Source: a virus
Taxonomy: Duplodnaviria > Heunggongvirae > Uroviricota > Caudoviricetes
IMG/VR virus record: IMGVR_UViG_2778261249_000012
Coordinates: 1 to 25,852 of that record
Length of the DNA: 25,852 nt
Reading direction: 5' to 3' (one strand)
In this document: positions 1 through 25,852 of the stretch, piece by piece
Position numbering within the stretch: position 1 is the stretch's first letter
Layout: the number at the start of each line of letters is the position of its first letter
Made by a program: the position numbers and the translations under genes
Notes under the pieces: generated by a model
Databases searched by the model: none
The model's input: only the letters and a program-made list of their open reading frames with translations
Told to the model about the DNA's origin: nothing

Positions 1-1167
1 TCAGGCCTTATGGTGGAAATAATCACTCAGGCGGGAAAACATGCCGCCTTCCCCGACAGATTCCAGGGTAACCAGCGGCCAGTGCGCCACCTGTTTATCA
101 CGGTCGTAAAGTTCAATTTCCCCTACCCGCTGATGGGCGCTAATTGGCGCGGTGAGCTCTTTACCATCAAGGGTATATTTGGCTTTGATATGTGGAATTT
201 CGGCTTTCGGTAGCACCATCCAGAACTCTTGTTCCGTTCCCAGGTCGATATTTTCTTTATCGCCATACCAGATGCGTTCCGTTCCGACCTTTTTCCCACG
301 GTGCAAAATTTGCACCGTAGTAAAGTTTTGTTGCCCCCAACGCAGTAATTTTCTTGCCTCTTCCTCACGACCTTTTGCACTGTCAGCCCCCATTACCACT
401 GCAATGAGACGACGCTGCCCATCTACAGCCGAAGCAATGAGATTAAACCCGGCACCAGAAGTATGACCCGTTTTCAGGCCGTCAACATTCATGGTTTTAT
501 CCCACAACAACCCGTTACGGTTTTGCTGGGTGATACCGTTCCAGGTGAGATTTTTCTCACTGTACATATGATAAAACTCGGGCTCGCCGTGGATGATAGC
601 GCGAGAAAGCACAGCTAAATCATAAGCCGAGCTATGCTGGCCAGGTGCATCCAGACCATGCACTGTTTCAAAATGCGTATCATTGAGATGCAGCTTCTCG
701 GCATAGTTGTTCATCATTTCAACAAACTGCCGTTGCCCACCGGCAATATAGTCAGCCAGAGCAACACAAGCGTCATTTCCGGAATCCACAATTAAACCAC
801 GGCTTAAATCACGTACCGATACGCGATCGCCCTCTTTCAAAAACATCAGTGAAGAACCGACAAACACCGGATTATCTTTCGCCCACGCATCGCGCCCCAC
901 GGTGACAATATCGTCTGGCGTAATGCGATGACTATCGATAGCGCGATCCACGACATAACCCGTCATCAGCTTTGTCAGGCTGGCGGGATTGCGCTGTTGA
1001 TGCTCATTACCCGCGGTGAGGATCTGACCGGTGGTGTAATCCATCAGTACCCAGGACCCGGCATGAATCTGTGGAGGCTGAGGTGAAAAAGGAATGTTTT
1101 CCGCCGCAAAACCAGACGATAAGTTAAAAACGAACAAAGAAGCAGCAATAATAAGACGGCGTTTCAA
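1..1167 (-). CDS. dacD: D-alanyl-D-alanine carboxypeptidase DacD (PBP6b), host gene, complete
   Basis: Translation matches E. coli DacD along its length (signal peptide then SLTKLMT active-site region). The six-frame ORF starts two codons upstream at a TTG; I place the start at the TTG encoding MKRRLII (1167), giving 388 aa. Stop at 1..3. Confidence 0.9.
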   Translation of the reverse strand: MKRRLIIAASLFVFNLSSGFAAENIPFSPQPPQIHAGSWVLMDYTTGQILTAGNEHQQRNPASLTKLMTGYVVDRAIDSHRITPDDIVTVGRDAWAKDNPVFVGSSLMFLKEGDRVSVRDLSRGLIVDSGNDACVALADYIAGGQRQFVEMMNNYAEKLHLNDTHFETVHGLDAPGQHSSAYDLAVLSRAIIHGEPEFYHMYSEKNLTWNGITQQNRNGLLWDKTMNVDGLKTGHTSGAGFNLIASAVDGQRRLIAVVMGADSAKGREEEARKLLRWGQQNFTTVQILHRGKKVGTERIWYGDKENIDLGTEQEFWMVLPKAEIPHIKAKYTLDGKELTAPISAHQRVGEIELYDRDKQVAHWPLVTLESVGEGGMFSRLSDYFHHKA

Positions 1168-1375
1168 CAGCAAACCCTCAGGAGTTTCAAATAGCTGTTC
1201 TTTTTACGGAAATACTTATGAACTGGCTGGAATAAAGTGCAAGAAAATGTGACTACTCTCTCATTTTTATCTGACATGATCTGTTGCCACTCGCTGTCAA
1301 ATTGTTGCGCTAAAGCTGATTAGCACGGTGATATTTGATACTCTGGCAGACAGCAGAAATAACGGATTTAACCTA

Positions 1376-1438
1376 ATGATGAATGACGGTAAGCAACAAT
1401 CTACCTTTTTGTTTCACGATTACGCGCAACACCCCTGA
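1376..1438 (+). pseudogene. sbcB: 5' fragment of exonuclease I gene sbcB, interrupted by prophage insertion
   Basis: ATG ATG AAT GAC GGT AAG CAA CAA TCT ACC TTT TTG TTT CAC GAT TAC translates to MMNDGKQQSTFLFHDY, the SbcB N-terminus as I recall it; the reading frame then diverges and hits TGA at 1436..1438. It is divergent from dacD with a 208-bp spacer. Confidence 0.6.
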
Positions 1439-1445
1439 GAACCGC
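1415..1445. other. approximate prophage attR junction (host-phage boundary)
   Basis: This is the point where the sbcB reading frame stops matching SbcB. The exact core cannot be set without the attL or attB sequence. Confidence 0.3.
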
Positions 1446-1862
1446 CATGAACAAGGGTTTCATGATTTGTGATTTTAGTTTGGTACGCAATTTGGTACAC
1501 AACACAATTTTCACCTCAGTTGGTAGTCATCAAACTCACCATAACGAGCATCGTTGATGATGTATGTGATCACCACAAATATCACATCTGGACTAGTTCC
1601 GTCTTCATGCGCAGGTATCTGTTCATGACTACCTGTCTGCAAACCAGTAATAAGCTATTACAGTGTGATAGTGATGCATCAACTACGATAAATGCAGAGA
1701 AATGATGCAGTGGTGGGCGGATTGGCTTGATGAAAAGGTGGAGTGATCAGCCTTAACCACTATCTAACAGCACAAAGCATTGCAATCCAGTACAAAGCTT
1801 TGTGTGTATAAGTTTTTAATAGTTTATAAATACTTTTGTTTTATTAAAAAAGCACCTAAACA

Positions 1863-3905
1863 TCATATTTTATATTCAACACAAAATATTATACCGTAAG
1901 TGCCTGTTAAATCACCTCTTTTTAACGATGTGCCGTCTGACTTAACAAAAATAACCCCACTGTTTGATATCACTTGAGCCCTTATTAGAGGTGGGACACC
2001 TCCGTTAGAAAAATTAATTTTTCCAGCGCCACTAAATGAATTTGTGATAACAGAGTCAGAAACAGGATTTAAAGGGACTGAAACTACAATTTCATCAGAT
2101 GATGCACCTGTTGATATATCTGTTGTTGCAATTTGACAATTAACAATAACGCGACTTCCCAATACGTTATATTTACCGCTATATGCGCTAAGATTTATAT
2201 TATTTGAGCCATATTTTAAAATTGGTTGATACGTTACATGCGTACTGTTTATATTAAATGATGATGAGTTTCCTTCGAATAATGTTGTTGGAGAAGTTTG
2301 CTTGCTTACATCAAATGCATCTACTGTTATACTTGGAGATGTAGCATTATGAAATGTATTCCCTGTAATAGAAAGTCTCTGGCAGTTAGCACCTCTAAAT
2401 ATTAAGGCGGTAGCACCTGAAAGATAGCTCTGTTCAAAAATATTATTACTTATAGTTACAGAATCAGATTGAGCACCAACATGTACAACATGTAATGTAT
2501 TGTACAATGTGGTATTTCCGGTAACCAGCAATCTCTCGGCGGAACCTGAACATATAACAATACCATGCATATATTGATTATCTTCTGATGGTAAGAAACT
2601 CCTATTGTAAAAATTCCTTAATATATTATTAGAAATTATTGAATCAACTATTCTCTTTGACTCAACAAAACCATACGCAAATGAAGCAATTGATGTATTT
2701 CCGCTAAATAAGGAATGCTGAATAGTGCAGTCTGCCCCAATAAACGCCCTATCCATTTGAAATATATCGTTATTTATAAAGCTGACATCATTTATAAAGT
2801 CTTTTTCAACACCAGATCCTGTGACCCTAATGCCGACCCCAACTGTATCAAACCTTGTATCTGATATATGATAATTTCTCATCCCTGTTTCAGCTGTGTT
2901 GTTACCAGTACCCCAAGAAGACACATCGCATACAATTTCCAGTGCTGTTCCAGAAAAGAACAACAGACCACCTGCGCAATGGAATCCTCTACCATGTAGT
3001 TTAACAATCGTTTCTGCTCCACCTAGATGCGCCGTAGAGTTTATTCTTACATCACAATCTGCTGATCCGTTTGACGGCTTTACTTCCAACAGCGAATAAG
3101 ATCTTTCTGATATGTCAGCGTTTCTTTTTAATGAACCAAGCAGCTCAATGTCTGTAATTATAATGTACCCTACATTGCTAAATATACATGATTCACCATA
3201 TGTGTCCGGTGTAAAATAAATTCTTGTATTAATAGAGCCAGCACCTCTAATCTGCAAACCAAAACCAAGAGATGATGGAATAACCAATTGTTTAACTCGA
3301 TAATTACCTGGTGGGACGTATATTTCTCTTACACCACCATTATAAATTGTAGGTATATTACATATTGCATTTATGGCATCTTGAAAAAAGGATGTGTCAT
3401 CGCTCCCTTTTTGTGTTTTTTCATTCCAATCTCCAATAGCGCCAAAATCTTTGACATTTACAGATACTAGATAGTTATTTAATATATCAATTTCATTACC
3501 AACCGTTGTATCTCTGTGTTTAATAAAATAGGCACCATTCTCACTCTCAAGATCTGCCCTTAACTGATCGGGATCATACTTAAGCACATTAGGAAAATAG
3601 AATTGCTGTGCACCGTACGCATCATAAACAGCCATAGAATGGCCTTGCACAGTAACGAATTTGGCAATCTGTCCGTTATATACCGGATATCCAGCAGCGT
3701 TAATGATGATTGGTTGAGAAACAGGAACATGAGAGCCGTCTTCGTTCTCTACATAAACCGGAATCTGGTTTTCAGTATTTACCGGGTCAGTGTCAATTTT
3801 ACCGATATAAATTTTGCCATTGGCTACGGCTTTAAAAGAACGAGCCATAGTGAAGAGTTGCGAAGGCATACTCACTACAACATTGGCATTTATTGAATCT
3901 GTCAT
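1863..3905 (-). CDS. tailspike protein: P22 gp9-like N-terminal head-binding domain plus a divergent beta-helix receptor-binding domain
   Basis: 680 aa, ATG start with a GGAG RBS. The first ~110 aa ([18 protein letters not shown]...[10 protein letters not shown]...[11 protein letters not shown]...NVLKYDPDQ) match the conserved head-binding domain of P22 and HK620 tailspikes. The remainder is rich in N, S, G and T, consistent with a parallel beta-helix. The DNA for that part is visibly AT-rich. Confidence 0.9.
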
Positions 3906-3962
3906 TTAATTTGCTCCAGATGCAAGGAATCGCCGCAGCATGGCTACGGTGAATTTTGGGCA

Positions 3963-3987
3963 TAAAAAAACCCAGCCGAAGCTGGGT
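3963..3987 (-). terminator. intrinsic terminator between ant and the tailspike gene
   Basis: On the minus strand: ACCCAGC-TTCG-GCTGGGT, a perfect 7-bp stem with a 4-nt loop, followed by a run of 8 T (complement of the A-run at 3963..3970). Confidence 0.7.
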
Positions 3988-4005
3988 CGTTGCGTTGGTT
4001 ATCTG

Positions 4006-4941
4006 TCAGTAGTTATGTACTGAAGGAGGTAATTCTTTATTCTTAAGTCTCATCCATGCGGAAAGATTCGTTGGTCCGTCTGGCTCATTAATATCAACAT
4101 CTCGTGTGTGGTTTATTAAAACGTCTCTCGCCATTCCGATAACATACGAGAACTCATGACCGTAGTCGTAGCATCTGCCGGAATAGTTCGATTGAATTTG
4201 TTTTAATGCCGGATACAGTTCGCGGAATAATGCCTGTGAACGGTTGGCATAATCCCATAGCCATACAAGGCTGTTTGCTTCTTTTGCAGAAAGCTCGTTG
4301 ACTTTCCTCTCTTGTTTGCCGATGAACTCTCCTTCAAGCGGAACGCGAGCTGCAAGTGACAGTGCTTCGGTAAACTGCTCCTCACTAATTTCTTTGTACG
4401 AACATCCAAAATGGGATTTCAGTGACGACCACATGGTGATCATCGCCTTAGCCTGTTTTTCTTTTGGCAGAGACTGACCGCGACTCATGACGAGTTGTTT
4501 AATGGCTTCCTGCTGTTCAGTGGTGATTTTACCCGGCAACGCCTTTTTAACTTTGCGTGGGTTAACTACATGGCCTTTAGTCCAGTAGTCATGCAGCACG
4601 CTAAAGCATTCCTCCTGGTACTGAATCAGTTTATCACGGATGTCAGCACGAACTTTCTCAGGGTTGATGCTGAACAGCCATCCATTTAGCTTCTTCAAAG
4701 GAAGGCAGAGTAGCTTACGAAGCTTCCCATCAGCGGCAACCATGTTCATATGAACACAGTTGAATTTGCTAATCTGCTTCATGAGTTTTGTTTGCTGCGT
4801 TGACCAGCTCATTCCAAGGTTTTCAACGATTGGCTTCATCGCAACATATGCAACTCCGGCAGCCATGGCGGTGATAATTTGCTGACCGTTGAATGGTACG
4901 TAAGAGGTGTTCACTGCTTCTAAAATTGCTATACTATTCAT
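4006..4941 (-). CDS. ant: antirepressor Ant (immI region)
   Basis: The six-frame ORF is 333 aa, but I place the start at the ATG of [11 protein letters not shown] (4941, preceded by GTGGAG), giving 311 aa. It lies directly downstream of arc, as in P22 immI. N-terminal region resembles the P22 antirepressor family. Confidence 0.8.
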
Positions 4942-4973
4942 GTTGGTTTTTCTCCACGGATTTACTGACAACC

Positions 4974-5005
4974 GAAGCCCTGACTGTTCCCGCAGTTGGG
5001 GCTTC
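4974..5005. promoter_or_regulatory. arc-ant intercistronic stem-loop; candidate site of a sar-like antisense RNA or terminator
   Basis: GAAGCCCTGACTG / CAGTTGGGGCTTC imperfect inverted repeat (~13 bp arms, 2 mismatches) in the 68-bp spacer between the arc stop (5010) and ant start (4941). In P22 this spacer encodes the sar antisense RNA that pairs with the ant RBS. Confidence 0.35.
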
Positions 5006-5009
5006 AACT

Positions 5010-5171
5010 TTACGCGCCAATGCGCCCTTCCTTCTTAAAGCTGTCCATTACTCTCTGATAAATCTCAGAGTTAACAGACCGACCATTCTCTTCCGCCACC
5101 TTGCGTACCAAATCCAACACTTCTTTAGGCCACCGCAAATTGAACTGCGGCATTTTGCTCATTCCTTTCAT
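5010..5171 (-). CDS. arc: Arc repressor (ribbon-helix-helix)
   Basis: Translates to [53 protein letters not shown] (53 aa), nearly identical to P22 Arc. The six-frame ORF extends further upstream but the ATG at 5171 gives the canonical protein. Confidence 0.92.
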
Positions 5172-5187
5172 ATTCACCTCACAATAT

Positions 5188-5204
5188 GGGTCCACCGTGG
5201 ACCT
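5188..5204. promoter_or_regulatory. Mnt operator (Omnt), overlapping the Pant start region
   Basis: GGGTCCACCGTGGACCT: a 17-bp near-perfect palindrome (7-bp arms GGTCCAC / GTGGACC) matching the P22 mnt operator, 17 bp upstream of the arc ATG. Confidence 0.8.
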
Positions 5205-5213
5205 ATTGAGAAT

Positions 5214-5234
5214 ATAGTAGAGTGCTTCTATCAT
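5214..5234. promoter_or_regulatory. Arc operator (Oarc), within the divergent Pant/Pmnt promoter region
   Basis: ATAGTAGAGTGCTTCTATCAT: the 21-bp P22 arc operator sequence, read directly, lying between the divergent arc and mnt genes. Confidence 0.85.
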
Positions 5235-5261
5235 GTCAATACACTAACTTGGAGTGATGGC

Positions 5262-5516
5262 ATGGCTAGAGACGATCCGCACTTTAACTTCCGTATGCCT
5301 TTGGAAGTAAGAGAAAAATTGAAATTAAGAGCCGAGGCTAACGGAAGGTCAATGAACTCTGAGTTATTACAAATCGTTCAGGATGCACTATCAAAACCAT
5401 CACCGATTACAGGATATCGCGACGAAGCTGAACGCTTGGCTGATCAGCAGGCTGAGCAGTTCAAGGCTATAGTGTTTGAGACACTTAAAAAGATTTATGA
5501 AAAGGATTTGAAATGA
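5262..5516 (+). CDS. mnt: Mnt repressor (maintenance of lysogeny; represses Pant)
   Basis: ATG at 5262 preceded by GGAGTGA. Translates to MARDDPHFNFRMPLEVREKLKLRAEANGRSMNSELLQIVQDALSKPSP... (84 aa), near-identical to P22 Mnt. The 207-aa six-frame ORF is an upstream extension I do not support. Confidence 0.92.
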   Translation: MARDDPHFNFRMPLEVREKLKLRAEANGRSMNSELLQIVQDALSKPSPITGYRDEAERLADQQAEQFKAIVFETLKKIYEKDLK

Positions 5517-5848
5517 GATTTCTATCACTGTTCTTGTTAGCAGTTGTCTCTTCTTCCAGTGCTGAGCTGCGCGAGCTTCAAACGGGTAATGACCTTCTTT
5601 ACAACATTCAACAAGGTAAAAAGGGTGATGATTTTTCATCGCTTTACATTACTGGATATTTGCGCGGAGTAACTGACTCATTGATACTAATTGGTTCTCT
5701 ATGTCCTCCTGATGGCGTTGACATGTATCAATACACCGATATCGTTGAGAAATATCTAAACAAAAACCCAGAATCAAGAAATGAGAGCGCAGTTATACTA
5801 ACCGCCCTAGCAGTAGGAAAAACATTTCCGTGCAAAAAGAATCAATAA
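5513..5848 (+). CDS. small secreted (periplasmic) protein of unknown function; accessory gene in the sieA slot
   Basis: 111 aa. ATG overlaps the mnt stop (ATGA), with AAGGA RBS. N-terminal signal peptide MRFLSLFLLAVVSSSSA, predicted cleavage before ELRE. Two Cys in the mature part (SLCPP and FPCKK). Visibly AT-rich compared with flanking phage genes. Confidence 0.6.
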   Translation: MRFLSLFLLAVVSSSSAELRELQTGNDLLYNIQQGKKGDDFSSLYITGYLRGVTDSLILIGSLCPPDGVDMYQYTDIVEKYLNKNPESRNESAVILTALAVGKTFPCKKNQ

Positions 5849-5863
5849 CAATAAGGGCTTAAA

Positions 5864-6253
5864 ATGAAATTGATTATAGCAATGGCTTTCCTTGTCTTCT
5901 CGTTTTCTGTCTCAGCAGAGTGCTGGGTCGTTGGGGATATGCACGGAATAAGCTATTCAGAACGAAATAATTTTCAACCGGAAGAAGATGGTTTTAGTGG
6001 AACATTCATCATTAAGACAAACGGTGAAGATGCCAGTATCACATATTCTGGGACGGATGCGGGCGGCATGGCTTACAAAGCATTGTCTAAAAACTCCATC
6101 ATTGGAATCGGCGCGAATGGCGAAACTCAACGAGTTATCGACTCATGGGTAATACATCCTAATGGAACAGTTTTAATGTCGAAAACCATTTCTGGTTATG
6201 GGAATATGGATTCAACCAAAGCTTTTGTTGGAAAAGTAAAAAGAAAATGTTAG
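5864..6253 (+). CDS. small secreted (periplasmic) protein of unknown function, likely beta-rich; second gene of the accessory cassette
   Basis: 129 aa. ATG at 5864 with AAGGG RBS, 15 bp after the previous stop. Signal peptide MKLIIAMAFLVFSFSVSA, predicted cleavage before ECW. Cys immediately after the predicted cleavage site and at the C-terminal residue. Convergent with gene 16. Confidence 0.6.
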   Translation: MKLIIAMAFLVFSFSVSAECWVVGDMHGISYSERNNFQPEEDGFSGTFIIKTNGEDASITYSGTDAGGMAYKALSKNSIIGIGANGETQRVIDSWVIHPNGTVLMSKTISGYGNMDSTKAFVGKVKRKC

Positions 6254-6277
6254 CGATTGAATCCAATTTCCCATACG

Positions 6278-8188
6278 TTACTGCCGTGTTGCCTCAGTAG
6301 CAAACAGCGGCCTGACGGCATTTGCAGCGTTACTTAACGCTCTTTCGTAGGCTGGCGTTCCAGCTTTAGTGTTTGCCAGACGCAAGAGCGCATTCCTTGC
6401 TGCTTTGGACTCATACAAGCGCATGATTGCACCGAAACCAGCCTCAAGTCCCAGTGATACACCAAGGGTTGCAGTTGCGCCAATCGTTCTAATCCTGTTA
6501 GCTTGCGATTGTCCTGTCTGTGTTACTACATTTGCGGCGTCCGACCTTGCTGTTTGCTGTAGAACTTCATGAAGAGCATCAAGCTCTTTCATGTGTCTCC
6601 CACTGAATATAGTGTTATAGATCTGACCGTCAGATTGCGACTTCAACTTATTTAACTCGGTAAGAAATTTTGTTGGCGAGTCTCCTGCTTTTTCTGCAAT
6701 CTTGCTGATATAAGCAGCACGCATAGCGTTCTTTCCATCTTCACTAAGAGCAGGCCATATCCTCTTAATATCTGATGGTTTTCTGCTGAATACAACGCTG
6801 TTTATTAGCTCTGGAGTAAACTCTTTTTTAGCTTTGTTGAGATTATTCGCAATCCTTTTATTGAGAACTTTATTGAAGACGTTGGAGTAGTCAGAGTTTG
6901 CTTTGACGTATCTGGCGGCCTCTCCAGCCCCCAAATACCGCGCTGCGTTATTCCTCAAATCTGCCCCCATTGCCCTCTCCACGGCATCAGTTGCGGCTTT
7001 CGCGCTATTAGGAAAAACCATGGCATCTCCCTGAATACTTTCCCTCAAGGCTGACCGCAACTCTCTCAATAGACCAAAATCTATATCTGGTTTAGCAAGT
7101 TCTTCTCGCAAATCGGATAACCCGCGAATCAAATTCTTATTTGCCACTTTCCCAAGCCTGTTAGCTCTGGTAAGTACGTTGTCGATAACCTTAATAGATT
7201 TTGATGTGTCAACAGGTGTGTCTCCCATTTTGGTTGTAATGTCTTCAATAACGCTTCCGGCCGAATCCTTCCTTGACTTCAGAGAACCATACAGATCGTC
7301 AACAACAACTGATGGGCTATATTCACCATATTTCTCAAGCTGTTTTTTAACTAGCTGACTTCTTTTTGCATACTGCTCAGCTCGCTTTGAGCCTGTTCCC
7401 AGCAAAGCCCCCTCAGCATCCTGAGTAAGACCACGAGTGAAAGCATTTTTCGGCGGGATTACATCAGATGTCATTGGTGTCACGCCCATCGATTCTGATG
7501 TGGCAATTTTCTTCGCCACTTCTGGTGCAATATCACCTTTAAAGGCAGTTATTCCACGCTCAAGCCCTTTTGCAACAGTATTAACAGCACCACCTGTTAG
7601 CATGCCAACACCTATATCTGTTGCCAGTTTTCCCGCATCATTTTTCTCACTGTTTGCGGCGAGCGATCCGACTGCGTTTTCTGCCAGAAGACGGGCTGCG
7701 CCTTGAGTAATTCGACCAGCAAGTGTTGGCGCCTGAGTTGAAGCACCGCCAACGCCAACAGTAGCCAGGTAAGGCAATGCCTCCGCAAACACCCTACCTT
7801 CTGTCGTTTGTGGAGTCAGAGCACCTTGCTGAAGTCCAAACGCCTGCTCTAATCCCTGAGTTGTTACTCGTGGCGCTGGTTGATATGTTCCATCACCAAT
7901 ACCGAGTTTACCGCCAGCCCATGCTGCCGCGCTTGTTACAGCATCGGCAACTGATGCCGGTATGTTTGCCACGTTTACGCCAGCCTGCACCAGTCCGCGA
8001 CCAGTCTCTTTTACTGCCTCGCCAAGGTCAGACATAAATCCATCTTGCTGTTCTAAAGGCTGCTCTTGATTCTGAGTTGGTTGATTACTGGAAGACAGCA
8101 TCCTAGCAATGCGGCGCGCGCCCTCAGTATCACCTGCAGCATCAGCATTCCTTAACGCCGTCATCAATTGTTCACGACTATAGGCCAT
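6278..8188 (-). CDS. ejection (DNA transfer) protein, P22 gp16-like
   Basis: 636 aa, ATG start overlapping the stop of the upstream gene (TAATG). Position and size match P22 gene 16; Ala/Gly-rich. Confidence 0.8.
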   Translation of the reverse strand: MAYSREQLMTALRNADAAGDTEGARRIARMLSSSNQPTQNQEQPLEQQDGFMSDLGEAVKETGRGLVQAGVNVANIPASVADAVTSAAAWAGGKLGIGDGTYQPAPRVTTQGLEQAFGLQQGALTPQTTEGRVFAEALPYLATVGVGGASTQAPTLAGRITQGAARLLAENAVGSLAANSEKNDAGKLATDIGVGMLTGGAVNTVAKGLERGITAFKGDIAPEVAKKIATSESMGVTPMTSDVIPPKNAFTRGLTQDAEGALLGTGSKRAEQYAKRSQLVKKQLEKYGEYSPSVVVDDLYGSLKSRKDSAGSVIEDITTKMGDTPVDTSKSIKVIDNVLTRANRLGKVANKNLIRGLSDLREELAKPDIDFGLLRELRSALRESIQGDAMVFPNSAKAATDAVERAMGADLRNNAARYLGAGEAARYVKANSDYSNVFNKVLNKRIANNLNKAKKEFTPELINSVVFSRKPSDIKRIWPALSEDGKNAMRAAYISKIAEKAGDSPTKFLTELNKLKSQSDGQIYNTIFSGRHMKELDALHEVLQQTARSDAANVVTQTGQSQANRIRTIGATATLGVSLGLEAGFGAIMRLYESKAARNALLRLANTKAGTPAYERALSNAANAVRPLFATEATRQ

Positions 8189-9573
8189 TACTGCCCTCCG
8201 AGATATTTGCTAATTAATTCGTCATCGGACAATTGCTGTTGAGGTTGGCTATCGCCATAACTTGAGGAAAGAAAACGTTTTGCCGCAGAGTTCAATGATT
8301 CACCCTTCTTAACATCCATCCCCATGATGTTTCGGTTGCGATCAGATTGTCCTGGGCTGCCGTTTGCACTCATCCACTCTGACCTAAACTCGTTGAACTT
8401 CGCGTTATTACTTTCCATTTTTGCCATACCCCTTAACCATCGAGCCATAACCATTGGATTATCCGTTTCGCTTGGAATGCCTTTCCTTGCAAACTCAATA
8501 TCCTTATCTGATGCAGGGCCTGGAGGGAGAAGCTTGGTTGCCTGCGCATTGGCTAGTTGGTTGAATCTAATCCGCATATCTCGGAGGTAGTTATCTTGCC
8601 CCGTAAGCTTAGAGAACATATTTTCAGCGTTACCGAACAAACCAGGAGTTGGCTTCTCCTTCTCCAGCGTGTCAGCGAGCGTTGTCATTGAATCGGCAGC
8701 ATTACGACTAGCTGCCGCATCACCTGCTGATTTTTCTATAGCCTTTTCCATGTTCACTGATAATTTTGGCGCAGCATTAATAAGTTCCTCGGCCTTCTTT
8801 TGTGCCTGTTGTACTTCAAAACCGAATTTCTGCTTATCAAGTGCCAGTCTTTCTGCTGCAAGTCCGTGTCCAGTCATTGCTGACTGATAGGAAAGGTTTT
8901 GCCCTCTCGCCTGAAGTGCTTCGCCAGCCTGATTGCTGCGGATTGTCTCTGCCAGTCTGCCTCGGTCAATCTCACGACCAGCTATCTTGTCCTGAACAGC
9001 AAACGCCTTTTCTGGCCCAAGTGCACCGAGAGACATAGTAGTCAGCATGTGTGATAGCTGCTCTGGATTCTGGATACCTGTCTGAATCATCCAGTCAGCA
9101 TTAGCCCCCACACGATTTAACCTGTCCTTGTTGTCAGTAATGAATTTACTGTAGGCTTCCGGTCCCTGAGAAAGAGCGACGTTAGCCCTCATGGCTAAAT
9201 CGCCCATATCGTTGCGTTGCTGCTCATTAAGACCGGAAAACGCCTGTTGTGCCTGTGCAACAAACGCTGGATTTTCCTGGGCAAACTTAAATAGTCCCGA
9301 CGGATCACCAGAAGCCCATGCATCAGCGTGAACCTTATTGAACGCACTAATAGCTTTCTGTTGCTGTTCCTGATTGTAAATATCAGCAACTCCAGCCAGA
9401 CCACGTAACGCGGTCAGACCAACGTTATTTGCACCTGAGCGAGCCAACTCATTGTTTTCGCGGATCAGACCAAGCGTTGCGTTAATGTCGCTTGCCTTTG
9501 GCGCATTCTCATTTTGCGTACCGATGCCAGCCAGAAAACCACCAGAATTAATACCCTGTTGCCACGTAGCCAT
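8188..9573 (-). CDS. ejection protein, P22 gp20-like
   Basis: 461 aa, ATG with AAGGGG RBS. Position between the gp7-like and gp16-like genes, as in P22. Confidence 0.8.
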
Positions 9574-9583
9574 TGATTACCCC

Positions 9584-10276
9584 TTAAAACAACGAGCCAA
9601 GCAGACCAAGACCAGCACCGATACCAGCACCCCACGGAGTTGATAGCTCGAGAGCACTGGCTATGCCACCACCCAAAAGCGCACCGGATGCAGCACCACT
9701 AACACCCTGCTGCAATGCTGACGGTCGGTTGGCGTTTGCCGCCGCCAGCGCCGCGCTTTGCTGTGAAATCTGACTCATGTTGTTGGCATATGTCTGCCCT
9801 GCGTTTGCCTGACCTTGCAGAGCACCAAGCCCAACGTTTGCCAGATTCTGGTAGTTGTTCATCTGGTTTGACAACCAAGACTGACCGAGAGTCGGCGCGA
9901 TCGTAGCCAGTTGATTGCTTGTGGCTGTCGAACCAAGTCCTCCCGTAGCCTCCGCAGCAGCAAGACTCTGGTAACGAGCCTGACCTGCAAGGTCTTTATA
10001 CTGCTGAGAGTTGTAATACTGATTAAGTGCCTGACCCTGTCCTTCTAAACTGGAAAGATTCTGAAGCTGGTTAACATACTGCTCCGCAAGCGGCGTGAAA
10101 GGAGCAAGGTTTTTCATGATCGTCTGCCACTGCTGATTTTGCAGGTCTGCGGCATACTTCTGAGCTTCTGCTGCATACTTTGCGCTTTTATCAGAACTGC
10201 CACCTTTCCCGCCTTTTTCAGGGCAATAAGGTTCCTCACCGCGCAGTTTTCTGCCCAGTTTAAATGCATATAACAT
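9584..10276 (-). CDS. ejection protein, P22 gp7-like
   Basis: 230 aa, ATG with GGGAGA RBS. Gln-rich middle and Gly-rich hydrophobic C-terminus (GAGIGAGLGLLGSLF). Position as P22 gene 7. Confidence 0.75.
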   Translation of the reverse strand: MLYAFKLGRKLRGEEPYCPEKGGKGGSSDKSAKYAAEAQKYAADLQNQQWQTIMKNLAPFTPLAEQYVNQLQNLSSLEGQGQALNQYYNSQQYKDLAGQARYQSLAAAEATGGLGSTATSNQLATIAPTLGQSWLSNQMNNYQNLANVGLGALQGQANAGQTYANNMSQISQQSAALAAANANRPSALQQGVSGAASGALLGGGIASALELSTPWGAGIGAGLGLLGSLF

Positions 10277-10278
10277 AG

Positions 10279-10734
10279 CTATCTCCCGTGATTCAGGAAG
10301 TCGATTAGTTCTTCGCGTGTGACGCTGTAAAACGTCACGTCATCCACGCCTTTGAAGTATTTCTTGATGGTTCCTACACGCTTAAGGCCAATCATTGCGC
10401 AGTACATCTGACCGTGGCGGAATTTGCGTGCAGCGAACGATGTGACGCACTGAACAGTGGTGTTAGTCAGAATGTATCGCCAGAACGCCAGCCCGATTTC
10501 CTTGCTGAAGCCACGAACCTCTGGCAGGTACATGGCGTGGCAATCGAATGTCAGCGGCTGAATCTCCTGATAGTAAACAATGCCGCCGAACTGCCCGTGC
10601 ACGTTCACCTCAAAGTAACGGCATTCAGGCTTGTAGTCGTATCCATCACCGTTGTTGCTCCCGGCAATAATGTCAGGGTGATTTCCGACAGCTTCGATCA
10701 GGTCGATGTTTCGCGTTGGTTTGAATGTAATCAT
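10279..10734 (-). CDS. P22 gp14-like protein (assigned by position)
   Basis: 151 aa, ATG start overlapping the stop of the needle gene. The assignment rests on synteny between the gp26-like and gp7-like genes; I do not recognise the sequence itself. Confidence 0.5.
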   Translation of the reverse strand: MITFKPTRNIDLIEAVGNHPDIIAGSNNGDGYDYKPECRYFEVNVHGQFGGIVYYQEIQPLTFDCHAMYLPEVRGFSKEIGLAFWRYILTNTTVQCVTSFAARKFRHGQMYCAMIGLKRVGTIKKYFKGVDDVTFYSVTREELIDFLNHGR

Positions 10735-11435
10735 CAGTCAATCAGCCCATGTAATCTAAGTGCCGTTTCAAGCGCCAGAATACGCTGCCGCGCCTGCTGC
10801 AAACCTGTAGCGAGAGCCGCGACTTCGGATTGTGTGTACGTAGTGCCGACCGTGTATGACTGGTTAGCGTTGAATGAGCCAAGAAGAGGTGTACCTGTGG
10901 CTGCAGTCCATCCGGTCTGCCTTGCTCCAACGACCTGAATTCCATCAACTGAATATGATGTTTTTACATCCAGCGGTGACGCAAGAGACTGCGATTCGGT
11001 TACGGTTTTCGATACGTAATCACTCTTAATGCCAGAGACATCGTTTTCTACGTTATCCAGTCTTTGGTCAACAGTGACCAGATGCGCCTGAATATCGATA
11101 ACCTCATCCAGCAAGTAATCAACATCGCTACGCAGTACGACTATCTTCCCTTCGGCAGTTGTTAACCTGACCTCAAGTAGATTTATCGCTTTTGTGTTTG
11201 CGGTGATTCTTGCATCGTGATCTGCCAGTTCGACGTCCTGTTCATCGTTTTTTACCTGGGCATCGTAAGCGCCCTGACCAGCCTGATTTGCCTTCCCGGC
11301 AATTGCACCGACATCAGCTCCCTGATTTATGACATACAGCAGGTAAGACTGGCTGAATATATTGCGTGGCAAAATTGAAGCATCAAGGCGCGTAGCCTGA
11401 ACCACGACAGGAGCATTCAGTGATGAATCAGCCAT
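10734..11435 (-). CDS. tail needle protein, P22 gp26-like
   Basis: 233 aa. N-terminus [35 protein letters not shown]...[31 protein letters not shown] and C-terminus ...RLHGLID closely match P22 gp26 (also 233 aa). Confidence 0.9.
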
Positions 11436-12853
11436 TACTCAATCCTTATCTGGCAGCCAGACAGAGTGACAGGTGACTTCGTGATAACGCGCAATTTGAA
11501 GCCAACATTTTTCCTGATGCGCCCGACTCGCTTCCACAAAACGCGCTTGTCGTAAACGAACGGTTCATTCTGCTCAATCATCTGCTCACGACCGTAATTT
11601 ATGCCGTCAGTGGTTGCAGAGAGGAACAGGCGGTCGGCGTACTGCGCAACGCCAGTTGACGATTCAACTTCAAGGTCGAAAACTCTGGCGTTATCCGCTT
11701 TGAACAGTGGAGTAAACAGCATGTGTTCTTGCTGTAGCCCATACTGGCTGCTGATGTCGAACTGCAATTTCCCGGTCACGGATTCCAGCTTATCGCCGCA
11801 CGTTATCTGATTGCCTTCGTAAATGAAGTCGATAGCGCGGTACACATCGTCATACAGTCCTGTTTTCAGCACACACCATTGCGGACCATTGGCGCTTGAA
11901 GATGCGTCGTACACGAGGACGTGACGCGGAAGATGGATAATCAGCAACTCATGAGCATCAAACCGCAACGATTCCATCACGCCATCAGCCAGTTCATCAG
12001 CAGTGTAGGAGCGGAGGATTTTCTCAATGCTCGCACTGGCGATTTGTGACACCTGACCGGAGCCGATGATGTACACAGACGGCGCACCTGTTGCCGGATT
12101 GCTGATAAACGCATAGGAATCAGCAAACGGCGTTTTGCAGTAAGTTCCGGCAATGCCTTTCTGCACCATCAGCGATGGCTGTGCGACATACAACGCGGCA
12201 CCAACAGTGGTTGCACCAGTCAGGGAGAAATATTCAATCGTCGATGAACCAAAGCAGACGATGAAGTCTCGCCATGTTCCGATGCCGATGATTCCGTCAG
12301 GCTGAGACTCGGCACGATATTGTGCGCTGTAGCGGTCAGGATGCGATTCGTCTTCAAGGTCAGTGATAAACCATGAATCCGTGCCGTCTTTTGACCACGC
12401 ATAACGCCCACGTAAGCGTGTAATGTCACGGACTGAACCTAACTCATACTGAGTGAACCCGCTATCAGTAGGCCAGTTTGAGACGGTTTTAACCGTGCCA
12501 TCATAGCGATACTCGACCAGCTGACCGTTAACGCCTACCGCCTGTGATGTCCGCCCATGCGCCATTGATACGCGACCACTTCCGGCAACATCACCGACTT
12601 CACTTTCACCCTTATACAACTTGCCACCGCAAACGCGATAAACAGCATTCTGCGCCATGTTGTACTCGACACCGCGCGATACACCATTCACATCAGAACG
12701 TTTGGCAATGCCCGGGAATGAGCGAAGATATCCGCTGCTGTTCAGGATTTCTTTGGGTGTAGCCAACATATTTACTGGCAGATAGTCGATATAGTCGGCG
12801 TTTCTGAAGTCTTTGCCGACACCTTTCATAAGCGGAAGTTGCTGAATCGGCAT
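11435..12853 (-). CDS. tail hub / head completion protein, P22 gp10-like
   Basis: 472 aa, the same length as P22 gp10, in the syntenic position; ATG with GAGGTGA RBS. Confidence 0.8.
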
Positions 12854-12862
12854 TTATTCACC

Positions 12863-13324
12863 TCACGTACTCGGATCATCTTTCTCGATGTAAAACCGAT
12901 TCCACGTAAACGCGCTTTTGTTACCACTACCGCGAGGCATGTCATTTCGCCGCTCAAGTGGTGGTATTTTGGTTAAAGCGATGCAGATTGTCTGATATGC
13001 ACTGTCAGCAGCGGTAAGGAGAGCGTCTGACGGCTGAATGACGTTATCCATGCACACTTGCACAGCGAGTTTCAAAGCGACACCATCATTTGCCCATGCG
13101 GGGATACCTGAATCATCGTCAGGTAACGGCATGATGCCGTTTTCTGTATCAGCAAACTGATACCCAAGCTCGATACCTTTCGCCTGCCATGCTGCCATCA
13201 TGTCTTCGAGGTCATTAATGGCATCTTCAATTGCCTGAGGGTCAGCATCTGTCAACGTGGCATTGGAATACAGCCCGGCTTTTCGTAAAGCCTTTAGAAC
13301 GAGATCACCCTTCGTTTTCGCCAT
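12863..13324 (-). CDS. tail adaptor / head completion protein, P22 gp4-like
   Basis: 153 aa. MAKTKGDLVLKALRKAG...ATLTD...DLEDMMAAW... resembles P22 gp4. Syntenic position. Confidence 0.8.
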   Translation of the reverse strand: MAKTKGDLVLKALRKAGLYSNATLTDADPQAIEDAINDLEDMMAAWQAKGIELGYQFADTENGIMPLPDDDSGIPAWANDGVALKLAVQVCMDNVIQPSDALLTAADSAYQTICIALTKIPPLERRNDMPRGSGNKSAFTWNRFYIEKDDPST

Positions 13325-13493
13325 CTTCTTCCGCCTTAGCCACTTTTTGCTTTGTTGCGGTTTCTTCAGGAGTTTTTACCCAACCTTTTTTCAGGTGAGA
13401 TTTAACTTCTTCGTCATCAACAATGATGTAATCGACAGCAAACTGACCACAGGTGATCATGTTGCCAGGCTTATAGAGCATTGTTCGTGCCAT
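13305..13493 (-). CDS. small hypothetical protein between the coat and gp4 genes
   Basis: 62 aa if started at the ATG of MARTMLYKPG (13493), which has a GGGAGA RBS and sits just downstream of the coat-gene terminator. Acidic C-terminus. Overlaps the gp4 start by 20 nt. The six-frame ORF start upstream would include the terminator hairpin. Confidence 0.5.
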   Translation of the reverse strand: MARTMLYKPGNMITCGQFAVDYIIVDDEEVKSHLKKGWVKTPEETATKQKVAKAEEDGENEG

Positions 13494-13503
13494 TGTCTTC
13501 TCC

Positions 13504-13528
13504 CAATAAAAATGGGGCCGTAGCCCCA
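13504..13528 (-). terminator. intrinsic terminator immediately downstream of the coat gene
   Basis: On the minus strand: TGGGGC-TACG-GCCCCA hairpin followed by TTTTTATT, beginning 7 nt after the coat stop codon. Confidence 0.55.
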
Positions 13529-13534
13529 CCTAAA

Positions 13535-14788
13535 TTACTGCCCGGCAATAACGATGCCCGTATATTCAGGAACAAGTACAGAGCAACCGTACAGAGTGGT
13601 GAAACGAGCAGTGGTTACGCCTTTGATGTGGTCGAAGGCGTAAGACATGATCAGCGTAGCGCCCTGCTCGGTGGTTGCTGTCATTACCTGTGGACCCTGA
13701 CCAGTCGGGAACGCCAGTTTGCCGTACATCAGCTCAACAGAACCATCAGCCCAGAACAGGTTAGCCGGTGCAGCATTCTTGTTGAGAATGGTGATTGCTG
13801 CTGATGCTGCCGGTTTGGCATCGACGTTTGCATATGGACGACTCGCAACATCGGTATTTTCAACAGGGAGAATCTTTGGAGAGATTGTTACGGTAGTTCC
13901 GCTAACAGCCAGAACACGGAATACCTGAGGTTGCCCGGTGGTATCTTTTGTGATCTGGTGTACGGAATTCACACCGGCAATGGTGAACGCATCACCAACC
14001 TGCAAGCCAGATGCAGATACCGTAATAGTCCCCTGTCGGTTATCAACTGGCATACCATTTGAATCTTTCGCTTCAACCTTGTGTTCAGGTTGACCTGATA
14101 CTGTCAAGGATTCAGCGCTTCCTTTCGGTAATCGACCAGAAATATCGGTCTTGTAGCTATCAAAGGAAGCAACCGGAGGGATCTGCGCTTTTTCGTATGC
14201 TGTCAGGGTTGCGCCCTGAGCGTAGGCACGGTGACCAAGCTCGCCAGCAAGGTCTTTGTAGTTGAAGGGGTTCCAGAAAGAGCGACGGTTGATACCCTGC
14301 GGTACACCAATCGCCGTCATGGTGGCATCAATACCTGCCGCACAGTTCCACAAATCACGGCCCTGTGTACCTGTGGTTGAGTCAGACATTGTGATCACGT
14401 TAGTAGCACGCTGCGTAACCATGGAAATCAGGTCAGAGTCAATCTGTGCAGCAAGGCGCATACCTGCGGCGCGACCAGCTTCAGTTTTATGTTCCGGGTC
14501 ACGCATTTCACGCGCATCCAGAGTGTACAGAATGTTTTTCGGCTCCTTGAACACTGAAGGAACAAGGCGCTGAACCAGTGCTGTTGGCGTTTTGCTGCTG
14601 AGATCGAGGCCTTCCTCAACGTTCATGTGGTAATGCTGCGGACGATACAGAACATCACCTGCTCGCTGCATTGCTGTATCACCGGGACGGAATTTTTTAG
14701 CGTTACGGGAAACTACGCAGGCGGCCTCAAAGCCTTCAACGTAGTTTTCGAACATGATTTCAAGGTCTTTTGCTAATTGGTTAGCCAT
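13535..14788 (-). CDS. major capsid (coat) protein, P22 gp5 family
   Basis: 417 aa, ATG with GGAG RBS. In the syntenic position after the scaffold gene. Only weak local resemblance to P22 coat as I recall it (for example a shared FWAD motif near the C-terminal region), so it is probably a divergent coat type within the P22-like group. Confidence 0.8.
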   Translation of the reverse strand: MANQLAKDLEIMFENYVEGFEAACVVSRNAKKFRPGDTAMQRAGDVLYRPQHYHMNVEEGLDLSSKTPTALVQRLVPSVFKEPKNILYTLDAREMRDPEHKTEAGRAAGMRLAAQIDSDLISMVTQRATNVITMSDSTTGTQGRDLWNCAAGIDATMTAIGVPQGINRRSFWNPFNYKDLAGELGHRAYAQGATLTAYEKAQIPPVASFDSYKTDISGRLPKGSAESLTVSGQPEHKVEAKDSNGMPVDNRQGTITVSASGLQVGDAFTIAGVNSVHQITKDTTGQPQVFRVLAVSGTTVTISPKILPVENTDVASRPYANVDAKPAASAAITILNKNAAPANLFWADGSVELMYGKLAFPTGQGPQVMTATTEQGATLIMSYAFDHIKGVTTARFTTLYGCSVLVPEYTGIVIAGQ

Positions 14789-14806
14789 GCTTAATGCTCC
14801 GATAGG

Positions 14807-15700
14807 TTATTTTTTTGCCTTTTTAGCGGCGAAATACGGCGTCCAGTCACCAGTTTCCAGCGCCTTGGCTTTCAGTTTGTCGAGGTTATTGATTACTGCG
14901 CCGTTGCTCCCCTTAACTGTCGGGGTTGTGGCTGCCGTGGTTTTTGCTTTTGGCATGATTCTGGCCTTAGATTCGATACGTTCCAGCAGACGACCAATTG
15001 CTACGGGGTTGGTAGCTTCTGCCAGTTGCTTGCGCAGTTCAGCGTTGCGACCAAGCGCCAGAACAACGATTTCCGGCTTCTCTGACTCAAACAGGATCGC
15101 GTTTTGTGTCTCGATGGGGATTTCCTCGAGTACGGCCTGTTCTGCTTCCTGATAGCCAGGAACCTTGAGAGCCTTAACACGTTGCTGATATTTGGATAAT
15201 CGCTCTTGATAAGCAGCCTGAAGCTCCTGCTCCTTCTGCTTGCGAGCCATCTCCTGTTGCTGGTACTTTCCGTTATCATCTGCCCACTTAGCCATGCGTT
15301 GCTGATAGATTTCTTCATCGAAACCGATGTCCTCATCATCCAGTTTTGGCATTCGCGGTGGTTGAGTGATTACCGGCTGCTGCTCGACGGGTTTCTGAGA
15401 CTGACGCATCAGCTCTTTCAGCTCGCGGTCTTTCTCTTTAATCGTCTTGCGCAGGTGTTTTACCAGTCCATGCTCTGCGCCATCTTCGCTGGTTGGCGAA
15501 TCCAGCTTTTCGTCACCAAAGTAGAATTCCTGTTCTGATTCGTCGTCATCAGTTTCAGTAGCATCCTCTGCATCATTGCCTGAGGACTCACTGCCATCTT
15601 CTGTTTCGACTTCTTCAGCCAGTTCGACATCATCAGGAATCTGCTCTGACGCGTCGGTTTCGATTTCAACTTCTGGTGTGTTTTCTGCCATCTGGTCCAT
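14807..15700 (-). CDS. scaffolding protein, P22 gp8-like
   Basis: 297 aa. Highly acidic N-terminus, charged predicted coiled-coil middle, basic C-terminus. Sits between the portal and coat genes. Confidence 0.8.
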   Translation of the reverse strand: MDQMAENTPEVEIETDASEQIPDDVELAEEVETEDGSESSGNDAEDATETDDDESEQEFYFGDEKLDSPTSEDGAEHGLVKHLRKTIKEKDRELKELMRQSQKPVEQQPVITQPPRMPKLDDEDIGFDEEIYQQRMAKWADDNGKYQQQEMARKQKEQELQAAYQERLSKYQQRVKALKVPGYQEAEQAVLEEIPIETQNAILFESEKPEIVVLALGRNAELRKQLAEATNPVAIGRLLERIESKARIMPKAKTTAATTPTVKGSNGAVINNLDKLKAKALETGDWTPYFAAKKAKK

Positions 15701-15790
15701 TTGTTACCCCTGTTTACTCGATGTTCAGCCCATCGGAAGGCAATAGGGTGCCAGGCCTCATAAAGACAGCCATTGCACGTTATGGGTTAA

Positions 15791-17989
15791 TTACTGCTGT
15801 GGTTGTTGCTGAGTTGATTTTTGCAGGATGCTGCTGATGTCCATGCGCTGCGCATGGCCCTGTGCCTGACTTTTCAGGACAAGCTCTGCATCAGCACGGG
15901 CATTGTCTCCTTGCTGTTGCTGGAACTGTCCGAGCAGTTTCAGAGCCTCGCGGATATCAGATTTCTGCTGGCTATCGGCAGATGCGAGGATTTTCACAAC
16001 ATTTGCCGCTGCAACCTGAGCATCAGTCTGTGCCTGGAATGCTTTAACCTGAATGGCTGCCTGTTCGTTATGCGCTTTCTGCAATTCAGCCTGACCAGCA
16101 AGAAGCTGACCTTGCGCAGCAACCATAGCCGGATCTGGCTGACTGGCCTGTTGTTGTTTTGCCTGCTCAACCATCTGCTGTTCTTCTGGTGTTCTCGGCT
16201 TGATAACTCCAGACAGAAGCAACTGATTGCGGTTGTATTCTTTAAGGTCGTCCATCCCTTCGCCGTCCATATTGTCGAGAATCATCGACGATACAAGGTC
16301 GTGCTTCGGCGTTCCTGGTGGGATAAGTGCCAGCATGGAAAGTAACGACTTAACCGTTGCATCACGGCGAGTAGCGAACGACTGACCAACATCGACAGTC
16401 ACTTCATAGTTACCCTGCGAAAGGTCGTTAAGCGCGATAACCTGCCCTGTCTGACGGTCAACCACTTCACCAGTCATCAGCGCCACGTCATCGCTGCCGT
16501 CCTCATTAACGATGCGCATTGGCGTATCGCTGCCATAGACCTCACGCGCCATAGAAAGCCACACGACGCCAGCGCGGCGCATGGATTTAGCCATGTTGTC
16601 CATGTAGATATAGGACTGCGTATCCATCCGGTTAAAAATGCTATCAACGGTATCGGTGGCGACGTTGCTCGGCATGCTCTCAAGCTGCGACGCACCTGTA
16701 ATTTGCTGAATAGCCGTTCCGGTGTACTGCAATAGCCCGGCAAGAGCAGGAGGCATTTGTGTCGGAGGTGTCCAGCCAGCAACCTGAGCCTCTGAAATGA
16801 CCGTTCCGTTTTTGTCCTTCTTGCTGGTCATGGGGAGAACTGCAGGTCTTTTCTTATTCCTCTCTGCCCAGTGATTCATTAATGGACCGGGAATGAAATC
16901 AACATCCACGATAGGAATGCCATCACCGCCAGCCTGAGTAGCGTTATCTGCAATCATGGAAACCATCAGGTTCTCAAGACGCTGTGCATCCATCGCTTTT
17001 GCAGCGTGGCCTTCGATTCGCTCCTGATTATCAACAAATGAGCGACGCCCATATACCGGGATGAGAGGAATATGTTCGCCCGGAATACGCTTCGGTTCTT
17101 CCAGCCATTCAGCGCCAGACAGAAGACCGCAATAAACTCTGCGTTTCTTCACCGTCCGCTCACCGATCAGTTCGAATGCACCATCAGTTAGCTCATCGAC
17201 AATATCTTTGATTTGATCTTCATCATAGATTGCCGTTTCTCCGCTAACAGGGTTGCGCCATGCCGTGAGCTTCACCTTCTCTATGCGAACTTCGTAGTAG
17301 CGCCCAACATAGATGGCATCTGGCGTTGACCAGTCATATTGAGTGCCAGTGTCATCACGAGAAAGGCTTGCCGCGATGGAATCAGGGTATTCAGCCTCGA
17401 ACGCTTTAGGCGTCATGGAGAACATTTCCATAGCCCACATAGCATCAGAACGGTCATATTGCTTGCTGTCCTGATCGAAGAAGACGCATGTCGCTGGGTC
17501 GTAAACAGGAAGAAGGCTGATGCGTCGCTGCTCGTTACTCGGATCCATTTCATCTTCGTAATCGGCACACATGCGGAAACAACCGAATCCGCCCGTTACA
17601 GCATCATCAAATGCGTTATCACACGCTTCGCCACCGGATGTTTCCTGATAGTCAGCGCGGAATTTTCCGTTCATCTTTTCGGCTAACGCTTCCGATGCCT
17701 TATCGTCCTTCGGCCTGAATTTAACGCTGATGCGATTCTGTCGATACTCGCCAATGATGCGATCACATTCACGGGCAATCTTATTCAGTTCAAAGCGCGG
17801 GTAATGCTCAAACCTGCCTTCATCAAATGAGTAACCAGCGTTTGTGCTGCCTTCCCACTGTGCGCCGGACACCCGGACGAAACGTTGAGCCTCAATAATC
17901 TGCTCACGCATATCCTGCGTTGCTGACCAGGCATTATCAAAGTTGCACAGCACCTTGCGATGCCAGTCAGCCATCTTTTTTTCTGCCAT
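15791..17989 (-). CDS. portal protein, P22 gp1-like
   Basis: 732 aa. The C-terminal region (...PRTPEEQQMVEQAKQQQASQPDPAMVAAQGQLLAGQAELQKAHNEQ...ARADAELVLKSQAQGHAQRMDI...) closely resembles the P22 portal C-terminal helical barrel. ATG follows the TerL stop directly. Confidence 0.9.
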   Translation of the reverse strand: MAEKKMADWHRKVLCNFDNAWSATQDMREQIIEAQRFVRVSGAQWEGSTNAGYSFDEGRFEHYPRFELNKIARECDRIIGEYRQNRISVKFRPKDDKASEALAEKMNGKFRADYQETSGGEACDNAFDDAVTGGFGCFRMCADYEDEMDPSNEQRRISLLPVYDPATCVFFDQDSKQYDRSDAMWAMEMFSMTPKAFEAEYPDSIAASLSRDDTGTQYDWSTPDAIYVGRYYEVRIEKVKLTAWRNPVSGETAIYDEDQIKDIVDELTDGAFELIGERTVKKRRVYCGLLSGAEWLEEPKRIPGEHIPLIPVYGRRSFVDNQERIEGHAAKAMDAQRLENLMVSMIADNATQAGGDGIPIVDVDFIPGPLMNHWAERNKKRPAVLPMTSKKDKNGTVISEAQVAGWTPPTQMPPALAGLLQYTGTAIQQITGASQLESMPSNVATDTVDSIFNRMDTQSYIYMDNMAKSMRRAGVVWLSMAREVYGSDTPMRIVNEDGSDDVALMTGEVVDRQTGQVIALNDLSQGNYEVTVDVGQSFATRRDATVKSLLSMLALIPPGTPKHDLVSSMILDNMDGEGMDDLKEYNRNQLLLSGVIKPRTPEEQQMVEQAKQQQASQPDPAMVAAQGQLLAGQAELQKAHNEQAAIQVKAFQAQTDAQVAAANVVKILASADSQQKSDIREALKLLGQFQQQQGDNARADAELVLKSQAQGHAQRMDISSILQKSTQQQPQQ

Positions 17990-17990
17990 A

Positions 17991-19406
17991 TCAACCTACA
18001 CCACAAGGAATTGAGTAACTGGAATAGTCGGGTTGCGCAGCCGACTCCGGGCAATGCATACACATCATCAGCGCATCAGCCAGGTTAGGAGATGGAATAC
18101 CGAGCTTCTGCTTCATTTCGACCTTAGTCATAAGCTCCAGCTTCCCGTTGTTATTGAATTTGCGCTGAATCTGCGTCAGTTCTGCAAACAGCTTCTCCAG
18201 CATCTTCTCGCCTATCGCTTCTTTGTCGAAACTCAGCATGTCGTCGGGGTCTGCATACTCACCGTGAACAACCGCCCGATATGTCAGATACAGCCTGTCA
18301 GCCAGCGCATAATAGAATTGCGCTCGCTTATTGCGGAACACATCACCAATAGTGCGAACGTTGTCGCCCTGTACGACTTCATCAGCCCATGCTCCGGCCT
18401 GATACGGAGCATCTTCATCGAATGGCGATTCGCTGCCCTTGAACATCGTGGCGGTGATTTTCTTGCCGGAGAACGCTTCCGTTGTCTGTCTGCGTAGCCC
18501 GGCACCAACACCATCACCATCCCACAGGTAATGGTCAGCGCCGTCTTCAATCGCCAGCGAAGTAGCCCAGTCAGCACCCTCGTTGATGTCCATCAGCAGG
18601 CCTTCGGCAATGCGCTTAACAACCGAACCGTGACGCGATGCATAACCTTTAGCATCTGGCCCTGTATCTGATGGGTCATGCGCAGAGACAACAGCGCCTT
18701 TCGCTTTCCATCCGAGTTTCTTGTGCGCATCGGTTGCGGCTTCAAGCCATTCACGTTTGATGATTGCCATATCACTTGCGCTTACTGGCTCACCAAGCCA
18801 GATGTGACGATACAGTGTCGGGTTTCTGCGTTTACACTCTTCCATCTCCAGACGGAGAACTTCAGGAAAATGCGGGTTGTCGGTGTAGTTCACCGTCAGC
18901 AGGCAAATATCATCGGGAGGATTTACGACGAATCGCTGATAGGTATCGTCGAGGATGTTTTTCGGGTTGAAGCTCACCCATATTTCGGAAAATGGCTTGC
19001 GGATGGTTGGTATCAGGATATCCCATGATTCCTTCGTTACCGCTTCCGCTTCCTCCACCCAGCAGATATCAATACCTTCGAGCGATTTAATCTTCGTCGG
19101 GTTGTTTTTGATGCCGTAGAACATGAATTCAGCGTTCGTTCCGAGATGACGAATCATTGAACGCTGAATTTCAAACTCAGCCGAATACCCTTCACGCTCG
19201 ATGGTATCTTCAAGCAACCGGATTACCGAATCGCTGATACTGTTTTGCAGTTCACGAGCGCAGAGAATACGCACAGGCTGCCGACGCGCCGCTTCAACAA
19301 GCAGCCTAGCAATTGCCCATGACTTACCGCTACCTCGACCGCCTTTGGCGACTTTGTAGCGATGCGCCTCAATGAACGGTTCAAAGATAGGATTAATCGA
19401 GGTCAT
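17991..19406 (-). CDS. terminase large subunit (Sf6 gp2-type)
   Basis: 471 aa. Walker A KGGRGSGKS near the N-terminus and a nuclease domain; resembles the Sf6-type large terminase. ATGA overlap with the TerS stop. Confidence 0.93.
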   Translation of the reverse strand: MTSINPIFEPFIEAHRYKVAKGGRGSGKSWAIARLLVEAARRQPVRILCARELQNSISDSVIRLLEDTIEREGYSAEFEIQRSMIRHLGTNAEFMFYGIKNNPTKIKSLEGIDICWVEEAEAVTKESWDILIPTIRKPFSEIWVSFNPKNILDDTYQRFVVNPPDDICLLTVNYTDNPHFPEVLRLEMEECKRRNPTLYRHIWLGEPVSASDMAIIKREWLEAATDAHKKLGWKAKGAVVSAHDPSDTGPDAKGYASRHGSVVKRIAEGLLMDINEGADWATSLAIEDGADHYLWDGDGVGAGLRRQTTEAFSGKKITATMFKGSESPFDEDAPYQAGAWADEVVQGDNVRTIGDVFRNKRAQFYYALADRLYLTYRAVVHGEYADPDDMLSFDKEAIGEKMLEKLFAELTQIQRKFNNNGKLELMTKVEMKQKLGIPSPNLADALMMCMHCPESAAQPDYSSYSIPCGVG

Positions 19407-19831
19407 TTTCCGAATAGAGTGCTCATCGGTGATGTTTCAATCTGAATTGCGCCGCCGTCTTTGCCGACAAGCTCGTTAGTTACCTTGTCGCCATACTTAC
19501 GGGGATTCATTCGGGCCAGCGCCCATTTGCGGGTATCAACGCGAAGTCTTGCCTTTGCCACCTCAGCAGCATCTGGAATCGCATTGTCAGCAATTTCGAA
19601 TATCTCTTCGAAAATAGAATCAGCTCGTGCCTCAGTTGCCTTCGCGTACTTGTCGCGAAAATCCTCATGCTTTGCCAACCAGCGGAAAACAGTGGACTTA
19701 TCCGGCATACCAGGACGCTTACATACTTTCAGCAAACTTTCGCCAGAAGAAAGCAACGAGCAGATATCGTCAGCCACCTCCGGCATATAATCAGAGGGGC
19801 GACCAGCTTTTGATTCAGTCGCCATATTCAT
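19403..19831 (-). CDS. terminase small subunit (Sf6 gp1-type)
   Basis: 142 aa (140 aa if started at the second in-frame ATG, MATESK). Directly upstream of and coupled to TerL. Confidence 0.8.
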   Translation of the reverse strand: MNMATESKAGRPSDYMPEVADDICSLLSSGESLLKVCKRPGMPDKSTVFRWLAKHEDFRDKYAKATEARADSIFEEIFEIADNAIPDAAEVAKARLRVDTRKWALARMNPRKYGDKVTNELVGKDGGAIQIETSPMSTLFGK

Positions 19832-19860
19832 CTCACTTAGTTGTCATTTCAGGCTGAGCA

Positions 19861-20103
19861 TCATGCTCCGGCAGTGAACAGGTCTAACGCTTCCTTCGAT
19901 TTACGCACCGCTTCGATAGTGCGGGTCGTGATATCTGAATTAGCGCCGCCTGACTGGAAGTGAATTTTGAATAGCTCAAGCTTCAGCTCGTCAGTGCCAA
20001 TGAACTGAAATGCTTCTTCTGCGGCTGCGTTCTGGTTCATGACCAGTTTGTAAATCTCTAACTGGAATTTCTGTTCTTCAGTCATGGGAATAATCTCTGC
20101 CAT
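19861..20103 (-). CDS. hypothetical protein (80 aa) upstream of the terminase genes
   Basis: ATG with ACGGAG RBS. Position corresponds to the small ORF preceding the terminase gene in P22-like phages. Confidence 0.5.
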   Translation of the reverse strand: MAEIIPMTEEQKFQLEIYKLVMNQNAAAEEAFQFIGTDELKLELFKIHFQSGGANSDITTRTIEAVRKSKEALDLFTAGA

Positions 20104-20202
20104 TGTTGGCTCCGTTTATCCGTTAAAAGGGATATCAGTTAAGTTATCCCGTGTAGGGTATAAGCCATTATCAAGCCCACCCGTAGATAGGCTTTGTAAT
20201 GG

Positions 20203-20460
20203 CTACTTCGCTTTTGCTTCCGCTCGCTTACGCCGGCGCTCTTCTTTCCTCTCGGCTTTTGCCATGTCCATGAATGCCTGCATGATCGAGTTCCGCATCA
20301 TGTAGCTAACAAAGTGATGATTGACACAGCCGTTGAGGCGCAGCTGCTCGCCAAACTCATCCACCGAGGCCAATGCTTCCATCATGCCCTTCTCACCTTT
20401 CATGAACTCTGAGAAGTCACGCCCCGCTCTGGAGGCGCATTCAATGACACGATCACTCAT
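20203..20460 (-). CDS. hypothetical protein (85 aa) with a basic KR-rich C-terminal tail
   Basis: ATG start overlaps the upstream KilA-N gene stop (ATGA). C-terminus KAERKEERRRKRAEAKAK. Confidence 0.5.
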   Translation of the reverse strand: MSDRVIECASRAGRDFSEFMKGEKGMMEALASVDEFGEQLRLNGCVNHHFVSYMMRNSIMQAFMDMAKAERKEERRRKRAEAKAK

Positions 20461-20954
20461 CCCGGAAGCCCGGGGATCGTAATCTGCAGCTGGTTAGCCA
20501 GGGAGTTAATCTCAGCGACCAACACTGGCTTCGTATAGCGCCATGCCGCCAGCCCTTGTCCGCAGAAGCTCGCCATATCTTTTTTCTGATCAAACTCATG
20601 ACACTTCATATTGAGCTGTGCACTTAAGCTGTTGCGATGCTGAAGTTCTCCGGTGAAGTAGTCATCCAGGACTTTATAGGCTGCATATTTAAATCCGGGG
20701 TTTAGCCATGCTGCATAATCATAAGCAACAAACTTCCCGCCATATGTTCCACCGTGTACACCGCGCTCAGTAAAAACCACAGATTCGTGGTTTTTCTCCA
20801 GCTCGGCTAAGAACTCTTTGGTCTGCTTGTTTCGCAGGTAGTGGTACGGAGATTCAGATTCACTTTTACCACTGGCTTTCCACATATCAGTGAGGCAGAT
20901 CATGCCATCTTCACCGATACGAATTGGTTGATTGAAGAGGGTTAATGATTTCAT
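20457..20954 (-). CDS. KilA-N domain protein
   Basis: 165 aa. The N-terminal half (...MICLTDMWKASGK...EFLAELE...GGTYGGKFVAYDYAAWLNPGFKY...) fits the KilA-N DNA-binding domain pattern. Confidence 0.7.
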   Translation of the reverse strand: MKSLTLFNQPIRIGEDGMICLTDMWKASGKSESESPYHYLRNKQTKEFLAELEKNHESVVFTERGVHGGTYGGKFVAYDYAAWLNPGFKYAAYKVLDDYFTGELQHRNSLSAQLNMKCHEFDQKKDMASFCGQGLAAWRYTKPVLVAEINSLANQLQITIPGLPG

Positions 20955-21069
20955 AGCGTGTACCTACTCTTTGAAATGAACCTTTGCCGCACAGGAAACC
21001 AGCCCACCGAGGCTCGCCAGCACTAACTGGTATCTTCAAAGGCCCATTCCAAAGGGGCAGGTTCGGTGT

Positions 21070-21096
21070 AAAAAAAACATGCGTTGCGGTACGCAT
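21070..21096 (-). terminator. intrinsic terminator, second of a tandem pair downstream of Rz
   Basis: On the minus strand: ATGCGT-ACCGCA-ACGCAT, a perfect 6-bp stem, followed by 8 T (complement of the A-run at 21070..21077). Confidence 0.5.
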
Positions 21097-21102
21097 TTAT
21101 TG

Positions 21103-21128
21103 CAAAAAAGCCCCGCATCGCGAGGCTC
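21103..21128 (-). terminator. intrinsic terminator, first of a tandem pair downstream of Rz
   Basis: On the minus strand: GCCTCGC-GAT-GCGGGGC imperfect stem followed by TTTTTTGC. Confidence 0.45.
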
Positions 21129-21158
21129 ATTAAATGGACTTTGTGATTTGCAAAAAAA

Positions 21159-21596
21159 TTATTTCAGGCATTGCGTCCTGATGTACTCCTGCAGGTAGTT
21201 AACCTGCGCGGTTATCTTGTCGATTCCACTTCGGAGACGGTAATAATTGAGTTCAGCATCTGCTGTAAGTCCTGGGCTTTCTCCATCGCCCATGCCGCTG
21301 GCTCCGGTCGTTGACTTTGCACAGGTGGCGGCGACTTGCAGGCGCTTACGCCCAGCAGAAACATCAGCACGGAGACTTTCGATAGTCGCGTTAGCATCAG
21401 CAAGCTCCTTTGTGTATCTGGCGTCGAGTTCTGCTACATCACGTTGACGCTTCTGCATGTCAGCGATGATGTACGTGGCTTTATCGCGCTGCTCTTTGTA
21501 GGCGATTGCATTATCACGGTAATGATTAACAGCCCATGACAGACAGACGATGATGCAGATAACCAGAGCGGAGATAATCGCGGTTACTCTGCTCAT
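21159..21596 (-). CDS. Rz: i-spanin Rz
   Basis: 145 aa. [31 protein letters not shown]... closely resembles lambda Rz (N-terminal transmembrane helix, coiled-coil periplasmic domain). ATGA overlap with the R stop. Confidence 0.9.
21212..21397 (-). CDS. Rz1: o-spanin Rz1 (lipoprotein), embedded in the +1 frame of Rz
   Basis: Start at the ATG at 21397 with AAGGAG RBS at 8-nt spacing. Signal peptide with lipobox LLGVSAC, Pro-rich mature part. The six-frame ORF begins 2 codons upstream at a TTG. Confidence 0.75.
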
Positions 21597-22069
21597 ACCT
21601 CAATCTCTCTGACCGTTCCGCCTGCTTCTTTGAATTTTGCAATCAGGCTGTCAGCCTTATGCTCGAACTGGCCATAACCAGCCCCCGGAAGTGAAGCCCA
21701 GATATTGCTGCAACGGTCGATTGCCTGACGAATATCACCGCGGTCAATCATCGGTAAAGCGCCACGCTCTTTAATCTGTTGCAGTGCCACAGCGTCCTGG
21801 CTTTTGGGAGAGAAGTCTTTCAGGCCAAGCTGCTTACGATAGGCATCCCACCAACGGGAAAGAAGCTGGTAACGTCCGGCTGCTGTTGATTTGAGTTTTG
21901 GGTTTAGCGTGACAAGTTTGCGAGGGTGATCGGAGTAATCAGTGAATAGCTCTCCGCCAACAATGACGTCATAACCATGATTTCTGGTTTTCTGCCGTCC
22001 ATTATCAGTTCCCTCTGACCACGCCAGCATATCGAGGAACGCCTTACGTTGATTATTGATTTCCACCAT
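21593..22069 (-). CDS. R: endolysin R (lambda-type lytic transglycosylase)
   Basis: 158 aa. [53 protein letters not shown]... is essentially identical to lambda R as I recall it. Confidence 0.95.
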
Positions 22070-22376
22070 CTTCTACTCCGGCTTTTTTAGCAGCGAAGCG
22101 TTTGATAAGCGAACCAATCGAGTCAGTACCGATGTAGCCGATGAACACGCTCGTTATATAAGCGAGATTGCTACTTAGTCCGGCGAAGTCGAGAAGGTCA
22201 CGAATGAACCAGGCGATAATGGCGCACATCGTTGCGTCGATTACTGTTTTTGTAAACGCACCGCCATTATATCTGCCGCGAAGGTACGCCATTGCAAACG
22301 CAAGGATTGCCCCGATGCCTTGTTCCTTTGCCGCGAGAATGGCGGCTAACAGGTCATGTTTTTCTGGCATCTTCAT
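22053..22376 (-). CDS. S: holin S (lambda class I holin/antiholin, dual-start)
   Basis: 107 aa. [64 protein letters not shown]... is essentially identical to lambda S, including the Met1/Met3 dual-start arrangement (ATG at 22376 and 22370). Confidence 0.95.
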
Positions 22377-22495
22377 GTCTTACCCCCAATAAGGGGATTT
22401 GCTCTATTTAATTAGGAATATGGTCGGTTACTGATAGAACAAATCCAGGCTACTGTGTTTAGTAATCAGATTTGTTCGTGACCGATATGCACGGG

Positions 22496-22531
22496 CAAAA
22501 CGGCAGGAGGTTGTTATGGCAACCTCATGCC
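22496..22531 (-). terminator. conserved stem-loop plus T-tract in the S leader (terminator-like)
   Basis: On the minus strand: GGCATGAGGTTG-CCATAA-CAACCTCCTGCC-GTTTTG, a 12-bp stem with one mismatch. The surrounding ~240 bp down to the S start is nearly identical to the lambda sequence upstream of S. Confidence 0.5.
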
Positions 22532-22618
22532 ACCCGCTTTCACGAAGGTCATGCGTAGAATGCCGCAGCGTAACTATCACTGATGAATTCAGGATAGCCA
22601 GTGGCTACGGCTCAGTTA

Positions 22619-22694
22619 TGGTGCTGGTTAACGGACTTGAACCGCTACCCATTCGCTTACAAGGCGACTGCTCTACCATTGGAGCTAAACCAGC
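22619..22694 (-). tRNA. tRNA-Thr (anticodon UGU), phage-encoded, in the late leader
   Basis: Hand-folded 76-nt cloverleaf on the minus strand: acceptor GCTGGTT/AACCAGC (7 of 7 bp), D-arm GCTC-CAATGGTA-GAGC, anticodon arm GTCGC-CTTGTAA-GCGAA (U33, anticodon TGT, A37), 5-nt variable loop, T-arm AGCGG-TTCAAGT-CCGTT, discriminator A, encoded CCA. Confidence 0.75.
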
Positions 22695-22699
22695 ATATT

Positions 22700-22774
22700 T
22701 GGCGGGACAGCGTGGACTCGAACCACGATAAGAAGGTTAACAGCCTTCCGTAATGACCTTTATACGACTGACCC
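22700..22774 (-). tRNA. tRNA-Asn-like (anticodon GUU), possibly slightly degenerate
   Basis: 75-nt cloverleaf on the minus strand: acceptor GGGTCAG/CTGTCCC (6 of 7 bp, T-T mismatch at 4:69), weak D-stem (3 bp plus a mismatch) with GG in the loop, anticodon arm GAAGG-CTGTTAA-CCTTC (U33, GTT, A37), T-arm CGTGG-TTCGAGT-CCACG, encoded CCA. Anticodon and T loops are the same as in E. coli tRNA-Asn. Confidence 0.55.
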
Positions 22775-22775
22775 A

Positions 22776-22865
22776 AATAAAAAAAGCCACCGTTGCAACT
22801 TAAGAGTCACTAACGGCAGCTTATGCCAATAGTGTTGCTCATTTGCTCAATGATGTCAACACGTT
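22776..22865 (-). promoter_or_regulatory. candidate late promoter PR' and Q-utilisation region
   Basis: Immediately downstream of the Q stop on the minus strand there is a consensus -35 hexamer TTGACA (complement of 22854..22859). I could not place a convincing -10, so this assignment rests on position (between Q and the late leader) and that one element. Confidence 0.35.
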
Positions 22866-23354
22866 CTATGCTACATGTTTAATTTTCTCTACACGTTTCC
22901 GATTTTTAAACGCACTATCCAGAACCGGGTAAATCATAAACAACGAGGCATTAAGGATTTCGTCAACTTCCCGTCGACAGGTTGCGAGCGATGGTTTTTG
23001 AATGCGCCCGCCGCCCCGGCATAACATCTTGCGAGGTCTTGCGACGCGATGATAGTAAGATGCAATGGCGTGCTTGGAAGATCCATGGGCGTAGTAGCTG
23101 AGGAGGATGCCAAAGGCTTTCTTGTCAATGTACATGACGGAATCGACGACCTGAGAAATCAACATTCCATCATCATCATTGCACATTGGCCTTGTCATAA
23201 CTCTTCCCGGCTCTACGCTCTCCATGAACTTCGCTATTACGCTGCTCATGCGCTTTTCAAGACGACCTGAATAAACCCATGCGCCCCACAGTTCAAGCCA
23301 GCCATTCAGCCACTCCTGCTGTTCTTTGGTGAGGTTTAGTTCTCTTATGCCCAT
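22866..23354 (-). CDS. late-gene antiterminator Q, non-lambda (phage 21/82-like) type
   Basis: 162 aa. Position immediately upstream of the late leader and S. The N-terminal motif LELWGAWVYSG resembles the ERWGAW motif of E. coli prophage QuuD/YbcQ-type Q proteins. No similarity to lambda Q. Confidence 0.7.
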   Translation of the reverse strand: MGIRELNLTKEQQEWLNGWLELWGAWVYSGRLEKRMSSVIAKFMESVEPGRVMTRPMCNDDDGMLISQVVDSVMYIDKKAFGILLSYYAHGSSKHAIASYYHRVARPRKMLCRGGGRIQKPSLATCRREVDEILNASLFMIYPVLDSAFKNRKRVEKIKHVA

Positions 23355-23539
23355 CGTCTTCCCCTCTTGCCCTGTTTGACCATCAGGACGCCGTTAACTA
23401 TTACGTGACGCTCGCCTTTGCTGTCTCGGTTGTACTTGAGCACTGTTCCTCTTGCGCAGGAAAGCATCCTCGCCACTTCGGTCTGATTGCCTCGTGTCTG
23501 GATAAGAAGCTCTGGTATCGTTTGAATTGTGGCGTTCAT
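23345..23539 (-). CDS. ninH: NinH
   Basis: 64 aa. TIPELLIQTRGNQTEVARMLSCARGTVLKYNRDSKGERHVIVNGVLMV resembles lambda NinH (GNQTEVARRLKCSRGTVRKY...). ATGA overlap with the rusA stop. Confidence 0.8.
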   Translation of the reverse strand: MNATIQTIPELLIQTRGNQTEVARMLSCARGTVLKYNRDSKGERHVIVNGVLMVKQGKRGRRWA

Positions 23540-23898
23540 GCGTTCTCCAGTTCGGTGATTTTTATTCCAAGCCTTCCGCCTGGTACTTTCACACCACGAA
23601 TTACGCGAATGTCATCGAATTGCTCGTCGTCTTCCGCAAATCCGGCGTGGATAAGGGAATCGAGTAAACCTTTCAGGATGTTATCGAGGTCGCGGCGGCG
23701 GGAGTCTGGAACGTCTGCGATGACTTTGATGCGGAGTCGTGATTTGGTGAAAATATCTAACTTGAGTTGGTGGATGATTTGCTGAACGTCTTTTCGGTAT
23801 TTCTGGCCTTTATCGCTGATGTAGTATTGGCTTCCCCGTCTTCGCCAGTAGGTATTCACCGACGGCGGGTATGGAAGCACAAACTGATATTCGTTCAT
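23536..23898 (-). CDS. rusA: Holliday junction resolvase RusA
   Basis: 120 aa. PPSVNTYWRRRG...DSRRRDLDNILKGLLDSLIHAGF...GGRLGIKITEL matches the RusA family (catalytic DxRRRDLDN region). Confidence 0.85.
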   Translation of the reverse strand: MNEYQFVLPYPPSVNTYWRRRGSQYYISDKGQKYRKDVQQIIHQLKLDIFTKSRLRIKVIADVPDSRRRDLDNILKGLLDSLIHAGFAEDDEQFDDIRVIRGVKVPGGRLGIKITELENA

Positions 23899-24185
23899 GA
23901 CTTAATCTTCCCCTCCTTCAGCAGTATCGCCTGCGTCCTGATCACGCCTTCGAGGTGGTAAAGTCTGGCGTCTTTGTTGTCGAGATTATGGGTGCGTCGG
24001 TCGATTTCATCGTGACACGCGCTACAAGCCCATGCGCCAATCAGGTCGTCAGGCTTCATTCCCGTTCCGCAAATTCCAGCCATCCGGTAATGTGCCAGAA
24101 CTGTAGTTTCAGGATTACCATTGCATACGCCGTAAATACGTACCTGGCATTCTCTTCCGCGCGCTTCTTTGCGTAGGTTAGCCAT
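23895..24185 (-). CDS. YbcO-like protein (DUF1364, putative Zn-binding nuclease)
   Basis: 96 aa. MANLRKEARGRECQVRIYGVCNGNPETTVLAH...CSACHDEIDRRTH... closely resembles the E. coli DLP12 prophage protein YbcO. Confidence 0.75.
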   Translation of the reverse strand: MANLRKEARGRECQVRIYGVCNGNPETTVLAHYRMAGICGTGMKPDDLIGAWACSACHDEIDRRTHNLDNKDARLYHLEGVIRTQAILLKEGKIKS

Positions 24186-24907
24186 TAAGCAGCCTCCCCT
24201 GTTACTTTCAGCATTCCGTTATCGAGCAGCTTTCTGGTCAGCCACTGTTGGCCACGCCCGGTGATTTTTGTGGTGAACGATATCTGTATTCCGTGATTTG
24301 TGTTGACCGCTGTTTCTTTCACTGTGAAATAGCCGCGATCCATATATTCCTGCATTGGCACATTGCGCCGGGAACCTGAAGCAATAAGGATTTTGTGATC
24401 GCGCATCCACGCAAACAGTTTGTTTGGACCAATTCCAACAACCTTTGCAAAGTTTCCAATCAAAATTCCGCTGGCCTCGCCAACGCGATCGGCAAACTCA
24501 ACTTTAGGTGCGGCAATTGCGAGCTGGTTTTCCAGTTGCATTTTCTGCTCAGCAAGATCAGCAGCAAGGCGCAACGCTTCCGGTAGCGTTTTGGGGATAT
24601 TAACCGCAGCTTCTTCAAGCTCTCGCCAGCGGTCAACAAGGCGAGCGGTGAACTCTGGCGACAACTGGGCTACAACGACAATACTGTCTCGCTTTCCTTG
24701 TTCGCCTTCGAATACATACACACAAAAACTTTGATTTAAGCCTAACCCATTGATTCTTCCACAATCCTCAATTTGAGGAAGCCGGATAACACCATTTTTA
24801 GCCAGCGTTTCGATGGTACGTTTCACATTGTCATGACGCTTACCAACCAACTCAGCGATTTCAATGCTTGTCATTTTTATGGCATTGCCATTTATTAACT
24901 CATTCAT
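24185..24907 (-). CDS. Rha-family phage regulatory protein with a C-terminal antirepressor-like (KilAC) domain
   Basis: 240 aa. N-terminal ...MTSIEIAELVGKRHDNVKRTIETL... fits the Rha pattern; C-terminal ...KILIASGSRRNVPMQEYMDRGYFTVKE... fits the antirepressor C-terminal pattern. The start overlaps the ninF stop. Confidence 0.7.
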   Translation of the reverse strand: MNELINGNAIKMTSIEIAELVGKRHDNVKRTIETLAKNGVIRLPQIEDCGRINGLGLNQSFCVYVFEGEQGKRDSIVVVAQLSPEFTARLVDRWRELEEAAVNIPKTLPEALRLAADLAEQKMQLENQLAIAAPKVEFADRVGEASGILIGNFAKVVGIGPNKLFAWMRDHKILIASGSRRNVPMQEYMDRGYFTVKETAVNTNHGIQISFTTKITGRGQQWLTRKLLDNGMLKVTGEAA

Positions 24908-25076
24908 CGTCTTCTTCCTCGTACATTAAGCTATTCGGATCGCTCATCAGTTCTGCGCAGCAGTGCTCACACACGTGAACTTCCAGCACATGCAGCTTCT
25001 GACCGCAGTTAGCGCACGTTAAAGCCCGCTCGACGCTTTCTTTCTGGTATTGAATGGATTGGGATGGGCTAAGCAT
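24900..25076 (-). CDS. ninF: NinF
   Basis: Not in the supplied ORF track (58 aa, below its length cutoff). My translation of the minus strand gives [58 protein letters not shown], matching lambda NinF as I recall it. The start overlaps the ninX stop (TAATG). Confidence 0.75.
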   Translation of the reverse strand: MLSPSQSIQYQKESVERALTCANCGQKLHVLEVHVCEHCCAELMSDPNSLMYEEEDDE

Positions 25077-25444
25077 TATTGGATTCTCTGCATCATGAGA
25101 AAGACAATCATGGCTGCGCGGAGAGGGTTGTCATCAAGAGTAATATGCTCACCAAAGCTATCAGCCTCCCACCATGACACTGCTTTCATGCCAGGGTTTG
25201 CTCGCTTGTATGCACATACGCTGATCATGTTTTCCATGATAATCGGCCATGCGTCTGCCGGGTTGTTGCAGTAGTCAGCTGCCGCTATGCAGATATATTC
25301 AGAATTAACTTCTGCAACAATCGTTACTCCTTCCTTGCTAGGGAGATTTCTGGCAACAAATAGACCATTCCTGTCTTTATAAATAACCTCTGCTACTCGC
25401 TTGTTAATTTCAAAATCACTTAACTGTGAATAATCCATTGTCAT
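25076..25444 (-). CDS. ninX: NinX-like protein (between ninE and ninF, as in P22)
   Basis: The six-frame ORF starts at a GTG (25480). I place the start at the ATG at 25444 (MTMDYSQL...), which overlaps the ninE stop as ATGA. The ATG at 25438 is an alternative start with better SD spacing. Assigned by synteny. Confidence 0.5.
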
Positions 25445-25617
25445 TTCCTCGCACGATGTCTTAGCCACCGGATATCCCACAGGTGAGCCGTGTAGTTGAA
25501 GGTTTTTACGTCAGATTCTTTTGGGATTGGCTTGCGTTTATTTCTGGAGCGTTTCGTTGGAAGGTATTTGCAGTTTTCACAGATTATGTCGGTGATACTT
25601 CGTCGCTGTCTCGCCAC
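25441..25617 (-). CDS. ninE: NinE
   Basis: Not in the supplied ORF track. My translation gives (V)[57 protein letters not shown], 58 codons, which matches the lambda/P22 NinE family as I recall it. Apparent GTG start 3 nt after AAGGAGGA. Confidence 0.7.
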
Positions 25618-25757
25618 ACGTCCTCCTTTTCCTGCGGTAGTGGTAACACCCCTGTTGGTGTTCTTTCACACCGGAGACACCATCGATTCCAGTAAGGTTG
25701 ATTTGGTCGGAAGCGGTTATCTTCTTTGCATTCACCGCACCGATAACATCGCATCAT
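25584..25757 (-). CDS. ninD: NinD-like small zinc-ribbon protein
   Basis: 57 aa from the tandem ATG ATG at 25757 ([36 protein letters not shown]...), with two CxxC pairs. Position and size match lambda ninD. Overlaps ninE by 34 nt in another frame. The six-frame ORF (77 aa) is an upstream extension. Confidence 0.6.
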
Positions 25758-25852
25758 GCTGCCCGGTCTCCCCATCGCGCTTTCCACTCCAGAGCCAGTC
25801 TCGCTTCGTCTGACCACTTAACGCCACGCTCTGTACCGAATGCCTGTATAAG
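25754..25852 (-). CDS. 3' end of an upstream nin gene (NinB or NinC-like), truncated by the window edge
   Basis: An open frame runs from the window edge to a TGA at 25754..25756 that overlaps the ninD start (ATGATG). It encodes ...[32 protein letters not shown]. Confidence 0.4.

What the first reader, a model, noticed from the sequence alone, without database searches (positions are those of the whole stretch)
1168..1862. Prophage inserted in the 5' end of sbcB next to dacD; attR and possible integrase arm sites
The host sequence reads dacD (minus), a 208-bp divergent spacer, then sbcB codons for MMNDGKQQSTFLFHDY. After that the frame no longer matches SbcB and hits TGA at 1436..1438, and phage DNA follows (tailspike from 1863). 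So attR lies near 1415..1445 and exonuclease I is interrupted unless the other junction recreates a functional gene start. sbcB is a known integration locus for lambdoid prophages in E. coli. Within the phage side of the junction there is a direct repeat of TTTGGTAC (1479..1486 and 1491..1498), which could be an integrase arm-type binding site.
Basis: partly seen in the sequence, partly recalled or inferred. Interest (0 to 1): 0.55.

Follow-up and report, generated by a model that had tools for sequence, protein, structure and literature searches.

The report
Known sbcB prophage junction (attR)
This is the right-hand junction of a P22-like prophage sitting in the well-known sbcB integration site of E. 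coli. It is an ordinary, already described arrangement, and in related lysogens the phage brings its own replacement start for the gene it splits.

Summary
The window matches E. coli K-12 dacD, the 208-bp spacer and sbcB codons 1-16 at 99.2% identity up to base 1424, and the match then stops. The broken frame ends at TGA 1436..1438.

Bases 1425..~1805 are collinear with the attP region of free phages that carry the "type 2851" integrase (Stx2c phage 2851, 1717, HK140, HK544, mEp234, Sf101). The published 13-bp core, TTTCACGATTACG, lies at 1412..1424. About 10.6% of complete E. coli genomes carry this same junction.

In related lysogens the integrase-side junction supplies an in-frame substitute start, MTDTDKQPTFLFHDY|ETFG…, so sbcB is annotated intact there. 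The window's own attL lies on another contig and was not seen.

The TTTGGTAC pair is very probably two of five integrase arm-type sites. A GTAC-centred motif sits at −202, −179, −168, +71 and +83 from the core. Phage SEN34, whose Int is 61% identical, has a different motif at the same positions to within one base. The Int has an arm-binding domain (PF13356).

Novelty is low. The site, core and phage family are published. The arm-site map and the replacement 5' end are small additions.

The parts
1..1167 (-). Host dacD (D-Ala-D-Ala carboxypeptidase), left flank of the integration locus
   Evidence: 99.2% ungapped identity to K-12 over 1..1424. K-12 annotation of dacD and sbcB. ORF list.
1168..1375 (.). 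Native dacD-sbcB divergent spacer (208 bp), holding whatever native sbcB expression signals exist. It is now separated from most of sbcB.
   Evidence: Same length and sequence as K-12 L001 2049..2256.
1376..1438 (+). Orphaned sbcB 5' stub: 16 native codons (MMNDGKQQSTFLFHDY), 4 phage-derived codons (AQHP), then TGA
   Evidence: Translation compared with K-12 SbcB.
1412..1424 (+). 13-bp att core TTTCACGATTACG, identical in attB, attP, attL and attR. It covers sbcB codons F13-H14-D15-Y16 plus the first base of E17. Strand exchange happened inside it.
   Evidence: Five-way alignment of attP (mEp234, Sf101), attL (strain E3), attR (window) and attB (K-12). Host-type bases at 1400, 1408, 1409 and 1411 lie just left of it. 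The core is published as CGTAATCGTGAAA for 2851 and Sf101 and annotated in the mEp234 and 1717 records.
1425..1805 (.). int-distal arm of the type-2851 attP module, the conserved phage side of attR
   Evidence: 343/379 (mEp234) and 341/380 (Sf101) aligned bases are identical to free-phage attP. There is one 67-nt deletion after 1644. Similarity is lost beyond ~1805.
1479..1488 (+). Arm-type site 4 of 5 (TTTGGTACGC), GTAC at +71 from the core start
   Evidence: The same position carries TGTACTT in SEN34 (+72) and AGTACCC in phi349.
1491..1500 (+). Arm-type site 5 of 5 (TTTGGTACAC), GTAC at +83 from the core start, 12 bp from site 4
   Evidence: The same position carries TGTACTC in SEN34 (+84) and TGTACAC in phi349 and Kp4880-2.
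1514..1695 (-). Frameshifted relic (aa 46-129) of a HumD/UmuD'-like S24 gene. This is cargo next to attP and is intact in other lysogens.
   Evidence: tblastn of the intact 129-aa HumD of E. coli PI6 against the window gives two pieces in different frames. The intact copy hits Pfam Peptidase_S24. PGAP marks a pseudogene at this place in relatives.
1863..3905 (-). Tailspike gene, the last late gene of the P22-like prophage
   Evidence: PF09008 head-binding domain, E 9e-65. 95% nucleotide identity to the HK620 tailspike 5' part.

Best explanation
Bases 1412..~1805 are the attR junction of a P22/HK620-like prophage. It integrated by a tyrosine integrase of the "type 2851" lineage into the 13-bp attB TTTCACGATTACG inside the 5' end of E. 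coli sbcB (exonuclease I).

**Shown:**
- Host DNA runs to 1424, and the phage's int-distal attP arm follows.
- The native sbcB spacer and first 16 codons are left behind as a 20-codon stub.

**Shown in relatives, inferred for this genome:** at the int-proximal junction (attL) the phage arm carries a diverged copy of the sbcB start, ATG ACA GAC ACA GAT AAA CAA CCT ACC TTC CTC. It is fused in frame through the core to codon 17. The lysogen therefore keeps a full-length ExoI in which only residues 1-9 differ and the protein is one residue shorter.

**Inferred from comparison:** the two TTTGGTAC(G/A)C copies at 1479..1500 are the two int-distal members of a five-site set of arm-type sites. The other three sit just upstream of int. 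The N-terminal Arm-DNA-bind_3 domain of Int would bind them to bridge the arms and the core in the recombination complex.
For: **Junction**
- K-12 identity stops at 1424.
- The five-way att alignment shows the window collinear with free-phage attP to the right of the core, and E3 attL collinear to the left.
- The core matches the published 13-bp attP of 2851 and Sf101 and the record annotations.

**Frequency**
- The same attR is in 574 of 5426 complete E. coli genomes, and attL in 582 of 5426.

**sbcB restoration**
- In strain E3 sbcB is annotated intact at 474 aa, beginning at the phage ATG.
- The listed attL rows are all annotated 'sbcB: exodeoxyribonuclease I'.
- The hybrid is identical to crystallised ExoI from residue 10 on.
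- Native SbcB N-termini of other Enterobacterales vary in the same way: MTDSAAQPTFL, MQDSASQPGFL, MNDGKQQPGFL.
- Salmonella phage SEN34 (Int 61% identical) has the same core and its own, different, in-frame start, GTG..MTVKNNSVQNTFLFHDY.

**Arm sites**
- Int has PF13356 Arm-DNA-bind_3, E 8e-18.
- GTAC-centred motifs lie at -202/-179/-168/+71/+83 in the 2851 type and at -203/-179/-168/+72/+84 in SEN34.
- They lie at matching distances from the int ATG in phi349 and Kp4880-2.
- The motif differs with the Int lineage (TGGTACRC, TGTACTYA, TGTACNC), and the flanks do not align.
Against: - The window's own attL and int were not seen. Its contig (NODN01000039.1, 29.9 kb) ends inside the prophage. An int-side deletion or a damaged hybrid start in this particular strain is therefore not excluded.
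- No sigma-70-like promoter and no obvious Shine-Dalgarno sequence was found upstream of the hybrid start. The same scan also finds none in the native spacer, so it says little either way.
- Nothing here tests Int binding to the TGGTAC motif. A lineage-specific excisionase (the AlpA-like gene overlaps int) could in principle co-vary in the same way.
- ExoI activity of the hybrid has not been measured, to my knowledge.
Confidence: 0.88

Rival explanations
1. sbcB is truly knocked out in this lysogen. The prophage splits the gene and the downstream part is not expressed, because the phage-borne start lacks a working promoter or RBS, or because the int-side end has been lost in this strain.
For: - attL is not visible for this genome.
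- No consensus promoter was found in the 181-bp int-sbcB' spacer.
- The literature routinely speaks of 'disruption' of sbcB.
Against: - A complete in-frame hybrid ORF is present in the attL junction that 582 complete genomes carry. It is also present in free-phage attP.
- An independent in-frame start is kept in the diverged SEN34 attP. That is hard to explain without selection for a working sbcB.
- The substitute N-terminus lies within natural SbcB variation.
Confidence: 0.1
2. The TTTGGTAC repeats are not Int arm sites. They bind another factor (the AlpA-type excisionase or a host protein), or they are a chance repeat.
For: - An 8-mer repeat alone is only weakly significant.
- No binding data exist.
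- The excisionase gene is linked to int and would co-vary with the lineage.
Against: - There are five copies in about 300 bp, on both arms, at positions conserved to within one base across Ints only 61% identical, while the flanks are unalignable.
- From general knowledge of lambda and P22 att sites, excisionase sites normally sit on one arm only.
- Int carries a dedicated arm-binding domain.
- GTAC-type sites lie immediately upstream of the int start. From my memory of phage P4, which has the same arm-domain family, Int binds repeats overlapping its own promoter.
Confidence: 0.15
3. 1439..1862 is ordinary host or island DNA, and the break in sbcB is a rearrangement unrelated to site-specific integration.
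For: None found.
Against: - The stretch is absent from K-12.
- It is contiguous with int in free virion genomes of mEp234, Sf101, HK140 and HK544.
- The junction falls exactly at the published core.
Confidence: 0.01

Closest known systems
Type-2851 Int/attP module: Stx2c phage 2851, Stx2 phage 1717, HK140, HK544, mEp234, and the P22-like Shigella phage Sf101
   Same: - The same 13-bp core, the same insertion point in the sbcB 5' end and the same int-distal arm (about 90% identity).
- Sf101, E212 and EC.P3 are also P22-like podoviruses carrying this module.
   Different: - The cargo next to the arm differs. Here it is a decayed humD relic and then the tailspike directly. Sf101 has oacB, PI6 has intact humD plus gtrABC, and mEp234 has a side tail fibre.
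- The tailspike receptor-binding domain here has no close relative among deposited phages.
Phage 21 and e14 integration in icd, and tRNA-gene attP sites (named from general knowledge, not tested here)
   Same: attP carries a diverged duplicate of the end of the target gene, so integration swaps that end and leaves a working gene.
   Different: Those elements replace the 3' end. Here the 5' end is replaced, so the phage arm must also supply the start codon and expression signals. Those signals were not identified.
Lambda attP, with arm-type sites P1, P2 and P'1-3 bound by the Int N-domain (general knowledge)
   Same: Five arm-type repeats, distinct from the core, split 3+2 between the two arms, with a heterobivalent Int.
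   Different: - The arm domain is of the P4 type (PF13356), not the lambda type.
- The three-site cluster is ~170-200 bp from the core and abuts the int start codon.
- int is transcribed away from attP, so its promoter must lie inside the arm.
Salmonella phage SEN34, and the argW-integrating Stx2a phages (phi349, PA28) with Klebsiella Kp4880-2
   Same: Int is 55-61% identical, with the same 3+2 geometry of GTAC-centred sites. SEN34 uses the same sbcB core and supplies its own in-frame start.
   Different: The arm motif differs (TGTACTYA or TGTACNC). In the phi349 lineage the core is the first 24 nt of the argW tRNA gene.

Membership tests
Type-2851 sbcB-integrating attP/Int module | 13-bp core TTTCACGATTACG at the host-phage boundary inside the sbcB 5' end | tested here: met
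   Core at 1412..1424. Host identity ends at 1424. It matches the published attP.
Type-2851 sbcB-integrating attP/Int module | Phage side of the junction collinear with the int-distal arm of free-phage attP | tested here: met
   343/379 aligned bases identical to mEp234 and 341/380 to Sf101 over 1425..1805.
Type-2851 sbcB-integrating attP/Int module | 2851-type tyrosine integrase encoded at the other prophage end, next to the rest of sbcB | not testable with these tools
   The window and its contig end inside the prophage. The integrase is present in relatives with the same attR, such as strain E3. 582 complete genomes carry the attL junction.
P22-like (Lederbergvirus-type) prophage | Tailspike with the P22 head-binding domain, as the last gene before attR | tested here: met
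   PF09008, E 9e-65, residues 4-114. 95% nucleotide identity to the HK620 gene 9 5' part.
P22-like (Lederbergvirus-type) prophage | P22-type order of virion genes: terminase, portal, scaffold, coat, gp4, gp10, tail and ejection proteins | tested here: met
   - The window's ORF sizes match contig L013 gene for gene, including Sf6_terminase, Terminase_3 and P22_portal.
- The window aligns over 77% of its length to the E3 prophage, which is annotated with this order.
Heterobivalent tyrosine integrase with arm-type sites | Int carries a separate N-terminal arm-DNA-binding domain | tested here: met
   PF13356 Arm-DNA-bind_3, E 8e-18, residues 4-85 of the E3 Int, which is 98-99% identical to the 2851, mEp234 and Sf101 Ints. 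This Int comes from a relative, not from the window.
Heterobivalent tyrosine integrase with arm-type sites | A repeated motif, distinct from the core, on both attP arms and conserved in position among related att sites | tested here: met
   Five sites at -202/-179/-168/+71/+83. SEN34 has sites at -203/-179/-168/+72/+84 with a different motif.
Heterobivalent tyrosine integrase with arm-type sites | Direct binding of the Int N-domain to the motif, and a requirement for it in recombination | not testable with these tools
   Needs gel-shift or footprinting and mutagenesis.
Gene-end-replacing attP (icd and tRNA type) | attP carries a diverged in-frame copy of the displaced gene end, so a complete ORF is rebuilt at one junction | tested here: met
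   The attP and attL sequence ATGACAGACACAGATAAACAACCTACCTTCCTC plus the core gives MTDTDKQPTFLFHDY|ETFG. Shown in relatives and free phages, not in the window's own attL.
Gene-end-replacing attP (icd and tRNA type) | The rebuilt gene is expressed and functional | not testable with these tools
   The promoter scan was negative. The only support is conservation of an in-frame start in SEN34 and identity to ExoI from residue 10 on.

The most novel reading that the evidence does not exclude
This integrase clade (2851 type, SEN34, and the argW-targeting Stx2a-phage type) may systematically insert into the 5' ends of host genes and replace their expression signals with the int-proximal attP arm. 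In lysogens, exonuclease I (or tRNA-Arg CCU) would then be expressed from phage DNA that also holds the three Int-binding sites and the int promoter. That could link the level of a host DNA-repair nuclease to Int occupancy or to prophage state. The evidence does not exclude this, but nothing here shows any regulation.
Probability: 0.12. Interest if true: 0.5.

Novelty: already known. Interest (0 to 1): 0.2.

Why it matters
It matters mainly as a clean annotation. The junction, core and phage family match a published integration system that occupies sbcB in about one in ten complete E. coli genomes, including Stx2c phages of O157:H7.

Two small points go beyond the papers I could read.

- **sbcB is probably not inactivated.** The phage swaps in a new 5' end. 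This matters for anyone who reads occupancy of the site as an ExoI knockout.
- **A testable arm-site map.** The five GTAC-centred sites are defined by position conservation across three Int lineages. This gives a ready model for studying arm recognition by a P4-type Int arm domain.

Tried and rejected
- **The window's own attL.** The look-up of encoding contigs on NinX identified the contig as NODN01000039.1 of GCA_002518295.1. It ends about 370 bp past the window, so attL is on another contig and could not be reached.
- **The window's genome among complete E. coli genomes.** No complete RefSeq E. coli genome covers 80% or more of the window. Relatives had to be used instead.
- **Promoter and terminator scans.** The int-sbcB' spacer gave nothing. 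Window 1100..2000 gave no more than chance. My candidates by eye (TTGACG with a 21-nt spacer, TATAAC) were not convincing and were dropped.
- **Hairpin at about 1767..1807, at the edge of the conserved module.** It folds at -13.3 kcal/mol with z = -1.66, and 15 of 200 shuffles fold as well. It is a perfect 14-bp stem in strain E3, by eye, but I make no claim about it.
- **The original phage 2851 paper (Strauch et al. 2008).** It is not held in the library. I cannot say whether the sbcB 5' replacement was already described there.
- **Core as a universally conserved target.** I considered whether the phage picks the core because it encodes the ExoI catalytic motif. The protein motif is conserved, but the DNA core is restricted to some lineages.
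- **ORF 1469..1705 (+) and ORF 1511..1642 (-) as genes.** Both were rejected. The minus-strand ORF is the tail of the humD relic, and it has no Pfam hit on its own.

Full report
**1. Observation**

- dacD lies on the minus strand at the left end of the window.
- A 208-bp spacer (1168..1375) leads to the sbcB ATG at 1376.
- Translation from 1376 gives MMNDGKQQSTFLFHDY, then AQHP and a stop at 1436..1438. K-12 SbcB continues ETFGTHPALD.
- Laid ungapped against K-12 (locus L001), the window is 99.2% identical over 1..1424 and 22% identical over the next 100 bases.
- TTTGGTAC is at 1479..1486 and 1491..1498.
- ORF 1863..3905 (-) is a tailspike with the P22 head-binding domain (PF09008, E 9e-65). 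Its 5' part is 95% identical to HK620 gene 9.

**2. What the junction is**

Strain E3 (locus L004) has a related P22-like prophage between dacD and sbcB. Its layout is dacD, the same junction, a humD pseudogene, the tailspike, the late, lysis, nin, replication and immunity genes, the early-left genes, an AlpA-like gene, a tyrosine integrase, and then sbcB annotated as an intact gene.

The int region of E3 is 98-99% identical to that of Stx2c phage 2851, Stx2 phage 1717, the siphoviruses HK140, HK544 and mEp234, and the P22-like phages Sf101, E212 and EC.P3. The mEp234 and HK544 records annotate a 13-bp "prophage attachment site (type 2851)". The 1717 record annotates a 13-bp duplication. [quoted passage not shown]

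A five-way alignment of attP (mEp234, Sf101), attL (E3), attR (window) and attB (K-12) shows the classic pattern.

- The window follows K-12 up to the core TTTCACGATTACG (1412..1424). It then follows free-phage attP.
- E3 attL follows free-phage attP up to the core and then follows K-12.
- Just left of the core the window keeps the host-type bases at 1400, 1408, 1409 and 1411, where attP differs. Strand exchange therefore took place within the 13 bp.
- The phage arm stays collinear with free-phage attP to about 1805. Identity is 343/379 to mEp234 and 341/380 to Sf101, with one 67-nt deletion after 1644. Similarity is then lost, 57 bp before the tailspike stop codon.

It is not.

**3. How common it is**

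The attR junction (window 1290..1560) is spanned in 574 of 5426 complete E. coli genomes. The attL junction is spanned in 582. Papers on Stx phages list sbcB among the standard O157:H7 insertion sites.

**4. Is sbcB destroyed?**

In free-phage attP and in E3 attL, the sequence just left of the core reads ATG ACA GAC ACA GAT AAA CAA CCT ACC TTC CTC. This is a diverged copy of the sbcB start (26 of 30 bases identical to the host over 1395..1424). After integration it is joined in frame to codon 17, giving MTDTDKQPTFLFHDY|ETFG…. The protein has 474 residues instead of 475.

- Annotation calls this gene intact sbcB in E3 and in all listed attL rows.
- The hybrid is identical to the crystallised ExoI sequences from residue 10 on.
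- A scan of species genomes for DNA encoding FHDYETFG shows that native SbcB N-termini vary in just this way: MTDSAAQPTFL in Atlantibacter, MQDSASQPGFL in Klebsiella, MNDGKQQPGFL in Citrobacter.
- The best argument for selection is Salmonella phage SEN34. Its Int is only 61% identical. Its attP has the same core, preceded by a different in-frame start, GTG ACA GTT AAA AAC AAC AGC GTA CAG AAT ACA TTC CTC.

I therefore think ExoI is retained with a swapped N-terminus.

Three things are not shown.

- **The window's own attL.** The contig, NODN01000039.1 of GCA_002518295.1, ends about 370 bp beyond the window, inside the prophage.
- **The promoter of the hybrid gene.** The consensus scan found none. 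It also found none in the native spacer, so it says little.
- **Enzyme activity.** No tool here can test it.

What remains in the window is an orphaned native spacer plus a 20-codon stub (1376..1438).

**5. The TTTGGTAC repeat**

The repeat alone is weak evidence. TTGGTACRC occurs three times in the window against 0.32 expected. The comparison with other phages is strong.

| attP | GTAC positions relative to the core start | Motif |
|---|---|---|
| 2851 type | -202, -179, -168 (int-proximal arm, starting 8 nt from the int ATG); +71, +83 (int-distal arm, the pair in the window) | TGGTAC(G/A)C |
| SEN34 | -203, -179, -168; +72, +84 | TGTACT(C/T)A |

In SEN34 the flanks are unalignable. In the argW-targeting Stx2a-phage lineage (phi349; Klebsiella Kp4880-2; Int 55-56% identical) TGTACNC motifs lie at the same distances from the int ATG: 14, 38, 49, 281 and 293, against 13, 36, 47, 286 and 298 in mEp234.

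So the geometry is fixed and the motif changes with the Int lineage. That is what binding sites of a phage-encoded protein should look like. The Int carries a P4-type arm-binding domain (PF13356, E 8e-18). The sites lie on both arms, which favours Int over an excisionase. Binding itself is untested.

**6. Other content of 1425..1862**

Bases 1514..1695 (-) are a frameshifted relic, matching aa 46-129, of a 129-aa HumD/UmuD'-like S24 protein. The gene is intact at the same place in other lysogens such as E. coli PI6, where gtrA, gtrB and a third gene follow it.

A hairpin at the module edge is not distinguishable from shuffles in this window.

**7. Comparison with known systems, and novelty**

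The junction belongs to the published type-2851 sbcB integration system, and the prophage is a P22-like mosaic comparable to Sf101. Replacing a gene end through attP works like phage 21 or e14 in icd, or like tRNA-gene sites (general knowledge), but here at the 5' end.

The related argW lineage has as its core the first 24 nt of the tRNA gene. This Int clade therefore seems to favour 5' ends.

The 3+2 arm-site map and the 5'-end replacement are not mentioned in the papers I could read. I could not read the original phage 2851 paper.

**Verdict:** the finding is correct, well explained and of low novelty.

Noticed in passing
window 5513..5848 (+): A 111-aa ORF in the immI-like region, just after an Arc/Mnt-type repressor gene, matches the Rap1a type VI secretion immunity protein family (PF18602, E 1e-14). 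It may be a prophage-borne orphan immunity gene.
   Followed up: no
window 1863..3560 (-): The receptor-binding part of the tailspike (about 565 aa) has no close relative among 50,697 deposited phage genomes. The best hits are 26-30% identical, to Vibrio and Acinetobacter tailspikes. Only the head-binding N-terminus is HK620-like.
   Followed up: partly
window 1514..1695 (-); intact copy at L138 2722..3111: A decayed HumD/UmuD'-like S24 gene sits next to the att arm. The gene is intact (129 aa, starting at the UmuD' cleavage-product position) in other sbcB lysogens such as E. coli PI6.
   Followed up: yes
L015 (phage phi349) 1130..1260; L139 (K-12 argW): Integrases 55-56% identical to the 2851 type, in Stx2a phages and a Klebsiella phage, have an attP core equal to the first 24 nt of the argW tRNA gene. 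Integration would leave the tRNA sequence whole but replace its upstream region with phage DNA.
   Followed up: partly
L004 47387..47578 (+) and 47559..48737 (-): In this module int is transcribed away from attP, and its 3' end overlaps a convergent AlpA-like gene by 20 nt. The int start codon lies 8 nt from the first arm-type site. The int promoter must therefore sit among the Int-binding sites, which suggests autoregulation.
   Followed up: no
These include Citrobacter braakii, Klebsiella michiganensis, Atlantibacter, Cedecea, Siccibacter, a Rahnella, Morganella and two Aeromonas. The attB is scattered rather than universal.
   Followed up: partly

Follow-up and report, generated by a model that had tools for sequence, protein, structure and literature searches.

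Which structure on the host surface does the tailspike of a P22-like Escherichia coli prophage attack when most of the protein has no counterpart among the well-known tailspikes, and where did that part come from? The receptor-binding module of a tailspike determines the range of strains open to infection by its phage, and such modules also serve as reagents for typing and as enzymes against capsules or LPS. We analyzed this question for one gene in a stretch of DNA of 25,852 nucleotides (the window, meaning that whole stretch). With a probability of roughly 80%, the gene encodes a functional tailspike of the P22 gene-9 type carrying a swapped β-helix depolymerase module that cuts a host surface polysaccharide, most probably the O-antigen.

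The gene and its immediate surroundings comprise the following features, in window coordinates:

1863..3905, minus strand: tailspike gene, complete, 680 codons plus stop (list of open reading frames, exact-sequence look-ups).
4006..5007, minus strand: gene for a P22-type antirepressor (Ant), the upstream neighbor (list of open reading frames; Pfam P22_AR_N and P22_AR_C on the identical locus L009).
3969..3988, minus strand: hairpin resembling an intrinsic terminator, GACCCAGC-TTCG-GCTGGGTT followed by a T run, between ant and the tailspike start codon (consensus scan).
1425..1862, no strand assigned: prophage DNA downstream of the tailspike, up to the prophage-chromosome junction at about 1424 (homology end point, list of open reading frames).
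1..1173, minus strand: dacD, a chromosomal host gene flanking the prophage, which places the latter between sbcB and dacD.

The tailspike open reading frame is intact, begins with ATG, encodes 680 amino acids and has its ends exactly at 1863 and 3905. An exact-sequence look-up identified the product as RefSeq WP_157916733.1 (“phage tailspike protein [Escherichia coli]”), a record with no functional annotation beyond this generic name. The identical protein also occurs in a few draft assemblies, including GCA_012182895.1 and GCA_002474515.1, and neither the protein nor the assembly accessions were mentioned in the searchable literature. The gene occupies the canonical P22 gene-9 position, after ant and the arc/mnt pair and downstream of the ejection-protein, coat, gp4 and gp10 genes, where it ends a P22-type virion and immI module (gp4, gp10, gp26, ejection proteins, mnt/arc/ant). 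The Pfam matches on the sequence-identical locus L009 were P22_CoatProtein, P22_Tail-4, Phage_stabilise, P22_gp7, Inj_translocase, Phage_P22_gp16, Arc/Mnt and P22_AR.

The hairpin at 3969..3988 is strong and lies directly upstream of the tailspike ATG, an arrangement that resembles P22. Late transcription in P22 must read through into gene 9 by late antitermination, and by analogy with P22 the same read-through would occur at this hairpin.

On the other side of the gene, the prophage ends about 440 bp past the tailspike stop codon, as the prophage-free sbcB-dacD site of E. coli strain 165 can be aligned no further than 1424. The list of open reading frames for the intervening segment, 1425..1862, contains no O-antigen-modification gene (gtr or acyltransferase). 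The first position of the window belongs to the stop codon of chromosomal dacD; from there, chromosomal homology continues across the intergenic sequence and takes in 48 nt at the 5′ end of sbcB (window 1174..1424, L004 26556..26813) before the prophage begins. Because the homology covers these 48 nt, the attachment site appears to overlap the start of sbcB. The same site in many other E. coli, including an O111 lineage, is occupied by P22-like prophages with other tailspike modules, some of them adjoining an acyltransferase gene.

Elsewhere in the prophage, two small genes (5513..5848 and 5864..6253, both on the plus strand) form an insertion that separates the gp16 ejection-protein gene from the mnt/arc region. 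The product of the first belongs to the Rap1a/Tai family (Pfam PF18602) of type VI secretion effector-immunity proteins and looks like an orphan immunity “moron” of the prophage, while that of the second (129 amino acids) has a signal-peptide-like N-terminus and no Pfam match. A tRNA-Thr(TGT) and a tRNA-Asn(GTT) lie side by side at 22619..22774 (minus strand), upstream of the lysis/late region.

The tailspike itself is divided as follows:

3564..3905, minus strand: head-binding (tail-attachment) domain, amino acids 1–114 (Pfam PF09008, identity to HK620 and P22).
3465..3563, minus strand: linker and recombination junction, amino acids 115–147 (alignment, megablast end points, GC profile, low pLDDT, translation).
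2190..3464, minus strand: right-handed parallel β-helix, the predicted receptor-binding and polysaccharide-cleaving domain, amino acids ~148–572; its N-terminal cap lies at amino acids 149–244 (Pfam PF12708).
1863..2189, minus strand: C-terminal β-sandwich, amino acids ~573–680 plus stop (model strands E459–E564, alignments, translation).

Residues 4–114 match Pfam PF09008 (Head_binding) over profile positions 3–113 of 113 (E 9.4e-65, 216 bits against a cut-off of 24). A reading made beforehand from the sequence only had described about 110 N-terminal residues as near-identical to the P22 and HK620 tailspikes; this holds for HK620, with 93.6% identity over residues 1–125 (tblastn), but is somewhat generous for P22 gp9, with 75% identity over 110 residues (amino acids 5–114, P22 head-binding fragment). 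The domain also matches the solved P22 and Sf6 structures 7sg7, 2vky, 8tvr and 1lkt. The best of these, the Sf6 gene 14 protein (7sg7, E 7e-66), aligns as far as amino acid ~225, although identity is high only up to residue ~115. This domain of ~114 residues would form a trimer and plug the spike onto the P22-type tail hub.

The rest of the protein is different. Residues 116–680, searched alone against the PDB and phage sequences, gave no match to the receptor-binding domains of P22, HK620 or Sf6, in agreement with the earlier view that the remaining ~570 residues are unlike the P22 tailspike. Alignments to P22 and HK620 end at amino acid ~125–130, and that to Sf6 enters only the β-helix cap and is weak past amino acid ~115. 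Accordingly, no homology was found to the catalytic β-helices of P22 gp9, Sf6 gp14 or HK620 gp9 (endorhamnosidase, endo-N-acetylglucosaminidase). The sole PDB sequence match of residues 116–680 was a stretch of 55 residues in the Klebsiella phage tail fiber 7y5s (E 1.6e-3), and the sole Pfam match was PF12708 (Pect-lyase_RHGA_epim, 29.1–30.4 bits against a cut-off of 27), which covers only profile positions 2–83 of 213, corresponding to the β-helix cap. No PHROG or NCBIfam model matched this part.

The junction between the two parts also shows in the DNA. The GC content is 35.3% in the receptor-binding part (GC3 22.5%), 40.9% in the head-binding part, 48.8% in the rest of the prophage and 49.5% in dacD, and the drop begins at the domain junction, bearing out the AT-richness noted earlier. 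The split is not a matter of chance: of 5,426 complete E. coli genomes, four carry the gene over its full length (97.8% identity, megablast), and in ~1,130 the match is confined to its first ~350 nt. Homology to those ~1,130 other prophages stops at the linker (megablast end points at nt ~346–372), where the GC content falls too. A linker motif, LRxxLxSxxGA, is common to the window protein and three relatives, some with unrelated adaptors, and it is there that all four proteins converge in the alignment. In the structural model, the linker is disordered (low pLDDT at model residues 18–30).

The history of the two parts also differs. Comparison of the window allele with the two further E. coli alleles (Nei-Gojobori) gave dS values of 0.30–0.43 for the head-binding part and 0.04–0.05 for the receptor-binding part. 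Because synonymous divergence thus falls 7–9-fold past the domain junction, the module is much younger in the E. coli backbones than the adaptor to which it is fused, and the swap is recent. The module is found in three P22-like backbones at three E. coli sites: sbcB/dacD (the window), torT (strain 165 and relatives) and yfdC/mlaA/fadL, where the copy, P0001, adjoins an integrase gene. The modular exchange proposed at the outset is therefore supported by the GC drop, the homology break at the linker, the fall in dS and the three backbones. The short conserved linker would serve as the recombination joint at which the module was acquired by horizontal exchange.

Modules 65% identical to this one lie on siphovirus-like contigs (L002 6584..8650 and L003 10001..12067) and have 43–44% GC, compared with 35% in the E. 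coli prophage copy. Hence, the strong AT bias is a property of the E. coli-prophage branch only and not of the whole module family. A more distant relative, P0005 (module 36% identical), likewise has a P22-type head-binding domain, although a divergent one, and the same linker; judged from this sequence, a P22-type adaptor and this module family came together at least twice, once in a host or phage lineage that is further removed.

We then predicted the structure of residues 116–680 with AlphaFold2 as a monomer, using an alignment of 75 sequences. The model (mean pLDDT 93, pTM 0.88) consists of the linker, many short β-strands and then the C-terminal β-sandwich. The top Foldseek matches in the PDB were the Dettilon tailspike gp208, Geobacillus virus E2 ORF18 and the HK620 tailspike (TM ~0.35–0.5, 11–15% identity). 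Along its whole length, the module is matched by two predicted viral proteins in BFVD (TM 0.80 and 0.70), and the other matches there are generic β-helices. The β-helix fold, for which structure prediction had been proposed as the check, is confirmed at the level of the model: a right-handed parallel β-helix with no close solved relative. The C-terminal β-sandwich, which the alignments show to be kept to its last residues in most relatives, including gp44 of Acinetobacter phage APK44, likely serves in trimer assembly and stabilization. Together, the ~425-residue β-helix and the ~108-residue β-sandwich would recognize the surface polysaccharide.

An exhaustive profile search of 1.84 billion representative proteins retrieved 196 relatives of the module at E ≤ 1e-3, 80 at E ≤ 1e-10 and 51 at E ≤ 1e-30; we use “family” for the 80 clusters at E ≤ 1e-10, an unnamed depolymerase module like that of APK44 gp44. 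Members match over profile positions ~1–562, so that the homology is end to end (β-helix and C-terminal domain). Most relatives have 560–950 amino acids and a C-terminal match, behind N-terminal extensions that vary widely in length, and the module is joined to at least three unrelated adaptors. In a collection of 5.8 billion proteins, only three relatives shared words with the module. The first is an E. coli cluster at 98% identity (53 member sequences in the 90% cluster); the other two, P0002 and P0003, are 65–66% identical, have unrelated N-termini (one of them Pfam Tail_spike_N, PF18668) and are encoded on siphovirus-like contigs. No entry among 50,697 deposited phage genomes exceeds 32% identity over the module; the hits that came closest were Vibrio phage 1.256.O (26%, with 86% of the module covered) and the Acinetobacter phages APK44 and F70-K44 (29–30%, with 66% covered). 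The search against characterized tailspikes thus returned no near-identical protein, and the closest was APK44 gp44, at 30% identity.

APK44 gp44 is the only characterized member of this small, widely dispersed family, to which the module belongs. The recombinant protein depolymerizes the K44 capsule hydrolytically (Popova et al. J Virol 2021, PMC8092837), cutting the α-Leg5Ac7R-(2→6)-β-D-Galp linkage and leaving legionaminic acid at the reducing end (PMC8092837). This activity supports, through homology, a hydrolytic depolymerase function for the family and suggests that the window protein may be an endoglycosidase acting on a host surface polysaccharide. Cutting the polysaccharide in this way would allow the virion to work its way down to the outer membrane. 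The alternative that the module is a polysaccharide lyase, acting by β-elimination at a uronic acid instead of by hydrolysis, appears quite unlikely. As identity is only ~25–30%, the legionaminic-acid specificity of APK44 gp44 is not transferable to the E. coli module.

The family-invariant residues lie in one segment:

2847..3059, minus strand: conserved core and candidate active site, amino acids 283–353 (75-sequence alignment, conservation in APK44 gp44, translation).

D285, G305, R306, R343, R351 and D353 are invariant in 75 family members, D283 and G307 are 99% conserved, and the window protein has all eight. The motifs containing them (ADCDV, HGRGF, TGMRNY and RFD) fall on successive predicted strands, or rungs, of the β-helix. 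D283, D285 and D353 together with R306, R343 and R351 would line one groove of the β-helix, the probable active site. The family profile matched PDB sequences only at the β-helix cap (7y5s and 7chu), and therefore no known active site could be transferred.

Might the spike bind its receptor but be catalytically weak or inactive, or be a relic in a defective prophage? A glutamate and an arginine that are 91% conserved in the family are replaced in the window protein and in P0001–P0003 (G246 and Y188, in alignment columns that looked sound on inspection), and the 90% cluster holds truncated copies of 311–369 amino acids and one of 525 amino acids, some of them labeled partial. However, every fully invariant Asp and Arg is kept, and the open reading frame is intact in a complete-looking P22 virion module. 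In addition, dN/dS in the module is 0.12–0.18 among E. coli alleles, indicating purifying selection, and 0.16 between the siphovirus homologs P0002 and P0003, which share G246/Y188. The recent spread to three backbones also argues for ongoing use, and we consider an inactive spike very improbable.

To which polysaccharide a functional depolymerase would be directed was approached through the hosts. The four complete-genome carriers have an identical protein (WP_077891786.1) at the same torT site. Strains 165, CREC-591 and 779 share a fucose-type O-antigen cluster (gmd-fcl-gmm-manC-manB), for which PGAP gives no serogroup. Its wzx-to-wzy segment occurs in three of the 5,426 complete E. coli genomes, which are these same carriers, and may represent an unnamed O-genotype. 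In the fourth carrier, CE20, the cluster is of the O131 family and includes neuB, neuC and genes for a cytidylyltransferase and a GT52 sialyltransferase; the O131 O-antigen contains Neu5Ac according to references given in PMC7685785 and PMC4379981. The tailspike is present in one of 13 complete O131 genomes.

The attempt to infer the receptor from the host O-antigen hence fails, as two O-antigen clusters occur among four carriers whose counts are not independent: CREC-591 is ST101 (PMC5884925), and the shared torT prophage site suggests a single lineage. The host O-antigen cluster, put forward in the sequence-only reading as a guide to specificity and perhaps serotype, does not reveal the specificity. 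Published ST101 serotypes are themselves heterogeneous (ONT:H21, O154/O100:H25). Most simply, one lineage became lysogenic and its O-antigen locus was exchanged afterwards. The genomes that contain L005 (NZ_CP020509.1 1888001–1909600) and L008 (NZ_CM188248.1 1840001–1868000) share the torT prophage and have different O-antigen clusters (a fucose type and the O131 sialic-acid type), and their nearby dacD, sbmC and yeeA protein alleles also differ. These differences suggest that recombination replaced the O-antigen region on a large scale within one lineage, probably ST101, as for CREC-591.

The occurrence of one protein in hosts with two O-antigen clusters would also fit a receptor other than the LPS O-antigen, namely a capsule or another exopolysaccharide (group 4 or O-antigen capsule, K antigen, colanic acid). 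The only characterized family member is a capsule depolymerase, group 4 capsule genes have been published for an ST101 strain (PMC7355805), and CUS-3 joins a P22-type head-binding domain to a K1 endosialidase, so such adaptors can carry capsule-specific modules. Nonetheless, an O-antigen switch in one clonal lineage after lysogeny explains the two O-types equally well. Searches of phage genomes and with the C-terminal part found no homology of the module to endosialidase catalytic domains of the CUS-3 or K1F type. PHROG 8280, “colanic acid degradation”, matched the full-length protein (E 2e-110) but was lost once the head-binding domain was removed; as the match is driven by the N-terminus, the label is inapplicable to the receptor-binding part. 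Most characterized P22-like phages of E. coli, Shigella and Salmonella, moreover, use the O-antigen. A capsular or other exopolysaccharide target seems fairly unlikely, and the O-antigen is still the most probable substrate.

A bolder proposal combines the activity of APK44 gp44 with the O131 cluster of CE20: the family might consist of β-helix “endo-nonulosonidases” unrelated to the β-propeller sialidases and endosialidases, the three invariant arginines would bind a sialic- or legionaminic-type carboxylate, and the substrate of the E. coli tailspike would be an O-antigen with Neu5Ac, for example O131. Since it derives from one characterized homolog (30% identity) and one O131 host among four, we regard it as highly doubtful.

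The architecture of this tailspike and the way in which it evolved are well known from P22-like phages, and RefSeq already gives the gene a generic annotation. What is new is the placement of its module in a small, essentially unstudied depolymerase family with a conserved Asp/Arg core. The module is rare (the four complete genomes and the 53-member cluster), lacks a close solved structure, and has one characterized relative with an unusual activity, the cleavage of a ketosidic linkage of legionaminic acid, a nonulosonic acid. Its substrate, once determined, would add one more E. coli tailspike specificity and a second data point for the family, leaving the understanding of tailspikes and phage mosaicism unchanged.

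Compared with known systems, the likeness to some proteins stays at the level of the fold. The Dettilon (Det7-like) tailspike gp208 (PDB 6f7k) has 14–17% identity and no homology at the sequence level, making it a fold-level analog only. Pectin-lyase-like enzymes (the AlgE4 epimerase 2pyg, the RbmB lyase 9ozd, GH87, GH110 and GH28) have 10–20% identity, are not phage structural proteins, and their catalytic motifs cannot be recognized in the module by sequence. The HK620 and P22 gp9 tailspikes share with the window protein the head-binding domain, the gene position after ant and the plan of head-binding domain, linker, right-handed β-helix and C-terminal domain. Their receptor-binding parts, in contrast, have no detectable sequence similarity to the module; the structural likeness of HK620 is generic (TM ~0.45, 9–12% identity), and neither its catalytic pair D339/E372 nor the active sites of P22 and Sf6 can be mapped onto the module.

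P0002, P0003 and the Vibrio phage 1.256.O protein AUR98890 carry the same receptor-binding module from end to end, the first two with the G246/Y188 variant as well. They differ in their adaptors, which are unrelated to the P22-type one (PF18668 in P0002, another type in P0003), and, for P0002 and P0003, in the type of phage, as their contigs encode a tail tube, tape-measure chaperones and DNA pol A. Finally, APK44 gp44 (QGK90444.1) has a Friunavirus N-terminal domain as its adaptor, another host (Acinetobacter) and another substrate (the K44 capsule), and it retains the Glu and Arg replaced in the E. coli subclade. Yet it is homologous to the window protein along the whole β-helix and C-terminal domain (tblastn E 2e-29, 30% over 372 amino acids) and shares every family-invariant Asp, Arg and Gly.

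Follow-up and report, generated by a model that had tools for sequence, protein, structure and literature searches.

Between the late antiterminator gene Q and the holin gene S, a 25,852-nt stretch of Caudoviricetes DNA (the whole stretch analysed, here called the window) contains two adjacent sequences that fold as tRNA cloverleaves. The locus raises three questions: whether these are intact tRNA genes, whether their position upstream of a lambda-like lysis region is unusual, and what they would do for the phage. An earlier note, made by reading the letters without database searches, had called the pair Thr-UGU and Asn-GUU-like, suspected that the second was partly degenerate, and regarded the arrangement as unexpected. 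The window comes from a P22-like phage or prophage of Escherichia coli, with virion genes most similar to those of CUS-3, phiv205-1, Kapi1, and HK620, and a P22-type sar antisense RNA was identified in it with Rfam.

Structure, context, and conservation of the tRNA pair

Exactly two tRNA genes were identified in the 25.8-kb window by ARAGORN, which called them Thr(tgt) and Asn(gtt) and placed both on the minus strand (Table 1). Both matched the Rfam tRNA model (RF00005), with scores of 61.5 bits for tRNA-Thr (E = 2.8e-11) and 55.3 bits for tRNA-Asn (E = 1.4e-9). These scores are about twice the gathering score of 29, and both matches are far beyond chance. The earlier note had proposed running tRNA finders on the region; ARAGORN and Rfam agree to the base with the minus-strand pair, encoded CCA ends, and 5-bp gap that it had described.

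Table 1. Positions of the tRNA genes and neighboring late-region features in the window.
Feature	Position	Strand	Basis and remarks
Lambda-type holin S, 107 aa	22053-22376	(-)	Pfam Phage_holin_3_1, E = 2.4e-30; first late gene 3' of the tRNAs
Shared junction segment AACTGAGCCGTAGCCACTG...	22557-22617	(-)	Alignment; common to lambda, phage 21, and Sf6
tRNA-Thr(UGU)	22619-22694	(-)	76 nt, CCA encoded; ARAGORN, Rfam, covariation; taken to be 'tRNA-Thr21'
Spacer AAUAU (DNA: AATAT), 5 nt	22695-22699	(-)	Direct sequence reading; gap between tRNA-Asn and tRNA-Thr
tRNA-Asn(GUU)	22700-22774	(-)	75 nt, CCA encoded; ARAGORN, Rfam, covariation
tR' intrinsic terminator (predicted)	22775-22822	(-)	RNA fold; counterpart of annotated phage 21 and Sf6 terminators
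tR' U-tract UUUUUUUAUUU	22775-22785	(-)	Sequence
tR' hairpin	22784-22822	(-)	RNA fold
pR' transcription start (putative)	near 22824	(-)	Transferred from OL657228
Late promoter pR' and Q-binding element (putative)	22824-22859	(-)	Near-identity to annotated phage 21 OL657228
QBE ATTGAGCA/AATGAGCA (two Q-binding elements)	22836-22851	(-)	Transferred from OL657228
pR' -35 TTGACA	22854-22859	(-)	Transferred from phage 21 record OL657228
Q antiterminator gene, phage 21 type, 162 aa	22866-23354	(-)	Pfam Phage_antitermQ, E = 8e-25

In the tRNA-Asn, U4·U69 is an acceptor-stem mismatch, the D-stem consists of 3 bp plus U13·U22, the discriminator is G73, and the anticodon arm reads GAAGG-CUGUUAA-CCUUC. 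The T-T acceptor mismatch and weak D-stem reported in the earlier note are therefore present, and so are all core nucleotides (U8, A14, G18-G19, U33, a purine at 37, and a UUCRA T-loop). The tRNA-Thr, previously described as canonical, is a genuine tRNA but not a fully canonical one. Its anticodon stem is shortened by G27·A43, a mismatch at the upper end; the tRNA also has a U28-A42 pair and G39, and position 14 in the D-loop is C instead of A. Variants of the Thr gene have U or G at this position, and a nucleotide other than A is conserved across the Thr21-type sequences. The identity elements for AsnRS (G34, U35, U36, and G73) and ThrRS (G1-C72, C2-G71, G35, and U36) are all present in the respective tRNAs.

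The surroundings of the pair are those of a late operon head. Pfam Phage_antitermQ upstream and Phage_holin_3_1 downstream confirm the placement between Q and S, and an Rz spanin gene is also found downstream. A scan of positions 22300-23000 for consensus promoters and terminators gave no match; its rules miss a hairpin with a loop as long as that of tR' and a -10 element as far from consensus as that of pR'. Because the scan is blind to both, phage 21 annotation and RNA folding were used in its place, and pR' is a putative assignment based on homology to a characterized promoter. The predicted folding energy of the tR' hairpin is -20.2 kcal/mol (z = -3.78), and none of 200 shuffled sequences folds equally well. 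The U-tract of this terminator has its last base at 22775, immediately followed by G1 of tRNA-Asn, which supports the position within the Q-dependent late leader that the earlier note had assigned to the pair. No separate tRNA promoter was seen in the scan of 22300-23000, nor any room for one. Because the tRNAs directly follow tR' and show no promoter of their own, they should be made only when Q-modified polymerase reads through the terminator.

Conservation was assessed in 120 viral-contig loci collected with a pattern for the Asn gene, which yielded 24 distinct Asn and 23 distinct Thr sequences. The pattern fixed Asn positions 10-40, and the invariance of the Asn D-arm is partly a product of this construction. 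Both partners had changed in 11 of 21 Asn pairs (with positions 10-40 fixed by the pattern) and in 7 of 21 Thr pairs. For neither tRNA was a covariation score as high as the observed one obtained in 500 shuffles, and controls with slid partners scored far lower in both cases. The U4·U69 position is unpaired in 21 of 23 Asn variants, and the adjacent pairs 5-68, 6-67, and 7-66 show compensatory change; G73 is nearly invariant. Among the Thr variants, G1-C72 and C2-G71 are invariant (21 of 21), pairs 3-70, 5-68, and 6-67 covary, and G27·A43 is unpaired in all 19 sequences of the Thr21 type. The Asn D-stem (GUAU/UUAC with U13·U22) is that of the functional host glyT, and the body of the tRNA is closer to host glyT (52/75 identical) than to host asnT (44/76).

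These patterns bear on whether one or both genes, the mismatched tRNA-Asn especially, are decaying, non-functional remnants that travel with the Q module. The U4·U69 mismatch and weak D-stem would fit decay, as would chimeric and truncated copies among the metagenomic variants and the second gene of ST64T/L-type phages, which has been remodeled to a 4-nt anticodon loop and is rejected by ARAGORN. A Salmonella phage of that type nevertheless carries a tRNA-Asn 100% identical to that of the window. Both window tRNAs are likewise 100% identical to annotated genes of phage 21 and Sf6, with zero substitutions, while the flanking 600 nt are only ~89% identical to Sf6. The abundant compensatory changes effectively refute decay; the mismatches are themselves conserved, the D-stem is shared with host glyT, and the Rfam scores are well above threshold. 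We consider decay extremely improbable. To judge from the aligned variants, the tRNA-Asn is not degenerate and its apparent defects are conserved features, contrary to the suspicion raised in the earlier note.

Relatives of the cassette and comparison with lambda

By sequence comparison, the Asn/Thr pair is already known as a cassette of the phage 21-type late regulatory module. Phage 21 (OL657228) shares 727 of 737 nt with the window from the start of Q through tRNA-Thr, with no mismatch within the tRNAs and with the same order and spacing of Q21, pR', QBE, tR', tRNA-Asn, and tRNA-Thr. Its record cites Guo, Kainz and Roberts 1991 for the phage 21 late region. The sole difference within the tRNA block is in the spacer, which reads AACAU in phage 21 and Sf6 and AAUAU in the window. 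Past the tRNAs, the similarity to phage 21 extends for another ~60 nt; from there phage 21 leads into its own lysis cassette, which encodes the S21 pinholin and a SAR endolysin, and the window switches to lambda-type S/R/Rz sequence. The P22-like virion genes of the window are a further difference from phage 21.

The full architecture is matched by Sf6 (AF547987), which has a Q21-like gene, tR', tRNA-Asn, tRNA-Thr, the same junction, lambda-like S/R/Rz genes, and a P22-like genome. Over the Q gene and promoter region, Sf6 is only ~89% identical to the window, a difference of mosaic partners within the same kind of arrangement, and the Sf6 annotation describes its tRNAs as 'similar to phage 21.' The same cassette is annotated in SfI, BTP1, SPN9CC, Kapi1, and P22-like prophages, and the block was found in 369 of 5426 complete E. 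coli genomes (~7%). It has also been remarked on in the literature. The SfI paper describes tandem tRNA genes downstream of gene Q and lists them for Sf6, ST64T, PS3, and p21 as well, and the papers on phages L and epsilon34 note the tRNA pair in P22-like phages and prophages. The view that tRNAs are not expected upstream of a lambda-like S gene therefore does not hold, given Sf6 and the many P22-like phages and prophages with the same arrangement. For this window the annotation is settled: both genes are real, intact, predicted to be expressed late, and part of a documented mobile module.

Lambda-like sequence restarts at 22617, 2 nt past the CCA of tRNA-Thr, in agreement with the earlier reading that it resumes immediately after the Thr 3' end. 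Identity to lambda is 90-100% from this position down to the S start codon. The switch from the phage 21-like module to the lambda-like S leader falls inside the shared junction segment, where the match to phage 21 ends at ~22557. The tRNA block occupies 157 nt in the window, and the corresponding place in lambda holds 162 unrelated nt. Alignments of these two segments were no better than those of shuffled sequences (62 of 500 shuffles scored as high globally and 191 of 500 locally), and lambda 44.7-45.2 kb gave no tRNA-like Rfam match even at E ≤ 10. The earlier note had suggested aligning the Q-S interval with lambda and had left the choice between insertion and replacement; the alignment shows a same-sized replacement of lambda sequence and not an insertion. 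Degenerate Asn/Thr relics in the lambda slot were also considered and were rejected on the lack of an Rfam match and the shuffle-level alignment. A tRNA-shaped element of another kind was recognized in that lambda segment by way of intermediates (see below).

Stx phages of the 933W type, which the earlier note had mentioned, carry ileZ-argN-argO downstream of Q and pR', in the position of the window pair at the head of the Q-dependent late transcript. Unlike the window, these genes have Ile and Arg rare-codon anticodons and are followed by the stx genes.

Codon supply and tRNA-cleaving defenses

We consider it likely that the pair comprises two functional, late-expressed tRNAs, a phage 21-type cassette joined to lambda-type lysis genes in a P22-like prophage, whose main value would be the replacement of host tRNAs targeted by nucleases. 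Transcripts from pR' would halt at tR' unless Q modifies RNA polymerase; with Q, transcription would continue into tRNA-Asn and then tRNA-Thr. Host RNase P and 3' processing enzymes would excise the tRNAs from the late transcript, a step that the authors of the phage L paper describe as undemonstrated. AsnRS and ThrRS, whose identity elements are present, would charge them, and the tRNAs would supply ACA, AAC, and AAU decoding during the late protein burst. Their main selective value would probably be as stand-ins for host tRNA-ThrU and tRNA-Asn destroyed by anticodon-stem nucleases that resident P2/P4-type elements carry (P2 Old and, in part, PARIS AriB). The anticodon-stem changes of the phage tRNAs would make them poor substrates for these nucleases; for tRNA-Asn, we infer the anti-nuclease role. 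Feeding ACA-rich late genes would be a compatible secondary benefit.

Codon usage, which the earlier note had proposed to compare with that of the host, does favor a contribution from decoding. ACA accounts for 31% of Thr codons in the late genes (17.5 per thousand) and 10% in 42 annotated K-12 CDS (5.4 per thousand), an enrichment with an odds ratio of 3.9 (p = 4e-17). Lambda and P22, both without the tRNAs, use ACA for 11% and 22% of Thr codons. A similar ACA bias (17.3 vs 7.1) is reported in the SfI paper, and in the phage L paper AAC accounts for 24 of the 25 Asn codons of the capsid gene. The over-use of ACA here and its lower use in tRNA-free lambda and P22 keep codon supply a live contributor. 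As the whole explanation, with tRNAs that only boost ACA (and AAC/AAU) decoding and have no anti-defense role, codon supplementation seems unlikely. Enrichment of Asn codons is modest (odds ratio 1.34), and the SfI paper leaves the Asn tRNA unexplained. In a set of 52 viral contigs whose terminases are essentially identical, the Asn-Thr pair is present in 19 and tRNAs are lacking in ~33, and ACA as a fraction of late-gene Thr codons is equal in carriers (0.255) and cassette-free relatives (0.250). Phages with the same ACA-rich genes can thus do with or without the cassette, and this facultative occurrence fits accessory counter-defense cargo. Codon supply alone also leaves unexplained the conserved anticodon-stem features (G27·A43, U28-A42, and G39/C39) and the resistance to P2 Old and rescue reported for what is probably the identical tRNA-Thr (PMC12445682).

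According to Govande et al. (NAR 2025, PMC12445682), P2 Old kills because it cuts host tRNA-ThrU in its anticodon stem, and phage tRNA-Thr(UGU) species rescue this toxicity because they resist cleavage and decode ACA. The phage 21 tRNA-Thr, 'tRNA-Thr21,' was among those named and tested; it protects, and it resists cleavage in vitro. Its described features are a shorter anticodon stem and C28U/G42A. In the same study, ThrU is cut faster than the other tRNAs compared, Asn(GUU), Lys(UUU), and Val(UAC). The tRNA-Thr of the window likewise carries UGU as its anticodon, its anticodon stem is shortened, and its CNG motif is altered. We infer that it is the tested Thr21, since the phage 21 record holds a single tRNA-Thr and this gene shows the described C28U/G42A and short stem. 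Its motif at 28-30/40-42 is UCG/CGA, compared with CUG/CAG in the host, and is conserved in all 19 Thr21-type variants. The protection by Thr21 was partial and came from plasmid expression, whereas the window gene sits in its native late operon beside tRNA-Asn.

A second candidate nuclease is AriB of PARIS, which targets Lys(UUU), Thr(UGU), and Asn(GUU) within U36-A-A-U39-C40-A41, between C40 and A41, with U39 being essential. The corresponding sites are UAAGCG in the window tRNA-Thr and UAACCU in tRNA-Asn, compared with UAAUCA and UAAUCC in the host tRNAs, so that U39 of the host is replaced by G39 and C39, respectively. U39 is absent from every phage Thr(UGU) and Asn(GUU) compared (T5, N4, Cyrano, and Klebsiella phage 2b). 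The argument from U39 is weak for any single tRNA, because a divergent tRNA would mostly lose U39 by chance. The anti-PARIS set of T5 has the same Thr and Asn anticodons, and position 39 is likewise substituted (T5 Thr UAAGCA). The T5 tRNAs are not close homologs of those in the window, and T5 differs in being virulent, with more than 20 tRNAs under their own promoters. Overcoming B185 PARIS requires tRNA-Lys(UUU). Unlike the T5-type set, the 25.8-kb window contains no tRNA-Lys(UUU) by ARAGORN, and the cassette alone could therefore not defeat B185 PARIS.

For tRNA-Asn, the window sequence lacks both CNG motifs of host asnT. In about half of the distinct natural Asn variants, however, C28-G42 restores a paired CAG/CUG (CNG), and loss of the motif is therefore not a family-wide trait. 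Late, Q-dependent expression may also follow the triggering of a nuclease and come too late. HepS was considered as another relevant nuclease and set aside; its first target is Thr(GGU), with Thr(UGU) secondary, and the paper that describes it (PMC13043305) draws no link to phage-borne tRNAs.

With counter-defense as the preferred reading, a routine tRNA annotation becomes connected to recent work on tRNA-cleaving defenses. A lambdoid or P22-like prophage present in ~7% of complete E. coli genomes would open its late operon with replacements for two tRNAs targeted by P2 Old and PARIS. What remains novel is the possible role of tRNA-Asn and the tRNA-shaped occupants of the lambda-type slot.

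Other occupants of the slot

The slot bounded by the tR' U-tract and the AACTGAGCC junction is modular and has several kinds of occupant. Asn-Thr is the arrangement in 91 of 118 loci, and the others are Asn-Phe(GAA)-Thr-Arg(UCU) with or without Gly(UCC), Asn-Gly(UCC), Asn alone, and chimeric genes. A strict linkage of the cassette to Q21 was rejected, as Q-lambda-like genes, too, are found together with the cassette and each type of Q is also found without it.

In relatives without tRNAs, the slot is filled by elements of 86-219 nt with a 7-bp closing helix, which takes the forms TGTGCTG/CAGCACA, TGTGGTG/CGCCACA, TGTGGTG/CACCACA, and TGTGATG/CATCACA. These elements are tRNA-shaped and, with the exception of the lambda type, have hairpins at the D and T positions that both covary, as does the closing helix. 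The tail of every element ends in CCA exactly at the AACTGAGCC junction. One type scores 29.4 bits against the Rfam tRNA model, just at threshold, its anticodon arm being replaced by 74 nt; the remaining types matched no Rfam family. On the tRNA-less slots, ARAGORN gave inconsistent calls when scoring was relaxed and introns were allowed, and these calls were disregarded.

This constancy of shape would fit a role in RNA processing or structure, in which the tRNA shapes would act mainly as RNase P and 3'-end processing signals that cut the terminator-bearing leader off the late mRNA or stabilize that mRNA, and decoding would be incidental. The slot always holds a tRNA or a tRNA-shaped RNA with CCA at the junction, and it is filled even where the element has no anticodon arm, with helices that covary. 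A pure signal, however, would not need the anticodon loops, stems, and identity elements of the Asn and Thr genes, which are conserved like the rest, and Thr21 decodes ACA in vivo (PMC12445682). We regard processing as the main function of the pair as quite improbable.

A broader reading, which we offer only tentatively and think somewhat less probable than its opposite, concerns the slot as a whole. It would be a dedicated 'tRNA slot' of lambdoid late operons, exchangeable independently of its surroundings, with cargo that could track the tRNA-cleaving defenses met by the phage. The anticodon-less RNAs of lambda-type phages, lambda 44859-44944 among them, would be functional and tRNA-derived, for example processing signals or nuclease decoys. 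The tRNA-Asn would be a nuclease-resistant stand-in, with host tRNA-Asn as a secondary target of both P2 Old and PARIS AriB, and its conserved oddities (U4·U69, C39, and the glyT-like body) would be adaptive and not signs of decay.

The tRNA-shaped occupants of the corresponding slot in lambda may merit separate attention. The lambda element itself (44859-44944) keeps only the closing helix, and its internal hairpins differ. The elements of the tRNA-less slots may be functional tRNA-derived RNAs or relics.

Resemblance of the phage tRNA-Asn body to host tRNA-Gly

The window tRNA-Asn(GUU) was aligned with host tRNAs from Escherichia coli K-12. Identity was higher with glyT, the host tRNA-Gly(UCC), than with the host tRNA-Asn (52/75 and 44/76 positions, respectively). 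The phage gene also shares with glyT an unusual D-stem, GUAU/UUAC with U13·U22. This resemblance of the body, D-stem included, suggests that the phage tRNA-Asn was derived from a Gly-type tRNA by switching of its anticodon and identity.

Variable tRNA content of the late-leader slot

The tRNA cargo directly 3′ of tRNA-Asn homologues varies among the viral contigs compared (L011–L130). Most loci (91 of 118) have Asn>Thr. The alternatives are a single Asn gene, Asn>Gly(UCC), and a longer array, Asn>Phe(GAA)>Thr>Arg(UCU), that in some cases also contains Gly(UCC). In some Thr genes of these contigs, the 3′ half and the anticodon arm resemble host thrU; other genes are Asn/Gly chimeras whose two parts meet at the T-loop.

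The Thr-position gene is remodelled in phages of the ST64T/L type, among them Salmonella phage Salfasec13b, ST160, ST-29, and phage L. The acceptor, D, and T arms of the phage 21 tRNA-Thr(UGU) are retained, and the anticodon arm has a 4-nt loop closed by a different stem, CCUUC/GAAGG. This gene, named tRNA-Leu(UAA) in the phage L paper, scores 42.1 bits in Rfam and was rejected as a tRNA by ARAGORN.

Unrelated virulent coliphages whose tRNA sets are very small, namely N4 (Asn-Ser-Thr) and Cyrano (Asn-Thr-Ser), likewise combine Asn(GUU) with Thr(UGU). As in the window pair, the anticodon stems of these tRNAs lack U39, the base needed by the PARIS nuclease AriB.

tRNA-shaped elements in phages without tRNA genes

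Where lambdoid phages lack tRNA genes, the slot, which extends from the tR′ U-tract to the AACTGAGCC junction, is occupied by elements of 86–219 nt. A 7-bp acceptor-like closing helix is common to these elements, hairpins in the D and T positions are present in every type except that of lambda, and the last three bases of the tail, at the junction, are CCA. Compensatory changes were found in all three helices (closing helix, D-position hairpin, and T-position hairpin). The L143-type element scores 29.4 bits against the Rfam tRNA model, with the anticodon arm replaced by 74 nt; an Rfam search with the other types returned no match to any family.

Coordinates of the tRNA genes, tRNA-shaped elements, and other features
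Feature	Location	Strand	Rfam match
tRNA-Asn(GUU)	window 22700–22774	−	
glyT, host tRNA-Gly(UCC)	L004 (K-12) 674–748		
Slot element, lambda type	NC_001416 44859–44944 (= L003 1060–1145)		
Slot element, L143 type	L143 6310–6436		
Further slot elements	L150, L210, L215, L253, L328		
Remodelled Thr-position gene	L007 (Salfasec13b) 781–849		
N4 tRNA set	L009 437–686		
Cyrano tRNA set	L008 573–820		
P22 sar antisense RNA, full length	window 4942–5009	+	RF00262, 95.6 bits
KilA-N + ORF11CD3 protein, 165 aa	window 20457–20954	−	
158-aa ORF at the position of lambda R endolysin	window 21593–22069	−	
STnc100 copies	L323 609–1287		RF02076, up to 138.7 bits

Other features of the prophage and a relative

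The sar match marks a P22-type immI (ant) region in the window prophage. The KilA-N/ORF11CD3 gene is inserted between the Rz spanin and small terminase genes; this site, where the lysis cassette ends, is a typical moron position. The ORF at the R endolysin position had no Pfam match at E ≤ 0.001, and the remaining lysis proteins were matched clearly. The sRNA STnc100, for which the window has no Rfam match, is present as two to three tandem copies in one relative, a few hundred bases downstream of the late-leader slot.
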